From Desulfomicrobium sp. (GTDB taxonomy: Bacteria; Desulfobacterota; Desulfovibrionia; Desulfovibrionales; Desulfomicrobiaceae), in NCBI GenBank assembly GCA_040768745.1, contig JAXGMI010000002.1, positions 160,001 through 224,000 on the forward strand: DNA of 64,000 bases. Reading direction: 5' to 3'. Shown piece after piece: positions 1-64,000 of this stretch. The number at the start of each line of letters is the position of its first letter. The stretch's first letter is position 1. The notes under the pieces were generated by a model. The model had not been told where the DNA came from and made no database searches. It saw only the letters and a program-made list of their open reading frames with translations. The translations under genes and the position numbers were made by a program.

Positions 1-425
1 TCCTTTTTTCCGACGACACCCACAAGCCGGCCTTTCTCCACCACGGGCAGGGTGTGGAATTTCTTGTCCACCATGAGGGCAGCGATCTCATCCAGACCCA
101 TGTCGCCGGGGATGGTCACGACCTTGCTGGTCATGGCATCGGAAACCTTGGATGCGGCGATGCGCTTGACCTCGGTTTCCAGCAGGGCCGTGGAGGACAA
201 GGGCACGAATCCATCCAGCAGGGTGAACAGGGATGGGATGGGAAGGCTTTTCTGCATGCGGACGAGGTCGCTTTGGCAGATGATGCCGACCAGGTTGCCG
301 CTTGCATCGATCACGGGCAGCCCGTTGATCTGCTTGTCCAGAAGCACTTTTGCGGCTTCCGTGATGTCTGCGTCAGGGGAGATGGTGAGAACCGATCTTG
401 TCATGATATCCTGAGCTGTGCGCAT
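1..425 (-). CDS. CBS-domain protein (3' end runs off the window)
   Basis: Read by hand, absent from the ORF track: ATG at 425 after GAAGGAG; MRTAQDIMTRSVLTISPDADITEAAKVLLDKQINGLPVIDASGNLVGIICQSDL... is a tandem CBS pattern. Confidence 0.9.
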   Translation of the reverse strand, partial: MRTAQDIMTRSVLTISPDADITEAAKVLLDKQINGLPVIDASGNLVGIICQSDLVRMQKSLPIPSLFTLLDGFVPLSSTALLETEVKRIAASKVSDAMTSKVVTIPGDMGLDEIAALMVDKKFHTLPVVEKGRLVGVVGKK

Positions 426-1956
426 TTTTCCACTCCTTCAGGGATGTTGGCAGATGGTCGGCGATTTCGAGAGGGGTATTGCCCCGGTACGGGAATATCC
501 GTCCAAGGAGGGTCCCTGTATAGCCATGCCAGTACACGCCGATTTGGGCGGCGGTCAATGGCGGGTGACCCTGGGCCATGAGGCTGCCTATGACTCCGGC
601 CAGCACGTCACCGGAACCGGCAACTGCCAGATTCGGGGCGCAAAACGGAGAAATGGCGATGGGATCCTCGTGTCCGGCCACGATGGTGGCCGCACCCTTG
701 AGAACCAGGATGAGATTGTGTTTAAAGGAGAACATGCGGGCGTACCTGGCCCGTGCCAGATTGATCTCGTTCGGGGAGACGCCAAAGAAATTCGCCATCT
801 CCCCGGGATGAGGCGTGAGCACAGCATGGTCGTTCAGTCGTTCCAGCAGGTCAGGATTCTGGGCCAAAAGAAACAAGGAATCAGCATCATAGAGTGTCTG
901 TTCATGGGGAGCGGACAGGTAGCGTTCAAGGAATTCCCGGGCACCTGGCGTACGACCCAGGCCAGGACCGAAAACCACGGCCGAGAAACGCGAAAGGTGT
1001 TTGGCCAGATCCTCAAAACAGGCAGCGTTCCATTGGTCCGAATCTCCCAGGCCCAGGGTCATGACCTCCGGAAAATTGGCATATGCGGAGGTCAGCCCCA
1101 CGGGGCATGCGATGGTCGCCAGTCCACAGCCGGAGCGGTACCCGGCCCTGGCTGCGAGCAGGGGGGCACCTGTCATCCCGGGAGACCCGCCCAGAATGAG
1201 CAAGTGCCCGCTGCTGCCCTTGTGCATGGTCAAATAGGGGGCAGGGAGCAGGTGTTCAAGATTTGCTCCCAGGGCAACATGGGTGGCTGGATTGGCCTCC
1301 TTGATGTGCCTGGGGATGCCGATCTTCACGGTGGCCAATTTCCCGATGTACGGTTTGGCAGGAGGCAAGAACAGGCCAAGCTTGGCCTCCTCGAAGCTGA
1401 CGGTCAGATCAGCCTGGACAGCCAGGGGCATGGGTTCTCCCGTGGTGCCGTTCAAACCTGAGGGGATATCCAAGGAGAGCACGTAGGATTCTCCGCCCAT
1501 CTTGTTGATGGCCTTGATCCAGGACTGAAATCTGGGTCTGAGTTCACCTTGAAATCCGGTGCCCAGCAGGCCGTCTACAATCACGTCGATCCTGGGCAAT
1601 CCCTCCAGCTCGTATTCAGGCAGATAGGAGCAGGGGATGCCCATTTTCATGGCCAGACTCAGGTGATAGGCCGAGTCGTCGGTGTAATCGTGCTGCAGCT
1701 TGGCATGGAGAATGAGAACCTTCGCTCCGAGATTGACCAAATGTCTAGCCAGAGCGAAAGCATCGCCCCCATTGTTGCCAGGACCTGCAAAGACAATGGC
1801 GGACTTGTCGCGTACCGGCCCCAATTCCTTTTTCAGGATGAACAGCGCGCCTCGGCTGGCGTTTTCCATCAGGATCTTTCCGGAAAGGCCGAATTCTTCC
1901 ATGGTCAGCCTGTCCCATGTGGCCATTTCCGCGGGTGTTGGCAAAAGCGTAACCAT
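373..1956 (-). CDS. nnr: Bifunctional NAD(P)H-hydrate epimerase/dehydratase (YjeF/Nnr)
   Basis: LMENA, GPGNNGGD, DGLLGTG and DIPSG (YjeF_N) plus HKG..G, GPGLG, LTPHPGEM and AGSGDVLAG (NnrD). Confidence 0.95.
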   Translation of the reverse strand: MVTLLPTPAEMATWDRLTMEEFGLSGKILMENASRGALFILKKELGPVRDKSAIVFAGPGNNGGDAFALARHLVNLGAKVLILHAKLQHDYTDDSAYHLSLAMKMGIPCSYLPEYELEGLPRIDVIVDGLLGTGFQGELRPRFQSWIKAINKMGGESYVLSLDIPSGLNGTTGEPMPLAVQADLTVSFEEAKLGLFLPPAKPYIGKLATVKIGIPRHIKEANPATHVALGANLEHLLPAPYLTMHKGSSGHLLILGGSPGMTGAPLLAARAGYRSGCGLATIACPVGLTSAYANFPEVMTLGLGDSDQWNAACFEDLAKHLSRFSAVVFGPGLGRTPGAREFLERYLSAPHEQTLYDADSLFLLAQNPDLLERLNDHAVLTPHPGEMANFFGVSPNEINLARARYARMFSFKHNLILVLKGAATIVAGHEDPIAISPFCAPNLAVAGSGDVLAGVIGSLMAQGHPPLTAAQIGVYWHGYTGTLLGRIFPYRGNTPLEIADHLPTSLKEWKNAHSSGYHDKIGSHHLP

Positions 1957-1965
1957 AGACTCTCC

Positions 1966-2298
1966 TTAATTTTCGAGGACAGTAACCGCCACGGCGTTTT
2001 ACCGGCCGTGCGAAAGGGAGCATGAACGCTGGTCACTTAAAGACGCATGGTTTCCCGATCTGGTCGGAAAGGATTTCAAAATCCTGAAAAATGCTGTCGA
2101 GGTGGAACTCGGTGTCCAGCGCTGTGGCAGCAGCCTCTTCGGCCGCGAACCGAGAATCTGGAATCGGGATGGGATTTGCGTCCACCTCCGAACAGTTGCA
2201 TCGGGTCAGGACACATTGCCAAGGCGCTCCCCAGATTGTTTGAAGCCCGTTGTAGTGCTGGACAGTTCAACGATGTCGACCCTCGTACCAAAAATCAT
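1966..2298 (-). pseudogene. acpS: Degenerate holo-[acyl-carrier-protein] synthase
   Basis: Three pieces in different frames: MIFGTRVDIVELS..., ...DSRFAAEEAAATALDT...FQDFEILSDQIGKPC, and ...SHGR*NAVAVTVLEN*. These match the AcpS motifs GxDIVE, RFAAKEA..KALGT, GKP and SLSH...AVAVVVLE. Frameshifts and internal stops are present. Confidence 0.8.
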
Positions 2299-2544
2299 GA
2301 TGACGCGTCCTTTTGGGTCTGAGCGTAATTGTTTTTCAATTTCATTCAAAAATGGAAAGAATGTCAATGCACTGCCGTTCAAGTAAAAATGGGCGCCACG
2401 ATCATGTGGCATTGAGGTGGAGAAAGGATTGTCTTGCGCCGCCAAAGGGGAAAATTATTCTTGACTTTCCAGAGGTTCGTCTCGAAGAAAAGCGCTTGCT
2501 GAAGGTGCCGCCGCGCCTGGCAGCAATTCATGCCAGGAGGGGGA

Positions 2545-3690
2545 ATGAACGACGCCAACGTGTCAAGCCCGACCATCCCTGTGGTCAGTCTGCATGAGGT
2601 GAGCAAGGTCTATGACGGTCAGCATGCCCTGAATGGTGTATCCCTCGATGTCCAGCGCGGCGAATTTCTAACCATCCTAGGCCCTTCAGGTTGCGGCAAG
2701 ACCACCATTCTTCGTCTCATCGCAGGTTTCGAGAAAGTCACGTCCGGCAGGGTGTACATCGACGGACAGGACGTATCCGGCCTCCCTCCCGAGCGACGTA
2801 ACGTCAACACAGTATTCCAGAGTTATGCCCTGTTCCCGCACATGAACGTGTTCGAGAACGTGGCTTTCGGTCTGCGTATGAAGAAGCGAACCGAAGCCGA
2901 AATTGTCAGTTCCGTTGGAAAGGCGTTGCGCCTTGTTCAGCTGGACGGCTTCGAGAAACGCATGGTCGGCAATCTTTCGGGCGGCCAACAGCAGCGTGTG
3001 GCCATCGCCCGGGCTATCGTCAACCGGCCCCTTGTCCTTCTGCTGGACGAACCCCTCTCGGCCCTGGACTACCGCCTTCGCAAGCGGATGCAACTTGACC
3101 TGAAACATCTGCAGCGCAAGCTCGGCATCACCTTCGTCCTGGTCACCCACGATCAGGAAGAGGCCTTTTCCATGTCCGACCGGGTCGTGGTCATGAACGA
3201 CGGCCATATCGAGCAGATCGGTACGCCGGCGGGTATCTACGAGGAACCCCGCAATCTTTACGTGGCCCGATTCGTGGGCGAGATCAACATTCTCAACGCC
3301 GAGGTGGTGGAACAGTCCGAGGGAAGTGCGCGGGTCCGGGCCCAGGGGCTTGATGTGACCATGCGCACCAGATGCGCCTTCGCGCCGGGCGACAAGGTGC
3401 ACGTTCTGCTGCGCCCCGAGGATTTGCGGGTCGAGACCTTGAAGGATCTGGCCGAGGACCCGGAACTGGGAGACAGTTTCGCTGGCGGGCGATCCATGGT
3501 CGGCACGGTTGAGGAAACCATCTACAAGGGCGCTACCTACGATGTGGCCGTGCGCCTGGACAACGGCTCACAGGTCATGGCCACGGAGTTTTTCAACGAA
3601 GACGACGAGACCGTGTATTTCCGGGCCGGGGACCGTGTCGCAGTGAGCTGGGTCGAAGGCTGGGAAGTGGTGCTGCCGCATGAGGAGTGA
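2545..3690 (+). CDS. potA: Spermidine/putrescine ABC transporter ATP-binding subunit
   Basis: [49 protein letters not shown] before ATG 2545. Confidence 0.95.
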
Positions 3691-4534
3691 CGGATTCTTC
3701 AAGACGGCGGTCATTGTCGGGACCATCGCCTGGATGGCCCTTTTTGCGTTCGTGCCCAACGTACTGGTCTTTTTGGCCAGTTTCGGCTCAGCATCGCCGG
3801 AGAATTTCATCGAACCGGGGTTCTCGCTGCACAACTATGCCCGGCTCATGGACCGCTCCCATCTGGAGATCATGCTCTCCTCCCTGGAACTGTCCGGCCT
3901 GGTCACCCTCGTCTGCCTGCTGACGGCCTATCCTTTTGCCGCTATCCTGGCCCGCGCCCGCCAGCCCTGGCGCAGCTACATGCTCGTCCTGGTGGTCATT
4001 CCCTTTTGGACCAATTCCCTGGTGCGGACCTACGCCATGACGGCCATGCTCAACACCAGCGGCATCATCAATTCCGTGCTGCTTGGCCTGGGCATCGTCA
4101 AGGAACCCCTGGCCATGATGTACACTCCCGGGGCAGTGGTCCTGGGCTTGGCCTACACCTTGCTTCCTTTCATGATTCTGCCCCTGTACACGGCCCTTGA
4201 ACGGCTCGACCGCAGATACGTGGAGGCGTCCCGGGATCTTGGGGCGACGCCGATCAAGACCTTCTGGCGGGTGGTCGTGCCCTTGACCATGCCGGGCATT
4301 GTCTCGGGGTGCATGCTCGTCTTTCTGCCCGGCATCGGCATGTTCTACGTATCCGACGTGCTGGGCGGGGCCAAGGCGATGCTGCTCGGCAATTTTATCC
4401 GCGACCAGTTTTTGACCACCCGTGACTGGCCTCTGGGTGCGGCCGCCAGCGTGACCCTGACCGCGCTCATGGGCGTCATGCTCGTCCTGTACTGGAAGAG
4501 CTCCTCCCGCCTGAACGCCGGGAGTCAGGCATGA
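3680..4534 (+). CDS. potB: Spermidine/putrescine ABC permease
   Basis: [15 protein letters not shown] loop EASRDLGA; operon position. Confidence 0.93.
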
Positions 4535-5298
4535 TGCGCTGGGTCCGCCGGCTCTATGTCGGGCTCATCTATCTTTTCCTCTACCTGCCGCTGGCGGTGA
4601 TGGTCGTTTATTCCTTCAACGCCTCCCGCTTTTCCATGGCCTGGAAAGGGGCGACGCTGGACTGGTACGTCAAGCTGCTCGGCAATACCGGCCTGATGCA
4701 GGCGGCCGCGCATTCGCTGCTCATCGCGATGGTGTCCGCGACCATTTCGAGTCTGCTGGGCACCTTCATCGCCATGGCCCTGCACCGCTGGCGTTTTCCG
4801 TCGCGCAAGGTCATCCACACGTCGCTTTTCGTGATGATGATGTCGCCAGACATCGTCATCGGCATTTCACTGCTGGTGCTGTTCATGGCCATGTCCCTGC
4901 CGCTGGGGTTCTGGACCCTGCTCATGGCCCATGTCACACTGTGCGTGCCTTTCGTGGCCATAACCGTCCACAGTCGTCTGCTGGGTTTCGACCGCCATGT
5001 AGTCGAGGCCGCACGGGATCTGGGCGCTGGCGAATACGAAGTTTTCCGCCATGTAGTCCTGCCCATGGTTTTTCCGGCGGTTTTGGCGGGATGGTTCATG
5101 AGTTTCACCCTGTCCATCGACGATGTCATCATCAGCTTTTTCACCACCGGCCCGACCTTCGAGGTCCTGCCGCTGCGCATCTATTCCATGGTCCGGCTCG
5201 GGCTCAAGCCCGAGGTCAACGCCCTTTGCGCCATCATGATCCTTGTAACCGCCGCGGCAGTCTTCCTGTCACAGCGCCTCTTGAAGGAGAAGCCATGA
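4531..5298 (+). CDS. potC: Spermidine/putrescine ABC permease
   Basis: FLYLP..YSFN, EAARDLGA, SFTLSIDDV, LPLRIYSMVR. Confidence 0.93.
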   Translation: MMRWVRRLYVGLIYLFLYLPLAVMVVYSFNASRFSMAWKGATLDWYVKLLGNTGLMQAAAHSLLIAMVSATISSLLGTFIAMALHRWRFPSRKVIHTSLFVMMMSPDIVIGISLLVLFMAMSLPLGFWTLLMAHVTLCVPFVAITVHSRLLGFDRHVVEAARDLGAGEYEVFRHVVLPMVFPAVLAGWFMSFTLSIDDVIISFFTTGPTFEVLPLRIYSMVRLGLKPEVNALCAIMILVTAAAVFLSQRLLKEKP

Positions 5299-6326
5299 AA
5301 CGTCTCTTCTTTTTCGTTGTAAGTGTATTCCTGGCCAGCCAGGCCTGGGCCGCCCCCAAGGAACTCTATGTGTACAACTGGTCGGAGTACATGCCGGAAA
5401 GCGTGCTGGAGGACTTCACCAAGGAGACCGGCGTCAAGGTCATCATGTCCACTTACGACAGCAACGAGGCCATGTACGCCAAAATCAAGATGGTCAATGC
5501 CAGGGGCTACGATATCATCGTGCCTTCCACGGATTTCGTATCGCGCATGAGCCGGGAGGGCCTGCTGCGTCCCCTGGACAAGACACGCTTGAAGAATTTC
5601 GCCAATCTGGATCCGTACCTGCTCAATCAGGCCTTTGATCCGGGCAATACGTTCAGCGTGCCCTACCTGTGGGGCTCCACGGTCATCGCCGTCAACGCCA
5701 AGGATCCGGCCGCGGCGGCCGTCACGTCCTTCGCAGACCTGTGGAAACCGGAGCTGAAGGGCAAATTGCTTCTTCCCAACGACATGCGCGGGGTACTGGG
5801 CATGGGCCTGAAACGTCTGGGATATTCGCTGAATGAAGCCGACCCGGCCAAGGTGGCCGAGGCCTGCGCGCTGCTCAAGCCCCTCATGCAGAACGTGCGG
5901 GTTTTCGATTCCGACTCGCCCAAGCAGGCTCTGCTCAACAACGAGGTTCAGGCTGCGGTGCTCTGGAATGGCGAAGCCTACATCGCCTCTGGGGAGAATC
6001 CGGACATCAAGTTTGTTTATCCGACCGAGGGTTTCAGTCTGTGGGTGGACAACCTGTGCATCCCCAAGAACGCTGTCAATGTCGACAGCGCCCATCTCTT
6101 CATCGACTACCTGCTGCGGCCGGAGGTCGCGGCACTCATCTGCCAGGAAATGGGGTACTCCTCGCCCAATCTGAAGGGCAAGGAGTCCCTGCCCGAGGAG
6201 GTCCGGACCAACGCCGTCGTTTATCCCGGCGATGCGGAGATGGAACGGGGCGAGTTCGAAACCGATCTCGGTCCGGCCGTGAAGACCTATGAAAAATGTT
6301 GGATGCAGCTCAAAATGGCACGCTGA
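5295..6326 (+). CDS. potD: Spermidine/putrescine-binding periplasmic protein
   Basis: Signal peptide, LYVYNWSEY, YDSNEAM, PY.WG and WVDNL. ATG at 5295 overlaps the potC stop; RBS AAGGAG. Confidence 0.93.
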   Translation: MKRLFFFVVSVFLASQAWAAPKELYVYNWSEYMPESVLEDFTKETGVKVIMSTYDSNEAMYAKIKMVNARGYDIIVPSTDFVSRMSREGLLRPLDKTRLKNFANLDPYLLNQAFDPGNTFSVPYLWGSTVIAVNAKDPAAAAVTSFADLWKPELKGKLLLPNDMRGVLGMGLKRLGYSLNEADPAKVAEACALLKPLMQNVRVFDSDSPKQALLNNEVQAAVLWNGEAYIASGENPDIKFVYPTEGFSLWVDNLCIPKNAVNVDSAHLFIDYLLRPEVAALICQEMGYSSPNLKGKESLPEEVRTNAVVYPGDAEMERGEFETDLGPAVKTYEKCWMQLKMAR

Positions 6327-6347
6327 GTCAGGTCAAAAAAGAATGTC

Positions 6348-6380
6348 AACGGCGCGCTTCGGCCGTTGCGCGCCGTTTTG
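6348..6380 (+). terminator. Probable intrinsic terminator after potD
   Basis: AACGGCGCGC / GCGCGCCGTT stem followed by T-rich sequence. Confidence 0.55.
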
Positions 6381-6422
6381 TGTGGTCTTGTTTTTCGCTC
6401 CCGCCGGGAGCGCGGATCAGTT

Positions 6423-6617
6423 TCAGGAAAATCCGCCGCGCGGGGTGCAGGATGCCGCCGCTGTGACATTGCCCCGCACGGTGCAGGCCGAGATTTGTTT
6501 GGCCACGGCCTCGTTGGTGCCGCAGTGAGGACATTCGGGCAGGGTATCGTTGCTGGCGGGGAGGATCTCCTCGAAACAGAATCCACAGGTCTGGCATTGG
6601 AATTCGTAGATGGGCAT
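6423..6617 (-). CDS. FmdB-family zinc-ribbon protein
   Basis: MPIYEFQCQTCG..FE....ECPHCG motif. Confidence 0.88.
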   Translation of the reverse strand: MPIYEFQCQTCGFCFEEILPASNDTLPECPHCGTNEAVAKQISACTVRGNVTAAASCTPRGGFS

Positions 6618-6686
6618 GCTAGTTTTCCTGCACAAGGGCCGTAGGCCGACTATTGAAAAAGCACTTCAACGTCTTTGGAGGCAAGC

Positions 6687-6878
6687 ATGGAATCGCATGT
6701 GCGCAAGCGCCTGGATGATTTTTTTGATGTCGGGTTCGGAAAGTCCACGGGCATCGATACGGCCCTGGAGATCACCAAGATATATGCCGGCTCGGCCGGA
6801 GCGGACCCGGACAAGATTCCGGAACTTTTTCTGCACCTTGTGAAACTTTTTGAACCGCACCTGGACGAAAGGGAGTGA
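6687..6878 (+). CDS. Small hypothetical protein (63 aa)
   Basis: GGAGG RBS before ATG 6687; protein-like composition; divergent from the FmdB gene. Confidence 0.6.
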   Translation: MESHVRKRLDDFFDVGFGKSTGIDTALEITKIYAGSAGADPDKIPELFLHLVKLFEPHLDERE

Positions 6879-7159
6879 TCCGGCCTGGGCCGATTGACAG
6901 CCTCGGTGTATTTCTTCAAGACCCCAGCGGTGAACAGAATTTGATGCTGAGTGGGGTCTTTTCAGAGATTCTTTGCGCCAACAGGTGCTCCGGCCCTGTG
7001 TTGCATGGGGGATTGTGCCTTTTCCCGGAGAAATTTCAGGCTGTCGTGTTTGAGCGGAGCTGGCGCGATCAAAACCGAACGGGCCATGCTGACCAGAATG
7101 CCTGAGAATCGCTTTTTCTGACTCTCGCCCAACCGCTGAGATTAAGGAGCATTTGCCTA

Positions 7160-8485
7160 ATGAATATCTGCATTGTCGGCACGGGGTATGTTGGCCTTGT
7201 GTCTGCCGCGTGTTTCGCTGAAATGGGCAACACCGTGACATGTGTGGACATCAATCCGGAAGTGATCGCCAGGCTCAAAAAAGGCGAGGTCCATATTTAC
7301 GAGCCAGGACTGGAAGAGTTGGTCCGTCGCAACGCCAAAGAGGGACGGTTGGCGTTTACCACGGACCTGGCGGAGGGCATGCAGGACACCCTTTTTGTGT
7401 TCTGCTGTGTGGGAACTCCAGAAGGGGAGAATGGCACAGCTGACCTGCGTCACGTCAAGCAGGTGGCCAGCGAGGTGGGCAAAATCATTACCGGTTACAC
7501 GATTTTCGTGGACAAATCCACGGTGCCCGTCGGAACGGCCGACGCGGTGCGTGCCATTATCGAGGCCGAACTCAGCCAGCGCGGAGTGCAGGTGGAGTTT
7601 GACGTGGTCTCCAATCCGGAATTTCTGAAGGAAGGTGACGCGGTCAATGATTTCATGAAGCCTGACCGCGTGGTGGTGGGCACGGACAACGTGCGCACGG
7701 CCGAACTGCTGCGGACCCTATATTCCCCGTATGCCCGCAGTCGGGAAAAGCTGATCGTCATGGGCGTGCGCAGCGCTGAAATGACGAAATACGCGGCAAA
7801 TTGCATGCTGGCCACAAAAATTTCCTTCATCAACGAGATCGCCAATATTTGTGAACGGGTCGGGGCGGATGTGCGCGATGTGCGCCACGGTATCGGAGCT
7901 GACCACCGCATTGGCTATCAATTCATATACCCTGGTGTGGGTTATGGAGGATCGTGCTTCCCCAAGGATGTAAAGGCGTTGATCGGCACTGCCAAGGTCG
8001 CGGGCTATGATCCGCAGCTCCTGTCCGCCGTTGACGAGGTCAATGATCGGCAGAAGATGGTCATCGCCCACAAGATCGAGGCATATTTCAACCAGCAGGG
8101 AGGGGTGGGCGGCAAAACGTTGTCCCTGTGGGGGCTGGCATTCAAGGCCAACACGGATGACATGCGCGAGGCCCCTTCCCTGGCCATGATCCAGCGCTTG
8201 ACAGCCTTGGGCATGCGCATACGTGCGTTTGATCCAGCGGCCGGGGAAAATGCACGACGCATGCTGGCCAAAAATCATCTGGTGGAGATCTGCAACGATC
8301 AGTACGCCGCCTTAGACGGCGCTGAAGCCCTGGCCGTGGTCACCGAATGGAATCAGTTCCGAAATCCCGACTTCGGCAGGGTCAAAAAAGCCCTCAAGGC
8401 CCCTGTCCTGTTTGACGGGCGAAATCTGTATGCTCCCGCTCTCATGGCTGCCGAAGGGTTCGCCTATTTCTGCGTAGGCCGCTGA
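7160..8485 (+). CDS. ugd: UDP-glucose 6-dehydrogenase
   Basis: GTGYVGL, SNPEFLKEG, GYGGSCFPKD, GLAFKANTDDMRE. Confidence 0.95.
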   Translation: MNICIVGTGYVGLVSAACFAEMGNTVTCVDINPEVIARLKKGEVHIYEPGLEELVRRNAKEGRLAFTTDLAEGMQDTLFVFCCVGTPEGENGTADLRHVKQVASEVGKIITGYTIFVDKSTVPVGTADAVRAIIEAELSQRGVQVEFDVVSNPEFLKEGDAVNDFMKPDRVVVGTDNVRTAELLRTLYSPYARSREKLIVMGVRSAEMTKYAANCMLATKISFINEIANICERVGADVRDVRHGIGADHRIGYQFIYPGVGYGGSCFPKDVKALIGTAKVAGYDPQLLSAVDEVNDRQKMVIAHKIEAYFNQQGGVGGKTLSLWGLAFKANTDDMREAPSLAMIQRLTALGMRIRAFDPAAGENARRMLAKNHLVEICNDQYAALDGAEALAVVTEWNQFRNPDFGRVKKALKAPVLFDGRNLYAPALMAAEGFAYFCVGR

Positions 8486-8532
8486 CCAGGTCCGGCTGGG
8501 CCTTGGGTCCAGATCGTTGTTCAATCTGCATG

Positions 8533-8571
8533 ACCAGGGCGCGCTTTTCTGAAGGCGCGCCCTGGTTTTTT
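8533..8571 (+). terminator. Intrinsic terminator after ugd
   Basis: ACCAGGGCGCGC...GCGCGCCCTGGT stem followed by a T run. Confidence 0.8.
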
Positions 8572-8678
8572 GCATGGTTGAGCAAACAAGGGGGCATTGC
8601 AGGTGGCTGCGGGACAACCCTTGTCCACCGCAGGGTCTGCTGGATACTGATCGTCGGCGGACCTGTGCCCGGGGTGGT

Positions 8679-10127
8679 TCATTTGAACTTGACTTCCCCG
8701 TTCAATGTGGAACCGGCCTTGATTACGGCCTGGGTTCCTCCGGTGTTTGTTATCTTGACATCTCCGACACAACGCACGTTTTCCTGGAAAAGAACGTCCC
8801 CTTTGACGGACAAGCTGGTGCATTCCAGCAGAGATGGCGGATTCTTCGGGAAACGGGCCAGAAAAGAGTCAATCTTTTTGTAATAGTCCCCGTCAAGGTT
8901 AATTTGCGGCATGGGCATGGTTCGGGCAGGATTGGGGATAATCGTATCCCGATCAGACCTGATGAAGCAATCCGACATGACCTGCAGGAGGTCGTTCGTC
9001 GTCTTGACAGGGGCAAAGCGTTTTCTGGGCACAACAACTGCCTGTGCGTTGAAAAAATTGGTGATCGCCGATCCCATGGCTGTTTCCAGCTGAAAGACCT
9101 TGGGCGAAACCGGATCACGAGGATCCAGGTTCTTGGGATTGATGATCAGGTCCAGGGGCATCATCCGGTGTGCCACGAAGACTGCCTGCAGGACGCGCAG
9201 GTCCACCCATATGGAGTTGGTGTTGAAGAATTTGTATTTTTCTATGTCGCAAAATGACTTCATCTCCCTATCTGGGCACTGGGCCACCTCGCGCAGGGCA
9301 AATTGCTTGTTCTTTTTCAAACGGCAGAGGTGTCCGCCCTTTTTGTCCTGATCCGTGCGGCGGGCCACTTCCATGAGGAATGGCAGCTTGTGATGAACCA
9401 TGTACCCCAGCAGACGGCGGTTCATTATTGCCCCGAGGTTGTCCGAATTGGAAATGAAGGCATATTCATAGCCCTTGTCCAGAAGGGCATCGAGAATGCC
9501 TGACGTGACCATGGCTGTGTAAATGTCCCCATGTCCAGGGGGGTTCCATTCCAGCTCAGGATTTTGGGGCCAGGATGCCGGAGTGAAGTCTTTAGCGAGT
9601 ATCTTCGGATACTTATGCTGTAAAAACGCCAGGTCAATGCCTGTCAATCCATTATTGAAATCGCCAACCTTGAGCATGGTGTCCATGTGGGTCTTGAAAC
9701 TGTTCATGAACACCTGCGGGAATTCCACCCCGTAATGGGAACGCACGGTTTTGGCCTGAAGCAGGATGAGATCCAGAAAACTCAATCCGTCTTTGACCGG
9801 AATGAGCGATTTGGCCGTTTCCATACCCATGCTTGTCCCCAGACCACCGTTCAGCTTTATCACGGCTATTTTGTGCAGATTTTTTTCACCCAGTGCCTTG
9901 AACGATTCCATTTCCGTGTAGTCTGCCAGTTCCGTTTCAACTACAGGCTGGATCTCACGATCAGGGAGTTTGCCCTGGGCGCCGTAGAGAAATTGATTGA
10001 AGTAACACTTGAAGGTATTGATCACTATGGGCGGCAATCCCTGCTGTTCCATCTTCAAGGCAAAAGGGCGAAACAGGAGGGAGAGCTTTTGGTCGTCGAC
10101 AGTGAAGCAGCTTATTTTTGTGGCCAT
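8679..10127 (-). CDS. UTP--glucose-1-phosphate uridylyltransferase, eukaryotic-type (UDPGP family, not GalU)
   Basis: KLNGGLGTSMG, MNSF, WNPPGHGDIY, SNSDNLGA, DKKGG, FNTN, QLETAMG, RFAPVK and a C-terminal beta-helix-like tail. Confidence 0.92.
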   Translation of the reverse strand: MATKISCFTVDDQKLSLLFRPFALKMEQQGLPPIVINTFKCYFNQFLYGAQGKLPDREIQPVVETELADYTEMESFKALGEKNLHKIAVIKLNGGLGTSMGMETAKSLIPVKDGLSFLDLILLQAKTVRSHYGVEFPQVFMNSFKTHMDTMLKVGDFNNGLTGIDLAFLQHKYPKILAKDFTPASWPQNPELEWNPPGHGDIYTAMVTSGILDALLDKGYEYAFISNSDNLGAIMNRRLLGYMVHHKLPFLMEVARRTDQDKKGGHLCRLKKNKQFALREVAQCPDREMKSFCDIEKYKFFNTNSIWVDLRVLQAVFVAHRMMPLDLIINPKNLDPRDPVSPKVFQLETAMGSAITNFFNAQAVVVPRKRFAPVKTTNDLLQVMSDCFIRSDRDTIIPNPARTMPMPQINLDGDYYKKIDSFLARFPKNPPSLLECTSLSVKGDVLFQENVRCVGDVKITNTGGTQAVIKAGSTLNGEVKFK

Positions 10128-10204
10128 GTGAAGTCCTTACTGTGACAGGTTGTGCTTCATCGCTGTTCCAGCGGTTACGTCAAGGGGATAACATTAAAAA
10201 TAAT

Positions 10205-10939
10205 GGGTCATGACTAGAACAGCGGATAACAAATCTGCTAGGATCGAGTCATGGCAAGGGTTAATAAGTACGCAAATCGTTCAAAAATTTCAGAGGCCAA
10301 ATTCAGGCAATTCTTGAAGCTCTTTTCCTTTGATCTGGATGCATCCCAGATCGCCCTGGTGACTGGCCTAAACAGAAATACCGTGAACAGGTATCTCATG
10401 GCCTTGCGCCAACGAATCGCTGAGTACTGCGAGCGACAAGCCCCAGTTCTCGGGGAAATCGAAGTTGATGAAAGCTACTTCGGGCCTCGCCGAGTCAAAG
10501 GACTCCGAGGTCGTGGCGCAAGCAGTAAAACCATTGTGTTTGGCATCTTCAAGCGCCAAGGCCAAGTCTATACCGAGATCGTGCCTGATTGCAGCCGTGC
10601 CACACTTCAGGCGGTTATCCGAGGTCGAGTCAGCGTCGAAAGCGTCATCCATTCCGATGGATGGCGCGGCTATAACGGCCTGGTGGATATAGGGTACCAG
10701 AAGCATTTCAGGGTCAACCACGGAGACAATGAATTTGCCAATGAACGTAGCCATATCAATGGCATAGAAAGCTTTTGGGGCTATTCGAAAACTCGCCTTG
10801 CCAAGTTCAGAGGTGTCAGCAAGGTAACCTTTTTCTTGCATTTGAAAGATGCGAATTTCGATTTAACAATAGGGGCCAGAACATCTATAAAGTCCTGCTC
10901 AAAATCATCAGGACAAACCCGCTGTTCTAGTCATGACCC
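10205..10939 (+). mobile_element. IS1595-family (IS1016-like) insertion sequence, 735 bp
   Basis: 21-bp perfect terminal IRs GGGTCATGACTAGAACAGCGG; 8-bp direct repeat AAAATAAT at 10197-10204 and 10940-10947. Confidence 0.95.
10251..10930 (+). pseudogene. IS1595-family transposase with a 3' frameshift
   Basis: EVDESYFG, HSDGW and HINGIESFW are intact. One base is missing near 10849; the shifted frame restores CEFRFNNRGQNIYKVLLKIIRTNPLF*. Confidence 0.8.
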
Positions 10940-11052
10940 AAAATAATTTAGTCCATGACTCTGATTTCGTCCACAATATCTTGCAGAGAAAAAATATCGG
11001 ACCTGCCCAGGGGCTGGCTGGAGTGGAAGGCCCTTGATGTTCACATCTTGGA

Positions 11053-13009
11053 CAGGAGTTTCGAAAGTTTCTGGCCAAATGAATCGATTATCTCCAACAA
11101 TACAGCATATAGCTTTTGATTTTCTGTAAGACCCCACGCTCGACTTCATAGCCGAACGCAGCCAGGACCCTGGCCTGATCCGGCGTTGGCTCCTCGATCA
11201 TCCGCCATGCCTTTTCCTTCTCTCCGTTCCAGCACAGGCACGAATGCAGATTACGCATGAGGTCCATGGTCCGCTGCGCGGTCATATGGATGCCGGCGTC
11301 TTCCAGCTTCAGCTCGATCAGGCGCAGATAGGCCAAGGCTACGATGCAGCTCAGGAAATGGCACCTGATTTTCGAATCGGTCCAGTGCCGTATCGGGAAC
11401 ATGCTGACCAGGTCATCGTCCTTGGTCTGACGGAACGCCTGTTCCACGATGTATCTGTCCAGGCTGGCCTGGACGATCTCGTCCGTGCTCCAATCGGCGT
11501 GGTCGGTAATGAGGATGTTCTTGCCGAACCTGTCGATATGCCGGCTGATGCGGTAGTAGTTCTTGCGGAAACCCAGGATGGTCTGCCCGTCCTTGCGTTC
11601 AAAGGTCAGGTCGTACAGGTCCTTGGGCAGATGCAGGTCTTCGCAAACCTGTTCATACCGTTCCCGCACCTTGGCTTCCTGTCTCCAGCCCCGGGCATCC
11701 TCCCGGACCTTGCCCCGGATTTCGTACAGCGCGGCCTGGAGCTTTTGCAGCTTGGCTTCGAAGGCATATCGCTGCTTGGTCGCCGTGAGCGGGTTGTACG
11801 TCACGACGACGGTGCGTTCCCGGCCCCAGTATTCTCCGGTCGTGCGCCAGGCCGACAGGAGATCGTCCTCGCGGCCCTGGGCCTTGAGTTCCCGGTTGTG
11901 TACAGTCTCGACGGCCGAGAACTGGTCACGTCCGGCATGAATGAGTTCTTCGGCGAAATATGGGGAATACGTGGTGATGAAGTGGGCGCCGTCCGTGGCG
12001 TCAATGGCGCAGATGTTCTCCGGAGAGTTCATGCCCTTGTCGAAGACGATGGTCACGTCCTTTTGTCCGCAACCCTGCATTGTCGCGCAAACTTCGTCGA
12101 TGATCGACTGGAACAAGCGTGAATCATGTCGGTTGCCTTCGTATTCGCGGTAAAAGAACGGCAGCCGGGTTTGCCTGTCGACCAGCAGGGCCAGCCCGAC
12201 CTGCCTGGGCCAGTCCCGTCCTTCCTTGTTCTTGCCGCGTTTGGCCAGTTCCGACTCGGTATCGCTGGCCATGAACGTGAAGTAGTTGGTGGTGTCGAAC
12301 AGGAAGCATCCCGAGGTCGAAGGCCGCAGTTCCGCAATCCTGGCAAAGAGCTTCTGGGCGATGTCGCGCAGATGCTTCTCCTCCACCAATCCCCATTTGC
12401 GCCAATAGCCATCTGAATCCAGCGCCTGGATATCGGCGGCTCGAATGGACTGGATGGCCGTATGGGCGAACCATTCCGGCAGCGCCCGTTTGGACGTGGC
12501 GTCGACCATGCGGTTGAAGGCGGCGTAGAGAAAGTACTCACCGACGCTTGGCCCGGAATCCTTGGATTTCTGCGGGACGATCCCGTCAATGATCCCGGTC
12601 ACGCCGACCATCTTTTCGATCTCGTTTGCCAGCCACAACGCGCCGAACTCCTGGACCTGAATGCGACTCAGGTCCGTAGACTTCTGCCCAGTGACCAGGC
12701 TGAGAATCTTTTCCACTGTGCCGAGGTAGACCTGATTCACAACCTTGGGCTTGCCGTTCACACGGGCAATCTCGCGGATGTAGAAGTAGGGTCTTCCGTT
12801 TTTCATTTTCTTATGGAGGTGCGCCATGTCTCGGCCATACCATAAGGGTCTTATACATGCAATAAAAATCGTTCTTTTTTGGTGAAAAATCAGCAAGTTG
12901 TGTCGTGGAAAAACGGGAAAAGAAGAGGGTCTTACAGCAAATATAAAGATAATAGCCTGGAATTATGAAGAAAATAGACAAGGTTCAGGAGAATTTTTCG
13001 AAACTCCTG
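11053..13009 (-). mobile_element. IS1634-family insertion sequence (~1.96 kb)
   Basis: IRs CAGGAGTTTCGAAA at 11053-11066 and 12996-13009 bracket the transposase; no target duplication seen. Confidence 0.85.
11088..12827 (-). CDS. IS1634-family DDE transposase
   Basis: MAHLHKKMKNGRPYFYIRE..RVNGKPKV N-terminus; FDTT, VFDKGM, VEQAFR and PIRHWTD motifs. Confidence 0.92.
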   Translation of the reverse strand: MAHLHKKMKNGRPYFYIREIARVNGKPKVVNQVYLGTVEKILSLVTGQKSTDLSRIQVQEFGALWLANEIEKMVGVTGIIDGIVPQKSKDSGPSVGEYFLYAAFNRMVDATSKRALPEWFAHTAIQSIRAADIQALDSDGYWRKWGLVEEKHLRDIAQKLFARIAELRPSTSGCFLFDTTNYFTFMASDTESELAKRGKNKEGRDWPRQVGLALLVDRQTRLPFFYREYEGNRHDSRLFQSIIDEVCATMQGCGQKDVTIVFDKGMNSPENICAIDATDGAHFITTYSPYFAEELIHAGRDQFSAVETVHNRELKAQGREDDLLSAWRTTGEYWGRERTVVVTYNPLTATKQRYAFEAKLQKLQAALYEIRGKVREDARGWRQEAKVRERYEQVCEDLHLPKDLYDLTFERKDGQTILGFRKNYYRISRHIDRFGKNILITDHADWSTDEIVQASLDRYIVEQAFRQTKDDDLVSMFPIRHWTDSKIRCHFLSCIVALAYLRLIELKLEDAGIHMTAQRTMDLMRNLHSCLCWNGEKEKAWRMIEEPTPDQARVLAAFGYEVERGVLQKIKSYMLYCWR

Positions 13010-13507
13010 TCAGATCATCCCCGTTTTCTGCAGGGCCTTGGCTGCAAACAGCCCGCCCACGGCCCCGCCCACGGCCTGGATCAGGTTGGCCGGGATCTCG
13101 GCCACGGCACCCTGCAGTCCGATGTTGGGCATCAGCGTTTCCCCAATGAAATACACGGCCACCATGGCCGTCCCTCCGAGGCCCAGCAGCATGTAACGTC
13201 CAGTTCCGGTTCTGTTGGCGGCCATGGCCGCTGCAGCTGCTTCCGCGCCCTTGGCCATGAGGGTCAGGGGGGCGAAGACAGCGAAGCCGCCAAAGACGTC
13301 GGCCAGGGCTGAGCCGATGCCGGCCGCGCCAAAGGCCCACAGGATGCCCTGGCGCGGCTGCAGGAATCCCAGCACCAGACCGCCGAAGACCACCGCCACG
13401 TCCCCGACGTTAAAATACCCGCGGCTGGGCAGTGGCACGCGCACAAAGAGGGTGATCAGGCAGGTAAGGGCTACGATGGACAGGGCTGCGATGCGGATAT
13501 TCTTCAT
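13010..13507 (-). CDS. ECF transporter substrate-binding S component
   Basis: About six TM helices; RVPLPSRGYFNVGD..V, GIGSALAD and PANLIQ are typical S-component motifs. Confidence 0.88.
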   Translation of the reverse strand: MKNIRIAALSIVALTCLITLFVRVPLPSRGYFNVGDVAVVFGGLVLGFLQPRQGILWAFGAAGIGSALADVFGGFAVFAPLTLMAKGAEAAAAAMAANRTGTGRYMLLGLGGTAMVAVYFIGETLMPNIGLQGAVAEIPANLIQAVGGAVGGLFAAKALQKTGMI

Positions 13508-14100
13508 TGCTGTTTCCTCACATACGAACGTCGATGCTCTATGAGCGTCACGGTTTTTTCGGTTTCCCGGTACAGGCTGATGTACGCGGCCACAATGACC
13601 CCGCCTAGCCGCTGCAGCTTGGCCCAGCGCCTGCCTTCGAAATGAGGGGAAAGGTCCATGAAAAAGCGGTGCCGGTGCAGGACGGGAGTACATTTTTCCA
13701 TGACCGCCTTCAAGACGATGGCCAGGCGTCGTACCCTGTTGGGCAGGGGCAGGATGACAATGTCACGGAAAGTGATGGCCTGCAGGCAAAGCTTCACGGC
13801 CAGGACGGAATTGGGAAAGACCAAGGCCTTGATCAGGGAGTCCGCCAGCCAGTCCGATCGGCCCAAGAGTCCCATCCACTGGAAGAGGGCGCCGAAGGCC
13901 AGGAGAGAGAGGACAAAGGGCAGGACAAAACCGAAAACCTGCCGCGTGCCCTTTATTCCCCCCTTGAATGTGTTGATAACCAACAGTCCGATCAGCAACG
14001 CGGCTTGGATGTCGATGTGTTCATACCAGGGGCCATAGACCAGAAGCCTGAAATAGAGGCCCAGCGCAAGGAGGATGGCCGCGAGCTTGAGGACTACCAT
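13504..14100 (-). CDS. Divergent EcfT-like membrane component
   Basis: Hydrophobic N-terminal half, amphipathic basic C-terminal helices; translationally coupled to the S component. Confidence 0.6.
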   Translation of the reverse strand: MVVLKLAAILLALGLYFRLLVYGPWYEHIDIQAALLIGLLVINTFKGGIKGTRQVFGFVLPFVLSLLAFGALFQWMGLLGRSDWLADSLIKALVFPNSVLAVKLCLQAITFRDIVILPLPNRVRRLAIVLKAVMEKCTPVLHRHRFFMDLSPHFEGRRWAKLQRLGGVIVAAYISLYRETEKTVTLIEHRRSYVRKQQ

Positions 14101-14609
14101 GCCTGCTCCAGGCGCACGTCCACGTCAGGGCCCGCGTTTGTGCGTTCGAAAAGGAGCCGGAACCCTCGCCTGTGCTGCGTCCTGGGCCGGGTTTCGCACA
14201 GGTGGGAAACTTTCACCACCCAGGAAAAGTCGAGCCGGTCCAAGGTCTCTCTCTGCTCTGGACGCAGGTATTTCTCGAATTCATCGAGAATGAGTGTGTC
14301 CCGGCTTGGGCAGGCCTGAATCCAGGCCAGGGCTAGGCTGGTGATGCCGACTGGAACCTCCTGTCCCAGCAGGGCCAGGGTCGCGGCCATGGTGTGGCGC
14401 TGCAGATCCATGTCCTGGGCCAGGTAGAGGATCCGGTGTGTGGATCGTGCTGACGGAATGAGCACGCGTTCCAAAAAAGTGCTCTTTCCTGCCCCGTTTT
14501 CACCGCACAGCACGAGCAGCGATCCGGAAGCCAGAGCCAGAGGTGCGGTCAGGTGGAAGCGCAGCCCGGCGTTTGCTGCTTCATGGATGCCTGCGGGAAG
14601 CTCAAGCAT
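14094..14609 (-). CDS. Truncated ABC ATPase (RecA-like core: Walker A, Q-loop, Walker B, H-switch; no signature motif)
   Basis: GENGAGKST, YLAQD, LILDE and VSH in only 171 aa; no LSGGQ-like sequence. Confidence 0.8.
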   Translation of the reverse strand: MLELPAGIHEAANAGLRFHLTAPLALASGSLLVLCGENGAGKSTFLERVLIPSARSTHRILYLAQDMDLQRHTMAATLALLGQEVPVGITSLALAWIQACPSRDTLILDEFEKYLRPEQRETLDRLDFSWVVKVSHLCETRPRTQHRRGFRLLFERTNAGPDVDVRLEQAW

Positions 14610-15012
14610 GGATGGCCCTTGGTCCGCTGGGTGTGAGGGTGAAAAGAGTGGCCGCCGGAAGCATGGTCGCGAATTTCAGGAGCAGGAGCTCTCGGTTCTT
14701 CGGGGACAGGGTTTCCAGCACACGGACCAGCATGATCTGCAGTGGATCCCGGGGCAGCAGGCGCATGAGCAGCAGGCAGCACAGTATGGCCTGTTCTCCC
14801 CCGGAGTAGGAATCGAGCCTGCGCCCGCGATCCGGCACAAAGCCGAAAGAAAGCGCATCGGTTTTCAGGTCCGCAAAAAGAGCATCTCCGGCTCCAAGGA
14901 CCAGGATCTCGTCTTCCAGGGTGGCGCAGACAAACAGGCTGTGGATGTCGATGACGCAGTATCCGGCGCCGAATTCCGCGATGGTGTCGTGAGTCATGCC
15001 GGGCATGTGCAC
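14602..15012 (-). CDS. ABC helical-subdomain/signature-motif-only protein (EcfA-like fragment)
   Basis: FVCATLEDEI resembles EcfA FVGATVEDDV; RRLDSYSGGEQ is a signature motif; Walker B/D-loop degenerate; no Walker A. Start codon uncertain. Confidence 0.65.
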   Translation of the reverse strand: MHMPGMTHDTIAEFGAGYCVIDIHSLFVCATLEDEILVLGAGDALFADLKTDALSFGFVPDRGRRLDSYSGGEQAILCCLLLMRLLPRDPLQIMLVRVLETLSPKNRELLLLKFATMLPAATLFTLTPSGPRAIHA

Positions 15013-15065
15013 TGCGTCCTGGTTGTGCTTGACGGGCTGAAAAAGGGATGCAAAAGACCTAGGCC

Positions 15066-15488
15066 ATGATCAAATACAGTGTCGAATGCTGGCTTTACAA
15101 CCCCCTGACCGACCGTTTTCTGCTCCTGCGCTGTCCCCAGACCTACCGCCATGACGAGTACTGGCAACCCGTGACCGGAGGGCGCGGTCCCGGAGAGCCC
15201 TGCATCGAGGCCTGCCTTCGGGAAGTGCAGGAGGAAACAGGGTTTGCCCTGGTTCCTGAGCAGTTGGAAGTGGTTATCCCCGAATTCACCTTCTGCATTC
15301 CCGATGCCCGCATCGAACTGCACAAGCCCGTCTATCTGGCCCGGGTCACAACCGAGCACGTGGTCATTTCCCCGGAGCATATCGCCTACTACTGGTTTGA
15401 CGCCGACCAGGTGGAGTCCCGTCTGCATTGGGATTCCAACCGGGAATCTTTTCGTCAGGTCCTGAACTATTCCCGCCTGCCTTGCTGA
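15066..15488 (+). CDS. NUDIX hydrolase (NudB/NtpA-like)
   Basis: WQPVTGG and Nudix box GE...EACLREVQEETG; SPEH..Y.W. Confidence 0.88.
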   Translation: MIKYSVECWLYNPLTDRFLLLRCPQTYRHDEYWQPVTGGRGPGEPCIEACLREVQEETGFALVPEQLEVVIPEFTFCIPDARIELHKPVYLARVTTEHVVISPEHIAYYWFDADQVESRLHWDSNRESFRQVLNYSRLPC

Positions 15489-16063
15489 CCATTCAGCAGT
15501 TCCTCCAGATACGCAACCACTTCGGGGGCATCCCACTGGGCCATGCCCGTGTGCTTGAATACCAGTCTCCCTTCCCGGTCGAAAATAAAGGTCGTGGGGA
15601 GGCCGGGGACCGTCAGCTCTGCAGGTACATCTGATGTGAAGACGTAGAGGGGCATGGCTACGGTCTTGGGAAAAGGATGGGAGCGGACATCCACGAGCAC
15701 CTCATCGCTGATACACAGAATGGCTATGTCCGGACGGTCGTGAAACCGTTTCCACAAATTTTCCAAGGACGGCATCTCCGCGCGGCACGGAGGGCACCAT
15801 GTGGCCCACAGGTTGAGCAGCACGACACTTCCGCGCAGGCTGTGCAGCCTGCGCGTCTGTCCTGCCAGGTCAGAAAATTCTGCCGCGAGCTCCCAGAGCC
15901 GCGAGCCGACAGGCACGGAGGATGCGCCCAGTGTCATTTCGGTGTTGCCTTCCTCCTGCGCGAAACTGCTCATGAACAGCAGCCCGGCCCCTGCTTCCAG
16001 CAGCAAAAGACAGAGGGCGCCGCTCAGGAATCCCGCGATGGATGTATTGGTGAAGATGGACAT
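15467..16063 (-). CDS. TlpA-family thiol:disulfide oxidoreductase
   Basis: LNLWATWCPPCRAEMP, GLPTTFI; N-terminal membrane anchor. Confidence 0.9.
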   Translation of the reverse strand: MSIFTNTSIAGFLSGALCLLLLEAGAGLLFMSSFAQEEGNTEMTLGASSVPVGSRLWELAAEFSDLAGQTRRLHSLRGSVVLLNLWATWCPPCRAEMPSLENLWKRFHDRPDIAILCISDEVLVDVRSHPFPKTVAMPLYVFTSDVPAELTVPGLPTTFIFDREGRLVFKHTGMAQWDAPEVVAYLEELLNGQQGRRE

Positions 16064-16069
16064 AGGCGT

Positions 16070-16846
16070 TCAGGGGGTCGGTGGTTGAGATTCGGTCAAA
16101 CCAAGGTCAGCCTTGAGGGCGGCAACTTCCTCCTCAGCCAGGTGCCGCCATGCGCCGGGCTCCAGGTCGCCAAGCCGCAAGGGGCCGATGGCCACACGTC
16201 GCAGGCGCAGGATGGTCAGATGGAGATCCCGAAACATGCGTCGGATCTGCCGGTTTACTCCCTGGCGCAGGGTCAGGCGCAACAGGGTCTTGCCGTCAGG
16301 CTGGACCGAGGCCATGACCGCCACGGGGCTCAGCCGCTCGCCCTCCTGGAGGCGCATGCCCGAGCGCATGATCTTTTGGGCCTGTTCCGAAACGTGCTCC
16401 CGGACCAGGACCTCGTACACCTTGGGGTGCTCGTGGCGGGGGTGAGTCAGGCGCAGGGTGACCTCGCCATCGTTGGTCAGCAGCAGCAGCCCTTCGGACA
16501 TGTAGTCCAGGCGGCCCACAGGGAACAGCCGGAGGGCGCGCAGCTCGTCGGGCAACAGTTCCAGGACCGTGGGACGTCCCTGGGGGTCGCGGACTGTGGT
16601 CACGGTATGCACGGGTTTGTTCAGAATCACGTATTCCAGCTGTTTTCCGGCCAGGGGCGGATGGACTGTCTGACCGTTGACCTGGACCTTGTCCTGCATC
16701 GGCACAACCCGCACGCCCGGCTCGCGCTGGACGTGGCCGTTGACCTGCACGCGTCCGGCCAGGATCAGCTCGTCCGCACCGCGGCGGGAGGAAAGGCCGG
16801 CATCGGCCAGGAATTTGTTGAGGCGCACGGGGGTGTTGGCGGGCAT
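16070..16846 (-). CDS. rluB: rRNA pseudouridine synthase, RsuA/RluB family
   Basis: S4 domain RLNKFLADAG.SRR; PVGRLD catalytic motif; RQIRRM. Confidence 0.88.
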   Translation of the reverse strand: MPANTPVRLNKFLADAGLSSRRGADELILAGRVQVNGHVQREPGVRVVPMQDKVQVNGQTVHPPLAGKQLEYVILNKPVHTVTTVRDPQGRPTVLELLPDELRALRLFPVGRLDYMSEGLLLLTNDGEVTLRLTHPRHEHPKVYEVLVREHVSEQAQKIMRSGMRLQEGERLSPVAVMASVQPDGKTLLRLTLRQGVNRQIRRMFRDLHLTILRLRRVAIGPLRLGDLEPGAWRHLAEEEVAALKADLGLTESQPPTP

Positions 16847-16923
16847 GGCGAAGCAATAGAGAGAACCCTGTTTCAGGGCAAGCAAAAAGCCGTGGAAAGT
16901 GCGCGTGCCAGGAGTAGGCAGGC

Positions 16924-17556
16924 TTATTTGTGATTGATGTCCGTTCCGCGATCCAGGTCGCGAAAGGTCTTTGGTTCCTCGGCGCTGCGGGTGATGCACA
17001 GATCATGGATCAGGCCGTTGGAAATGGAGTAGATCCAGCCGTGCAGGTAGAGGATCCGGCCCCGGTTCCAGGCTTTGCGCACGATGCTGTTCTGGGCCAG
17101 ATGGCGGACCTGCAGACGGACATTCAGTTCGCACAGATCATCCAGACTGGGATGGGAAGTCGCCTCCATGAGGTGCTTCACGTTTTCCAACCAATGTTCG
17201 AGCAGGCCGGTGGTTTGGTCCTTCATGACCGCCTCGATCCCCCCGCACCCGTAATGCCCGCAGACGATGATGTGCTTCACTCGCAGCACGTCAATGGCGT
17301 ATTGCAGGACGCACATGAGGTTGATGTCCGTGTTGATGACCTGGTTGGAGATGTTGCGGTGCACGAAGACCTCGCCCGGCATGACGCCGATGAGCTGGTC
17401 AGCGGGCACGCGGCTGTCGGAGCAGCCGATCCACAGGAACTTGGGCTTGTGCTGGTTCTCCAGCTTGCGGAAGAAGCCGGGAATGTTCTTTTCGACGTTC
17501 TGGGCCCAGATCCGGTTGTTGTCGAGCAGCTTGGCGATTTCTTTCATGTCATTCAT
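16924..17556 (-). CDS. can: Beta-class carbonic anhydrase
   Basis: WIGCSDSRVP, FVHRNI and CGHYGCGG zinc ligands; start uncertain (17556 or 17547). Confidence 0.93.
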   Translation of the reverse strand: MNDMKEIAKLLDNNRIWAQNVEKNIPGFFRKLENQHKPKFLWIGCSDSRVPADQLIGVMPGEVFVHRNISNQVINTDINLMCVLQYAIDVLRVKHIIVCGHYGCGGIEAVMKDQTTGLLEHWLENVKHLMEATSHPSLDDLCELNVRLQVRHLAQNSIVRKAWNRGRILYLHGWIYSISNGLIHDLCITRSAEEPKTFRDLDRGTDINHK

Positions 17557-17806
17557 CCGTTGGGGGCTGGTGCGTACTGATTGTTTACTCATTTTGTCCG
17601 GATCGCGCAATGCGTCTCCCGTACCCGGAAACGATCGGGGCGCACGGGTGGACCAAAAGCGCGGGTTGGGCTAGACTGGTAGTCTGCTGGAAGGAATCGT
17701 CATCTTATCCCGGCAGCGCCGCAGCCCCCTCCACGCCTTTGCATCATGCTCCCTTCCGCCGGCTACGGGCGTGGAACCCGTTCACCACAATCCCTGTGAG
17801 GTTGCA

Positions 17807-19597
17807 ATGAACCTGGACAGTTCACGATGGTGCGCGCGCACCTTCATCGCGGAACACGCCGGCGTCTTCGACGTGGTCAGGACCGCCCCCGACCTCGACG
17901 CGGCGCGCAAGGCGCTCTATCTTTTCGTGACCGAGCGTCAGTATCTGATCCTCTTCGACGACCGCCAGCACAACTCCTTCGAGATGACGGTGGCCCGGGA
18001 CTGCGCCCGCGTCCTGCGCGCGGTTCTGGCCAGAGGCTCCGACGCCCGGGCCGGCTTCAGCGTGGCCCAGACCCTGTGGGACCTGGCCCGCGGCGTGGAG
18101 CGCGCGGACCTGACGGTCGGCTTTTTCGCCGAGCTGTCGCACCTTTTCCACGGCCTGAACGGCACGCCCCTGGATGTAACCCCCGAACCCTCGGACCGGG
18201 ACGGGGTCAGCGGGCGCGAGGCCGCCGTGGCCAGGTCCCTTGAACTCGACCGCATCTGGGAGGGTATCGAGCAGGCCATGGCGCGCTACGAATCGGGCCT
18301 TGAACCGGCCTCCATGGACCGGCGCAGGCAGCGCAGGCAGGAGCTCCAGGCCCTGCTCGGGGCATCGGACCGCGAGTGGGAGGACTGGCGCTGGCAGGTG
18401 CGCAACATCATTGAGGACGCCGACGGCCTGGCTGCGGCCGTCAACCTGCGCGATGACGAGCGGGCCGCCGTAACGCAGGCGGTCCGGACGAAGCAGCCTT
18501 TCGGGATCACACCGTATTACTCCTCCCTCATGGACAACGACCCCGAAACCGGCCGCGACCGGGCCGTACGCTCCCAGGTCATCCCGCCGGTCTCCTACGT
18601 GAAGTGCATGGCCGCCCACGGCGACAGCCGGTCCGAGGCCTTCGACTTCATGCGCGAGGCCGACACGTCGCCCATTGATCTCGTCACGCGGCGCTACCCA
18701 GCAATCGTCATCCTCAAGCCCTTCAACACCTGTCCGCAGATCTGCGTCTACTGCCAGCGCAACTGGGAGATCGAGCGGGCCATGGCGCCGGGGGCCATGG
18801 CGTCCCGGGCCGACCTGGAGAGCGCCGTGGAGTGGGTCAGACGGCACCCGGCCATCAAGGAGGTCCTGGTCACGGGCGGCGACCCCCTGGCCATGGGCGA
18901 CGGTCCCCTGGATCGCATCCTGAAAAGCGTCGCGGACATCCCCCACGTGGAGCTCATCCGCATCGGCACGCGTACGCCCGTGACCCTGCCCATGCGCATC
19001 ACGCCGGGGCTGGCCCGCATGCTCGGCTCCTTCCGCGAGCCCGGGGTGCGCGACGTCTGCCTGGTCACCCACGTGGAGCATGTTTCGGAAGTGACGCCGG
19101 AATTCGTGACCGCCGTGGACAGGCTCAAACGGCAGGGCGTGAGCGTCTACAACCAGCTCGTCTTCACGTTTCACGTCTCCCGGCGCTTCGAGGCCGCGGC
19201 CCTGCGGCGGCTCCTGCGCAGATGCGGGGTGGAGCCCTATTACACCTTCGCGCCCAAGGGCAAGGAGGAGACGGAAGACTACCGCGTGCCCATCGCCCGC
19301 ATTCTGCAGGAGCAGCAGGAGGAGGCGCGCCTGCTGCCGGGCATGCGCCGCACCGACGCGCCCGTCTTCAACGTGCCGGGCCTGGGCAAGAACCACCTGC
19401 GCGCCGCCCAGAACCGCGACGTGGTGTCCATCCTGCCCGACGGCTCGCGGGTCTACGAGTTCCACCCGTGGGAGAAGAACATCGTCGAGCGCGACTCCTA
19501 CGTCGGTCAGGACGTGCCGATACTGACGTATCTTGAGCGCCTGGCCGCCATCGGTGAGGATCCGGACGAGTATTCGAGCATCTGGTACTATTATTAG
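17807..19597 (+). CDS. KamA-family radical SAM/PLP protein (lysine 2,3-aminomutase-like) with N-terminal extension
   Basis: W.DWRWQ, PFGITPYY, CPQICVYC, VLVTGGDPL, RIGTRTPV, PGLGK. Confidence 0.9.
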   Translation: MNLDSSRWCARTFIAEHAGVFDVVRTAPDLDAARKALYLFVTERQYLILFDDRQHNSFEMTVARDCARVLRAVLARGSDARAGFSVAQTLWDLARGVERADLTVGFFAELSHLFHGLNGTPLDVTPEPSDRDGVSGREAAVARSLELDRIWEGIEQAMARYESGLEPASMDRRRQRRQELQALLGASDREWEDWRWQVRNIIEDADGLAAAVNLRDDERAAVTQAVRTKQPFGITPYYSSLMDNDPETGRDRAVRSQVIPPVSYVKCMAAHGDSRSEAFDFMREADTSPIDLVTRRYPAIVILKPFNTCPQICVYCQRNWEIERAMAPGAMASRADLESAVEWVRRHPAIKEVLVTGGDPLAMGDGPLDRILKSVADIPHVELIRIGTRTPVTLPMRITPGLARMLGSFREPGVRDVCLVTHVEHVSEVTPEFVTAVDRLKRQGVSVYNQLVFTFHVSRRFEAAALRRLLRRCGVEPYYTFAPKGKEETEDYRVPIARILQEQQEEARLLPGMRRTDAPVFNVPGLGKNHLRAAQNRDVVSILPDGSRVYEFHPWEKNIVERDSYVGQDVPILTYLERLAAIGEDPDEYSSIWYYY

Positions 19598-19600
19598 GCC

Positions 19601-19630
19601 GAAAAAAAGCCTCCCCGGCGGGGGAGGCTT
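19601..19630 (-). terminator. Intrinsic terminator of the Liv-type operon
   Basis: AAGCCTCCCC-GGCG-GGGGAGGCTT perfect stem with a U tract on the minus strand; lies between convergent genes. Confidence 0.85.
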
Positions 19631-19663
19631 CGTGTCTCTCTGGAGTGCCCAACAGTCAAGGTG

Positions 19664-20821
19664 TCACTTGGCCATGACAAACTTGCCATTCTTGACCTGG
19701 ACCATGACCATGGAATCGACACCCAAACCGTTGTGGTCCTCTGGAGTCAGGTTGTAGGTGCCGGAAATGCCCACATAGTTCGTGGTCTTCTGGATGGCTG
19801 CGCGCAGGGCCTCAGGCTCGGTGCCCGCCGCCTTGATGGCATTGACCACAATCATGATGGCGTCCCAGGCATAGCCCGAATGGGTGTTGATGGGGAACTG
19901 CTTGTCGTAGCCCTTTTCGGTGTACAGCTTGATAAACTCCTTGATGACGGGCTTCTGCGGATCCGTGTCAGGAAGTTCGTCGGCCACCATGAGCTTGGTG
20001 GCGGGCATCAGATTGTCTTCGGCCGCGGGTCCGGCCAGCTCGATGTATTCGGGGGAAGGCTGTCCGTGGCATTGGAACATGGGCAGGTCGATGCCCAGCT
20101 GGGCTCTGTTCTTGGCCGCGATGGGCCCGGCCGGGCCCGTGGTCCAGACCACCAGGGCCTGGGGGGAGGCGTTCTTGGCCTTGGTCAGCTGGGCGGTCAT
20201 GTCCGTGTCCCGTGCGCCAAAGGATTCCTTGCTGACCAGCTCGATTCCGAATTGCGGACCCAGCTCTTCCATCCAGCGCAGTCCATCCTTGCCGAACCCG
20301 TCGTCAGCCGAAAGCAGGGCGATCTTGGTCAGCTTTTTTTCCTTCAGGTACATGAACAGGCGCTCCACAGCAGTCTTGGAGCGCTGGGGTGACTTGAAGA
20401 CCCAGTCGAAGGGGCCGAATTTGCCGCCCATGATGACCGGGTCCCCACCAACGGTCATGACGATGGGAGTCTTTCCCTCGTGCGCGATTTTTTTGACGTT
20501 CATGCCCGTGTCGGTCAGTGTCGGCCCGATGATGGCCACGACCTTGTCCTTGTGGATGAACTTGGTGGCAATGTTGGCCGCCTTGGCAGGATCGCCTTCG
20601 GTATCGCCAATGACGAGTTCCAGCTTTTTGCCGTTGATGCCTCCTTCGGCATTGAGCTTGTCCACGACCATCTCGGCTACCAGCTTGGTGGGTGTGCCGA
20701 TGACGGATGCGCGCCCCGACAGGTCGAAAAAGGCACCCAGTTTGATGGTGTCCGCCGCCAGGGCCGGTGCTGACAGCAGCACAAGGCCGGTCAGAATTCC
20801 AAAAATCGTGCGCATGTCCAT
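19664..20821 (-). CDS. Branched-chain amino acid-type ABC substrate-binding protein (LivK family)
   Basis: Signal peptide, IKLGA..DLSG, N..GGINGKKL, DDGFG.DG, AWDA. Confidence 0.9.
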   Translation of the reverse strand: MDMRTIFGILTGLVLLSAPALAADTIKLGAFFDLSGRASVIGTPTKLVAEMVVDKLNAEGGINGKKLELVIGDTEGDPAKAANIATKFIHKDKVVAIIGPTLTDTGMNVKKIAHEGKTPIVMTVGGDPVIMGGKFGPFDWVFKSPQRSKTAVERLFMYLKEKKLTKIALLSADDGFGKDGLRWMEELGPQFGIELVSKESFGARDTDMTAQLTKAKNASPQALVVWTTGPAGPIAAKNRAQLGIDLPMFQCHGQPSPEYIELAGPAAEDNLMPATKLMVADELPDTDPQKPVIKEFIKLYTEKGYDKQFPINTHSGYAWDAIMIVVNAIKAAGTEPEALRAAIQKTTNYVGISGTYNLTPEDHNGLGVDSMVMVQVKNGKFVMAK

Positions 20822-20868
20822 CTCTCCTCTGCTCTTGGTTGAGGTGATGAAGGGTTCAGCCTTGCCAA

Positions 20869-22956
20869 CTACACAATCTCATCCTGGATCCTGCTGTCGA
20901 AAACCCGCTGGCTCTTGCGTTCCGAGCGGGGCAGGCTGCCGTAGTCCACGATCTCGATGTCTGCCGTGACCAGCAGTTGCCGCTTGATCTGGTGCCCGGC
21001 CTCGTGGATCAGCTCGGGAGTGCGGCTTGCCTGCACGCCCTGGGCCCGCTCCACCACCAGGCGCATGTGTTCCCGGCCACTGCTGTCCCGGGTCAGATGG
21101 ATCTGGTACTCGGATCCCATGCCCGGCACAGACGAAAGAATGGTATCCACCGAACTGGGATAGATGTTCACCCCCCGGAACTTGATGGTGTCGTCGGAAC
21201 GGCCCCGGATGCGCGAGTGTTTGGGCATGAGGCTTCCGCACGTGCAGGGGCCGGGGATGATGCGGGTGATGTCCCGGGTGCGGTAGCGGATGAGGGGAGA
21301 CCCTTCCTTGCACAGGGAAGTGACCACCATTTCCCCCCATTCCCCGTCGGGCAGGGGTTGCAGGGTGTCCGGATCGAGGATCTCCAGCAGGTAGTAGTCC
21401 CCCCAGTAATGGATGCAATCGTGGTCAGGGCATTCTATGCCTGCCCCGGGACCGTAGAGTTCGGTCAGGCCGGTGATGTCGAAGAGTTCTGCCCCGCCGA
21501 AGAGCTCGGAAATTTTCCTGCGCATGCTGCGGCTGGAACGCTCGGATCCATAGATGATCTTCCGCACGGCGATCTTGTCGGCAACTCCGCGTTTGTGGAT
21601 CTCTTCGGCCATGAGCAGGGCCATGGAGGCCGTGGAGCAGAACACTGTGGATTGGAAGTCGAGCAGAAACTGGATCTGCATGTCGATGTTGCCTGGACCC
21701 ACAGGCACGGACAGAGCCCCGATTTTTTCGCATCCGAGTTGGAAGCCCATACCCGCTGTCCACACCCCATAGCCCACGGCCACCTGGACCCGGTCCAGGA
21801 CCGTGACCCCGGCCATTTGATAGCACCGGGCGAACATGTCGGTCCAGTCGTCCAGGTCCTTCTGGGTGTAGCAGAGAACCTTGCGCTTGCCCGTGGTCCC
21901 GGAACTGGCGTGGACGCGCACGAGCTGTTCGAAGGGCACGCTGCGCAGGGGAAAGGGATATCCGTCCCGGAGGTCCTCGGTGGTGGTGAAGGGCAGGCGC
22001 TGCAGGTCCTCCAGGGTGTGGATGGAATCAGGCCTGATACCGGCGGCATCGAGCTTGGCGCGGTAGGCCGAAGAGCCTTCATAGGCGTGTCGGACTGTCC
22101 ATTGCAGGCCCTGAATTTGGTGGGCACGCAGATCCTCGGCAGTTTTGAAGGTGGGCAGGAAGTTTTTGTTGTGCATTGCGGGTTTCTCCAGACGGATATT
22201 GGTCAGGCCGGCCGCCCCCAGGCGGCTGGAAGCGGGATTGTCGTGACTGGCCGCGCCCAGGAAGGCTGCGCGCAGGGTCGGATCAATGAGCAGGTCGCGG
22301 CTTTTGCCGTGCTCGACGATCCTTCCTCCGGCCAGCAGATAGGCCGTGTCCGAGGCCGAAAGGGCCCTGGCCGCGTTCTGCTCGACAATGAGGATGGTCG
22401 CCCCAGCCCGGCCCAGTTGATGGATGATGGAAAAAATTTCATCGGTGATGAGCGGGGCCAGGCCCAGGCTCGGTTCGTCCAGGAGGAGCAGCCGGGGATG
22501 GGCCATCAGCGCCCGGCCCATGGCCAGCATCTGCTGCTCGCCTCCGGACAGGGTCCCTGCCGTCTGTTGGCGCCGGTCCCTGAGTTTGGGGAAGCGGCCA
22601 AAGACCTCCTCCACGCGCCGGGCCTCTTCGGCCGAGGGCAGTTTCAGGGGAATGGCCCCGAGGCGCAGGTTGTCCAGAACAGACAGGGTGCCGAACACCT
22701 CCCGCCCCTCGGGCGAAAGGGCCAAGCCGGACTGGACCATGCGGGCCGGGGGCGCACCGGTCACGGCCGTGCCGTCCAGCAGAATCTCGCCGCCAGATGG
22801 CTTGACCAGGCCCATGAGACATTTGAGCAGGGTGCTCTTGCCCGCCCCGTTGGCTCCGACCAGGGCCACGGTTTCCCCGGCCCGCACCTCCATGTCGATG
22901 CCGAATAGGGCCTGGGCCGCACCGTAATGGGCTGTAAGGTTTCGTATGCTCAGCAT
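20869..22956 (-). CDS. Fusion: LivF-type ABC ATPase + phenylacetate--CoA ligase (PaaK family)
   Basis: N-terminal GANGAGKST, LSGGEQQML and LLLDEPSLGLAP; C-terminal HASSGTTGK, GLTEL.GPG, RYRTRD and GRSDD; one uninterrupted 695-aa ORF. Confidence 0.9.
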   Translation of the reverse strand: MLSIRNLTAHYGAAQALFGIDMEVRAGETVALVGANGAGKSTLLKCLMGLVKPSGGEILLDGTAVTGAPPARMVQSGLALSPEGREVFGTLSVLDNLRLGAIPLKLPSAEEARRVEEVFGRFPKLRDRRQQTAGTLSGGEQQMLAMGRALMAHPRLLLLDEPSLGLAPLITDEIFSIIHQLGRAGATILIVEQNAARALSASDTAYLLAGGRIVEHGKSRDLLIDPTLRAAFLGAASHDNPASSRLGAAGLTNIRLEKPAMHNKNFLPTFKTAEDLRAHQIQGLQWTVRHAYEGSSAYRAKLDAAGIRPDSIHTLEDLQRLPFTTTEDLRDGYPFPLRSVPFEQLVRVHASSGTTGKRKVLCYTQKDLDDWTDMFARCYQMAGVTVLDRVQVAVGYGVWTAGMGFQLGCEKIGALSVPVGPGNIDMQIQFLLDFQSTVFCSTASMALLMAEEIHKRGVADKIAVRKIIYGSERSSRSMRRKISELFGGAELFDITGLTELYGPGAGIECPDHDCIHYWGDYYLLEILDPDTLQPLPDGEWGEMVVTSLCKEGSPLIRYRTRDITRIIPGPCTCGSLMPKHSRIRGRSDDTIKFRGVNIYPSSVDTILSSVPGMGSEYQIHLTRDSSGREHMRLVVERAQGVQASRTPELIHEAGHQIKRQLLVTADIEIVDYGSLPRSERKSQRVFDSRIQDEIV

Positions 22957-23720
22957 CAGGCCGTGGCCTCCATGCGTCCCAGGTATGCTTCAAGCACCAG
23001 GGGATTTCTGCGGACCTCGTCCGGGGTGCCCGTAGCGATGCACTGCCCGCTGTCCAGAACCACGACGTGGTCGGCGATGTTCATGACCAGATCCATGTCA
23101 TGTTCAATCAGCAGAATGGTCTGTCCGGCCCGGCGCAGGGTGCGCAGCTGTTCGCCCACAGAAGCCGTTTCCTCGGCGTTGAGGCCGGCCACGGGCTCGT
23201 CCAGGAGAAGCAGCCGTGGATTGCCCACAGTGGCCCGGGCCAGTTCAACCCGTTTCTTGTCGCCGTAGGCCAGGACAGCCGCAGGCCAGCCCGCTTTGTC
23301 GGACAGGCCGAAGCGGTCCATGGCCTCCAGGGCCCGCAGCCTGAGCTGCCGTTCCCGATGGCGCAGAACCGGCAGGCGGAGCATGGCCATGCACATGGAC
23401 GTCCCACCTTCGCAGGTCAGCCCGGTGAGCACATTGTCCAGCACAGAGAGGCGAGGGAAGAGACGCAGATTCTGGAAGGTGCGGGTGATACCCAGGTGGG
23501 CGATGCGGTGAGCGGGCAGGCCGGAGATATCCACGCTCTCGAAATGAACCGACCCGCTGGTGGGGGGCAGCAAGCCGGTGACGCAGTTGATGAGCGTGCT
23601 CTTGCCTGCCCCATTGGGGCCGATGAGTGCTGTCAGACGCCCTTTCGGCACTCCGAAGGTGACGCTCTGGAGCGCCGGGAGCCCGCCGAAATTCTTGCTG
23701 ACCCCATCAAGCTGGAGCAT
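22956..23720 (-). CDS. livG: LivG-type ABC ATP-binding protein
   Basis: GPNGAGKST, RTFQNLRLF, LAYG, LLDEP, EHDM. Confidence 0.92.
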   Translation of the reverse strand: MLQLDGVSKNFGGLPALQSVTFGVPKGRLTALIGPNGAGKSTLINCVTGLLPPTSGSVHFESVDISGLPAHRIAHLGITRTFQNLRLFPRLSVLDNVLTGLTCEGGTSMCMAMLRLPVLRHRERQLRLRALEAMDRFGLSDKAGWPAAVLAYGDKKRVELARATVGNPRLLLLDEPVAGLNAEETASVGEQLRTLRRAGQTILLIEHDMDLVMNIADHVVVLDSGQCIATGTPDEVRRNPLVLEAYLGRMEATA

Positions 23721-24705
23721 GCTCCCTCCTCCGCAACGCCAGCTTGATGCGGATGGCGTCCACGATACCCGTGATCAGGCCTTGGGGCAGGAACATGAGA
23801 ACCAGGACCAGGACGCCGCCGTGGACGAAATCCTTGTAGGTTTCGAACCAGTCCATCCATTCCGGGAGCAGGGTCAGAAATGCAGCGCCGAACAGTGAGC
23901 CCCAGATGGAACCCATGCCTCCGATCACGACCATGATGACCATGTCCGTGGAGGTGAAGATGCCGAAGGTGTCCGGACTGACATAGCAGAAGCAGTGGGC
24001 AAAGAGACTCCCGGCCAGGGCTGCCAGGACGGCCGAAAGAATGAAGATCTTGACCTTGGCCGTACGGGTGTCCACGCCCAGACTCGCAGCCGCGGTCTCA
24101 TCCCCGGCCAGGGCGGCCAAACCCCGGCCCACTCCGCTGCGAACCAGATTCAGGGACAGCAGCAGGCAGAGCATGGCGAATGTCCAGAGCAGATAGTGCA
24201 GTCGAAGGGGCGTGTCGAACGCGAATGTGCCGAGGTTCAAGGACGGAATGCCTGCGAATCCGCTCGGCCCGCCCGTGACTTCGTCCCACTGCAGGAGAAC
24301 TGTGTGCACGACGTAGTTCAGGCCCAGTGTGGCCATGGCCAGGTAGTGCCCTGACAGACGCAGGACCGGAATGCCCACAGCCAGGGCTACCAGGGCCACC
24401 AGTCCGGCCACCAGAAACATGGCTGGCCAGGGCGGCAGCCCGAAAGTCACCGTGGCGATGGCCGACCCATATGCCCCGAGCCCGAAAAAAGCGGCGTGGC
24501 CAAGGGAGATCTGCCCGGCATAGCCGATGAAGAGATTGAGGCCCAGGACCACGATGGCGTTGATGGCGATGAGGTTTGTCAGACCCAGGGTATAGGGATT
24601 GCTGTCCAGGAAAGGGAAAAGGATCAGGGCAAGGGCCAGGACTGTCACGCTCAACCCGGTTCGGTGCAGGGACAGAAAGTAGAGGATGTGCTGTTTGCCG
24701 GTCAT
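23707..24705 (-). CDS. livM: LivM-type ABC permease
   Basis: GYAGQISLGHAAFFGLGAY, YLAMATLG, TGGPSG. Confidence 0.92.
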   Translation of the reverse strand: MTGKQHILYFLSLHRTGLSVTVLALALILFPFLDSNPYTLGLTNLIAINAIVVLGLNLFIGYAGQISLGHAAFFGLGAYGSAIATVTFGLPPWPAMFLVAGLVALVALAVGIPVLRLSGHYLAMATLGLNYVVHTVLLQWDEVTGGPSGFAGIPSLNLGTFAFDTPLRLHYLLWTFAMLCLLLSLNLVRSGVGRGLAALAGDETAAASLGVDTRTAKVKIFILSAVLAALAGSLFAHCFCYVSPDTFGIFTSTDMVIMVVIGGMGSIWGSLFGAAFLTLLPEWMDWFETYKDFVHGGVLVLVLMFLPQGLITGIVDAIRIKLALRRREHAPA

Positions 24706-24815
24706 GGAATTCCTTGTTGCCTGTCATCGGCCGGGTGGGGCGGCGGTGCCGGAAAAGTATAATCGATTTGTCCGGGGGTAAAGTCCGGAAATTTGTGTCT
24801 CATGTGAAGCGCGTC

Positions 24816-24978
24816 TTGCCGGGGTGGGCTTTCCACCCGCCTAAACTACTGCACCGGCCTTGTAACGTTGAACCATTGCCTGCCTCGATGACGCGGTCGT
24901 TCGCGTTGCGGGCAACGGTTCAACGAACGATGCCTGGCTCAGTCAGACAGTCGGCGGGCGGAAAGCCCACCCCAGCAA
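24816..24978. repeat. REP/REPIN-like nested inverted repeat
   Basis: GGGGTGGGCTTTCCACCCGCC (24821-24841) pairs with GGCGGGCGGAAAGCCCACCCC (24953-24973), 20/21; a second inner IR CGTTGAACCRTTGCCYGC. Confidence 0.75.
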
Positions 24979-25113
24979 TCCTTTGAGCACGTCCCGACGA
25001 CGGAGACCTGTCATGAGAAAGAACTCAGATGATATTAATGCCAAAAATCGCGGAAGATTCTTTGTCTGTTTGCCCTCCGTGTTGCCGGAACAGGCCCGGC
25101 CAGGAAGAAAGAC

Positions 25114-25191
25114 ATGGATTCTCCCCTTTGCGGGAATGACGCAACACCCGGACGTCACACAGATGTCATTCCCGCGAAGGCGGGAATCCAT
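25114..25191. repeat. REP-like doublet of the GTCATTCCCGCG..GCGGGAATCC class
   Basis: ATGGATTCTCCCCTTTGCGGGAATGAC (25114-25140) and GTCATTCCCGCGAAGGCGGGAATCCAT (25165-25191) are inverted, 24/27. Confidence 0.85.
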
Positions 25192-25280
25192 CTTCGAGCC
25201 ATTGACAATTCGGATTTGTTGCAGGCGCTTCGGCAAAAAAATCAAGCAACACATGAGAACAGCCTGTAGCCCGAGGCATC

Positions 25281-26141
25281 CTATTTCCCCAGCAGACCCT
25301 TGGGGCGCACAAAGAGTACCAGCAGCAGGACCACGAAAGCCACCACGTCTTTGTAGGCGCTGGACAGGTATCCAGCGGACAGGGACTCGAGCAGTCCCAG
25401 GCCCAGACCACCGAGGATGGCTCCGGGGAAGGATCCGAAACCGCCCAGGATGGCGGCTGCAAAGCCCTTGAGCCCCATGAGCACGCCCACGTCATAGTTC
25501 AGAGTGGTGATGGGTGTAACCAGCACTCCGGCCAGGCCGCCCAGGGCTCCGGCAATGGCATAGCTGGCCAGACGGACGCGTCCTGCGGCAATGCCGACCA
25601 CGGCAGCTGCCGTGGGATTGGACGCAACTGCCCGCATGGACAGACCGAGGGCGGTTTTGCGGAAAAACCAAGTCAACACGACGATGGCCACCATGGTCAA
25701 TCCCAGAATCCACAAGGCCTGGGGCAAAAAACTCGCGCCGAGGATCTGGACGGGGACGTCCTGCGTCAAAGGCGGAAGGGCCATGCGGTTCTTGCCCCAG
25801 ACGGCCTTGATGATTCCTCGCAGGATGATGGACAGGCCCACGGTCAGGAATGTGAGGACCAGATGATCGGCCGTGCGTGCCGGCCGAAGGCCCAGACGCT
25901 CCACGACCATGGCCACGGTGGCCACGGCGCAGACAGCCAGGACCAAAGCCGGAATGGTGGGGAGGCCCAAGGCAAACAGGGCCGAGAACATGAACATGCC
26001 GCCCAGGGTGACGAAATCGACCTGGATGAAGTTGACGATGCCCATGGTGTTGCTGACCACGCAAAAACCAATGGCAATCAGGGCGTATATGGCTCCGCTG
26101 GTCAAGCCCCCGAAGAGATATTGCAGGAGATCGGTGTACAA
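25281..26141 (-). CDS. livH: LivH-type ABC permease
   Basis: GLTSGAIYALIAIG, G.VNF, MRAVASN, KGFAAAILGG; TTG start. Confidence 0.92.
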   Translation of the reverse strand: MYTDLLQYLFGGLTSGAIYALIAIGFCVVSNTMGIVNFIQVDFVTLGGMFMFSALFALGLPTIPALVLAVCAVATVAMVVERLGLRPARTADHLVLTFLTVGLSIILRGIIKAVWGKNRMALPPLTQDVPVQILGASFLPQALWILGLTMVAIVVLTWFFRKTALGLSMRAVASNPTAAAVVGIAAGRVRLASYAIAGALGGLAGVLVTPITTLNYDVGVLMGLKGFAAAILGGFGSFPGAILGGLGLGLLESLSAGYLSSAYKDVVAFVVLLLVLFVRPKGLLGK

Positions 26142-26315
26142 AAAGTTTCCAACTGCTTGAAATTTCGAGATCGCGAACCATAGTCGAGATGAGGGTGAAT
26201 TTCAAGGACAGGGAAAGCCCCCTGCGTGGGAGAAAGAGGTGGCTGCCCGCCGTTAATGCGGCCAGGTTCGGACAGATGCGCAGGCCGGGTCGGGACACTC
26301 ACAGCCGATGAAGAC

Positions 26316-29300
26316 CTACTCCGGTTTGATGCCCGCGCTGGAGGCCGGGATGATCTTCACGAATCGAGTTTTGGCCTCATCGGCCAGAATCTGCACCGAT
26401 TCTGCCTCCCCGTTCTGGAAGCTGCCATGCAGGGCCGCAATGTACTTTCCGAGCAGTCCCTTCACCTGGACCTCGTCATCCTCGTCCAGTCCGCGGATGA
26501 CCACATGGGCTCCCCGGGCGAGGCGGCGGGTCAGGTTCTCGCGGCCGAAATTGAACTCAGGATACAGACACTGGTAGATGACGCCGCCTGTCATGCCCGC
26601 GCAGAGCCACGGCCCGGGATCGCCCAGGACCACGGCCCGGCCTCCGGTCATGTATTCGAAGGCGAAGCCCTTCAAGTGGGATCGCGAGGCAAGGTTGCCC
26701 AGATCGTCGCGGACCGGGGCGGTGATGCGTCCCCCGAAGATGGCGTCGGCTCCGGACATGCGTATGCAGGCCCGGGAGTCAGCCTGGTTCTGGACCATGA
26801 TCACACCGCTCAAAGCCCCATAGGCCAGGGATTTGCCGACGGATCCATCCACTCGCTGGCCCAGGATGTTGGCCCCTTTGAGAACGCAGACCAACCCGCC
26901 CTGGGCACCCTTGGCGATGCCATCCTGTCCACCGCCCTCGACCACCGTGCCGATACCATCCACGTTGAAGGCGCAAAGGCCGTTGCCCGGCACGGAGGAG
27001 GTCAGCAGAACGTCAACCTTGCCTCCGGCTGCCTTTGCCTCGCGGACCATGGCGCCGGCCAGATACGTGCCCACGGCCCGATCCACAGAGCGGACATTTT
27101 CCTCCTTGTACTGCACGTAGCCACAGCCCGCCATGAAACTGCTCATGGACAGGTCGGAGATGAGCCGGGTCAGATTGTCCAGGGGTTTTCTGGTGATGCG
27201 TGGCACAGGGCAGTAGGCCTTTTCTTCGTTCCTGGAAGCGGGCGAGAGCAGCTCCGTCAGGTCGATGCGGTCCAGTCCGCGGGTCTGGCGCAGCAAATCG
27301 GTCCGTCCCACCAGTTCGGTCAGGTTCCGTTCGCCCATGCCCGCCAGGATCCTCCGGATCTGATCGCCAAAGGCGCGCAGCAGCCTGGTCAGGTTTTCCG
27401 CCTCCACCGCCGGAAGCAGGGGTCTGAACAGTTTCACGCCCCGGGCGACCGCCTCTTCCGCCGTTCGGATCTGGGTCGAGATGCCGCGTGGACAGATGTC
27501 CAGATGGCACTGCTCGCAGCTGATGCATCCGACACCCATGAGGGCCACGGTGCCGATGCCGACACGGTTGGCCCCCAGGCAGATGAGCTTGACCACGTCC
27601 GCCCCAGATCTCACCCCTCCGTCGCACCACAGTTCCACCTGTTGCCGCAGGCCCGCCTCGGTCAGACCCCGGTGGGCCTGGGACACGCCGATCTCAACCG
27701 GCAGGCCGACATATTTCTTGGCGTGCTCCCTGGCCGCTCCTGTTCCGCCCTCGAATCCGCTGACGTTGACAACGTGCGCACCGGCCTTGGCCACGCCCAC
27801 GACAATGGTGGCCACGCCGCTGGTGACCGGAATCTTGACGGAAATGCGCGCCCCGGGGTTGGCCGTTTTCAGTTCAGTGATGATCTGACAGAGATCCTCA
27901 ATGGAGTAGATGTCATGGTGGTTGGAGGGGGAAATGAGGGCGATGCCCGGTTTGCAATGCCGCGCCTGGGCGACCATGGGAGTGACCTTGGAGCCTGGGA
28001 GATGGCCGCCTTCTCCGGGCTTGGCCCCCTGGCCGACCTTGATTTCCAGATATCGGGCGGAATTGAGCAGTTCCATGGACACGCCGAACCGGCCCGAGGC
28101 AACCTGCTGCCCACGGTTTTCCATGTATTTGCCGAGCATGTCCGGGATTTCCCCGCCCTCCCCATTCATGCAGATGATATTCGCCTTGCGGGCTGCCTCG
28201 GCATAGGCCCGGAAGGAATTTTCCCCCTGGGAGCCGAATGACATGGCCGAGATCAGCAGGGGCATGGCATGGCCTCCAATGGAAGTGTCCACGGATTCCA
28301 GGGGTAAGGGATCGGGGTGAAAGGAGGAAAAATCCAGCAGATGCCTGATCCCCACCGGATTTTCGGCGTCCAGTGCGGCCAGGGACTCGGCCATCTGCAC
28401 ATAGCCGGTCTTGCCTTCAGCCACGGAGCGCAAAATTTTTCCCACTTTGGCATTGCGCTTGGGCTCGGCGTAGAGCTTGCGCTCTTCGCCTTCCAGGACG
28501 AGAGCCAATCGGCGCCGACCCTGTTCCTCCAGCTCCACAAAACTCAATCCGGCAGTGACCGAGGAACAAAAATTGGCGCATCCGAACACTTCCTCCAAAT
28601 CCCTCTGCAGGCCAATGGATGCGAAGATGCGGCCATAACCGCACAGCTCGTGGATGCCCATGGTGGACATGACCTTCTCCACCCCGGTCTGCAAGGCCAT
28701 GAGGGTGTTGGACAGGGTCCTGTAGAGCCTGTCGGCGCTTTCGGCCTGGGCATAGGCCTGTTTCCAGAGCATGTACGGATTCACTGCTGCAGCCCCCAGA
28801 CCGAGGAGGAACATGATGTCGTGCAGGTTGCGGATGGCACCGCTGCGCACGATGACGGAGGGCAGGCGGGGAAGCCGCCCTTTTTCTGCGGCACGGGCCA
28901 GCCACGCCACGGCCAGGCCGGGATCGATAAAGACACGGCCATCGACGAAGCTTGCACAGTCGTCGAGGACCACCAGGGCTGCTCCCTCCTGGATGGATCG
29001 TCCGACTTCCGCCTCCAGCTGGCGGAGACGGGAGACCAAGCCCTGGTCCGGAACAAAGGTCGCATCAAGGATGGCGATGCGGCCCGGGTCGTGTTGCTGG
29101 GCCGTGAAGAAGTCCAGGACTTGTTCCAGGGTGTGGGTGCCGTGCTCCCGGCAGAGGGACAGAATGTCCAGGGAGGACAGGGCAGGGGAGAATTCGCCGC
29201 CGAGCAGGATGGGCGTCTCCAGACGCAGGGCCACGGGACTGGGTCGGCTGTCCGGCCGATCTCCCAGGATCACGGCGGTGGAGAAATGCTCGGCCTCGCG

Positions 29301-30863
29301 TTCGTGGTCAATGGCCGGATTGGTGACCACAGCCACCATTTCCTTGAAGAAATCCGAAATGTTGGAAAGGCTCTGCTCCGCCAAACAGGCCAAAGGTCCC
29401 TGATACCCCATGGAGCCGATGGGGCCTTTGCCCGTGGCTGCCACATGGCGGCGCATGTCCTGGTCGTATTTATGCCAGCCAAACGAGGCCAAAAGGCCCG
29501 AGGAGGATGTCCCGCCCAGATCAAGGATTGGCCGCCCGCTGAAGAAGCGGCGCAGGTCACGGCAGGCTTCATCGGAGCAGGCCAGGATGGGATCGGGAAT
29601 CTCGGCATGCAGGTTGCCGGACAGCCCCCTGAGTCGACCCTGACCGAAATGACGGACCAATCGTTCCTGGATCCCGCAATAATCAAGCACCTCGGCCTGT
29701 CTGCCCGGGCCGGACAAAATGGCGATTTTTTCGCCAGGGGCCAGGGGCCGGGGATCCTGAACGGTGTTTTCCAGATTGACCACGCCTTTTTCAGAGGAAA
29801 GGAAGAAGTCGTAATCGCTCTCGCCAAACCACAGGGGCCGCAGGCCCAAGGCGTCCACGCTCCCCATGCACGTGTCCCCGAAACGGCAGACCACGGCGGC
29901 CGGACCTTGAGCAGATGGCGGAAAAAACCAGCGGTACATGGCGTACATGCGCTGCAGGGACACAGGCATGCGTTCGACCTCGGAGTGAATGGCCGGAAAG
30001 GTCATCTCCAGCGCCTCCATGAAATCAAGACCATGGACGTGCACGAGGCCTTCCAAGATGCGGTTGAGGTCCTGGGAGTCGCTTCCTCCGGGCGTGGGCT
30101 CGATGCCCAAGGCCCTGGCAGAGCTGCGCAGCTTTTCAATGGTGTTGATTTCCCCGTTGTGCCCCAGCAGGGAAAAAGGCTGGGCGCGCTGGGCCGTTGG
30201 CAAGGTGTTGGTGGAGTAACGGCTGTGGCCCAATGTGAGGACGGACTTGGTCCGGGGATCTCGGAGCTCGGGATAGACGCGGGCCAGAAGGTCTGGGGTT
30301 CCGCGCAGCTTGTAGATGACGCTGTCCAGACTGAGGGAGCAGACATGCAGGTCCGGGATGGTCCGTTCCATCCCCATTTGTATGGTGAAAAGACGCCTGG
30401 CTCTTTCCTGCCGAGTTTCGTCGTGGACCAGTCCGGCGATCTGCCAGAAGAGAGGGGCCTCGGCCCTGGCCATGGGGCCCAGTTCCGGGACGTGCATCTG
30501 ATCGTCCTTTTCCAGCAGGATCTCCAGTCCGGCCTCGGCCATCAGGGCACGGGCCTGCAGTTTGATGGCCGATGCACGGGCAGTGTCTCCGGGAAGAAAA
30601 CAATGACCGACACAAAATCCCTTGCTGTCGCTCAAGTGGCGGCTGAGTCCTGCCGCGGGCAGACGTTCCGCCCAGACAGCCCGGGGAATGTCCGTCAGCA
30701 CGCCGCACCCGTCGCCTTCGCTGTTGATGTCGCCTGACCTGTGGGCCATTTTTTTCAAGGCGTCGATGGTTTTGACGATATTGGCGTGGCTGGCCCGGCC
30801 TCGCTTGTCCACGAAGGCGATGATGGCGCAGGCGTCGTGTTCTTTCACAAGGGGAGCGTGCAT
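26316..30863 (-). CDS. gltB: Glutamate synthase large subunit (GltB-like)
   Basis: EHDAC processing site, HSRYSTNT, HNGEINT, AMSFGS, QQVASGRFGV, GQGAKPGEGGHLPG, GXGXG domain; GGAG RBS before ATG 30863. Confidence 0.93.
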   Translation of the reverse strand: MHAPLVKEHDACAIIAFVDKRGRASHANIVKTIDALKKMAHRSGDINSEGDGCGVLTDIPRAVWAERLPAAGLSRHLSDSKGFCVGHCFLPGDTARASAIKLQARALMAEAGLEILLEKDDQMHVPELGPMARAEAPLFWQIAGLVHDETRQERARRLFTIQMGMERTIPDLHVCSLSLDSVIYKLRGTPDLLARVYPELRDPRTKSVLTLGHSRYSTNTLPTAQRAQPFSLLGHNGEINTIEKLRSSARALGIEPTPGGSDSQDLNRILEGLVHVHGLDFMEALEMTFPAIHSEVERMPVSLQRMYAMYRWFFPPSAQGPAAVVCRFGDTCMGSVDALGLRPLWFGESDYDFFLSSEKGVVNLENTVQDPRPLAPGEKIAILSGPGRQAEVLDYCGIQERLVRHFGQGRLRGLSGNLHAEIPDPILACSDEACRDLRRFFSGRPILDLGGTSSSGLLASFGWHKYDQDMRRHVAATGKGPIGSMGYQGPLACLAEQSLSNISDFFKEMVAVVTNPAIDHEREAEHFSTAVILGDRPDSRPSPVALRLETPILLGGEFSPALSSLDILSLCREHGTHTLEQVLDFFTAQQHDPGRIAILDATFVPDQGLVSRLRQLEAEVGRSIQEGAALVVLDDCASFVDGRVFIDPGLAVAWLARAAEKGRLPRLPSVIVRSGAIRNLHDIMFLLGLGAAAVNPYMLWKQAYAQAESADRLYRTLSNTLMALQTGVEKVMSTMGIHELCGYGRIFASIGLQRDLEEVFGCANFCSSVTAGLSFVELEEQGRRRLALVLEGEERKLYAEPKRNAKVGKILRSVAEGKTGYVQMAESLAALDAENPVGIRHLLDFSSFHPDPLPLESVDTSIGGHAMPLLISAMSFGSQGENSFRAYAEAARKANIICMNGEGGEIPDMLGKYMENRGQQVASGRFGVSMELLNSARYLEIKVGQGAKPGEGGHLPGSKVTPMVAQARHCKPGIALISPSNHHDIYSIEDLCQIITELKTANPGARISVKIPVTSGVATIVVGVAKAGAHVVNVSGFEGGTGAAREHAKKYVGLPVEIGVSQAHRGLTEAGLRQQVELWCDGGVRSGADVVKLICLGANRVGIGTVALMGVGCISCEQCHLDICPRGISTQIRTAEEAVARGVKLFRPLLPAVEAENLTRLLRAFGDQIRRILAGMGERNLTELVGRTDLLRQTRGLDRIDLTELLSPASRNEEKAYCPVPRITRKPLDNLTRLISDLSMSSFMAGCGYVQYKEENVRSVDRAVGTYLAGAMVREAKAAGGKVDVLLTSSVPGNGLCAFNVDGIGTVVEGGGQDGIAKGAQGGLVCVLKGANILGQRVDGSVGKSLAYGALSGVIMVQNQADSRACIRMSGADAIFGGRITAPVRDDLGNLASRSHLKGFAFEYMTGGRAVVLGDPGPWLCAGMTGGVIYQCLYPEFNFGRENLTRRLARGAHVVIRGLDEDDEVQVKGLLGKYIAALHGSFQNGEAESVQILADEAKTRFVKIIPASSAGIKPE

Positions 30864-31037
30864 GGCTGTTCTCCGGGGCTGGGAGGGTCGAGGTGTTTCC
30901 CGTGGCGTTCGCAGTGGCCAAAACGTGTCAGGGAACGGTGCGCTGCCGTGATTATGACTCTTTACCAAAGGGGCTCTCTTGTCTATATGTCCGAACATAC
31001 AGAATTCATTTCTTCTTTTGCACAAATCGAGGCGTAC

Positions 31038-31340
31038 ATGGACAAGAACGATCTGGTGGAACGGCTGCAAGCGGAAATGGGGTACTCCGCGACGGAAGCG
31101 TCACGCATTGTGGACGCTTTGATGGAAAGCCTGACCGAGTCCCTGAGCAGCGGGGACAAGATCACCCTGCCGGGCATCGGGACCATGGCCGTGGTTGACC
31201 GGCCGTCACGCAGGGAGCGTCACCCCCAGCCGGGTCAGGAGCAGGAATTCTTAACCAGGCGCAAGGTCAAGTTTTCCCCTGGCAAACGACTGAAAGACGC
31301 CTTGATGTCCCTGGATTTCATCACCAGGGACTTGGAATAA
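31038..31340 (+). CDS. HU/IHF-family DNA-binding protein
   Basis: MDKNDLV, L..GDKITLPGIGT, VKFSPGKRLKD. Confidence 0.88.
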   Translation: MDKNDLVERLQAEMGYSATEASRIVDALMESLTESLSSGDKITLPGIGTMAVVDRPSRRERHPQPGQEQEFLTRRKVKFSPGKRLKDALMSLDFITRDLE

Positions 31341-31451
31341 CGAAATCCCTTTTCCGACCACCAGACCCGGCTCCGGCCGGGTTCTTGAGGCTGGACTTCC
31401 GCCAAGGCATGGGCCATGGCCTTGGCAATGCGCATTCCGAAAGGGGGAGAA

Positions 31452-32381
31452 ATGAATATCGCGAACTCCATGACCGAACTGGTCGGCAACACACCTCTGG
31501 TCCGTCTCAATCGTCTGGCTCAGGATTGTGTGGCGGAGGTCGTGCTCAAACTCGAATTCTTCAATCCACTGTCCTCGGTCAAGGACCGCATTGCCCTGAA
31601 CATGATCGACGAGGCCGAACGTGAAGGCCGATTGCGGCCGGGAACAGTTGTTGTGGAGCCGACCAGCGGCAACACCGGCGTGGGTCTGGCCTTTGTCTGC
31701 GCTGTGCGCGGATACCGCCTCATCCTGACCATGCCCGAGTCCATGAGCGTGGAGCGGCGTATGCTCCTTGCTGCCCTTGGAGCGGAACTGGTGCTGACCC
31801 CGGCGGCCAGGGGCATGGCCGGGGCCGTGGCCGAGGCGGAGAAAATCCTGTCCTCTCATGACAACGCCCTCATGCCTGGCCAGTTCGTCAATCCGGCCAA
31901 CCCCGCCATGCATGAACGGACCACTGCCCAGGAGCTCTGGCAGGATACCGAAGGCCGCATCGACGTCCTGGTTGCAGGCGTGGGCACGGGTGGGACCATC
32001 ACTGGGGTAGGCCGGGCCTTGAAACGCCGAAAGCCCGGCTTTCTGACCGTTGCCGTGGAGCCTGCGGCCTCCCCGCTTCTGAGTGGAGGTGCGCCGGGAC
32101 CACATAAAATTCAGGGAATCGGTCCCAATTTTGTTCCTCAGGTCCTGGACCGCAGTGTTGTGGACCGCGTGGTTCAGGTGACCAATGAGGACGCCATGGT
32201 CACGTCCAGAAGACTGGCCCGGGAGGAAGGCATCCTGTGCGGCATCTCCTCCGGCGCCAATGTCTGGGCCGCCCTGCAGCTGGCGTGTGAACCAGCAATG
32301 GAAGGCAGGCTCATCGCCGCCATCATCTGTGACACGGGTGAGCGCTACCTCTCAACTGAACTTTTTGCCTCACAAGGTTGA
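31452..32381 (+). CDS. cysK: Cysteine synthase A
   Basis: [48 protein letters not shown]. Confidence 0.96.
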
Positions 32382-32383
32382 AC

Positions 32384-33277
32384 ATGGCCAAATATCTCAA
32401 AACCGACAGTGTCATTGGGGAGGTCGTGGAGCAGCTCTGCGCGCCCGAATCCTATCAGGGGGTCTATCATCAGCCCTCCTTTGGGTCACCCATGCCCTCC
32501 ATTGAACTGCTGCACGACATCGTAGAGCGGCTCAGATCCGTGCTCTTTCCGGGATTCTTCAAGGAGCCTTTCATCACTCCGCAGAATATGGCTTATTTCG
32601 TCGGGTCAAAGCTGGAGAAGGTCCGGCGCGAATTGACCCGGCAGGTGGAACGTGGGTTCTGCTTTGCCTGCGAAAAGGACGTGCAGTCCTGTTCCATGGA
32701 CTGCACGGAGCGGGCCGAGCGTGTGGCCAACAATTTCCTGCTGACCCTTCCCCGCGTAAGGCATCTGTTGGCCACAGACGTGCAGGCAGCGTTCGCGGGG
32801 GACCCTGCGGCCAAGAATCCAGGTGAAACGATTTTCTGCTACCCTTCCATCCGCGCCATGACCAACCACCGCATCGCCCACGAACTCCACGAGCTGGGTG
32901 TGCCGCTCATCCCGCGCATCATCGCAGAGATGGCCCATTCCGAAACAGGCATCGACATCCACCCCGGAGCCACCATCGGTGAATCCTTCTTCATCGACCA
33001 CGGTACGGGCACGGTCATTGGCGAGACCTGTATCATCGGCAGGAATGTCCGGCTGTACCAAGGGGTGACGCTGGGGGCCAAAAGCTTCCCCAAGGGCGAG
33101 AACGGGCACTTGGTCAAAGGCATTCCCCGCCACCCCATCGTCGAAGACAATGTGACCATCTATTCCGGGGCGACCATCCTGGGCCGCATCACCATTGGCC
33201 AGGGGGCGGTCATCGGGGGCAATGTCTGGGTGGTGGACGATGTGTCCCCGGGCAGCAAGGTGTACAGCAACCGCTGA
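32384..33277 (+). CDS. cysE: Serine O-acetyltransferase
   Basis: GDPAA, TGIDIHPGATIG, FIDHGTG.VIGET, RHP hexapeptide repeats. Confidence 0.93.
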   Translation: MAKYLKTDSVIGEVVEQLCAPESYQGVYHQPSFGSPMPSIELLHDIVERLRSVLFPGFFKEPFITPQNMAYFVGSKLEKVRRELTRQVERGFCFACEKDVQSCSMDCTERAERVANNFLLTLPRVRHLLATDVQAAFAGDPAAKNPGETIFCYPSIRAMTNHRIAHELHELGVPLIPRIIAEMAHSETGIDIHPGATIGESFFIDHGTGTVIGETCIIGRNVRLYQGVTLGAKSFPKGENGHLVKGIPRHPIVEDNVTIYSGATILGRITIGQGAVIGGNVWVVDDVSPGSKVYSNR

Positions 33278-33298
33278 ACCTGTCCCAACAGGTGCTTC

Positions 33299-33339
33299 AG
33301 AAACCGTCTCCGGAAAGATCGGAGACGGTTTCTTGTTTT
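33299..33339 (+). terminator. Intrinsic (possibly bidirectional) terminator after cysE
   Basis: AGAAACCGTCTCCG / CGGAGACGGTTTCT 14-bp stem between convergent genes. Confidence 0.8.
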
Positions 33340-33383
33340 CGTGAATGGGACCGAGGCGATGTTGTGGTCGGCCAGGAGCCGGT

Positions 33384-35084
33384 TCAGGCCGACTGGTAGC
33401 TTTCGGCAAACTTGCGTTCGGCCTCAGCAGTGCCGATGAGGATCAGTTCGTCACCCGGAAGAGGGATGGTGGATGGGTCAGGGTTGATGATCATCCGTTC
33501 TTCCCGTTTGATGGCGATGATACTGCATCCCGTGTCCTCGCGGATGCGCTGGTCCTGCAGGGATTTGCCCAGGATGGATTGGCCGGGAATGGATCGGAAG
33601 ATGTTCAAGCCTTCGGAGATCATGAGCAGTTTCTCTGGGCGCAGCAGATTGAGAATAGTCGTGGTGCAGAGAGAGGAAAAAGACATGACCAGATTGGCTC
33701 CGGCCCGGTGCAGGGTGTTGATGTTGCGATCCAGACTGGCCCGGCTGATGATCTGCGCGTCTGGCCTCAGCCGGCGGCAGTAGATGGTGAGGAAGATGTT
33801 CAGGTCGTCGTCATGGGTGGTGATGATGATTGAAGGCGTTTCGTTGATGCCGGCTTGGATCAGCACGTCCAGGTCCGCGGCGCTGCCCTGGATGATTCGT
33901 GCATCATCGTGGGTGCGGGTCGCTTTCTTTTCCACCACGCGGTAGTCGATGTTCATGCGCCCCAGGGTCGAGGCTACGGACATGCCGACCCTGCCCCCAC
34001 CCAGGACCAGGACCGGTCCTGAAGATTGGCCGTCTGGTCGGGCAGCCCCCATGAGCTGATCAAATTCCTCCAGTTGCATCTCGGACCCAGCCAGGACCAG
34101 GACTGTGGACGCCTCGATGCGGGTGGACGGGGAGGGCAGCTGAAACCGGCCCTGTTCCCACAGGCCCACCACATTGACACCGGTCAGCTGGCGCAGCCTC
34201 GTTTCAGCCAGGGTCCTGTCCTGCAGCGGGGAACGCATGGCCGGGGCCTCGGCAATGAGCAGTTCATCGAATTTACCGATGACGTTGGCCTCCATGCGCA
34301 GCCCCAGTACCCTCCGGGCCAGGACCTGGCCCAGCATTTTGGTGAACTGGAACGTATGGGTGCTGCCGGCCAGCTTCAGGATGTCCAGGGAATCTTCCTG
34401 ATCAGCGTTGGTGACCGTGACCACGCTGTCCGAAACTTCCCGGATGGTGAAAATGATGTTGGTGCTGACCACATCGTCGTTCATGACCACGACCATGGCC
34501 GCCGCATCCACCCGCAGTCGGCGGTACGTCTCGGGATCGTCGAGCTCGCCGACCACGACACGCAGTCCTGTTTCATGCAGGTTCAGGGCCTGCTGCAAAT
34601 CAGGAATGAGCACCACGTAAGGAATATTGTACTGATTCAGCTTCTCCACCAGATTGAGAGCGACTGCGTCGAAATGGGTCAGGATGACGTGCCCGGACAT
34701 GGTCTCGGGGACAGCACGGGGCGCTCTGGCCTTGTTCTGTTCCTCCAGCCAGGGGGCATAGAAAAATTGGATGAAGGTGAAGGGCAGCACGATGAGCAGA
34801 AAGATGAGTCCGCTCAACAGCACGATGATGGAAAACAGGCGGCCCAGATCCGTGGTGAAGGTGATGTCGCCGAAGCCGAGGGTGGTCATGACCGTCAGGG
34901 TCCAGTAGAAGCCCGTCAGCCAGGAATGGCGTTGGCCCTCGTAGAGCATGAGAAAATGGAACAGTGTGCTGAAAACGATGAAAAATCCCAGCAGTACAAG
35001 GAGGAAACGCGACATCAGCCGGGTATTGCTGCGGTGCCTGGCCTGATTGACCAGCGCCGTCATCTGCGAAATCATGAATTTCAC
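33384..35084 (-). CDS. Potassium channel with tandem TrkA (RCK) domains
   Basis: Pore motif TMTTLGFGD, two RCK_N/RCK_C repeats (GGGRVG); AGGAGG RBS before GTG 35084. Confidence 0.92.
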   Translation of the reverse strand: MKFMISQMTALVNQARHRSNTRLMSRFLLVLLGFFIVFSTLFHFLMLYEGQRHSWLTGFYWTLTVMTTLGFGDITFTTDLGRLFSIIVLLSGLIFLLIVLPFTFIQFFYAPWLEEQNKARAPRAVPETMSGHVILTHFDAVALNLVEKLNQYNIPYVVLIPDLQQALNLHETGLRVVVGELDDPETYRRLRVDAAAMVVVMNDDVVSTNIIFTIREVSDSVVTVTNADQEDSLDILKLAGSTHTFQFTKMLGQVLARRVLGLRMEANVIGKFDELLIAEAPAMRSPLQDRTLAETRLRQLTGVNVVGLWEQGRFQLPSPSTRIEASTVLVLAGSEMQLEEFDQLMGAARPDGQSSGPVLVLGGGRVGMSVASTLGRMNIDYRVVEKKATRTHDDARIIQGSAADLDVLIQAGINETPSIIITTHDDDLNIFLTIYCRRLRPDAQIISRASLDRNINTLHRAGANLVMSFSSLCTTTILNLLRPEKLLMISEGLNIFRSIPGQSILGKSLQDQRIREDTGCSIIAIKREERMIINPDPSTIPLPGDELILIGTAEAERKFAESYQSA

Positions 35085-35221
35085 GCGCTGCCTCCTGCAG
35101 TGGGGTCGGGTGCCAATCCCAGGGTCCGTTCCCGTTGGCAGAGGACCTGGCACATGGCCTGGGCCTGCTTGGTGTGGAGCAGACCGTTGGTCGCTGCCTC
35201 GTCGAGGAGGATCAGTTTCAT
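35081..35221 (-). pseudogene. 46-aa ORF, possible internally deleted ornithine cyclodeaminase-family remnant
   Basis: GGAG RBS; MKLILLDEAATNGLL...AQAMCQVLCQRERTLGLA; its stop overlaps the channel GTG start. Confidence 0.3.
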
Positions 35222-35365
35222 GGTCGGCTCCAAAAGGTGGGGAAGGAGGCCTGTACGCGTCGGGCAGGTGTACTTGGCGCAGATGTACTGAACATGGACC
35301 GATTCTTATCCCTGAAGGAAAAATGCAGCAAGAACTCAATGCCTCCCGCAAGCCAGGACAGACCC

Positions 35366-36325
35366 TCACACGGTCAGCACAAGCCCCTTCTCGGCGGCTT
35401 TGGAGAGGGCAAGGGAGCAGATGGCGATATCCTGTAACGCCATGCCTGAACTGTCGTACACGGTGATCTGCGCATCGGAGGTGCGCCCTGGGGCTCCGTT
35501 CAGCACCGCACCGATGGGCGTGATGCGGTCCATCCCGATGCGACCCTCCTTGAAGGCGGTCTGGTATTCCCCGATGGAAACCGACTGCTGGACCACGTCG
35601 GCAAAAAGAGAGGCCGAGGCTGTCAGGTTCGAGTCTAGTTCCTGCTTGCCTACCTGATCGGCGCCCATGGCCGAGACATGTGTCCCCGGCCGGACCCATT
35701 CCGCCCTGAAAAGGGGTTCGCGGGCAGCGGTGACCGTGGCGATGATATCAGCCGCAGAGACAGCCTCCCGCACTGGGACTGCCTCGGCTGGGAGGTCGAG
35801 CTCTGCACGGATCCGCCTGGCGAATGCCTCTCCAGCCAGGGTCGACCGGTTTGCCACCAATACCCGGTCTATGGGGCGGACCTCGCGGATGGCCAACAAC
35901 TCGAACCAGGCTTGGTGTCCCGCACCCAGAAGAGCCAGGGTGCGGCTATCGGTTCGGGCCAACAGGCGGACGGCCACGGCATCCGATGCGGCCGTGCGCA
36001 GCGAAGTCAGGTGCGACGCGGACACAAGGGCTTTGGGGAATCCTGTTTCCGGATCAAGCAGCAACGTGGTGGACGCGTGGGCCTTGAGGCCTTGGGCGCG
36101 ATTGTCCGGCCAGTAGCTGCCGACCTTGAGGCCCACCTTCCGGCTGCCTTGGATCAAGCCGCTCTTGATGCTGAACGATGTTCCGGGATCAGGGCCATGC
36201 CCTTGTACGACCGGGAAAACCTCGGCCAGGCCTTGCCCGTATTCGCGGAACATGGCGTCGATGGCCTCAATGGCGTCGGCCACGGACACAACTTGGGCGG
36301 CGACTTCCTCACTGACAAACTGCAT
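35366..36325 (-). CDS. Ornithine cyclodeaminase/mu-crystallin family imine reductase (BhcD-like)
   Basis: GLKVGSYWPDN, LTSLRTAA, GAGHQA, AMGAD..GKQELD, QSVSIGE.Q, DSSGMALQD. Confidence 0.88.
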   Translation of the reverse strand: MQFVSEEVAAQVVSVADAIEAIDAMFREYGQGLAEVFPVVQGHGPDPGTSFSIKSGLIQGSRKVGLKVGSYWPDNRAQGLKAHASTTLLLDPETGFPKALVSASHLTSLRTAASDAVAVRLLARTDSRTLALLGAGHQAWFELLAIREVRPIDRVLVANRSTLAGEAFARRIRAELDLPAEAVPVREAVSAADIIATVTAAREPLFRAEWVRPGTHVSAMGADQVGKQELDSNLTASASLFADVVQQSVSIGEYQTAFKEGRIGMDRITPIGAVLNGAPGRTSDAQITVYDSSGMALQDIAICSLALSKAAEKGLVLTV

Positions 36326-36339
36326 GGTATTCCTCCGTA

Positions 36340-37509
36340 TCACCAGCCGGAAAAACGCGGCCAGACTTCCGTCACGTCGTTTCCGCCGGTGCCGATGACA
36401 TGATAGCATCTGTGTTGCGTGGCCGTTGCGCATGCATGGCTGGGAAGGATCCGCAGTTTTTTTCCCACCGGCAGGTGGGGACTATCGCCAGCAGCGCCCG
36501 GGCGTCGGGCCACAATGCCATGTTCCTGGTTGACAGCGATGACGATGAGGTCCGGGATGGGGCTCCCTGATTCATCGCAGACCACGCCATAGCCCTGGTC
36601 CACGGCCTGGGTCGCTGTGCCCCTGTCGCTGGATAGCGCGGTCCAGCCTGCATCGACCAGGGTCCAGCCTTTTGCGTGCTGGTGGCCGATGACCGTGGTC
36701 AGCACGGAAAGGGCGATGTCGTCCACCGTGCAGACTCCGATTCCGGCCTGCACCAGGTCGAAAAATACATACACCCCGGCCCGGACTTCCGATACTCCGG
36801 CATAACTGGACGCAGAGAGGGCCGTGGGCGTCGAGCCCACGCTGACCACCGGGCAGGCCCAACCGGCCGCGCGCAGGCTTTCTGCAGCCATGACAGCGGC
36901 CATACGTTCCTGCTCTGCCGCCGCGATGAGGGCCGCTCTCCCCTTGGCCTCGTAGCTCTCCCCTGCATGGGTCAGGACTCCGCGCAGTTGCGCCGCCGGG
37001 GTCAGCGTGCGCGCGATAGACACGAGGAGGGATGTGTCGTCGGGTTTTACCCCGGACCGATGGCCATCGCAATCCAGCTCTATCAGCACTGGTACGGGAT
37101 CTGCCGGGTCAGAAACAGCCGCCACTGCGGCAGCCTGTTCCACGCTGTCCAGAAGGATACTGAGATCCACCCCTCGGCTGCGGAGTGTCTGCACCCTTGG
37201 CAGTCTGTCCGGGGCTATGCCCACGGCATAGGTGATGTCCGTCACGCCATGATCTGCCAGCTCTTCGGCCTCGCGCAGGGTGGAGACCGTGGCTGGTCCA
37301 TGGGGCGTCGGCATCATCCTGCGGGACACCTCAATGGACTTGGCGGTTTTGAGATGCGGGCGGAAACCGACTCCGGCGGAGAGCAGGCGGTCGCGCAGGC
37401 GGGAGATATTCAGGTTCATCCGCTTTTCGTCAAGAAGCAGGCACGGCGTGTCCAACAATCCCATGCTGCACGGCCAGGCTGGTTTTTTGCACGAGCTGAA
37501 GATGTGCAT
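36340..37509 (-). CDS. DSD1-family (fold-type III PLP) enzyme, D-threo-3-hydroxyaspartate dehydratase-like
   Basis: LDTP, RPHLKTAK (PLP Lys), DGHRSGV, THAGESY, GSTPTA, EVRAGVYVFFD, NQEHG, HACAT. Confidence 0.88.
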   Translation of the reverse strand: MHIFSSCKKPAWPCSMGLLDTPCLLLDEKRMNLNISRLRDRLLSAGVGFRPHLKTAKSIEVSRRMMPTPHGPATVSTLREAEELADHGVTDITYAVGIAPDRLPRVQTLRSRGVDLSILLDSVEQAAAVAAVSDPADPVPVLIELDCDGHRSGVKPDDTSLLVSIARTLTPAAQLRGVLTHAGESYEAKGRAALIAAAEQERMAAVMAAESLRAAGWACPVVSVGSTPTALSASSYAGVSEVRAGVYVFFDLVQAGIGVCTVDDIALSVLTTVIGHQHAKGWTLVDAGWTALSSDRGTATQAVDQGYGVVCDESGSPIPDLIVIAVNQEHGIVARRPGAAGDSPHLPVGKKLRILPSHACATATQHRCYHVIGTGGNDVTEVWPRFSGW

Positions 37510-37672
37510 ACGGTCTGCTCCCTGAAGAGGTACACGATCTCGAAGAAATGGGCACGATTCGGTTTATGCTGAAACCATGGAGGAGGGCAGATCTCCCTGG
37601 ATTTGACAAAGAGAGTCCCTACGCTTCGTTCACCATTCTTGATCAATAACGAGAAAAGGTTTATGAAAAAAC

Positions 37673-37969
37673 ATGGTTAATTACACTATTGAACACATCA
37701 AAGGCATCGAGGAATTCTACGGCAGCATTGGCGACGCAGTCCGGAGGGCCATTGCCATCGAGAAAGAGTTCCGGCCCGCCTTGGGCGTCACCGTCAGTCT
37801 GGGGCGGGAGCTGCTCTGCGAGGTCATCGACGGCGTGGCGGACAAAACTTCTGATGCATGGTGGATCTGGCACGATGAGGACCCCAGACGCTGGTCTGAC
37901 ACCGAAGTCGAGGCCGTGCAGCGATGCGAGTCCTGGATGGCCGGTAAATCGGACGACGGGCCATTCTGA
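37673..37969 (+). CDS. Hypothetical protein (98 aa)
   Basis: Open frame in an otherwise empty interval with plausible codon usage; no motif recognised. Confidence 0.5.
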   Translation: MVNYTIEHIKGIEEFYGSIGDAVRRAIAIEKEFRPALGVTVSLGRELLCEVIDGVADKTSDAWWIWHDEDPRRWSDTEVEAVQRCESWMAGKSDDGPF

Positions 37970-38258
37970 ATTCAGGGCAGTTCCGTTCAGTTCCATCGGC
38001 GAGATCTCCTGCCAGCCTCCCCCCGTGAGACATGTCTCGAAACAGGCCACCCGTGGGATGCTTTCAGAATGGAGAAGTCCCTGACTCCATCGGGTTTATG
38101 TTCTTTTCCGGGAAATGTTGCGGGGCACAGGTCCTGTTGAGACAGGCGACAAGACTTTCCGCTGCCGCCATGTCGCCATGCAGATGCCAGTCCCCGGCCA
38201 GAAAACATAGAGTTCTGATGTCCCTTGCCTCAGCGGCGTTGCGTTTACAGCCCCTGTT

Positions 38259-38675
38259 TCAGCATGTTGCTGTCCCGAGAAGAGGGCGGTTTTTGCGGAA
38301 AGAATTCTTGAGTATGATCTTGCCCTTCCGGAAGGTCAACAAGTCGCAGCCATTGACTTCGATACGGTTCCCGTCAGATCGTGTTCCGGTGAACGTCCAC
38401 TCCGACACGCCCATATTCCCGGAAACAAAATGCCGCGCATTTCTCCACTGTGCATCAGGATAGGTTGCCCATGCTTCTGTGAATCCTGCCCGCACAGCCT
38501 CAGAACCTTCATATCTCTTGCCGCAAGCATCCGGACCTGCGGAGGATTCAAACGCACAGTCCTCAGCCATGAATGACATAATCGCTTCAATGTCGTGGCG
38601 ATTCCACGCATCAGCGAATGCTTGCAACAATGTTACTGTGATATCAGCTCCAGTTTCTGTCATAAAATTTACCAT
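38259..38675 (-). CDS. NTF2/SnoaL-fold protein, TauX-like
   Basis: AWNRHDIEAIM..MAEDC.F...GP, PDAQW, VSEWTFTGT..DG.RIE..GCDL.T, FRKNRP. Confidence 0.85.
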   Translation of the reverse strand: MVNFMTETGADITVTLLQAFADAWNRHDIEAIMSFMAEDCAFESSAGPDACGKRYEGSEAVRAGFTEAWATYPDAQWRNARHFVSGNMGVSEWTFTGTRSDGNRIEVNGCDLLTFRKGKIILKNSFRKNRPLLGTATC

Positions 38676-38718
38676 ATACAGTAATTAAAATCATATAAAG
38701 ATAATCTTAAATATAATC

Positions 38719-39096
38719 TTATTTGAGTGCAGCAATCAGTTCTATTTCTATCATTGCTCCTAATGGCAGCGCGCTCACAGCGACACAGCTTCTGGACGGA
38801 TACGGCTCGCTAAATATCGTTTTATAGACTTCGTTGATGGCAGGAAATTGACCCATATCAATAATAAAAATGGTCACCTTGACAACAGTATCCATCCCGG
38901 CGCCTGCAGCTTCGACAATCGCCTTGAGATTTGCAAAGCACTGGCGTGTGGCATCGGTGATGTCTGTGGACAATTGTTTTGTCTCAGGATGCAGGGGTAC
39001 CTGGCCTGAAGTAAAAACGAAGCCGTTGCTGATCACAGCTTGGGAGTACGGCCCGACGGCGGGCGGTGCATCTGGGCTGACAACTGTCTTTCGCAT
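38719..39096 (-). CDS. ridA: RidA-family reactive imine deaminase
   Basis: AP.AVGPYSQA, SGQVP, VVKVT.F, NEVY, PSRSCV.V..LP, IEIE. Confidence 0.92.
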   Translation of the reverse strand: MRKTVVSPDAPPAVGPYSQAVISNGFVFTSGQVPLHPETKQLSTDITDATRQCFANLKAIVEAAGAGMDTVVKVTIFIIDMGQFPAINEVYKTIFSEPYPSRSCVAVSALPLGAMIEIELIAALK

Positions 39097-39156
39097 AAAC
39101 ACCTCTCGATCGTTGATTGTGTAAAGTGGGAGGTCGCAATTTTGGGAATCTTGCGC

Positions 39157-39948
39157 CTACAAAACCAGCTCCGAAGCTTCGGTGATTTGATGCCGCAGTT
39201 TGAGAAACTCCATGTCTGTGGGTTCACGAGGCCTGTCCAGATCCACATTGTACACCTGCATTCCCATGCGTCCCGGCAGTTTGCCCTCCATGGTCACGAT
39301 TCGATCCCCGAGAATGATGGCCTCGTCGATGTTGTTGGTCACAAAGATCACGGTGCGCTTGTCGGTCTGCCAGATACGCTCGGTTTCCTTCTCCATGAAG
39401 AGACGGGTCTGGGCATCCAGCTGTCCGAAGGGCTCGTCCAGCAGCATGACCTGGGGCTTGTTGGCATAGGCCCGGGCAATGCCCACCCGTTGTTTCATTC
39501 CTCCACTGAGCTGATGGGGATAATGTTTCTCGAATCCGGTCAAACCGACTAGATCAATATAGTGTTGTGCAATCCTGCGGCGCTCTTCCCTGGGTACCCC
39601 GGACAGTTTTGGCCCCATTTCCACGTTGCCCAGCACTGTCCGCCAAGCGAACAGCATGTAGCTTTGGAAGACAAGTCCACGATCTGGACCAGGACCTTCG
39701 ATCGGTTTGTCATCCAGAAATGCCTTGCCTTCAGTCGGGGTTTCCAGGCCTGCAATGATGCGCAGAAGCGTGCTTTTACCGCTCTGACCCGGCCCCAGGA
39801 TGACGAGGAATTCGTTCTCGTACACGTCCAGGGAGATGTTTTCCAGAACATGGACCTGCTGGTCACCCTTCTGGATGAATATTTTCCGAATATTTTCGCA
39901 GGAGATTTTAACTTTTTGTGTTGCAATATTATCCTTCACCTGTCTCAT
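39157..39948 (-). CDS. TauB/SsuB-type ABC ATP-binding protein
   Basis: GPGQSGKST, YPHQLSGGMKQR, LLDEPFGQLD; H-switch reads VTN. Confidence 0.9.
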   Translation of the reverse strand: MRQVKDNIATQKVKISCENIRKIFIQKGDQQVHVLENISLDVYENEFLVILGPGQSGKSTLLRIIAGLETPTEGKAFLDDKPIEGPGPDRGLVFQSYMLFAWRTVLGNVEMGPKLSGVPREERRRIAQHYIDLVGLTGFEKHYPHQLSGGMKQRVGIARAYANKPQVMLLDEPFGQLDAQTRLFMEKETERIWQTDKRTVIFVTNNIDEAIILGDRIVTMEGKLPGRMGMQVYNVDLDRPREPTDMEFLKLRHQITEASELVL

Positions 39949-40007
39949 ACCATCCTACGGTTTCTGATTGCTCCGATCACGGTATTGTGCAGTCTGCCAG
40001 GCATGCA

Positions 40008-40853
40008 TCACAAGCCTTCAATTTCGCGTTTCCATGGGCACAAAAGCTTTTCCAGGTGAGCCAGGGCCTCGGAGGAAAGCCACGCCACCAGCGCAATGAT
40101 CAGCATCCCGCCGATGACCATTTCGGGTTTGGTTTGCTTCATGCCCTGCACGATGATCCATCCCAACCCGGATCTGGCGCTGACCAGTTCGGCGGCCAGC
40201 ACGCAGGTCCAGCCGATACTGAGGGAAATCTGCAATCCGGCGAAGATGGCCGGGAAAGCGGCTGGAAAGCTGACCTGGAAAATTTCGTCCCGGGACTTGC
40301 CGCCCAATGAACGCACCACATCGTACAGCTCCGGCTCGATAAGGCGAATGCCGTTGTAGGAGTTGAGCAAGCAAGGCACGAAGGTGCCGATGACGATGAT
40401 GAAGACTTTGGATGCTTCACCGATTCCGAACCAGAGAATGGCAATGGAAACCCAGGCAATGGGGGGCATGGGTTTGAAAAGATCGAACACGGGTTTGATG
40501 ATGGCGTTGGCGGTGCGGTTAAGGGCCATGAACAACCCGAGGGGCACGCCCACGAGAGAGGCCAGGATGAATCCGATCAGGATGCGTTGGGTGCTGGCCC
40601 AGATGTGCCCCCAAAGTGTTTGGCCGGCCAGTTCGGTGGATGTCAGGCGGTAGAGTTCCTTTATGACGGCATAGGGTGTGGCCAGAGATTTCCCAAGGAT
40701 CTGTTCGGCCGCGACCCAGTGCCAGATGGCCACAAAAGCCACGCTGGAGACAACGTAGAGGAAATATTCGTTGCGGATCAGGGCCAGCAGGGAGAATTCC
40801 TTCTTTTCCCGGACATTTTGGACAATTTCATTGGCGACAGTGCTCGTGCTCAT
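40008..40853 (-). CDS. TauC/SsuC-type ABC permease
   Basis: PMPPIAW, WFGIGE, LAAEL...SGLG. Confidence 0.9.
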   Translation of the reverse strand: MSTSTVANEIVQNVREKKEFSLLALIRNEYFLYVVSSVAFVAIWHWVAAEQILGKSLATPYAVIKELYRLTSTELAGQTLWGHIWASTQRILIGFILASLVGVPLGLFMALNRTANAIIKPVFDLFKPMPPIAWVSIAILWFGIGEASKVFIIVIGTFVPCLLNSYNGIRLIEPELYDVVRSLGGKSRDEIFQVSFPAAFPAIFAGLQISLSIGWTCVLAAELVSARSGLGWIIVQGMKQTKPEMVIGGMLIIALVAWLSSEALAHLEKLLCPWKREIEGL

Positions 40854-40858
40854 CTATA

Positions 40859-41653
40859 TTATCTCCTGATCCCGGCCAGCAGGCGTTTTTCCAAGACATC
40901 GATAATGACGCCGATCAATGATCCACCCAGGCCGACAGTGACCATACCCAGCACCACCATTTCAGGCATGGCCAGACGACGGCCCATGCTGATGAGGTAT
41001 CCCAGGCCCTGGTCAGCAGCCAGCAGTTCGGCTCCAACCAGGTTGGTCCAGCAGCACACCAGCGCGATTTGCAGGGCTCCGAAGACCATAGGCAGGGCCG
41101 AAGGGACGCAGATCTTGGTGAATATCTGCCAGTCGCTGGCACCGTACGTGCGGGCCATCTGAATGAGGGTGGGATTGGTCATCTTGACTCCGACCCAGGC
41201 GTTGATGACACAGGGCACGATGCCGGCGATCCAGATGATGAAGACCTTTCCCCAGAGACCGATTCCGAACCAGAATATGCACAAAGGAATCCAGGCAATG
41301 GGGGGAATAGGCCGGATCAGTTCGAAGAGAGGGCGGAACATGCCGCGCACCGTCGTGAACCAGCCCATGAGCAGGCCCAGCGGCAAACCCACGAGCAAGG
41401 AGAGAAGGTATCCAGTGCCTGCTTCCTTGAGGCTCATCCATGCGTGTTGGCTCAGTACGGCCCCGTCCGGATTGGGCTCCGTCAGTTTGTAAATAAAGAA
41501 TTTGACCACCTGCGAAGGAGAGGCGAGCATTGTCTCAGGGACAATGCCGGACTGGACGACGAACTCCCACAATCCGAAAAAAAGGGAGATGCTGATTATC
41601 GGCAGGATCTTGAGGGAGAGTGGCGTTTTTACGTGCACATGTTGATAGGCCAT
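40859..41653 (-). CDS. TauC/SsuC-type ABC permease
   Basis: RPIPPIAWIP, ARTYGAS, GAELLAA..GLG. Confidence 0.9.
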   Translation of the reverse strand: MAYQHVHVKTPLSLKILPIISISLFFGLWEFVVQSGIVPETMLASPSQVVKFFIYKLTEPNPDGAVLSQHAWMSLKEAGTGYLLSLLVGLPLGLLMGWFTTVRGMFRPLFELIRPIPPIAWIPLCIFWFGIGLWGKVFIIWIAGIVPCVINAWVGVKMTNPTLIQMARTYGASDWQIFTKICVPSALPMVFGALQIALVCCWTNLVGAELLAADQGLGYLISMGRRLAMPEMVVLGMVTVGLGGSLIGVIIDVLEKRLLAGIRR

Positions 41654-41751
41654 CGATTTTCCCCTGATTCGTTGGACCTGCGGGAGTTGCCAGAGCTGAC
41701 AGGCACCGTTCTCAACCCAGGACCGTCATTGCTTCACTATAACTTGAATGG

Positions 41752-41785
41752 GGTGGCGGCAGGCGACTTGCGCCGCCGCCACCAC
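41752..41785 (-). other. Intra-operon stem-loop downstream of the binding-protein gene
   Basis: GGTGGCGGC...GCCGCCACC stem; placement typical of an mRNA-stabilising hairpin. Confidence 0.5.
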
Positions 41786-41828
41786 TTGGGATCAATTCAC
41801 GTGTCAGCTCTGAATTGCCCAGGACACG

Positions 41829-42908
41829 TTATTTGTATGCCGGAATCGGAGTCTGGACCATCTTGAGGAACTTGTCGGTAATCCACTTGTCGCTCAGGAC
41901 CTTGGCCAGTTCATCATCCTTCAGGCGTCCGTTGGCATGAAGCAGCATCTGGGCGATCATACGCTCGTACATTTGGGCTTTGCTTTCCCCGCTGCTGGCA
42001 TCGAAGAGCTTGAGTTGTTCATCGTACTTCCATACCGGATGCCCCTCGATGTCCTTCTTGGCGTCCTCGTAGCTGTACTCCATACCGCCAAATTCCTTAT
42101 ACATGCGCTGGAACAGCTTGATGTTCTCGTCCGTTGCCCCTTCATCTGCGAGCTTGTGGATGCCGCGGAACATGATGCGCAGGAATTTGGCCACGACTTC
42201 AGGATTCTTGTCGCAGAACTCCTTGTCCCCGATAAACGTGATAGGCAACGCAGCCCCTGCCTTATTCACATTGGAAACCTCGACCCAGCCGGCCTCTGCC
42301 GCTTTGTAACTGTAGGGGGCCCACAGGCAGGCAAAGTCACCGATGCCGGATTCAAAAGCTGCCATGATGGAGGCCTGGTCCATCTGTTTGACCACGACAT
42401 CGCTATCCTTGAGTCCCAGGGACTTGAGGTAGGTTGTCATGGCATAGTGCGCGGAAGACACGGTGGTGACGAGGAAGGTTTTGCCCTTCACGCTTTCCGG
42501 AGTCCCCAGAACCTCAGGATTGGCTTTGTTCCATCCTTTGGTCTTGACAGCGGGGCTGTCCTTACGGGCGAAAACTGAGTTGAGATAGGATTCGTCGTTG
42601 CCCAGGCCAATCAGATACGCACCGTAACGCAGGGCGCCAAAAACATGGGGGACACCGCCTGTACTGCCAAGGACCCACTGTTTGCCGGGCAGGGCTTCGA
42701 GCTGGGACATGCCGCTCTCAAAGTAGATAAGTTCCAGATCAAGGCCTTCTTCCTTATCCCAACCTTTTTCCTTGGCATACCAGGCAAAGAAAAACTCGTG
42801 CTCCGGCATCCAGCAGGTCGGTACCTTGATCAGATCCTTGGCCATGCTGCTTCCGGCAAACAAAAACATGATCGATAGAACTACAATTAAACTTACAGAA
42901 CGTTTCAT
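41829..42908 (-). CDS. SsuA/TauA/NMT1-type ABC substrate-binding protein
   Basis: Signal peptide; AKEKGW..EEGLD, FESG...LEAL, KGKT......SSAHY; GGAGAG RBS. Confidence 0.88.
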   Translation of the reverse strand: MKRSVSLIVVLSIMFLFAGSSMAKDLIKVPTCWMPEHEFFFAWYAKEKGWDKEEGLDLELIYFESGMSQLEALPGKQWVLGSTGGVPHVFGALRYGAYLIGLGNDESYLNSVFARKDSPAVKTKGWNKANPEVLGTPESVKGKTFLVTTVSSAHYAMTTYLKSLGLKDSDVVVKQMDQASIMAAFESGIGDFACLWAPYSYKAAEAGWVEVSNVNKAGAALPITFIGDKEFCDKNPEVVAKFLRIMFRGIHKLADEGATDENIKLFQRMYKEFGGMEYSYEDAKKDIEGHPVWKYDEQLKLFDASSGESKAQMYERMIAQMLLHANGRLKDDELAKVLSDKWITDKFLKMVQTPIPAYK

Positions 42909-43088
42909 ACCGTCTCTCCTTGTGGTTACTTGGATGTTTTGATTCTTGTAATCAACCGATCTCCACAAAATTTTTTGCAGCGTTTGATTCCTCCTTGTAG
43001 TTGGTCCACTGTATCAGTATGTATGACAAAATATCAGCATTCCATAAACATACAATTGAGACAGTCACACGCTGTTTTGATGATCCGC

Positions 43089-43844
43089 TTACCACCAGCG
43101 AATCAAATCAGTCACCTTTTTGCGTATTTCAACAAAAGCGGGATCAATCATGTTCCGTGGATGCGGCAGGTCCACTTTAACTTCGGCTTTAATGTTTGTT
43201 GGCTTGGGGCTGAGGACCAGAATCCGTTCGGCAACGTAGACCGCCTCTTCGATATTGTGCGTGATGAAGATGACTGTGCTTTTGAGGGTCTGCCAGAGTT
43301 TCACCAGTTCATCCTCGAGATAGAAGCGCAGCTTGACATCAAGTTGGCCGTAGGGTTCGTCCATGAGGAGCAGATCGGGATTGACGGCAAACGCCCGCGC
43401 AACGGCGATGCGCTGCAGCATACTGCCGGAAACCTGATTCGGATAAAGATCGGCTGTGTCGGTCAGGCCTACCAGGTCGAGAATTTTTTCCAGCTTCTGG
43501 TTGGCCTCCGCTGCGGGAATTTTTTTGACCTCCATCCCATAGGCTACGTTTTGCCGAACAGTACGCCAGGGCATGCAGGTTGGTTCCTGAAAGACGAAGG
43601 AAATGTTGTGCTCTTTGGGATTGGCGACCTTGCCATCTATGTAGATATCACCGTGGGTGGTGGGGATGAGTTTGGACAGGCAGTTCAGAAAAGTGGTTTT
43701 GCCGCAGCCGGTTGGCCCCACGATGGCCAGGAATTCACCTTCTGCGACGTTGAAGTTGATGTTATCTAGGACCGTGAGTTCTCCAAATTTTTTGGTCAGG
43801 TCCCTGACTTCGATTTTGATCTTCCGTTCACCGTGATTTCCCAC
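43089..43844 (-). CDS. Second TauB/SsuB-type ABC ATP-binding protein
   Basis: GPTGCGKTT, YPNQVSGSMLQR, LMDEPYGQLD, ITHN. Confidence 0.9.
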   Translation of the reverse strand: MGNHGERKIKIEVRDLTKKFGELTVLDNINFNVAEGEFLAIVGPTGCGKTTFLNCLSKLIPTTHGDIYIDGKVANPKEHNISFVFQEPTCMPWRTVRQNVAYGMEVKKIPAAEANQKLEKILDLVGLTDTADLYPNQVSGSMLQRIAVARAFAVNPDLLLMDEPYGQLDVKLRFYLEDELVKLWQTLKSTVIFITHNIEEAVYVAERILVLSPKPTNIKAEVKVDLPHPRNMIDPAFVEIRKKVTDLIRWW

Positions 43845-44081
43845 AAGCCCTCCATCGGTGGCGGGGTTGTGACTGCCCCAGCCCCCAATCAGCCATACTT
43901 TTTAAGCATAATCCCGCTCCAGCGAATCCGTGTTCCCGGTTCATCTATCGGGACGGTCCTGGTCCTTCTTGATCTTTCAAGTACACATTGAAGTTTGCTA
44001 CAGCAACTGTTTGTTTTTCGCCATGTTCTTGCTAAGGGCGCCGGGTTTCCGGCGCCCATCCATCAGCATGATGCAGGGACA

Positions 44082-45614
44082 CTATGAGGCGACGCAGGAG
44101 CGCACCACTGTGCTGGCCTGCTTCTTGGCGCCCGGCCCCTTGGGGTCGTGGGTGCGCACGGTGACGACCTTGTCCTGGGTGAAGAAGTCCAGCCCCCCCT
44201 TGCCCTGCACTTTGTTGGTGCCCAGCAGGGAGCCTTTGATGCCGCCGAAAGGCACGTAGGGATGCGGCGCGCAGATACCCACGTTGACTCCGACCATGCC
44301 GACATCGGCATAGCGGCTGAACGTTTCCATGTAGTGCATGTTCTGGGTGAAGATGCAGGCCCCGTTTCCGAATTCGGAACGGTGGATCAGGTCAAGGGCG
44401 TCGTCCATATCCGCCACCTTGATCGTCGCCACCAGGGGACCGAATGCCTCTGTGGTGAACAGAGGGTTGCAGGGCGTCACGTCTTTGATGATGGTGGGAC
44501 CCACGAAGAAGCCGTTTTTATTCTTCTCGGGCATGACTGGGTTGCGTCCGTCCAGGATCAGTTCGCACTTTCCATGGGCCAGGGCCATGTCCACGTATTG
44601 GTGAATCTTTTCCACAGCAGCCCGGGAGATCAGGGGGCCCATGTAAACTTCCGGATCAAAGGCGTCGCCGAATTTGAGTTTTTTGGACGCCTCCAGGATG
44701 CGCTCAATGACCTGGTCGTAAATTGCGGGTACAGCCGCCACGATGGAACCGGCCAGGCAGCGCTGTCCGGCAGATCCGTAGCATGAGTTGAGGAAGTTAT
44801 CGATGAACACGTCCATGTTGGCGTCTTCCATGACCAGGAGCATGTTCTTGGCCCCGCCCAGGAGCATGGAACGCTTGGCCCCTCTGGCGCAGCCCTCGGC
44901 CATTTTCTTGGCCGTAGGGGTGGAGCCCACCAGACATACACCAGCCATGCGCTGATCCTCGTACCATGTGCCGGGCACGTCACGATTGCCGTGGATGACG
45001 TTGACCACACCGGCGGGCAGCCCGATCTCCATGAAGATTTCGCACATGACCTGCATGAAGTACGGCGACTGGGTCGAGGGTTTGAAGATGAAGGTATTGC
45101 CCGCGACAATTGCGTAGGGGATGAACCAGCCAAAAACCAGGGCCGGGAAGTTGAAGGGTGCCACGCCCCCGAACACGCCCAGGGACTGCCGGACAACCTT
45201 CACGGAAATGGTGGAGCCAACCTGATCCAGGGTGTCTCCCTGCATGAGGGCCGATGCCCCTGCTGCTGACTCCACGAGTTCGATGACACGCTGAACCTCG
45301 CCACGGGCCTCGGAGATATGTTTGGCCTGGTCAAGGGCGATGGACTGGGCCAACTTTTCCGCATGTTCGACCATGGCATTGCGGAGCTTGAAAATGAGCG
45401 CAACCCTTTTGCCGATGGAGACGTCCCTCCAGGATTTGTATGCCTCGTAGGCTGTGGCGATGGCCAGTTCACAGGTTTCAGGCCCGGACATGGGGACTTC
45501 GCCAATCTGGGCCCCGGTGGACGGGTTGAACAGCGGCACGGTCTTGCAGCCCGCTTCTTCCTGCCACTGGCCATTGATGAAATTTTTGATCTTGATGTAC
45601 GGAACTTCTGACAT
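44082..45614 (-). CDS. mmsA: CoA-acylating (methyl)malonate-semialdehyde dehydrogenase family
   Basis: PFNFP, VGSTP.A, GAKN, GSAGQRCLA, GNGACIFT, GMVGVNV. Confidence 0.85.
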   Translation of the reverse strand: MSEVPYIKIKNFINGQWQEEAGCKTVPLFNPSTGAQIGEVPMSGPETCELAIATAYEAYKSWRDVSIGKRVALIFKLRNAMVEHAEKLAQSIALDQAKHISEARGEVQRVIELVESAAGASALMQGDTLDQVGSTISVKVVRQSLGVFGGVAPFNFPALVFGWFIPYAIVAGNTFIFKPSTQSPYFMQVMCEIFMEIGLPAGVVNVIHGNRDVPGTWYEDQRMAGVCLVGSTPTAKKMAEGCARGAKRSMLLGGAKNMLLVMEDANMDVFIDNFLNSCYGSAGQRCLAGSIVAAVPAIYDQVIERILEASKKLKFGDAFDPEVYMGPLISRAAVEKIHQYVDMALAHGKCELILDGRNPVMPEKNKNGFFVGPTIIKDVTPCNPLFTTEAFGPLVATIKVADMDDALDLIHRSEFGNGACIFTQNMHYMETFSRYADVGMVGVNVGICAPHPYVPFGGIKGSLLGTNKVQGKGGLDFFTQDKVVTVRTHDPKGPGAKKQASTVVRSCVAS

Positions 45615-45739
45615 GCTGCGCCCCTCAATATTGGTTAGAAGAAACGAGACGTTGGGTTGTTTTTCAATGTCCTCTACTATGCATATACACATAAATCAAT
45701 TGTCTAGGCATTGTTTGAAAAAGACAATCTATATCGCAA

Positions 45740-46552
45740 TTATGCCATTCGGTTCGCGGATTGGCCAAGCACGAGGCCGGGTGGAACGCCGTGCATTCTT
45801 TTGAAGGCGACAATGAACGCCGAGACCGATGAATAGCCGCAGCTCAATGACACAGCAGTGACGGATTCTCCTGTCTGAAGCCGCTCCATGGCATTCAGCA
45901 AGCGGACCTTGCTTCGCCATTTGCCAAATGTTTCACCTGTTTCCATGAAGAACCTGCGGGCCAGAGTGCGTTCGGACATCCCGATTTCCTCGCTCCACTG
46001 CAGAAGTGTCTTGGAAAGGCTGGGAGCTTGAAGGATTGCTGCGCACAAGTGCAGGAGCCGTCTGTCCGTGGGGAGCGGCAGTGAAAACTGCGCCTGTGGC
46101 AACCGCACAAGCTGATCCAGGAGGGTTTGCACCAGACGGGCGTCTGGACCTGGTTCGTAAAGCGGGGGAATGTCGGCGAGGGCCATGATCAGTTCGCGGA
46201 CCAGCGGCGACACGGAGAGAACGCATTGCTCCTTGAATCGTCCCTCCGGAGGCAGGACAGTGGGGGAAATGAAGAGGCTGCGGTCATTCGTAACATCGGG
46301 CAGATACCATTCATGTGTCAGTCCAGGAGGTATCCACACCATGCAGTGGGGCGGCACAAGAAAGTTGCCCCGTGGGGAGCACACAGCCATTTTCCCGCTG
46401 CTCACATAGACGAGCTCTCCCCATTTTTCGTGGGCATGCTGATTCGCCCATGTACCGGCCGGAAAAAACTCGTTGAACCAGTATACGGGTCGGGGCAATT
46501 CAGAAAAAGGCAGCTCATAACACTTCACTTCCCGAATACGGAGTTTGCTCAT
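45740..46552 (-). CDS. AraC-family transcriptional regulator with cupin domain
   Basis: HAH..WGEL, VWIPPG..HE, MSERTLARRF..ETG, GYSSVSAF..AFKR..G. Confidence 0.92.
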   Translation of the reverse strand: MSKLRIREVKCYELPFSELPRPVYWFNEFFPAGTWANQHAHEKWGELVYVSSGKMAVCSPRGNFLVPPHCMVWIPPGLTHEWYLPDVTNDRSLFISPTVLPPEGRFKEQCVLSVSPLVRELIMALADIPPLYEPGPDARLVQTLLDQLVRLPQAQFSLPLPTDRRLLHLCAAILQAPSLSKTLLQWSEEIGMSERTLARRFFMETGETFGKWRSKVRLLNAMERLQTGESVTAVSLSCGYSSVSAFIVAFKRMHGVPPGLVLGQSANRMA

Positions 46553-46817
46553 AGCCGATCTCTCATATTTTTTGCTTTGCGGCTGTTCAGGTTTGAAAAT
46601 GTCATCGAGACCTCAGCTCGCGTCGCGTTCGATGAGAAAAAAATTCCCCTCTGAAAATCTCGCGGTCCAAGGGTAACGCAACTGAAAGATCATGGTGGAC
46701 GTACCGTTGTTTGTTTCGAGTTTTTTGAATTGAAAATTTCAGGTTGTGCAGGAAGGGTCCACAAGCTAGGCTTTGCGCTGTCCCATTCCCTATTTACAAA
46801 TTTGAGTGAGTCCACAC

Positions 46818-48014
46818 ATGCATATCGCAGAGAGGATCGTACGACTTGGCACCGAGACGGCCTTTGCCGTTGCGGCTCGCGCAACGGCGCACAAGGCCGG
46901 CGGGCACGAGGTGTATCCTTTTCATCTGGGCGACTTGAACATCCCGACCCCGGCCAACATCATGGAAGCGGCCTGTGCCGCCATGCGCGCCGGGAAGACG
47001 GGCTATTGCCCCAGCGCAGGTATTCCGGAACTGCGCGCGGTCCTGGCCGAGGATGTGGGAAAAAGCAGGAATACGCCCTTTGCCATGGAAAATGTGGCCA
47101 TCCAGCCGGGGGGCAAGCCGGTCATCGGCAAGTTCATCATGGCCTGCATGAACCCTGGCGAGGAAGTCCTGTACCCGAATCCTGGCTACCCGATCTACGA
47201 ATCCCAGATCGAGTATCACGGAGGTCGGGCCGTGCCCTACCGGTACACGTGGGATACGAGCGGGTTCCATATCGACCTGGAGTATCTTGAAAGCCGCATC
47301 ACGCCTCGCACCCGGGCCCTGATCCTCAACGACCTGCAGAATCCCATGGGCGCAGAGTGCACCAGAGAGGAGCGCGAACGCCTGGCTGAGCTGGCATTGC
47401 GCCACGACCTGTGGGTCCTTCTGGACGAGGCCTATTTCGAGATCCGATACAGCGGCAAGAGCGTGTCCTTGGCTTCCATACCGGGCATGGCCGAGCGGAG
47501 CGTGATCCTCTATACCTTTTCCAAGAAGTTCGCCATGACCGGCTGGCGGCTGGGTGCGGCCATCGGTCCGCGCAATATCATCGACGTCATATCCAAACTC
47601 AACGTCAATGACGAGTCCTGCTCCAATCATTTCGTGCAGTACGGGGCCCTGGAAGGTTTGACCGGCGACCAGTCCGGCCCGGCCGGTATTCTGGCCACAC
47701 TCAGGGAACGGCGCGATACGGCCGTGGATTTCCTCAACGCGACGCCCGGTGTGAGATGCCCTCGTCCCGAAGCCACCTTCTACCTTTTTCCTGAAGTCAC
47801 GGAACTCATGGCCCGAAAGGGCTTTGATGGCGACTACGCCGCCTTTGCCGAGGACGTTCTGGTCAGGACAGGTGTTTCCCTGTGCACCCGGCTGCACTTC
47901 GGCCGCCTCCAGCAGGGAGAGGATCGCCGCTTCGTGCGGCTGGCCTATTCCGGCATCGGAACAAAGGACATCCGCAAGGGACTTGGCGCGCTCAAGGCCT
48001 ACGCCGAGAGCTAG
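46818..48014 (+). CDS. Class I/II PLP-dependent aminotransferase (AspC-like)
   Basis: GIPELR, NP.G, DEAY, FSKKFAMTGWRLG. Confidence 0.92.
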   Translation: MHIAERIVRLGTETAFAVAARATAHKAGGHEVYPFHLGDLNIPTPANIMEAACAAMRAGKTGYCPSAGIPELRAVLAEDVGKSRNTPFAMENVAIQPGGKPVIGKFIMACMNPGEEVLYPNPGYPIYESQIEYHGGRAVPYRYTWDTSGFHIDLEYLESRITPRTRALILNDLQNPMGAECTREERERLAELALRHDLWVLLDEAYFEIRYSGKSVSLASIPGMAERSVILYTFSKKFAMTGWRLGAAIGPRNIIDVISKLNVNDESCSNHFVQYGALEGLTGDQSGPAGILATLRERRDTAVDFLNATPGVRCPRPEATFYLFPEVTELMARKGFDGDYAAFAEDVLVRTGVSLCTRLHFGRLQQGEDRRFVRLAYSGIGTKDIRKGLGALKAYAES

Positions 48015-48135
48015 GCATTCCGCACTGCGTGGCGCCCCCTCCATTCTGCGACATGCGACCGCCCAGGATTGCGGTCCCACTCAGCTGATGTCCTTGATTG
48101 GATCCCTGTCGCGAGGGCGGTCTGGGTTGAAGGCA

Positions 48136-48885
48136 TCACCCGTACAGGTGATGCAGAAAATACTGCATTTGCCTGTACCACCAGGGCCAGTCGTGGTTGA
48201 CGTCCCGCCCCCAGAAATCAACCCAGGCCGGGACCCCTTTGTCCCGGAAAACGGCATCCAGGGCGAGGGTGTCGGCCACAGCCTCGTCCTCCCAGTCCCC
48301 CTGACCCACGCAGACGATGACGTTGCTGTCCCTGTAGCGATCCAGGTACCAGGAATCACTGATGTTTCGCAGATAGTTCAAGGGAGAGTTGAAATACACA
48401 GCGCCTATGTCGGCCGCCGAGAGCCCGAACTCCGATCGGTCGAGCCGGTACAGCCCGCTCAAGGCCACGGTGCCCATGAACACATCCGGGTGCTTGAGAA
48501 AGAAATTGACGGCATGGTAGGCGCCCATGCTGCACCCGTTGGTCATGATCCGCCCTTCGGCAAGGCTGCAATGGTCGCGGACAAAGGGGCCCACCTCCTG
48601 CACCACATACCGGTCGTAGGCTTCGTGTGCGGCGTTGCGGTCCGAGGGAGAGATGCCGAAATTGTACCACGACTCCGCATCGATGCTGTCGACGCAGAAC
48701 AGCTTGATCTTGCCGTTGTTGATAAAGGGTTCGACGGCCTGGATCATGCCCATGGTTTCGTAATCAAAATAGCGGCCCCGGGAGCAGGGGAAAACGATGA
48801 ACGGTTGTCCCCAGTGCCCGTAGACTTTCAGAGCCATGTCCCGCTGGAGGTTCGGGCTGAACCAATGTCTTTCTTCGGTGCGCAT
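48136..48885 (-). CDS. Putative esterase (alpha/beta hydrolase)
   Basis: YGHWG.P, nucleophile elbow GCSMG, VGQGDWE, DVNHDW.WW. Confidence 0.88.
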   Translation of the reverse strand: MRTEERHWFSPNLQRDMALKVYGHWGQPFIVFPCSRGRYFDYETMGMIQAVEPFINNGKIKLFCVDSIDAESWYNFGISPSDRNAAHEAYDRYVVQEVGPFVRDHCSLAEGRIMTNGCSMGAYHAVNFFLKHPDVFMGTVALSGLYRLDRSEFGLSAADIGAVYFNSPLNYLRNISDSWYLDRYRDSNVIVCVGQGDWEDEAVADTLALDAVFRDKGVPAWVDFWGRDVNHDWPWWYRQMQYFLHHLYG

Positions 48886-48887
48886 GT

Positions 48888-50051
48888 CTAGCCTTCCGTT
48901 GCGTGGATGAACCGCGTGATCTCGTCAATATCGTCGAGACGTTCCGATCTGAAAATATACCCCACATCCCCCAGGGCGCTGCTGAACACTCCAGGAACGC
49001 TGGCCACCTGAACCATGAATGCTCCATAGCGGGCCAGAATGTCCTCGTGCGCGTGCACGTACCGCCGGTTGTTTTTGCGGCTGGCGTAGCAGCAGTGATA
49101 CCTGCGCTGGAAATCCAGATTCGCGCGCCCATCCACCAGCAGGTTGGCCCACACCCGGTAGATGTCCATATCGCAGGCGTAGTTGAACATGTCGGTGGTG
49201 AACCCGCCCGGCGGGCGCATGTTCACCTCCAGGGCCGTGTAGGCGCCAGGAGCGGTCTGGAAAAATTCGATGTGGAAAAAACGCTCCTGCACCGCAAAGG
49301 CCGCGACGCAACGCCTTCCGATCTCCTCCAGGGCGGGGGGGATATCCCGCAAGGAGTAGTACGAAATATGCCGGGCCTCGTTCACCGTCTCCATGATTCC
49401 CTGACTGAAGAAGTGGGAGGTGAAGAACACCAGGTTGCCGTCGCGGTCGGCCAGCCCGTCGAAGGAATAGATGTCCCCGGCGACGAACTCTTCCATGATG
49501 TAGTCCACTTGAGGTTTGCGGGCAAAGAACTGGATCAGGTCATGGTCGTTCTCCAACCTGTAGGTGTCCATCGCTCCAACCCCAGCATCGGGCTTGGCCA
49601 CCACCGGATAGCCCGTGTCCCGGATCAGGGCGCGGGCATCCCCGATGTCGCGGACCACCCTGCCTCGCGCCACCGTAACTCCGGCCTCCCGAAACGTGTC
49701 CTTCATCCTGGATTTGCGGCGGATCGTATCGATCTGGCTGACACGCACCCCGAAAATGTTGAAGTCGTCCCGGATCCTGGCTTCGGTCGCCAGCCAGTAC
49801 TCGTTCAGCGACTCGAATCTGTCGATCTTGCCGTATTTATGGGTGAAATACCCGCAAGCCCGGAGCAGTGCGTCGTAGTCGTGCATGTCGTTGACGCGGA
49901 AGTATTCGGTCAGTCCGTCGCGCACCTCGGAGGACAGATGGTCGTACTGCGGATCGCCAACGCCAAGGACGTTGGCTCCGGCCTGTTTGAGTTGGCTGCA
50001 GAAGTGGGCGTAGTGGGGCGGGAAGTGGGGAGAGAGGAAGACGACGTTCAT
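48888..50051 (-). CDS. ATP-grasp carboxylate-amine ligase
   Basis: MNVVFLSPHFP, ESLNEYWL, KPDAGVGA, MEEF..G, FHIEFF, LEVNMRPPG. Confidence 0.88.
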   Translation of the reverse strand: MNVVFLSPHFPPHYAHFCSQLKQAGANVLGVGDPQYDHLSSEVRDGLTEYFRVNDMHDYDALLRACGYFTHKYGKIDRFESLNEYWLATEARIRDDFNIFGVRVSQIDTIRRKSRMKDTFREAGVTVARGRVVRDIGDARALIRDTGYPVVAKPDAGVGAMDTYRLENDHDLIQFFARKPQVDYIMEEFVAGDIYSFDGLADRDGNLVFFTSHFFSQGIMETVNEARHISYYSLRDIPPALEEIGRRCVAAFAVQERFFHIEFFQTAPGAYTALEVNMRPPGGFTTDMFNYACDMDIYRVWANLLVDGRANLDFQRRYHCCYASRKNNRRYVHAHEDILARYGAFMVQVASVPGVFSSALGDVGYIFRSERLDDIDEITRFIHATEG

Positions 50052-50212
50052 GGTGATCACCTTTGGAGAACAATTGTGTTTGGGCCACGATGGGCCGGGA
50101 GATTACCCTTCCGGCATCTGGATCATGAGCATGCATGGGTTGTCAACGCAACCGAAACCGGAAATGGCGTCGTGGTCTGAGTAGGTCCGCGGGTCTGACG
50201 AGGACAGAATGT

Positions 50213-50241
50213 AAAAAGGCCGGGAAGTTACCTTCCCGGCC
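50213..50241 (-). terminator. Intrinsic terminator of the fdhAB operon
   Basis: GGCCGGGAAG-TTAC-CTTCCCGGCC stem with a U tract on the minus strand. Confidence 0.85.
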
Positions 50242-50267
50242 GGCTAATGGAGGAGGTTGTTTACGAT

Positions 50268-51002
50268 CTAAGCCTTGTTTCTGGATGCAGGGCCGAAGAG
50301 CTTGGCGAACATGGCCTTGCGGTTCATGAGGCCAGGCAGTGTGGCTGAGGCCACGGCGAAGTCGTGATAGGATTTGGGCGGCATCTGGTACAGGTAGATG
50401 ACCCGGACCATGTCGGCATCGCCCAAGGTGGCTTCCGGATACTTCTTCTGGACTTCGGCCAGCCTCTTTTCGGCCAGGGCCAGCATCTCTTCCCGATCAC
50501 CGAAGTTCATGGCCCCGGTGGGACACGACTGCACGCAGGCCGGTTTGAGGCCGTTCTGCACGCGATCCAGGCACATGGTGCACTTGGTCATGACCTTGGT
50601 GGCCGCGTCCTGACGCGGAATGTTGTACGGGCAGGCCTCGCGGATTTCGTCGAACTCCGGCAAATCCTTGGTTTTTTCCGTGAAGATGACGGCACCGGTG
50701 GCCTCGTCATGGATGATGGCCTTGTCGTCATAGGCGTCGGCGGTCATCTTGCAGGGAGGTTCGGTGCAGTGCCGGCACTGCTCGGGGAAGAACAGCCACG
50801 CGGCCATGAAGCCCTTGTCGTCGGCCACTTCCTTCATGTGCACGGTTTTGTAGGTAATGGCCGAGACGTCCATGGGATTCTGGTGGGAACCATGGTTTCT
50901 GGTCTCTTCGGCCGGGAGTTTGTTCCACTGTTTGCAGGCCACCTGGCAGCCGCGGCAGGCCGTGCATTTGGTCAGATCGACGAAGAATGATTTTCCTGAC
51001 AT
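50268..51002 (-). CDS. fdhB: Formate dehydrogenase beta (Fe-S) subunit
   Basis: CTACRGCQVACKQW, CRHC..PPC, CPY.IP, KCTMC.DR....PACVQSCP. Confidence 0.95.
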   Translation of the reverse strand: MSGKSFFVDLTKCTACRGCQVACKQWNKLPAEETRNHGSHQNPMDVSAITYKTVHMKEVADDKGFMAAWLFFPEQCRHCTEPPCKMTADAYDDKAIIHDEATGAVIFTEKTKDLPEFDEIREACPYNIPRQDAATKVMTKCTMCLDRVQNGLKPACVQSCPTGAMNFGDREEMLALAEKRLAEVQKKYPEATLGDADMVRVIYLYQMPPKSYHDFAVASATLPGLMNRKAMFAKLFGPASRNKA

Positions 51003-51013
51003 GTCGGCTCTCC

Positions 51014-54000
51014 TTACGCTTTCTTCACGTTGACCATGAAGGCCTTGGTTTCCGGGATACCCGTGTTAGGATCACCGACAGCTGGGGTCAGCAGGTTGGC
51101 CGCATCGCCGCCATCCTTGGGCCAGACCCAGCCGAAGTGCCATGGAATGCCCACGACATGGACCGGGTTCCCCATTACTTCGAAGGGCTTGAAACGTTTG
51201 GTGACAATGGCGATGGCCCAGAGTTTGCCGCGCAGGTTCTCCAGAATGACCTTGTCGCCGTTCTTGATGCCCTTGAGCTCGGCCAATTCCTCGCTCATTT
51301 CGCAGAACATCTGGGGCTGGGCTTCCGTCAGCCAGGGCAGCCAGCGGGTCAAAACACCCGTCTGCCAGTGCTCCGTGACCCGGTAGGTGGTGCAGACAAA
51401 GGGGAAGCGGGGGTCGCAGACCGTGCGCTTGTAGGCTTCGTCGGCAAACTGCAGAGCCGTGGGGTTGTTCAGCTGCTTGGAGAAGGGATGCTCGGTGACC
51501 GGGCATTCCAACGGCTCGTAGTATTCCGGGAACGGGCCGTCGTTGAGGCCGGGCCCGTAGAGTGCGCCCAAGCCATGCTGCTGCATGATGAATGGGTAGA
51601 TCGTGCCGGCATCGCCGCCGCCGTCAACGATGTCGATGAGCCATTTCTTGTTGGCTGCATCCCAGGCCAGCACAGGCTTGTTCGGCGCCCAGGGCTTGCC
51701 GTTCATGTCCACTGCGGCCCGGTTGTAGATGATGCGGCGGTTGACCGGCCAGGACCAGGTCCAGTTGGGGAACAGGCCAATCTTTTCCTGTTCCGGGGTC
51801 TGGGTCTTGTCACGGCGGGCGGCCATGTTGCCTTTGGCCGTGTAGGACCCGCTGTAGATCCAGTTGCCGGAGCAGGTGGAGCCGTCGTCCTTCAGGAACA
51901 CAAAGCTGGCGAGCTGGGTGCCGGCCTTCATGGTCGTTTCCGTTCCGTCAGCAGCCTTCACCACCGTGTCTTTCAGGTAGTAGCCGTTGATCAACTTGGC
52001 CACCTTGTGCGGGTCGAAGACATGTCCGTCACCCCAGTCGCCGACGTTGAGGCCGAGAACGGGTTCAGGGAAGGCGCCCTTTTCCTTTTCGTACAGTTCG
52101 CGGATCTTCAATGCCAGCTCGTAGATGATGTCGCCGTCAGGTTTGCTCTCACCCATGGGGGCGGGGCCTGGGTAGCGCCACTGCATCCAGCGGCCGGAGT
52201 TGGAGATGGATCCTTCCTTTTCCACGGACACGGCGCAGGGCAGGAAGAAGACTTCTGTCTTGATCTGCTTGGGGTCCATGCCCGGTCCCTTCCAGAAAGA
52301 GCCGGTCTCGTTTTCGAAGATGTTGACGTTGACCATCCAGTCCAGGTTGGCCAGGGCCTGACGGGTCTTGTTGGAGTCGGCGCCGCTGGCGGCCGGATTC
52401 ATGCCCCAGGCAAAGAAGCCCTTGAACTGGCCTTTGTGCATCTTGTCGAAGAGCACGAGCCAGGAGGCGTTCTGGCCGTCGTCGAGTTTCGGCATCCATT
52501 CGTAGGCCTTGGCGGGCTCGATGTCCTTGTACAGGGACTTGCACAGGCTGGCCATGTATTTGGGCTGATTTTTCTTCCAGTTCAGGCTCTTGGGATCCTT
52601 GCTGACCGGCGAGATGGACTTGATGTAGTCCTCGTAGGTGGCCAAACTTGCTCTGGGCGTGGGCAGATAGCCCGGGATGATGTGGAAGAGCAGGGCCTGG
52701 TCCGTGGAGCCCTGGACGTTGGATTCGCCGCGCAGGGCGTTGACGCCGCCGCCGGCCACGCCCATGTTGCCCAGGAGCAGCTGGATGATGCTCATGGCCC
52801 GGATGTTCTGCACGCCGACAGTGTGCTGGGTCCAGCCCATGGCGTACAGGATGGTACCGGCCTTGTCGGGCTTGCCCGTGGCGCTGTATGCTTTGTAGAA
52901 TGCCAACAGCTTATCTTCCGGTGAACCGGAAATGGCAGACACCTTCTTGATGTCGTAACGGTCGTAGTGCTTCTTCAGGAGCTGGTACACGCAGCGAGGA
53001 TCCTGCAGGGTCATGTCCCGCTTGGGCACCCCGTTCTCATCCATCTCGAAGGCCCAGGATTTCTTGTCGTACTTGCGGGCTGCCTGGTCAAAACCCGAGA
53101 ACAGGCCGTCCTTGAAGTCGAAATCCTTGGAAACAAGGAACGATGCATTGGTGTAGCTGAGAACGTACTCTTTCTGGATCAGGTCATTGTCCAGAATGTA
53201 CTTGATCATGCCGCCCAGGACGCCGATGTCGGAGCCTGAACGCAGGGGAACGTAGAGATCGGATTTGGAGGAGGTGCGGGTGTAGCGCGGGTCCACATGA
53301 ATGACCATGCCGCCCTTTTCCTGCGCCCTGGTGACCCATTTCCAGCAGATGGGATGGTTTTCGGCAGCGTTGCTGCCCATTACGAGAATACAGTCACTGT
53401 TCTTGAAATCGATCCAGTGATTGGTCATTGCGCCGCGTCCGAACGACTCTGCCAGAGCCGCAACAGTCGCGCTGTGTCAAATACGGGCCTGATGCTCTAT
53501 GTAGGTTAACCCCAGACTGCGGAGAAATGCCTGGTAGATCCAGCATTCCTCGTTGTCCATGGCGGCCGAGCCACACGAGGCGATGGCTTCGGTGCGGTTG
53601 ACAACCTGTCCTTTGGCATTGCTGCCGGTGAAGGACGCGTCACGGACACTCTTCACGCGTTTGGCGATTTCTTCCAATGCCCATTCCCAGCTCTTCTCTT
53701 CCCATTTGTCGCTGTTGGGGGCGCGGTACTGGACTTTGGTGACGCGTTTGGGATTCTCGGCCAGCTGAAAAGTGGCCGCGCCTTTGGCGCAAAGAGCGCC
53801 TTCGTTGATGGGATGGTCCGGGTCGCCTTCGATGTTGATGGCGCGTTTGGTGGCTTCGTCCGTGGTGACGATGAGTCCGCAGCCCACGGAACAGTAGCAG
53901 CAGACCGATGTGGTTTCTTTGCCTTTGCGCAGACTCATGAGCTGCGCGTGGGCCTTGGTCGGGGCCAGGTCAAACCCAAGGCCTCCGAAGGCCGTGACCG

Positions 54001-54049
54001 CGGTAGCCGCAGCCGTGAGTTTGACGAATTCTCTTCTTCCCAGTTTCAT
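51014..54049 (-). CDS. fdhA: Periplasmic Mo/W formate dehydrogenase alpha subunit, selenocysteine at codon 191
   Basis: Tat signal RREFVK; CCYCSVGC; in-frame TGA at 53477-53479 in EHQARI-U-HSATV; the frame continues to 51014 (1011 aa). Confidence 0.96.
53428..53470 (-). promoter_or_regulatory. Bacterial SECIS element
   Basis: Hairpin GCGGCTCT-GGC-AGAGTCGT shortly 3' of the UGA. Confidence 0.8.
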
Positions 54050-54362
54050 GCCGTTCCTCCTGACAATGGTTCTGGTTTTACCTGCCACGGATTTCCCGGC
54101 CCAGGCGGATGCAAAACCGCCTGCCAACCGGGAGGGGGATTTCTGAGGCGGGTCGCCACAGATACTGATTGACGTTCATCAGCGTAGGGCGCCTGCGGAA
54201 AACCCGCCCAAGATCAAAGCCGAGTCCGGAAAAGGGGAACATGCATTCCGGCGAAAGGGTTTCGCCCTGGCTTGCCGAAGGAAGTTGATTCTTCAGTACC
54301 TTATCCGAACATCGCATGCTGCGGTGTATGAATCAAAAAAAAGGAAATGCGCAAGGAGAAGG

Positions 54363-55223
54363 TTAATCCTCAAAGTCCGGCACCAGATCACAAAGATATT
54401 TGGCCAGGATAGGAAAGATGTCTTGCGTTCTGTGGTTATATCTGAACTCCAGCTCCTTGATGTAGAGTGGAAAATTGCGGGGCGAGATGCCCTTCAGCCT
54501 CCGGAACCATTCCTTGGAGTAGGACCAGAACCCCTTGGATGAGTCGATGAAAAGCCCTTTGTCCGCATGCTTGATGTTGTACGTGGCAGAGAGGCGGCTC
54601 CCGCCGACAAGGAGGGCTGAATACTGTTTAAATTGATCAGTATAAATGATTTTGCCGAGGCTTGCAGTCTTCAGATGAAAGTTCATTTTGAAGTGCACGA
54701 TGTTGTCTTCGTCCAGTTCGGGGATGAGGTCGGCAAACACATGCGGACCGCGTTCGACAATGCCGAAGACAGGCATGCGTCCTCCGACCTTGGAGCTGAC
54801 ATCGAGGTGGAATTTTCCGGACTTGCCGAAGCCCAGACCTTCAATGGAGCGGATAATGAGGGAGGCGTCCAGGGAGTGTGCCAGGATGGCCATGCGCAAG
54901 GTGGTTACTGATTTGTAGGCGGTGTTGTAGGATACGGACAACTGTTCGGCCATGCGGCCGGTGGGCACCTCAAGTTCAAAGAGTTTGATGAGTCGCAGCC
55001 ATTGCTGGCAGGTGATGTTTCCGTTGTTGATGAAACGCTGGCTGAAGTCGTGAAACGTATAGGCGCAACGCCCACAACGCCGCCGCCCACCCTGCAGGGT
55101 GTAGATTCTGCGGGACCGGCATTTAGGGCAAAATCTTTGATGGTTTTTCCAGCAAAAATGCAACAAAAATTTTTTTGCTGTATTTTCATTTTTAACAATT
55201 TTTTCAAAAGATTGTAGATCCAT
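54363..55223 (-). CDS. IS1595-transposase-derived protein with degenerate catalytic residues
   Basis: Zn ribbon CPKC..CGRC, HTH, PVFGI, IYTD, FWSYSK and YIKELEFRYNHR retained; EVDE motif absent; NGIE replaced by DSSK; no IRs seen. Confidence 0.85.
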   Translation of the reverse strand: MDLQSFEKIVKNENTAKKFLLHFCWKNHQRFCPKCRSRRIYTLQGGRRRCGRCAYTFHDFSQRFINNGNITCQQWLRLIKLFELEVPTGRMAEQLSVSYNTAYKSVTTLRMAILAHSLDASLIIRSIEGLGFGKSGKFHLDVSSKVGGRMPVFGIVERGPHVFADLIPELDEDNIVHFKMNFHLKTASLGKIIYTDQFKQYSALLVGGSRLSATYNIKHADKGLFIDSSKGFWSYSKEWFRRLKGISPRNFPLYIKELEFRYNHRTQDIFPILAKYLCDLVPDFED

Positions 55224-55455
55224 TTGTGCTATTATTCAGTGTAAAAATTTGAGTATTAATCTAAAAATTCTGAAATGTGTTTTTTTCGATTAGCCACAAA
55301 CCATCAGGGTTTTATTATGTCAGAATTGATATAATCATCGTGTGCTCAAATATTCCAATTCATGGTTTGACACAAAATAGTCTGTTTGCAGCCTGTAATC
55401 AACTCCCGAAGTGCATCCGCAGCGGAATGCTATCCCGTGCACAAGGAGCAAAAGG

Positions 55456-56703
55456 ATGCACGTCTTCCAAGGAGCCCGGTCGGTGCAATTATACGATTAC
55501 CTTTTTTTGCTCTTCAGCCTTGTGTTCCTCAGTTCGTGCAGAGATGCGGACGTGCAGATCCCCATGTCTCAACTAGGGATCGGGGTGAACAGCTCCGAGG
55601 TCGTTTTTGGATCGTCCCTGGCCCTGCAGGGACATGCCGGGTATCTCGGCCAGGAGACATTGCGCGGAGCCATGAGTTACCTCCAGCACGTCAATGATCG
55701 CGGCGGAGTGCATGGTCGGACCGTCCGGCTGATCGCCCGGGATGATTCCTACGACCCTCCAAAATGCCTGCAAAATACCCAGAAATTTTTAATCGAAGAC
55801 CAGGTGTTTGGGCTGTTCAGCTTCGTAGGCACCCCGACAGCGGTCAAAATTCTGCCCCTGGTGGAGGAGGCCGAGGTGCCTCTTTTAGGCATGTTCACAG
55901 GTGCCAATGCCTTGCGCGAGCCCTTCACGTCCAATCTCATCAATGTGCGCGCTTCCTATTACCAGGAAACAGATGCCGCGGTGCAGCACATGGTCAGGGA
56001 TCTGCATCTGACCCGCATCGCCGTTTTCTACCAATACGACGCTTACGGATTCGACGGCTTGATCGGCACAGAGCTAGCCCTGAAACGTTTCGGCTTGGAG
56101 CCCGTGGCCCGTGGAAGTTACGTGCGCGGCACCCAGGACATCGGAGAGGGCTTTGATCGCATCCGGGAGGCTGGAGCAGAGGCAGTGTTCATGATTGGTA
56201 CCTCCGATCCCTGCGCAAATTTCATTCGCAAATCCATGGAGTCGGGCTATGATCCCATTTTCTATATGGTGTCCTTTGTCGGCGCCAAGGAATTGGCCCG
56301 CAACCTCTTTGGAACGGGTACCAGCAACGCCAATGTGCTGATGTCCCAGGTCGTTCCGCCGCCGATCATGCCGGACGGGAAGGTTACGGAAAGCGCCGAG
56401 GAGTTTGTCCGCCTGCTGGGAAAGTACTTTCCCGGGGAGGAGCCCAATTTTGTGGGCTTCGAGGGCTACATCAACGCCAAGGTTCTGGTCGAAGCGTTGC
56501 ACAGGGCGGGTCGCGATCTGACCAGACAATCCTTCCTGGGCGCCATCAGCTCCATGACCGATTTTTCCCTGGGCAAAGATGTAAGCCTGTCGTTTGGACC
56601 TGCGGACAATCAGGGCATGGACAAGGTGTACTTCACCCGTCTGCATGACGGGAGGTTCGTCCTCGTCGAAGACTGGAAGCGACTGCCCCAGGGGCGGCAA
56701 TGA
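55456..56703 (+). CDS. Periplasmic ligand-binding lipoprotein (LivK-like), probable sensor partner
   Basis: Lipobox LSSC; GGVHGR, DDSYDP, VGTPT, NVRASY..E; coupled to the kinase gene with no permease nearby. Start uncertain. Confidence 0.85.
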   Translation: MHVFQGARSVQLYDYLFLLFSLVFLSSCRDADVQIPMSQLGIGVNSSEVVFGSSLALQGHAGYLGQETLRGAMSYLQHVNDRGGVHGRTVRLIARDDSYDPPKCLQNTQKFLIEDQVFGLFSFVGTPTAVKILPLVEEAEVPLLGMFTGANALREPFTSNLINVRASYYQETDAAVQHMVRDLHLTRIAVFYQYDAYGFDGLIGTELALKRFGLEPVARGSYVRGTQDIGEGFDRIREAGAEAVFMIGTSDPCANFIRKSMESGYDPIFYMVSFVGAKELARNLFGTGTSNANVLMSQVVPPPIMPDGKVTESAEEFVRLLGKYFPGEEPNFVGFEGYINAKVLVEALHRAGRDLTRQSFLGAISSMTDFSLGKDVSLSFGPADNQGMDKVYFTRLHDGRFVLVEDWKRLPQGRQ

Positions 56704-58694
56704 AACCGTATGCCCGCATTTCCCTCAAGAACAAGATCTTTGTCTCCATTCTTGCGGTCATTTTGGTCATCAGTATAACCATCGCGCTTTTGGCGCGCTG
56801 GATCCTCATTTCAGGTCTGAACAAGGAACTGGAGCTGCGTGGTGTGGCCGTGGCTTCCTCCATCGCCGAGCGTGGAACCGGGTTTGTCCTGGATAAGAAC
56901 TCTCCTGAACTGCTGAGCCTGATTTTTGACGAGGCCCGATTGAGGGAGCGCCAGCATCTGATCAACTATATTTTCGTGCTGGATCGCAACGACCAGGTGC
57001 TGTCCCATACCTTCAGCGTGCCCTTTCCGGCGGCCCTGGCCCTGGCCAACCCCATCCCGGAAGGGAAGGAGCAAAGCGTCTACCTTGTGGAGCATGGGCA
57101 TCATACCTCTTACGATATCGCGGTGCCCATGAACGAAGGCCTGTACCGCATCGGGAGCGTGCATGTCGGTTTGAGCAAGGAACACATCGACATGCTGGTG
57201 GCCAAGTTGCGATTCATGTTCCTGGGCTTTATCTCAGCGGTCGTCATCATCATTTTCTATGTCAGCCTTCGTATTTCCCGCTATATCACCAGCCCTATCG
57301 CGCGACTGACCGCCATCTCGGATGAACTGAGTCGTGGAAATTTCGACGTGAACATGGGCATGGGCAGAGGCCTGGACTGGGCCGTGATCAACTGCCCTGC
57401 CTACAAGGATACGAACATGCCCTGTTGGCATTTCGACGAACAAGCCAGAGTGAACCGCGATGCCGAGAGAAATACCGGCCAGGTCTGCTCTACATGTCTG
57501 TTCTACCGGAAGCGGGAGGGGGACGAGGTCATCCAGTTGGCCGATTCATTCATGAACATGGTCTGGTCTATCAGACTCTATCGCAAGCGCTTGCAAGAAT
57601 CGGAAATGAAGTACCGGTCCCTGTTCGATTCCGGACCGGATCCGATCTTTGTTGTCGATTGCGCAACAGGCACGGTGCTGGATGCAAATCCCCGGGCAGA
57701 GGAAACCTATGGGTATGCCAGAAGCGAACTGGTTGGGTTGCCATTTTCGAGACTCGCCCAGGACAATGTGCGGGAGAGCCTGGCCTCCCTGGATGAGGCA
57801 TCCACGCCGACGGGTTGTGTGTACTACCCGAAGGTTCTGCACTACAAAAAGGGGGATCAGCCGTTCTATGTGAATATGCATGCCTGTCCCATCAGTTACG
57901 GCAAGACTCTCTCAGTCATCGTGGCCGTGACCGATATCACCGAAATGATGGAAAAGGATGCCCAATTGATACAGGCCGCAAAGATGAAGACCCTGGGAGA
58001 AATGAGCGCGGGCATCGCACATGAGATCAATCAGCCCCTGAACGCCATCAAAATGGGCAGTGAATTCCTGAACCTGCTGATCGAGCAGAATCGTGAACTG
58101 ACCGAAACCCAGGTCCGGGATATGGTCAATGTGATCAGTCAGCAGGTGGACAGGGCCTCGGACATCATCAACAACCTGCGGGCCTTTGGAAAAAAATCAG
58201 GAATTGTCCTGGAGCGGGTGCACATGAACGATCCCATCCGCGGGGTGCTGTCCATCATTGGCCGTCAGTTTTCTCTCCAGCGCATCACAATCCGTCTTGA
58301 ACTTGCCGAAGCGTTGCCGACCGTCTTCGGGCATAACAACCGTCTGCAGCAAGTCTTCTTCAACCTGCTCAACAACGCCCGTGACGCAATCCAGGAGAAA
58401 ATGGAAAGTGAGCCCGCCCTGAGGGGGGATATCCTGATCAAAACGTATGCCGAAGCAGGTCGGGTTTTCGTCTCCTTTGCCGACAATGGGGCTGGAATTC
58501 CCGAAAACGTCCGCAACAAGATATTCGAGCCGTTTTTCACCACCAAGCAGACGGGAAAAGGCATGGGACTGGGGCTGGCCATCACCTATGGCATTGTCCG
58601 GGATTATGGTGGGACCATCACGATTGACAGCTGTCCAGGCCAGGGCACCACCTTTGTGTTGAGCTTCCCGGGTGTTGACGAGACAGACGGATAA
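56700..58694 (+). CDS. Membrane sensor histidine kinase (HAMP with Cys-rich insert, PAS, HisKA, HATPase)
   Basis: Two TM helices; [35 protein letters not shown]. Confidence 0.95.
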
Positions 58695-58740
58695 TGGCTG
58701 TAATTGCCTGCGTTCACCTCAATCCGCTGGGATGTCCGGA

Positions 58741-59457
58741 ATGACACACGAAAAAATACTGGTCATTGATGATGAAAAGCCAACCCTCAAGATGTTCAGG
58801 CTTTTCCTGGAGGTGTATGGCTTTGAGATCATGACGGCCGAGTCAGGAGAAGAGGGGTTGAAGGTTTTCGAGCGGGAGAGACCGGATATTGTGCTGACCG
58901 ATATCAGGATGCCCGGGATGGGCGGCATTGAGGTGCTGCAGGAAATCAAACGACGTTCACCCGCAACTGAGGTCATTGTCATCACAGGGCATGGGGACAT
59001 GGACCTCGCCATCCAGGCCCTCAACCTCGATGCGGCGGATTTCATCAACAAGCCAATCCAGCGTCAGAATCTGGAGGAAGGTTTGATCCGGGCCAGGGTG
59101 CGGCTGCAATTGGCCCGCAGCCGGCAAAAAGAAGTCAGCCTCAGAAAGGTCGGCGGTGCCTTGGTCATCGATATTCATGGCCGTTTCGGTTCACACAGCG
59201 AACCGTACCTGCGCGAAGTGTACTCCAAGGCTGTGGACTCCCGCACACGACGTATCATTCTCAATTTTGACCCCAATACATCCATCAATGGGGCTGGGAT
59301 TGCCATTTTGACGCAGCTGTTCATGGACAGTGAAAGGGCTGGCATGGAAATGGTCATGGCTGGGCTGTCAGACAATTTCCGCATGGTATTCGGCATGGTG
59401 GGATTGAGTCAACTGGCTGAGATGCATGACACTTTGGAGCAAGCACTGAATCCTTGA
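58741..59457 (+). CDS. Response regulator, REC + STAS (anti-anti-sigma-like) domain
   Basis: LVIDDE, TDIRMPGM, ITGHG, FINKP; C-terminal IILNF....SINGAGIAIL STAS pattern. Confidence 0.9.
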   Translation: MTHEKILVIDDEKPTLKMFRLFLEVYGFEIMTAESGEEGLKVFERERPDIVLTDIRMPGMGGIEVLQEIKRRSPATEVIVITGHGDMDLAIQALNLDAADFINKPIQRQNLEEGLIRARVRLQLARSRQKEVSLRKVGGALVIDIHGRFGSHSEPYLREVYSKAVDSRTRRIILNFDPNTSINGAGIAILTQLFMDSERAGMEMVMAGLSDNFRMVFGMVGLSQLAEMHDTLEQALNP

Positions 59458-59545
59458 TCTTCAAAATGTACACCGCCACGGAGAGGGTGAGCGGAAGGAG
59501 ACTGTTTATTCCGGCATGGTCGTCCGAGGTGACGCCCGCGCACGG

Positions 59546-60130
59546 CTACAGCACGTGGACCTCGCTGTTGTCCAATTTGCGCAGGTCATGAGGGTAGTTG
59601 ACGTTGAAGAAAAATTTGCCGTCATTCTCCGCATAGGTAATTGTATGGCGCAAGGATGGGGGGATGAGTCGGCTCAATTTGAAGACTCCCCGGGCCACAC
59701 CCTGTTCGAGATGAGGAAGAGCCCCGTCTTCGTAGATGGCGACCAAGGCCTCGATAAACCCCGTGCCCCCTTGTTCCCATGTGGTCATCACGCAGTGGGG
59801 AGGGCGCTTGGCGTGGGCCTGCAGGAGCTGTCGCACAACGCTGTCTTCCATGAATGGCAGGTCGCAGGCCAGCACAAGCAGCGGCCCACCCAGGCGCCTG
59901 AGGGCAGTGATGATGCCGCCCACCGGTCCCATCCGCTCCGTCGCATCAACAATGACCGGCAGGGGCAACGGCATGGTTTCCGGGTGCCTGCAGGAGATAT
60001 AGACCTCTTCGCAATGCCGGCCCAGAAGTGCTGCCGAGCGTTCCAAAAGGGTCTGTCCTCCATGTAGGACTGCAGTTTTGTCTTGCCCCAGGCGGGAGGA
60101 TTGTCCCCCTGCCAGCACGACTCCTCTCAT
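59546..60130 (-). CDS. mobA: Molybdenum cofactor guanylyltransferase
   Basis: VLAGGQSSRLG.DK, GP.GGI, ACDLPF, FFNVN.P.D. Confidence 0.93.
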   Translation of the reverse strand: MRGVVLAGGQSSRLGQDKTAVLHGGQTLLERSAALLGRHCEEVYISCRHPETMPLPLPVIVDATERMGPVGGIITALRRLGGPLLVLACDLPFMEDSVVRQLLQAHAKRPPHCVMTTWEQGGTGFIEALVAIYEDGALPHLEQGVARGVFKLSRLIPPSLRHTITYAENDGKFFFNVNYPHDLRKLDNSEVHVL

Positions 60131-60293
60131 GTTCTCCCCGGTATGTCAGTTTCGTTGGCCTGTCCTTGCCGGAGACGTCACAGGGAATCCACCGGCATGA
60201 ACGCACCCCTGCGAAAGTGACGCTGCAAAGGACCGTCTTGGAACGCATGTGGTGCCCAGTTCGGTAGGCAGAAGGTTCCTGTTTACGCCCCTG

Positions 60294-61184
60294 TCAGAAT
60301 CCCCAGGCTGAGAGAGTCGGCCGCTTGTATTTTTTCTCCCGGGCCAGGACGTCAAGTCGCAGGGACTCCAGATCGTCCACCAGAGGCAGGGCCCTTCGGT
60401 CAAGGTTCCTGAAATCCGTTGTCTTGATATACATTTTACACGTTTTGCAGGCATTGACGCGCAGTCCCGGCTCTTCAGGACTGTCGTAATATTCGAGTCT
60501 GCCCGTGTCTGTTTCGAGACAGAAGGGGCACTGGAGCCGGGTGGCGCGGTATTCGGCATGACAGAATCCACAGATGTTGTAGCGAAAGCCTTCCTTTTCC
60601 CGCAGATCTGACATGATGGGCATGCTGCCGCACAGGGGGCAGTGTCCGTGGCCCCATGATTTGTTCAGGTCAGTCCGGGCTCCAAGCAGCTCGGCGCAGC
60701 GTTCCAAGGACGGAGTCATGGCTGCCTGCACAAGCATGGGCAGGGTCCGGGGGGCACTCGGGGTGGCAGTGCTCCACTTGGCGAAAAAGTTTTCGTCGCC
60801 GTCTAGATGGGCCTGCATGGCCTCGTCCAGATTGAGTGAGGGCTCTTTCAACGACCTGTCAATGGACGAAGCCGCTTCTTTCAAGGCCGGAGTGCTGGCC
60901 GCAAGGAGTTCCAGGAATTGATGGAAAAGACCCACGGTCTGGTCCCGGTCATACGGGAATTTGTTTCGCGGAAGCAGGGGCGCTCCCTGGGCGTGCTGGA
61001 GTGGGTCGGCGATCCCCAGCGTGGAGGCGGATGAAACCTGGGCCTTTTCGCGCGACTCAAGTTGGGCGGAGTATATCTTTTCGACCAGATGGATCAGGTC
61101 TGCGGGCAGAAAACCCCGTTCTTTGCATGCGTTGATCCGCTTGTTGAGCAATTCCCGTGCATTTCCGGCTGCGAGCATGTGCAT
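60294..61184 (-). CDS. fdhE: Formate dehydrogenase accessory protein
   Basis: CPLCGS.P, CGFC, CPFC, CKTC..YIK. Confidence 0.92.
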   Translation of the reverse strand: MHMLAAGNARELLNKRINACKERGFLPADLIHLVEKIYSAQLESREKAQVSSASTLGIADPLQHAQGAPLLPRNKFPYDRDQTVGLFHQFLELLAASTPALKEAASSIDRSLKEPSLNLDEAMQAHLDGDENFFAKWSTATPSAPRTLPMLVQAAMTPSLERCAELLGARTDLNKSWGHGHCPLCGSMPIMSDLREKEGFRYNICGFCHAEYRATRLQCPFCLETDTGRLEYYDSPEEPGLRVNACKTCKMYIKTTDFRNLDRRALPLVDDLESLRLDVLAREKKYKRPTLSAWGF

Positions 61185-61339
61185 TCTCCGTCAAAGGTGG
61201 AAGAAAAACAAGACATAACCGCCAACTTGCTATCCTTTCTTGCCACATATCACAATGCTTGTTTTATGCCCATGATTCATCTTATGGAATTGTCCGTTTG
61301 ATCGTGTGACATGTCATCCTCAAACGAGGGGAGGGAATC

Positions 61340-61753
61340 ATGACTGACTTTGCACAGGATGTAAGCCTGACCTTGCGTCTCCACTTCTGGCTTGAAAAGG
61401 ATCAGAAGATCTTCCTTGGCATTGGGCGGGCCTTGCTTTTGGAGAAAATAGAGGAGCACGGATCACTCCGGCAGGCCGCCACGGACATGAAAATGTCCTA
61501 CCGGGCAGCCTGGGGTAAACTCAAGGCGGCCGAAGAGAGTGTCGGCAGGCCGCTGGTGCAGAAGGTCAAAGGGCGGGGCCAGCGTTATGAATTGACGCCC
61601 GTGGGACGCCAACTGTCCCGCCAATTTCTGCAGCTCCAGGAGGACATCGAAACATTTGCGCGGACCAAAGCCCAGGAACTTTTCGGTGAAAAGGTGCAGT
61701 ACTACGCTGAGACCTACCCCGAAGGAAAAACACCACCCCTGAAGCCGGAGTAG
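61340..61753 (+). CDS. ModE-family winged-helix regulator (no TOBE domain)
   Basis: G.GRA.LL..I...GSLRQAA..M.MSYRAAWGKL; 137 aa. Confidence 0.88.
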   Translation: MTDFAQDVSLTLRLHFWLEKDQKIFLGIGRALLLEKIEEHGSLRQAATDMKMSYRAAWGKLKAAEESVGRPLVQKVKGRGQRYELTPVGRQLSRQFLQLQEDIETFARTKAQELFGEKVQYYAETYPEGKTPPLKPE

Positions 61754-61756
61754 GTC

Positions 61757-62995
61757 ATGGATCATGGTTTTTTCCGGGTCATCACGCCGGCCCGTTTTCT
61801 GGAACTCCTCGCTGAATTCGCTCCAACTTCAGGAGAGGTGGCGGCCTTGGACGGCTGTCTGGGCCGGGTCCTGGCCGAAGATCTTGTGGCGGAGGAAAAC
61901 ATTCCAGCTCTGGACCGCTCCTGCATGGACGGATACGCACTGCGCGCTGCGGATACGTTCGGGAACAGCGAAGGCAATCCCGGCTACCTCCAACTCGTTC
62001 AGAATGCGGCCATCGACGAGGTGGTCGCTCGGCCGCTTGGGGTGGGCGAATGCATGGGTATTGCCACGGGAGGCTCGCTTCCGCCGGGCGCCGACGCCGT
62101 GATCATGGTCGAGCATACCCAGATCCTTGGTGAAAATACGGTCGAGGTCCGCAAGACCGTGGTGCCCGGGGAGAACGTCATGCTCGTTGGGGAGGACGTG
62201 GCGGCAAATGACGTGGCCTTGCCTGCCGGCCGCAGGCTGCGACCCCAGGACATTGGCCTCATGGCCGCCCTGGGTTTCAATACGGCCCGGGTCCATTGCC
62301 GGCCCCGCTGCGGTATCGTCTCCACAGGGGACGAACTCGTGCCCGTAACGGATAAACCCCGTCCCGGACAGGTCCGGGACGTCAATACGCACACACTTGC
62401 CTGCCTGGCCCGTCAGGCCGGGGCCATACCGGTGCTGCGCGGGCTGGTTCCTGACCAGCGGGAAAGCCTGGTGCGGGTCATATCCGAAAGCCTTGACCAG
62501 GACGACGTGCTTTTCATTTCCGGCGGCAGTTCCATCGGGGTCAGGGACCTGACCATCGATGTCCTGGAGTCCTTTGCGGACAGTGAAATTTTGGCCCACG
62601 GTGTGTCCATCAGCCCTGGCAAGCCAACCATCCTGGCCCGGGTCGGTGACAAGCCTGTTCTCGGTCTGCCGGGTCAGGTCACGTCTGCCCAGATCGTCAT
62701 GCTGGTTTTTGGGCAGCCCCTGCTCGCTCATCTTGGCGGAGATGCGCGAGCCTTTGATCCAGGTCGGAGGACCTTGCGTCCGGCGCGTCTCGGGGCAAAT
62801 CTTTCATCCAAACCCGGCCGGGAAGACTACGTGCGGGTTCGGCTGGAAGACCTTGGCGGAGAACTCGTGGCCATGCCAAGGTTGGGCAAGTCCGGCCTGC
62901 TGCGAACCATGCTCGATGCCGACGGATTGGTGCGTCTGGATGCCCCCTTGGAAGGGATAGCGGCCGGACAGACTGTGGCGGTCTGGGTCTTATAA
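61757..62995 (+). CDS. moeA: Molybdopterin molybdotransferase
   Basis: GRVLAED, RS.MDGYA, GADAV.MVE, STGDEL, SGGSS.G.RD, PGKP. Confidence 0.95.
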   Translation: MDHGFFRVITPARFLELLAEFAPTSGEVAALDGCLGRVLAEDLVAEENIPALDRSCMDGYALRAADTFGNSEGNPGYLQLVQNAAIDEVVARPLGVGECMGIATGGSLPPGADAVIMVEHTQILGENTVEVRKTVVPGENVMLVGEDVAANDVALPAGRRLRPQDIGLMAALGFNTARVHCRPRCGIVSTGDELVPVTDKPRPGQVRDVNTHTLACLARQAGAIPVLRGLVPDQRESLVRVISESLDQDDVLFISGGSSIGVRDLTIDVLESFADSEILAHGVSISPGKPTILARVGDKPVLGLPGQVTSAQIVMLVFGQPLLAHLGGDARAFDPGRRTLRPARLGANLSSKPGREDYVRVRLEDLGGELVAMPRLGKSGLLRTMLDADGLVRLDAPLEGIAAGQTVAVWVL

Positions 62996-63007
62996 CAGGG
63001 AGAACGT

Positions 63008-64000
63008 ATGCAAAAACGCAATGTTTATCTGCACACCATGCCTGTGGCCGAAGCCCTGCGCCTGGCCATAAAGGCCTTGGACCGGGATCGGCTGGTCCGC
63101 AGGGAAACCATTCCTGCCCAATTGGCATCAGGTCGGGTTCTGGCCAGGCCGGTTTATGCCGTGTGCTCGTCCCCCACGTTCCACAGTGCGGCCATGGACG
63201 GCTTCGCTGTGAGGGCAGATACGACCTTTGCTGCCCGGGAAGGTCATCCTCTGCGGTTGGCCAAGGGCACCCAGTGCGTGGCCGTCAACACGGGACATCC
63301 ACTTCCTGAAGGCATGGATGGCGTGCTCATGGTCGAAAAGGTTGTGCGTGAGACTGCGGACTTCATTGAAACGGAAACGCCGGTCTTTCCAATGCAGCAT
63401 GTCCGACGCATCGGTGAGGATATCGTGGCCACGGAACTGCTGCTGCCCCAGAACCGCCAGCTGTCGCCGTACGACGTGGGAGGGCTGCTGAGCGCGGGGA
63501 TCTGGGAGGTGCTGGTGTGGGAGAAGCTGCGCATAGCTTTCATCCCCACGGGCGACGAAGTCCTGGATTTTACCCTCCGTCCACAGCCCAGTCCAGGGCA
63601 GGTCATTGAAAGCAACTCTCAGATTTTTGCCGGACTGGCCGCCGCGCAGGACTGCCTTTTCGAGCGCATACCTCCCGTCCCGGACAACATGGAGGCCCTG
63701 ACCCAAGCTGTGCGGACTGCAGTGGATGGGGAGGCCCACATCGTGGTGGTGGGGGCAGGCTCATCGGCAGGGTCCAAGGACTATTCCAGGTCCATCATTG
63801 AGCGTCTGGGCCGCGTGCTGGTTCACGGAATTGACGTCATGCCCGGCAAGCCATCGATTTTGGGCGTGATCGACGGGAAACTTGTCGTGGGTGCCCCGGG
63901 ATACCCTGTGTCGGCCGTTGTCTGCTTCGAAGAACTGCTCATTCCCATTCTTTCCTGGCTGTCACGGAAGACACGGCCTGAACGGCGGAAGATCGGCGTC
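63008..64000 (+). CDS. moeA: Second MoeA-family protein (3' end runs off the window)
   Basis: Read by hand: MQKRNVYL..., GRVLA.P, SAAMDGFAV, PTGDE, AGSSAGSKD, MPGKP, PGYPVSA. Confidence 0.9.
   Translation, partial: MQKRNVYLHTMPVAEALRLAIKALDRDRLVRRETIPAQLASGRVLARPVYAVCSSPTFHSAAMDGFAVRADTTFAAREGHPLRLAKGTQCVAVNTGHPLPEGMDGVLMVEKVVRETADFIETETPVFPMQHVRRIGEDIVATELLLPQNRQLSPYDVGGLLSAGIWEVLVWEKLRIAFIPTGDEVLDFTLRPQPSPGQVIESNSQIFAGLAAAQDCLFERIPPVPDNMEALTQAVRTAVDGEAHIVVVGAGSSAGSKDYSRSIIERLGRVLVHGIDVMPGKPSILGVIDGKLVVGAPGYPVSAVVCFEELLIPILSWLSRKTRPERRKIGV

Follow-up and report, generated by a model that had tools for sequence, protein, structure and literature searches.

The catalytic sites of ABC transporters are composite, each pairing the Walker A and Walker B motifs of one nucleotide-binding domain (NBD) with the signature motif of the other, and energy-coupling factor (ECF) modules normally use two full EcfA domains. 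The number of ATP sites that an ABC motor needs is an old question, usually probed by point mutants, and TAP and CFTR are familiar asymmetric transporters with a degenerate site. Asymmetric transporters of the TM287/288 type are likewise reported to combine a single hydrolytic site in each dimer with reciprocal loss of motifs at the other site; such degenerate-site exporters retain two full-length domains, in which the second site is substituted and still able to bind nucleotide (PMC3971661). In the L. delbrueckii system ECF-FolT2, closure of the ATPase dimer is described as bending the EcfT coupling helices and resetting the S component, and a single Glu-to-Gln exchange in either ATPase abolishes both ATPase activity and transport; both catalytic glutamates are reported as required in ECF-FolT/CbrT (PMC10368641). 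A Q-helix (X-P-D/E-X-Q-hydrophobic) and a groove acid have been defined for each A subunit (PMC6828968).

Here we describe a cassette of four genes in Desulfomicrobium sp., located in a window of 64,000 nucleotides (contig JAXGMI010000002.1, positions 160,001 to 224,000), that is probably an ECF-derived micronutrient importer, made of an S component, a T component and two ATPase remnants in a 1:1:1:1 ratio and driven by a one-site motor. The four overlapping genes claimed by an earlier sequence-only reading are borne out; all lie on the minus strand, with overlaps of 8, 7 and 4 nt in the order A-B-T-S. The features, in window coordinates, are as follows.

15066-15488 (+), divergent Nudix hydrolase
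14602-14997 (-), signature half (A), 131 aa from ATG; 14602-15012, 136 aa from GTG
14791-14808 (-), signature motif YSGGEQ, in A
14094-14609 (-), Walker half (B), 171 aa
14478-14504 (-), Walker A motif GENGAGKST, in B
14280-14294 (-), Walker B motif LILDE with the catalytic Glu, in B
13504-14100 (-), compact EcfT-like coupling subunit (T), 198 aa
13010-13507 (-), HmpT-like S component (S), 165 aa

Homologue alignments favour the ATG at 14997 over the GTG at 15012 as the start of A. Together the four proteins total approximately 670 residues, and neither A nor T has a meaningful Pfam or NCBIfam match; the cassette offers an explanation for a family of small 'hypothetical' proteins missed by both collections. 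Contigs from RNA libraries (three runs of one study) span the S and Nudix genes and the last part of T; A and B are not covered, and contigs of this kind cannot show absence. Rfam gave no match within positions 8000-20000 of the window, and promoter and terminator scans returned counts at chance level.

The gene order of the cassette is the A-A'-T-S order of L. delbrueckii ECF-FolT2, L. brevis ECF-HmpT/PanT and other group I operons, and it shares with canonical ECF transporters a PF07155 S component, probable EcfT-like coupling helices, an EcfA1-like helical subdomain with a putative groove acid, and a Q-helix Gln in one partner. The differences lie in the motor. Canonical ECF ATPases have approximately 280-290 aa and form two complete ABC domains with two composite sites, whereas the halves of 131 and 171 aa are neither of them a whole domain and leave one site possible; the canonical EcfT, at approximately 265 aa, is also longer than T. 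Both A and B lack the C-terminal dimerisation helices found in canonical ECF, a loss that counts against the one-site reading because the open state would need another means of being held together. Since two complete ATPases are absent, we regard the cassette as an ECF-derived variant that by analogy would work like an ECF transporter, and not as a canonical member.

The Walker half contains all of the motifs claimed for it, GENGAGKST, Q65, LILDE and H136, and lacks a signature. Residues G36, N38, G39, G41, K42, Q65, D109, E110 and H136 are invariant in 48/48 rows (50 search matches minus two fragments), and the same motif residues, together with Q70, which takes the place of the Q-helix Gln of ECF ATPases, are unchanged in all 14 rows of a more remote set; the D-loop Asp position of B itself varies while all of these cis motifs stay fixed. 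The distance from the Q-loop to the Walker B Asp is 44 residues, compared with 77 in full EcfA1, indicating a deletion of approximately 33 residues that includes the signature and leaves most of the helical subdomain missing. In hhalign comparisons with EcfA1 and EcfA2 reference sets of four sequences each, B aligns to residues 28-208 of EcfA1 (probability 95.0) and to EcfA2 over 55 columns only (probability 92.1). B may descend from EcfA2, albeit it is not nearer to EcfA2 than to EcfA1, which, like the absence of the groove acid from B, counts against the full one-site account.

The signature half is in most respects the reverse. It carries YSGGEQ and the FVCATLEDEI segment, as first noticed, along with a helical subdomain, a D-loop-equivalent ETLS and an acidic residue, E30; it lacks a P-loop, the Q-loop Gln, the Walker B acids (MLVRV stands in the Walker B place) and the His. 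By profile alignment A is an EcfA1-derived remnant, matching EcfA1 residues 86-186 with probability 95.3 and E 2.4e-8, compared with a poorer probability of 52.8 for EcfA2 (hhalign). The predicted structure of A (pLDDT 93.6) retrieves EcfA chains at the top of a Foldseek search (E 6.8e-4 and 8.7e-4), and in VIA-align all 131 residues map to ABC domains, from NBD residue ~42 to 191-210, so that A would start just past the P-loop; the best match there is 2pjz_A (Z 8.3, rmsd 3.5, 118 aligned). A profile search of the PDB ranked TAL-repeat proteins above EcfA (E 0.047); the TAL matches, which sum sub-threshold repeats, were rejected.

Conservation within A centres on the elements that a trans-acting partner would contribute. 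S65-G66-G67-E68 and E30 are invariant in 22/22 rows, and across 49 diverse rows SGG is the most conserved element, with its S and second G unchanged in all 49. A distant subgroup (P0121, P0122, P0124, P0128, P0129, P0133 and P0148) has SSG or STG instead. E30 aligns with D102 of EcfA1, which is invariant in the four-sequence set; in L. delbrueckii EcfA1, the acid of this helix, D105, is reported to bind the CH2 arginine of EcfT (PMC6828968), and we equate E30 with it as a putative EcfT-binding groove acid. The canonical combination of Q-helix and groove acid thus appears divided between the halves, with B keeping the Gln (Q70) and lacking the Pro and the acid, and A keeping the acid and lacking the Gln.

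The two halves do not derive from a single frameshifted gene. Both cover the same EcfA1 segment, 86-186, identifying A and B as remnants of two domains; this upholds both the earlier argument against one frameshifted gene and the proposed reciprocal reduction of two ATPases. A direct comparison of the A and B profiles gave no alignment. A structural model of B and A with ATP and Mg scored 0.78, compared with 0.01 for the best of three controls; the mark used for such scores is attained by 116/157 solved and 2/215 mismatched pairs, rates that apply only approximately to the present case. At least 81% of contacts recur between modelling runs, with a partner pLDDT of at least 83, and the models place residues 36-43, 65-66, 110 and 136 of B against the signature and D-loop region of A. 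The interface is thus predicted to be a canonical composite site, with the A signature docked onto the B P-loop, in keeping with the interaction that the earlier reading had proposed, although the predictor may have reproduced ABC dimers of known structure.

Identification of the T component relies on structural comparison. In the T model (pLDDT 84.7), membrane helices lead into a pair of long C-terminal helices (121-150 and 160-197) that carry the conserved residues R143, which is invariant, and R190. EcfT chains take ranks 1 and 2 among 350,542 chains in Foldseek, but at E 0.9, with a TMq of 0.56 to ATP-bound EcfT (8bms_C). VIA-align superposes 184/198 residues on EcfT 5d3m_D (Z 7.1, rmsd 8.2) and again 184/198 on CbiQ 5x41_Q (Z 6.2, rmsd 5.8); among the top 50 VIA-align rows EcfT and CbiQ align most residues of T, while most others align one helix pair. 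R190 aligns weakly with EcfT R226, the CH3 Arg (E 0.18), and the canonical CH2 X-Arg-X is not at its usual place in T, R143 lying about two turns earlier in a register set by eye. T has no CbiQ Pfam match, and neither T nor S matched the PDB by sequence. T is probably a compact EcfT by its modelled fold, at scores that are sub-threshold; this, like the absence of the CH2 motif from its usual place, counts against the one-site account.

Across the family, the cassette is widely conserved. A was found in 29 of 35 genomes, and a profile search returned the same 29; a 30th initial match, in G027, was weak, proved to be a full ordinary ATPase and was left out of the count. S occurs in the same 29 genomes, and the six that lack both include two that are 100% complete and four at 69-89%. 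The order A-B-T is kept in 29/29 loci and S adjoins in 28/29, with A spanning 122-142 aa (one copy is cut at a contig end) and B 161-181 aa. Relatives carry two halves and not a full-length EcfA at all 29 loci, and the reciprocal motif loss is conserved in them, so that the full-length genes in close relatives that would have told against the earlier reading were not observed. A and B are never in frame with each other (offset 1 in 26 loci, offset 2 in 3), and are spaced by -8 nt in 23/29 loci and by -23 to +253 nt in the rest. In 25/29 loci A is immediately preceded, at a distance of 53-68 nt, by the divergent Nudix gene, and there is no space for N-terminal sequence that A might have lost.

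In the exceptional genome G002, S sits on another contig, after coaD-like and rsmD-like genes, and is convergent with the former; an unlinked S recalls a group-II-like arrangement. At L106:1902-2156 and L189:2436-2690, approximately 250 nt separate A from B and hold an inverted-repeat element, presumably REP-like. A and B thus tolerate uncoupling at these two loci.

Both halves appear to be under purifying selection. Between G004 and G016, the dN/dS ratio is approximately 0.15 for A (~17.5 synonymous and 8.5 non-synonymous changes) and 0.18 for B (21 and 12), values that agree with the ratio below 1 expected by the earlier reading and that were counted by hand for this one genome pair with a quarter of sites taken as synonymous. 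Within the genus, identity is approximately 75-84% for S and 40-67% for A and B.

Beyond the family, the signature half has an apparently sporadic distribution. Searching 1.84 billion representatives with the A profile yielded 76 matches; stand-alone proteins of 110-160 aa account for approximately 55 of them, and the others are fragments, N-terminally extended calls and full ABC or SMC proteins. A metagenome scan with 14 of these gave 12 loci, of which nine were read (L182-L184, L186, L188, L189 and L191-L193). In eight of the nine, A is followed by a signature-less Walker protein; the ninth, L193, encodes an SMC protein and was dropped from the counts. The complete A-B-T-S order is present in L184, L186 (where S is listed only as a C-terminal 115-aa frame), L188, L189 and L191, and A followed by B in L182, L183 and L192. 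L189 is close to the family member G030, and the other four A-B-T-S loci have unrelated neighbours. Look-alike clusters in the ESM Atlas come mostly from Thermodesulfobacteriota, Bacillota and Cloacimonadota. Genome sampling, which does not establish absence, gave no stand-alone A in 366 genomes of the order's other families (profile search) or in 251 and 401 genomes of two other phyla (E 1e-9), and none was found in the plasmids searched. Among 400 genomes of the phylum, the best 150 matches listed, G000 apart, were poor (E no better than 8e-8) and fell within long frames, with the exception of one frame of 108 aa. When B was compared with named genomes, the 80 loci listed held only ordinary ABC ATPases.

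A plausible course of events begins with an ancestral ecfA1-ecfA2-ecfT-S operon in which the motor lost one composite ATP site of its two, the parts of that site being later deleted from both partners. A would have kept the trans elements (signature and D-loop region) together with the groove acid that anchors an EcfT coupling helix, and B the cis elements (P-loop, Q-loop, catalytic Glu and His). Mg-ATP held on B would be clamped by A, closing the dimer on one side; the coupling helices of EcfT would bend as a result and the S component would be released or reset, with one ATP hydrolysed per closure. Joint ATP hydrolysis, a 1:1 stoichiometry, coupling to T and transport are steps that we infer. 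As in degenerate-site ABC transporters, the consensus site is predicted by the docking model to combine the Walker motifs of one partner with the signature of the other. In contrast to them, the P-loop and signature region of the second site are deleted, and the setting is an ECF-type importer.

A single site that suffices is not the default expectation, because both glutamates are needed in the best-studied ECF, that of L. delbrueckii. This requirement would be respected if A instead supplied the helical subdomain of B in cis, so that two A+B units formed a two-site motor, A2B2TS; the subdomain is indeed mostly missing in B and present in A, and the docking model covers a 1:1 complex only. 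We consider such domain complementation improbable, since A keeps RecA-core strands and repeats the Q-loop-to-D-loop segment of B, which would clash in cis, since the model puts A in trans on the B P-loop, and since EcfT has only two coupling helices. The motor could also be non-hydrolysing or dispensable, with ATP binding serving only as a switch or a scaffold, in which case S would import largely alone. Although the higher conservation of S, its unlinked copy in G002 and the apparent degradation of one EcfT anchor pair are compatible with this, the catalytic Glu, His, Lys and Q-loop Gln of B do not vary in any of the 48 or 14 rows, and gain and loss of A and S coincide across the 35 genomes, making this explanation unlikely as well.

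Two further explanations concern the nature of A itself. B might be a signature-less ATPase acting alone, as a homodimer or with a partner such as CbiO, and A a mere docking adaptor for EcfT. The best Pfam match of B is AAA_22 (ABC_tran follows at E 1.5e-5), distant B proteins weakly match NACHT/AAA_22 and not ABC_tran, and A has retained the putative EcfT-binding acid; yet an adaptor would not need the SGG that is the best-conserved part of A and that is predicted to contact the B P-loop, and we judge this explanation very unlikely. Least probable of all is a single product, arising by programmed frameshift fusion or from a decayed or mis-sequenced gene. The 8-nt overlap is retained at most loci, and a database protein of 267 aa (P0078) joins the A start to the B start, but P0078 is known from one contig only and contains out-of-frame stretches. 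Both frame offsets occur, gaps reach 253 nt, the relatives of A are for the most part stand-alone, dN/dS is well below 1, and 8000 scored candidates included no A+B fusion of 250-2000 aa, itself weak evidence.

We hold with moderate confidence that the one-site cassette represents a new, sporadically distributed ECF subclass with a minimal ABC motor, in which a signature-less ATPase would depend on a signature-only pseudo-ATPase as its obligatory activator, and closure on one side would suffice to drive the EcfT scissor movement and toppling of S at the cost of one ATP per cycle. If so, the stand-alone signature halves (~55 clusters at 50% identity) would define this subclass across several phyla. 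The only CbiQ-type T gene of the genome adjoins its own full ATPase elsewhere, so that no other full EcfA pair is evident. A split ECF motor was not described in the literature searched, mostly the main texts of open-access papers. Evolution appears to have deleted one site wholly, with the result kept across a family and in unrelated hosts, providing a natural test of the smallest motor able to drive such transport. A small natural one-site ECF could serve to measure ATP consumed per substrate and to view the effect of one-sided closure on the coupling helices, and the cassette suggests that importers have been missed in the annotation of these anaerobes.

The substrate may be a B6 vitamer or a similar heterocycle, an assignment by analogy that we make tentatively. 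S matches Pfam PF07155 (E 1.5e-18, 67.8 bits over a cut-off of 26.7), is the only such match in the genome and lies nearest to HmpT clusters in the ESM Atlas, where its first match is 'HmpT family' (0.93); a sequence comparison with the solved HmpT gave no match. HmpT is reported to bind pyridoxamine via Glu41, His84, Gln87, Tyr120, Asn140 and Gln143 (PMC4860826). Invariant residues Y119, N141 and Q144 of S correspond, by position only, to Tyr120, Asn140 and Gln143, accounting for three of the six pocket residues, while S has no counterpart of the His/Gln pair near 84-87 of HmpT/PdxU2, with K86 and E89 there instead. The genome encodes PdxS and has no PdxJ match; since PdxS is present, the host is not evidently a B6 auxotroph. 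The best NCBIfam match of the Nudix neighbour is dihydroneopterin triphosphate diphosphatase, below cut-off; the Nudix gene might conceivably share a promoter with the cassette or connect it with pterins. In the metagenome locus L183, an NMT1/THI5-like binding protein gene (379-1359) lies directly upstream of A, a possible hint of a thiamine precursor.

Other features of the window lie outside the cassette. A DDE transposase (PF01609) lies just downstream of S, where two transposase ORFs are found at 11088-12896 (-) and 10251-10946 (+), the second transposase-like ORF being, we assume, IS1595-like; these are probably insertions unrelated to the cassette. At 17771-19597 (+), the window also encodes a 608-aa radical SAM protein with a CxxxCxxC motif, on which basis we take it to be KamA-like, and a long N-terminal extension.

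Follow-up and report, generated by a model that had tools for sequence, protein, structure and literature searches.

A 286-aa open reading frame resembling an IS1595 transposase lies between the formate dehydrogenase genes fdhAB and a divergently oriented sensory operon in a Desulfomicrobium genome (Table 1), which raises the question of whether it is a chance insertion or a former transposase that now serves its neighbours. The 64,000-nucleotide stretch of contig that was analysed is referred to here as the window. FdhAB is presented as the highly expressed periplasmic formate dehydrogenase of Desulfovibrio-type bacteria in PMC4215793. A preliminary description placed the gene directly upstream of fdhAB; its common orientation with these genes and its divergence from the operon for a binding lipoprotein, histidine kinase and response regulator stand, but a small ORF of 79 codons intervenes. 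This ORF carries a PFSGLGFDL motif like that of the FdhA Tat signal and a conserved LGREIRGR end, has a dN/dS of 0.47 in the genus loci, and gave no Pfam or Atlas hit; it is positioned like DVU0586 and Dde_0715. On the lipoprotein side of the locus, mobA, fdhE and the gene for a ModE-like helix-turn-helix protein are followed by moeA.

Table 1. Features of the locus in window coordinates, with strand and basis or remark.
Feature	Position	Strand	Basis or remark
fdhB	50268..51002	-	
fdhA, 1011 codons, in-frame stop at codon 191 (selenocysteine inferred), Tat signal; main proposed target	51014..54049	-	
Small ORF, 79 codons, first gene of the fdhAB transcript	54078..54317	-	open in 20/20 genus loci
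-35-like hexamer TTGCGC of the predicted promoter of the small ORF and fdhAB	54349..54354	-	TTG hexamer at that offset in genus loci and across families
Right-IR remnant, overlapping the last codons; proposed operator of the promoter of the small ORF and fdhAB, tip 6 bp from -35	54361..54385	+	register with mobile IR; rank 8
IS1595-derived protein, 286 aa, catalytically dead on alignment, proposed activator	54363..55223	-	intact ORF, Pfam domains, alignment
Left-IR remnant, 38 bp before the start codon; probable autoregulatory site	55237..55261	-	register with mobile IR; rank 2
Palindrome TTATGTC-N6-GACATAA, ModE-box-like, separate from the IR-derived sites	55315..55334	.	
Third IR-like site, facing the divergent sensor operon, conserved in genus	55351..55375	+	rank 3
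Periplasmic binding lipoprotein (Peripla_BP_6; likely start 55456), proposed ligand receptor	55411..56703	+	
Sensor histidine kinase, sCache-HAMP-PAS-HisKA-HATPase	56700..58694	+	
REC-STAS response regulator without DNA-binding domain, predicted partner	58741..59457	+	
mobA and fdhE (FDH maturation)	59546..61184	-	promoter site in many relatives, absent in window genome
ModE-like protein, DNA-binding domain only; candidate palindrome binder	61340..61753	+	

A similar arrangement is recorded in other members of the order. The 'putative transposase' that the preliminary description mentioned for Desulfovibrio vulgaris is DVU0584 ('transposase, putative', 873 bp), listed between DVU0583 and DVU0585/0586/fdnG-1 in supplementary table 5 of PMC10102598, and D. 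alaskensis G20 has a 'transposase', Dde_0714, in the same neighbourhood (tabulated in PMC4045070), both being equated with the window gene by annotation and gene order, not by sequence. The fdh1 operon of D. vulgaris is given as DVU0586-0588 in bioRxiv 2022.01.18.476765. Among 40 loci picked for diversity, 31 are of the window type (25 with fdhA downstream, two with the sensor operon only, two with fdhE and two beside topA), six are of the paralogue type, all of which adjoin a ModE-like gene and another fdhAB-fdhE, and three are diverged copies near hcp and nrfHA, near hcp, or near a nitrite/sulfite reductase-like gene; the gene frequently lies inside an fdhE-fdhD-mobA-moaA operon.

The domain layout of the protein is that of an IS1595 transposase, as had been proposed for this intact ORF. 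Pfam models Zn_ribbon_IS1595 (PF12760; residues 11-56, 40.6 bits against a cut-off of 25.4) and DDE_Tnp_IS1595 (PF12762; residues 144-263, 44.5 bits, cut-off 27) match it, the NCBIfam IS1595 transposase model NF033547 scores 52.5, under its cut-off of 75, and only IS1595 domains were found with these two collections, with no integrase or ModE helix-turn-helix, MOP or periplasmic-binding-protein sensor domain. The C4 zinc ribbon comprises C32, C35, C50 and C53, the helix-turn-helix spans approximately residues 72-115, and the RNase H-like domain is degenerate, with a 4-residue insertion (177-180) particular to the domesticated family. The AlphaFold model is confident (pLDDT 91, pTM 0.90); Foldseek returned no match to it at E 0.001, and VIA-align gave a best Z of 3.9 with weak helix-turn-helix, integrase and transposase rows that say nothing on the fold.

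The absence of EVDE and the presence of DSSK where NGxE is expected, both reported previously, are borne out, although the second catalytic aspartate, D196, is retained. In an alignment of both paralogues with 116 of the best 120 hits (of 2042), each of at least 250 aa, DE[SA]YF and NxLExFW both occur in 44/44 mobile relatives and neither occurs in any of the 74 domesticated proteins, in keeping with the catalytic death claimed earlier. Within these 74 proteins D196 is kept in 65, that of the window included, the column aligned to the Asn of NxLE holds Asp in 69, and the four zinc cysteines are retained in 73-74; the insertion at 177-180 is found in all 74 and in none of the 44 mobile proteins. 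The non-catalytic proteins form a single clade (SH-aLRT 100) in a quick tree. Features used for IS1595 membership include a single ORF and a DDE_Tnp_IS1595 domain with an N-terminal zinc ribbon (PMC8101967). The window gene has this domain layout but lacks an intact DDE, GG-starting inverted repeats (IRs), an 8-bp duplication and mobility; judged from its sequence, the protein is dead as a transposase and is not a member of the mobile IS1595 family.

The gene is almost certainly a domesticated transposase that is no longer mobile, and domestication, as first suggested, is strongly supported by low copy number, synteny, dN/dS, a single non-catalytic clade and a largely vertical tree. The window genome contains one copy at the locus and one paralogue (46% identity) beside a second fdhAB cluster, with no near-identical copies bearing IRs at unrelated loci; its genuine IS1595 element is present in six dispersed copies that are 92-100% identical, five of them complete with perfect IRs. 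The copy at 10251, with which the protein had been compared, does belong to IS1595 but to a distant clade (21% identity), is frameshifted near the C-terminus, and is not of the source clade, the mobile elements of which are ~45-50% identical to the window protein. Within the order, the gene was detected in 171/301 genomes (E 1e-20), with one to four matches each and a single copy in 133, and an internal stop occurs in only one of the 150 copies listed. Six matches outside the order among 401 genomes of the phylum comprise four intact insertion sequences with full IRs, one truncated insertion sequence, and a locus (L329) with a decayed motif at which no IR was found.

In 20 further genus loci the gene order is fixed, with fdhA downstream in 19/19 that include downstream DNA and the divergent lipoprotein gene in all that cover that side (19-20); the lipoprotein gene is also linked in many loci beyond the genus. 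The median dN/dS among 20 genus orthologues is 0.084 (187/190 pairs), compared with 0.095 for the first 180 codons of fdhA, and the RNase H-like part is the most constrained (0.055). Congruence with the species phylogeny held for the larger part: across 30 genomes 10 of 13 strong splits are common to the gene tree and the RpoB tree and three deep ones conflict; for the FdhA tree six of 13 are in common. The GC content of the gene is 50%, that of fdhA 59%. The flanks of the gene differ and include no 8-bp target duplication, as previously noted.

The statement that terminal IRs are missing has, however, to be corrected, as decayed repeats are present at both ends of the gene and only their outer tips are gone. 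The IRs of mobile elements were taken from 80 loci of catalytic relatives, from many phyla and often several per genome; they are ~25 bp long, the left beginning ~41 bp before the ATG and the right overlapping the final codons, and lie mostly 890-930 bp apart. The window remnants are 901 bp apart and in register with them, and only the right one starts with GG. The position of the left remnant is repeated in five other loci (L034, L036, L039, L048 and L053) and before paralogue 2, which keeps it in 6/10 genus loci. A 13/15 inverted repeat flanking the ORF had at one stage been rejected as chance, its upstream arm varying in the genus, a judgement overturned by the IRs of the mobile relatives.

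With a matrix built from 79 insertion sequence (IS) repeats alone, several families proved to have a site preceding the gene at -37 to -41. Other sites fell in the non-coding stretch that separates the gene from fdhA, or 90-240 bp upstream of fdhE at distances of up to 4 kb from the gene. Across 20 host sites, IR positions 7-23 (the inner 17 bp) are conserved and positions 1-6 are not, the latter being unconserved genus-wide too. IS ends have a two-part layout, and this pattern would fit loss of the cut tip with retention of the binding part. A second matrix, trained on these 20 sites, which were all from other families and chosen with the IS matrix, ranks the three window sites 2, 3 and 8 among ~6.2 million positions genome-wide. 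Sites that overlap the gene end are partly fixed by Val-Pro codons, and with the IS-only matrix the right window site reaches no more than 6.2. The highest-ranking position genome-wide (C2:243075) sits downstream of a response-regulator gene. A further IR-like hit, G000:C2:845067, precedes a molybdate/tungstate ABC operon; it overlaps both a ModE-type box and an ordinary TTGACA and has been left out of the counts.

Outside the training set, sites scoring at least 12 lie within 350 bp of fdhE in 13/29 loci (coding control 0/29; shuffles 1.3%), within 700 bp of fdhA in 16/30 and before tupA in 4/30, three of the latter repeating fdhE sites, counts that are not independent, as some of the held-out genomes are congeners and some sites recur (L183/L203; those of L220 and L231 are fdhE sites again). 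The IS-only matrix detects sites before fdhE in 6/29 loci, against 2.5% in shuffles. Sites also occur in three of 14 fdhA loci where the gene is not in view (L260, L261 and L265), and further sites in trans are found before tupA (L219) and in L066 (score 19.8), where a 2.4-kb gene separates the gene from fdhA. Many promoters of gene-carrying genomes have no such site (16/29 for fdhE, 14/30 for fdhA, 26/30 for tupA and 11/14 for fdhA without the gene in view), and the window genome's own fdhE promoter has none. In 19 genomes without the gene no site reached 12 in any of 33 loci (0/3, 0/16 and 0/14), a control weakened because only three of the 19 have this FdhAB type. The presence of IR-derived sites at fdhAB and fdhE promoters, only in gene-carrying genomes, supports the reading of the protein as an fdh regulator, and very probably it binds the IR-derived sites itself.

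The position of the sites suggests how binding may act. Reading outward from the site, TTG is found at +7 to +9; of 44 sites from held-out loci, 16 have a -35-like hexamer beginning at offset 7 and eight have one at offset 8, with zero to three at each other offset, so that the hexamer lies 6-7 bp past the IR tip in 24/44. The flanks of 125 mobile IS ends show no such peak. With the hexamer at offset 7-8, the conserved core of the site falls at about -64 to -48. Sigma-70 activators bind around -64 to -48, and the fixed spacing between site and -35 appears typical of activator geometry; the protein is thus predicted, with fair probability, to activate the sigma-70 promoters of fdhAB and the fdhE operon. 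A sigma-54 promoter was considered as the identity of the motif and rejected, a TTGC-like -12 element being at the expected place in only 2/43 sites.

A transcription start has been mapped in this region of G20. Dataset S3 of PMC4045070 places it at 733619 (8660 reads; sigma-70 and sigma-54 scores of 0), in the interval that separates the transposase gene from the small ORF, 22 nt ahead of Dde_0715 and 314 nt ahead of fdhA; fdhAB thus has its own promoter downstream of the transposase gene. Projected onto locus L277, where the genes are in the same order and similarly spaced, the start is preceded at 7 nt by a -10-like hexamer and, 18 bp above that, by a -35-like one. A weak site (5.4) ends 6 bp before the latter and a strong one (18.8) lies 75 bp further upstream. 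The projection is valid only if the spacing is conserved between G20 and L277. In the pooled fitness data available for G20, Dde_0714 mutants are without a formate phenotype in two rows, and fdhA mutants are likewise without phenotype (PMC4215793), so these pooled assays mask fdhA too. In three of four metatranscriptome runs, contig pieces extend over both fdhA and the small ORF, and only short pieces fall within the transposase-derived gene; they are left out of the evidence because contigs tell neither level, strand nor start.

The divergent region also contains a palindrome that recurs in the window genome before genes for an aldehyde:ferredoxin oxidoreductase and a Mop-type aldehyde oxidoreductase, before the other fdhAB cluster and before paralogue 2, the genes behind these copies being named from their sequences. 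It resembles the core of the Geobacter sulfurreducens ModE site in table 6 of PMC545781. As a site for the transposase derivative it was rejected, since it is ModE-box-like, tracks ModE-like genes and is found also in genomes without the gene, where it scores 12-19 (L158, L160, L162 and L172). The palindrome is probably bound by a ModE-like protein, an assignment under which metal sensing and the transposase-derived input would be separate, and it is more likely that the W/Mo input passes through this separate ModE-type box than through the transposase derivative. A response of the protein itself to W versus Mo is less likely because the ModE-type palindrome covers the Mo/W genes and the predicted partner belongs to a two-component system for a periplasmic ligand. 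For paralogue 2, no clear target site was found in the genus loci.

That predicted partner is the REC-STAS response regulator. It is encoded in 165/301 genomes of the class, and 155 of the 157 REC-STAS-positive genomes also covered by the first gene search carry the gene, the two without it being G050 and G066; the genus g11 is without both (0/52 and 0/60), and one genome (G083) keeps the gene without orthologous fdhA, fdhE, tupA or REC-STAS. The regulator is still present where it is distant from the gene (G126, G122, G178 and G120). A model of the complex of the two proteins obtained a score of 0.64, while the best of three controls stayed at 0.00; by rough counts from our own alignments this score is reached by 116/157 solved complexes and 2/215 mismatched pairs. 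At least 88% of contacts agree between runs, and the pLDDT of the partner is at least 82. The modelled interface comprises residues 116-122, 154-169, 177-184 and 196-201 of the transposase derivative, that is, the former active-site face together with the new insertion, and on the REC-STAS side residues 87-102 of the receiver (the alpha4-beta5-alpha5 face) and a conserved STAS loop (181-189), with many of the REC-STAS contact residues invariant in 36 orthologues. The model favours direct contact of REC-STAS with the dead active-site face, which we rate as somewhat better than an even proposition, and docking there would account for the dead domain being more strongly conserved than the rest of the protein.

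It is less probable, at perhaps one chance in five, that the protein binds the same sites as a repressor or DNA-looping factor, or that it activates without contacting REC-STAS, their co-occurrence reflecting a shared FDH module. The two sites of the divergent region do face each other, downstream of or over likely promoters, and paired sites ~75 bp or 23 bp apart exist, arrangements that would suit repression or looping; the constant 6-7 bp upstream of -35 is nonetheless typical of activators. Co-occurrence of gene and REC-STAS would be expected for any FDH gene cluster, but the interface in the model stands up to its controls and draws on residues acquired with domestication, and REC-STAS is kept in the four genomes in which it is distant from the gene.

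Unlikely, though still to be weighed, is the explanation that the sites serve another regulator, whether ModE-like or of the TaoR/TupR or TunR type, or form part of the promoters themselves, the protein being, for example, a chaperone or scaffold in FDH maturation. The core of the sites contains TTG(A/G)CA, which resembles a -35 or sigma-54 -24 box, tungstate regulators control tupABC in D. vulgaris (PMC10102598), and the gene is often within the fdhE-fdhD-mobA-moaA operon. However, the motif agrees in register with the repeat of the source IS at both ends of the gene, the scarcity of sigma-54 -12 elements given above argues against that promoter type, the ModE-type box is a different palindrome, and the mod-operon motif of PMC545781, CGGTCACG-N14-CGTGACCG, is unlike the IR-derived motif; the DNA-binding domains of the protein are, moreover, conserved.

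Residual cutting or recombination, such as inversion or excision of the DNA between the IR remnants, is very improbable: D196 and the aspartate in the Asn column are widely kept and inverted site pairs exist, but every domesticated protein has lost both NxLE and the motif of the first catalytic Asp, the IR tips have disappeared, gene order is constant in the 19 genus loci, and in the model the partner lies over the active-site face. An ordinary insertion sequence, whether old or still mobile, that happens to adjoin fdhAB, to which the Pfam transposase domains, IR remnants and lower GC content might point, is refuted by the single locus for each paralogue, the near absence of internal stops, the low dN/dS, the missing catalytic motifs, the lack of a target duplication and the six near-identical, dispersed copies with perfect IRs that mark the true IS1595 of this genome.

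The favoured reading, in which a dead IS1595 descendant binds sites derived from its ancestral repeats and activates FDH-module promoters under the control of REC-STAS, is judged from sequence and modelling to have a reasonable, clearly better than even chance of being correct. It is proposed that an IS1595 element inserted upstream of fdhAB in an ancestor of the Desulfovibrionales with its right end beside the promoter. It would then have become unable to move as two catalytic motifs and the outer tips of its IRs decayed, while the zinc ribbon, helix-turn-helix and inner IR were retained. Copies of the site may have arisen later before fdhE-fdhD-mobA-moaA, sometimes before tupA and, for one paralogue, before nrfHA. 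In the present-day pathway the periplasmic lipoprotein would bind a ligand, possibly formate, although this is a guess that is rather less than even, and the histidine kinase would phosphorylate REC-STAS, which would bind or release the transposase derivative, phosphorylation switching it either on or off. The derivative at about -64 to -48 would recruit RNA polymerase. The broader proposal, namely a two-component pathway with a domesticated DDE transposase as its DNA-binding output and the terminal repeat as operator of a selenocysteine-FDH regulon, with paralogues put to new use at a second FDH and at nitrite-reductase genes, is held to be only a little better than even.

If correct, this reading would name the missing regulator of FdhAB and supply the output of a response regulator devoid of a DNA-binding domain. 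Because enzyme, binding site and source element can still be aligned, the origin of a regulon in an insertion could be followed base by base. DVU0584 and Dde_0714 are both dispensable according to supplementary rows of PMC10102598 and PMC4045070, and archived G20 mutants (JK09116 and JK09886) make a direct test possible. Genes of the family are annotated as transposases and have probably been counted as mobile DNA or ignored. DVU0581-DVU0585 appear in none of the main texts searched, and the accessible text of PMC3333781 is without DVU0581. The literature search found neither a description of this domesticated family nor a bacterial DDE-transposase regulator with a terminal repeat as operator; most subscription journals and bioRxiv supplements were outside its scope, and a prior description is possible.

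The closest known relatives are the IS1595 elements of the source clade (L078-L157; P0037, P0070 and relatives), which share ~45-50% identity over the full length, the same zinc ribbon, helix-turn-helix and RNase H-like layout, and the same IR sequence and register. Compared with these, the window protein has lost the catalytic motifs, IR tips, target duplication and mobility and has gained the 4-residue insertion, and its sites have apparently been copied to host promoters. Plants and animals offer familiar examples of transcription factors derived from transposases. As far as the available sources describe them, the eukaryotic SETMAR, FHY3/FAR1 and ZBED6 are likewise DDE transposases kept as sequence-specific regulators, SETMAR binding the ends of its own transposon, but they belong to other superfamilies and have neither sigma-70 geometry nor a phosphorelay. 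TunR is a recombinase-derived tungstate regulator of Desulfovibrio. It too is a regulator from a mobile-element-type enzyme, in the same organisms and in related Mo/W biology; it differs in its tyrosine-recombinase fold, MOP sensor domains and motif, whereas the window protein has no sensor domain. The integrase-MOP fusion of the TunR type and its motif are described in PMC545781.

In partner switching of the SpoIIAA/RsbV type, a STAS protein partners an anti-sigma kinase. The modelled contact of REC-STAS, through the alpha4-beta5-alpha5 face of the receiver and the STAS loop at 181-189, is comparable, although the predicted partner here is a dead transposase. A bacterial parallel is offered by the TldR proteins, nuclease-dead repressors derived from TnpB, which also became transcription factors through active-site decay of a transposon protein and acquired new host-gene associations (PMC10705468). 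TldRs originate from an RNA-guided nuclease, repress with the aid of a guide RNA and have lost the element ends (PMC10705468), whereas the window protein is a descendant of the DDE transposase proper, with the terminal repeat apparently serving as its operator; it is likely an activator and is predicted to be under two-component control.

Relatives of the domesticated IS1595-derived gene fall into further subfamilies (see table). In the paralogue subfamily, which in the source genome (G000; contigs C1 and C2) is represented by L002, the second catalytic Asp (D196) has also been lost, and members always have a ModE-like gene nearby, as well as a second fdhAB-fdhE cluster. The diverged third subfamily adjoins hcp, HcpR-like and nrfHA genes. 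At L076 a putative site derived from the ancestral IS1595 inverted repeat (IR) lies at 7872, at the gene end (score 11.9), with a -35-like hexamer at +7 followed by nrfH, an arrangement suggestive of redeployment towards nitrite reduction.

Features of the window and related loci
Feature	Location	Strand	Remarks
IS1595 element copy	window 10205-10940		belongs to an active element with perfect IRs of 21 bp and six genomic copies
DDE_Tnp_1 transposase, 602 aa	window 11088-12896	-	adjoins IS1595 copy
Conserved small ORF	window 54078-54317	-	first in fdhAB transcript
ModE-box-like palindrome, TTATGTC-N6-GACATAA	window 55315-55334
Further palindrome positions	G000:C1:17035, 17084, 29245, 760054; G000:C2:655484, 655574
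Paralogue subfamily	L002 (G000:C1:28330-29178); L047, L051, L054, L057, L061, L067, L364-L379
Diverged third subfamily	L076:7040-7891; L071; L073; L333

Outside the order, a relative with a decayed first catalytic motif (L329:1486-2331), for which an IR was sought and not found, possibly represents independent decay or domestication. Genome G083 retains the IS1595-derived gene (L320) with a C-terminally extended reading frame beside a gene distantly resembling that of the REC-STAS response regulator (34%); searches of this genome for orthologous fdhA, fdhE and tupA found none. MauE/DoxX and redoxin (AhpC/TSA) genes repeatedly adjoin the IS1595-derived gene and fdhAB (L056:8000-9078, L043:9147-9665 and L036), and Dde_0713 of D. 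alaskensis G20 is likewise annotated AhpC/TSA.

The IS1595 copy in the window is frameshifted near its C-terminus and four other copies lack the frameshift; an ORF similar to the adjoining transposase occurs at G000:C1:1833365-1835035. The best genome-wide match to the IR-derived motif of host sites (the predicted operator) has a score of 19.3 and is at G000:C2:243075, directly downstream of a response-regulator gene.

The small ORF preceding fdhA, possibly leaderless in this genome, contains a motif resembling the h-region of the FdhA Tat signal and a conserved LGREIRGR end. Its product could be a leader peptide; alternatively, it could act as a decoy for the FdhE/Tat machinery.

At G000:C1:18145-28266, fdhA-fdhB-fdhE is duplicated in tandem, downstream of molybdenum-storage-like and molybdate-transporter-like genes; the two FdhE proteins are identical in their C-terminal halves, probably through recent duplication or conversion. 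The ModE-box-like palindrome marks a putative Mo/W-enzyme regulon. PMC545781 offers no explanation for the HTH-only ModE proteins, and this palindrome may be their missing site.
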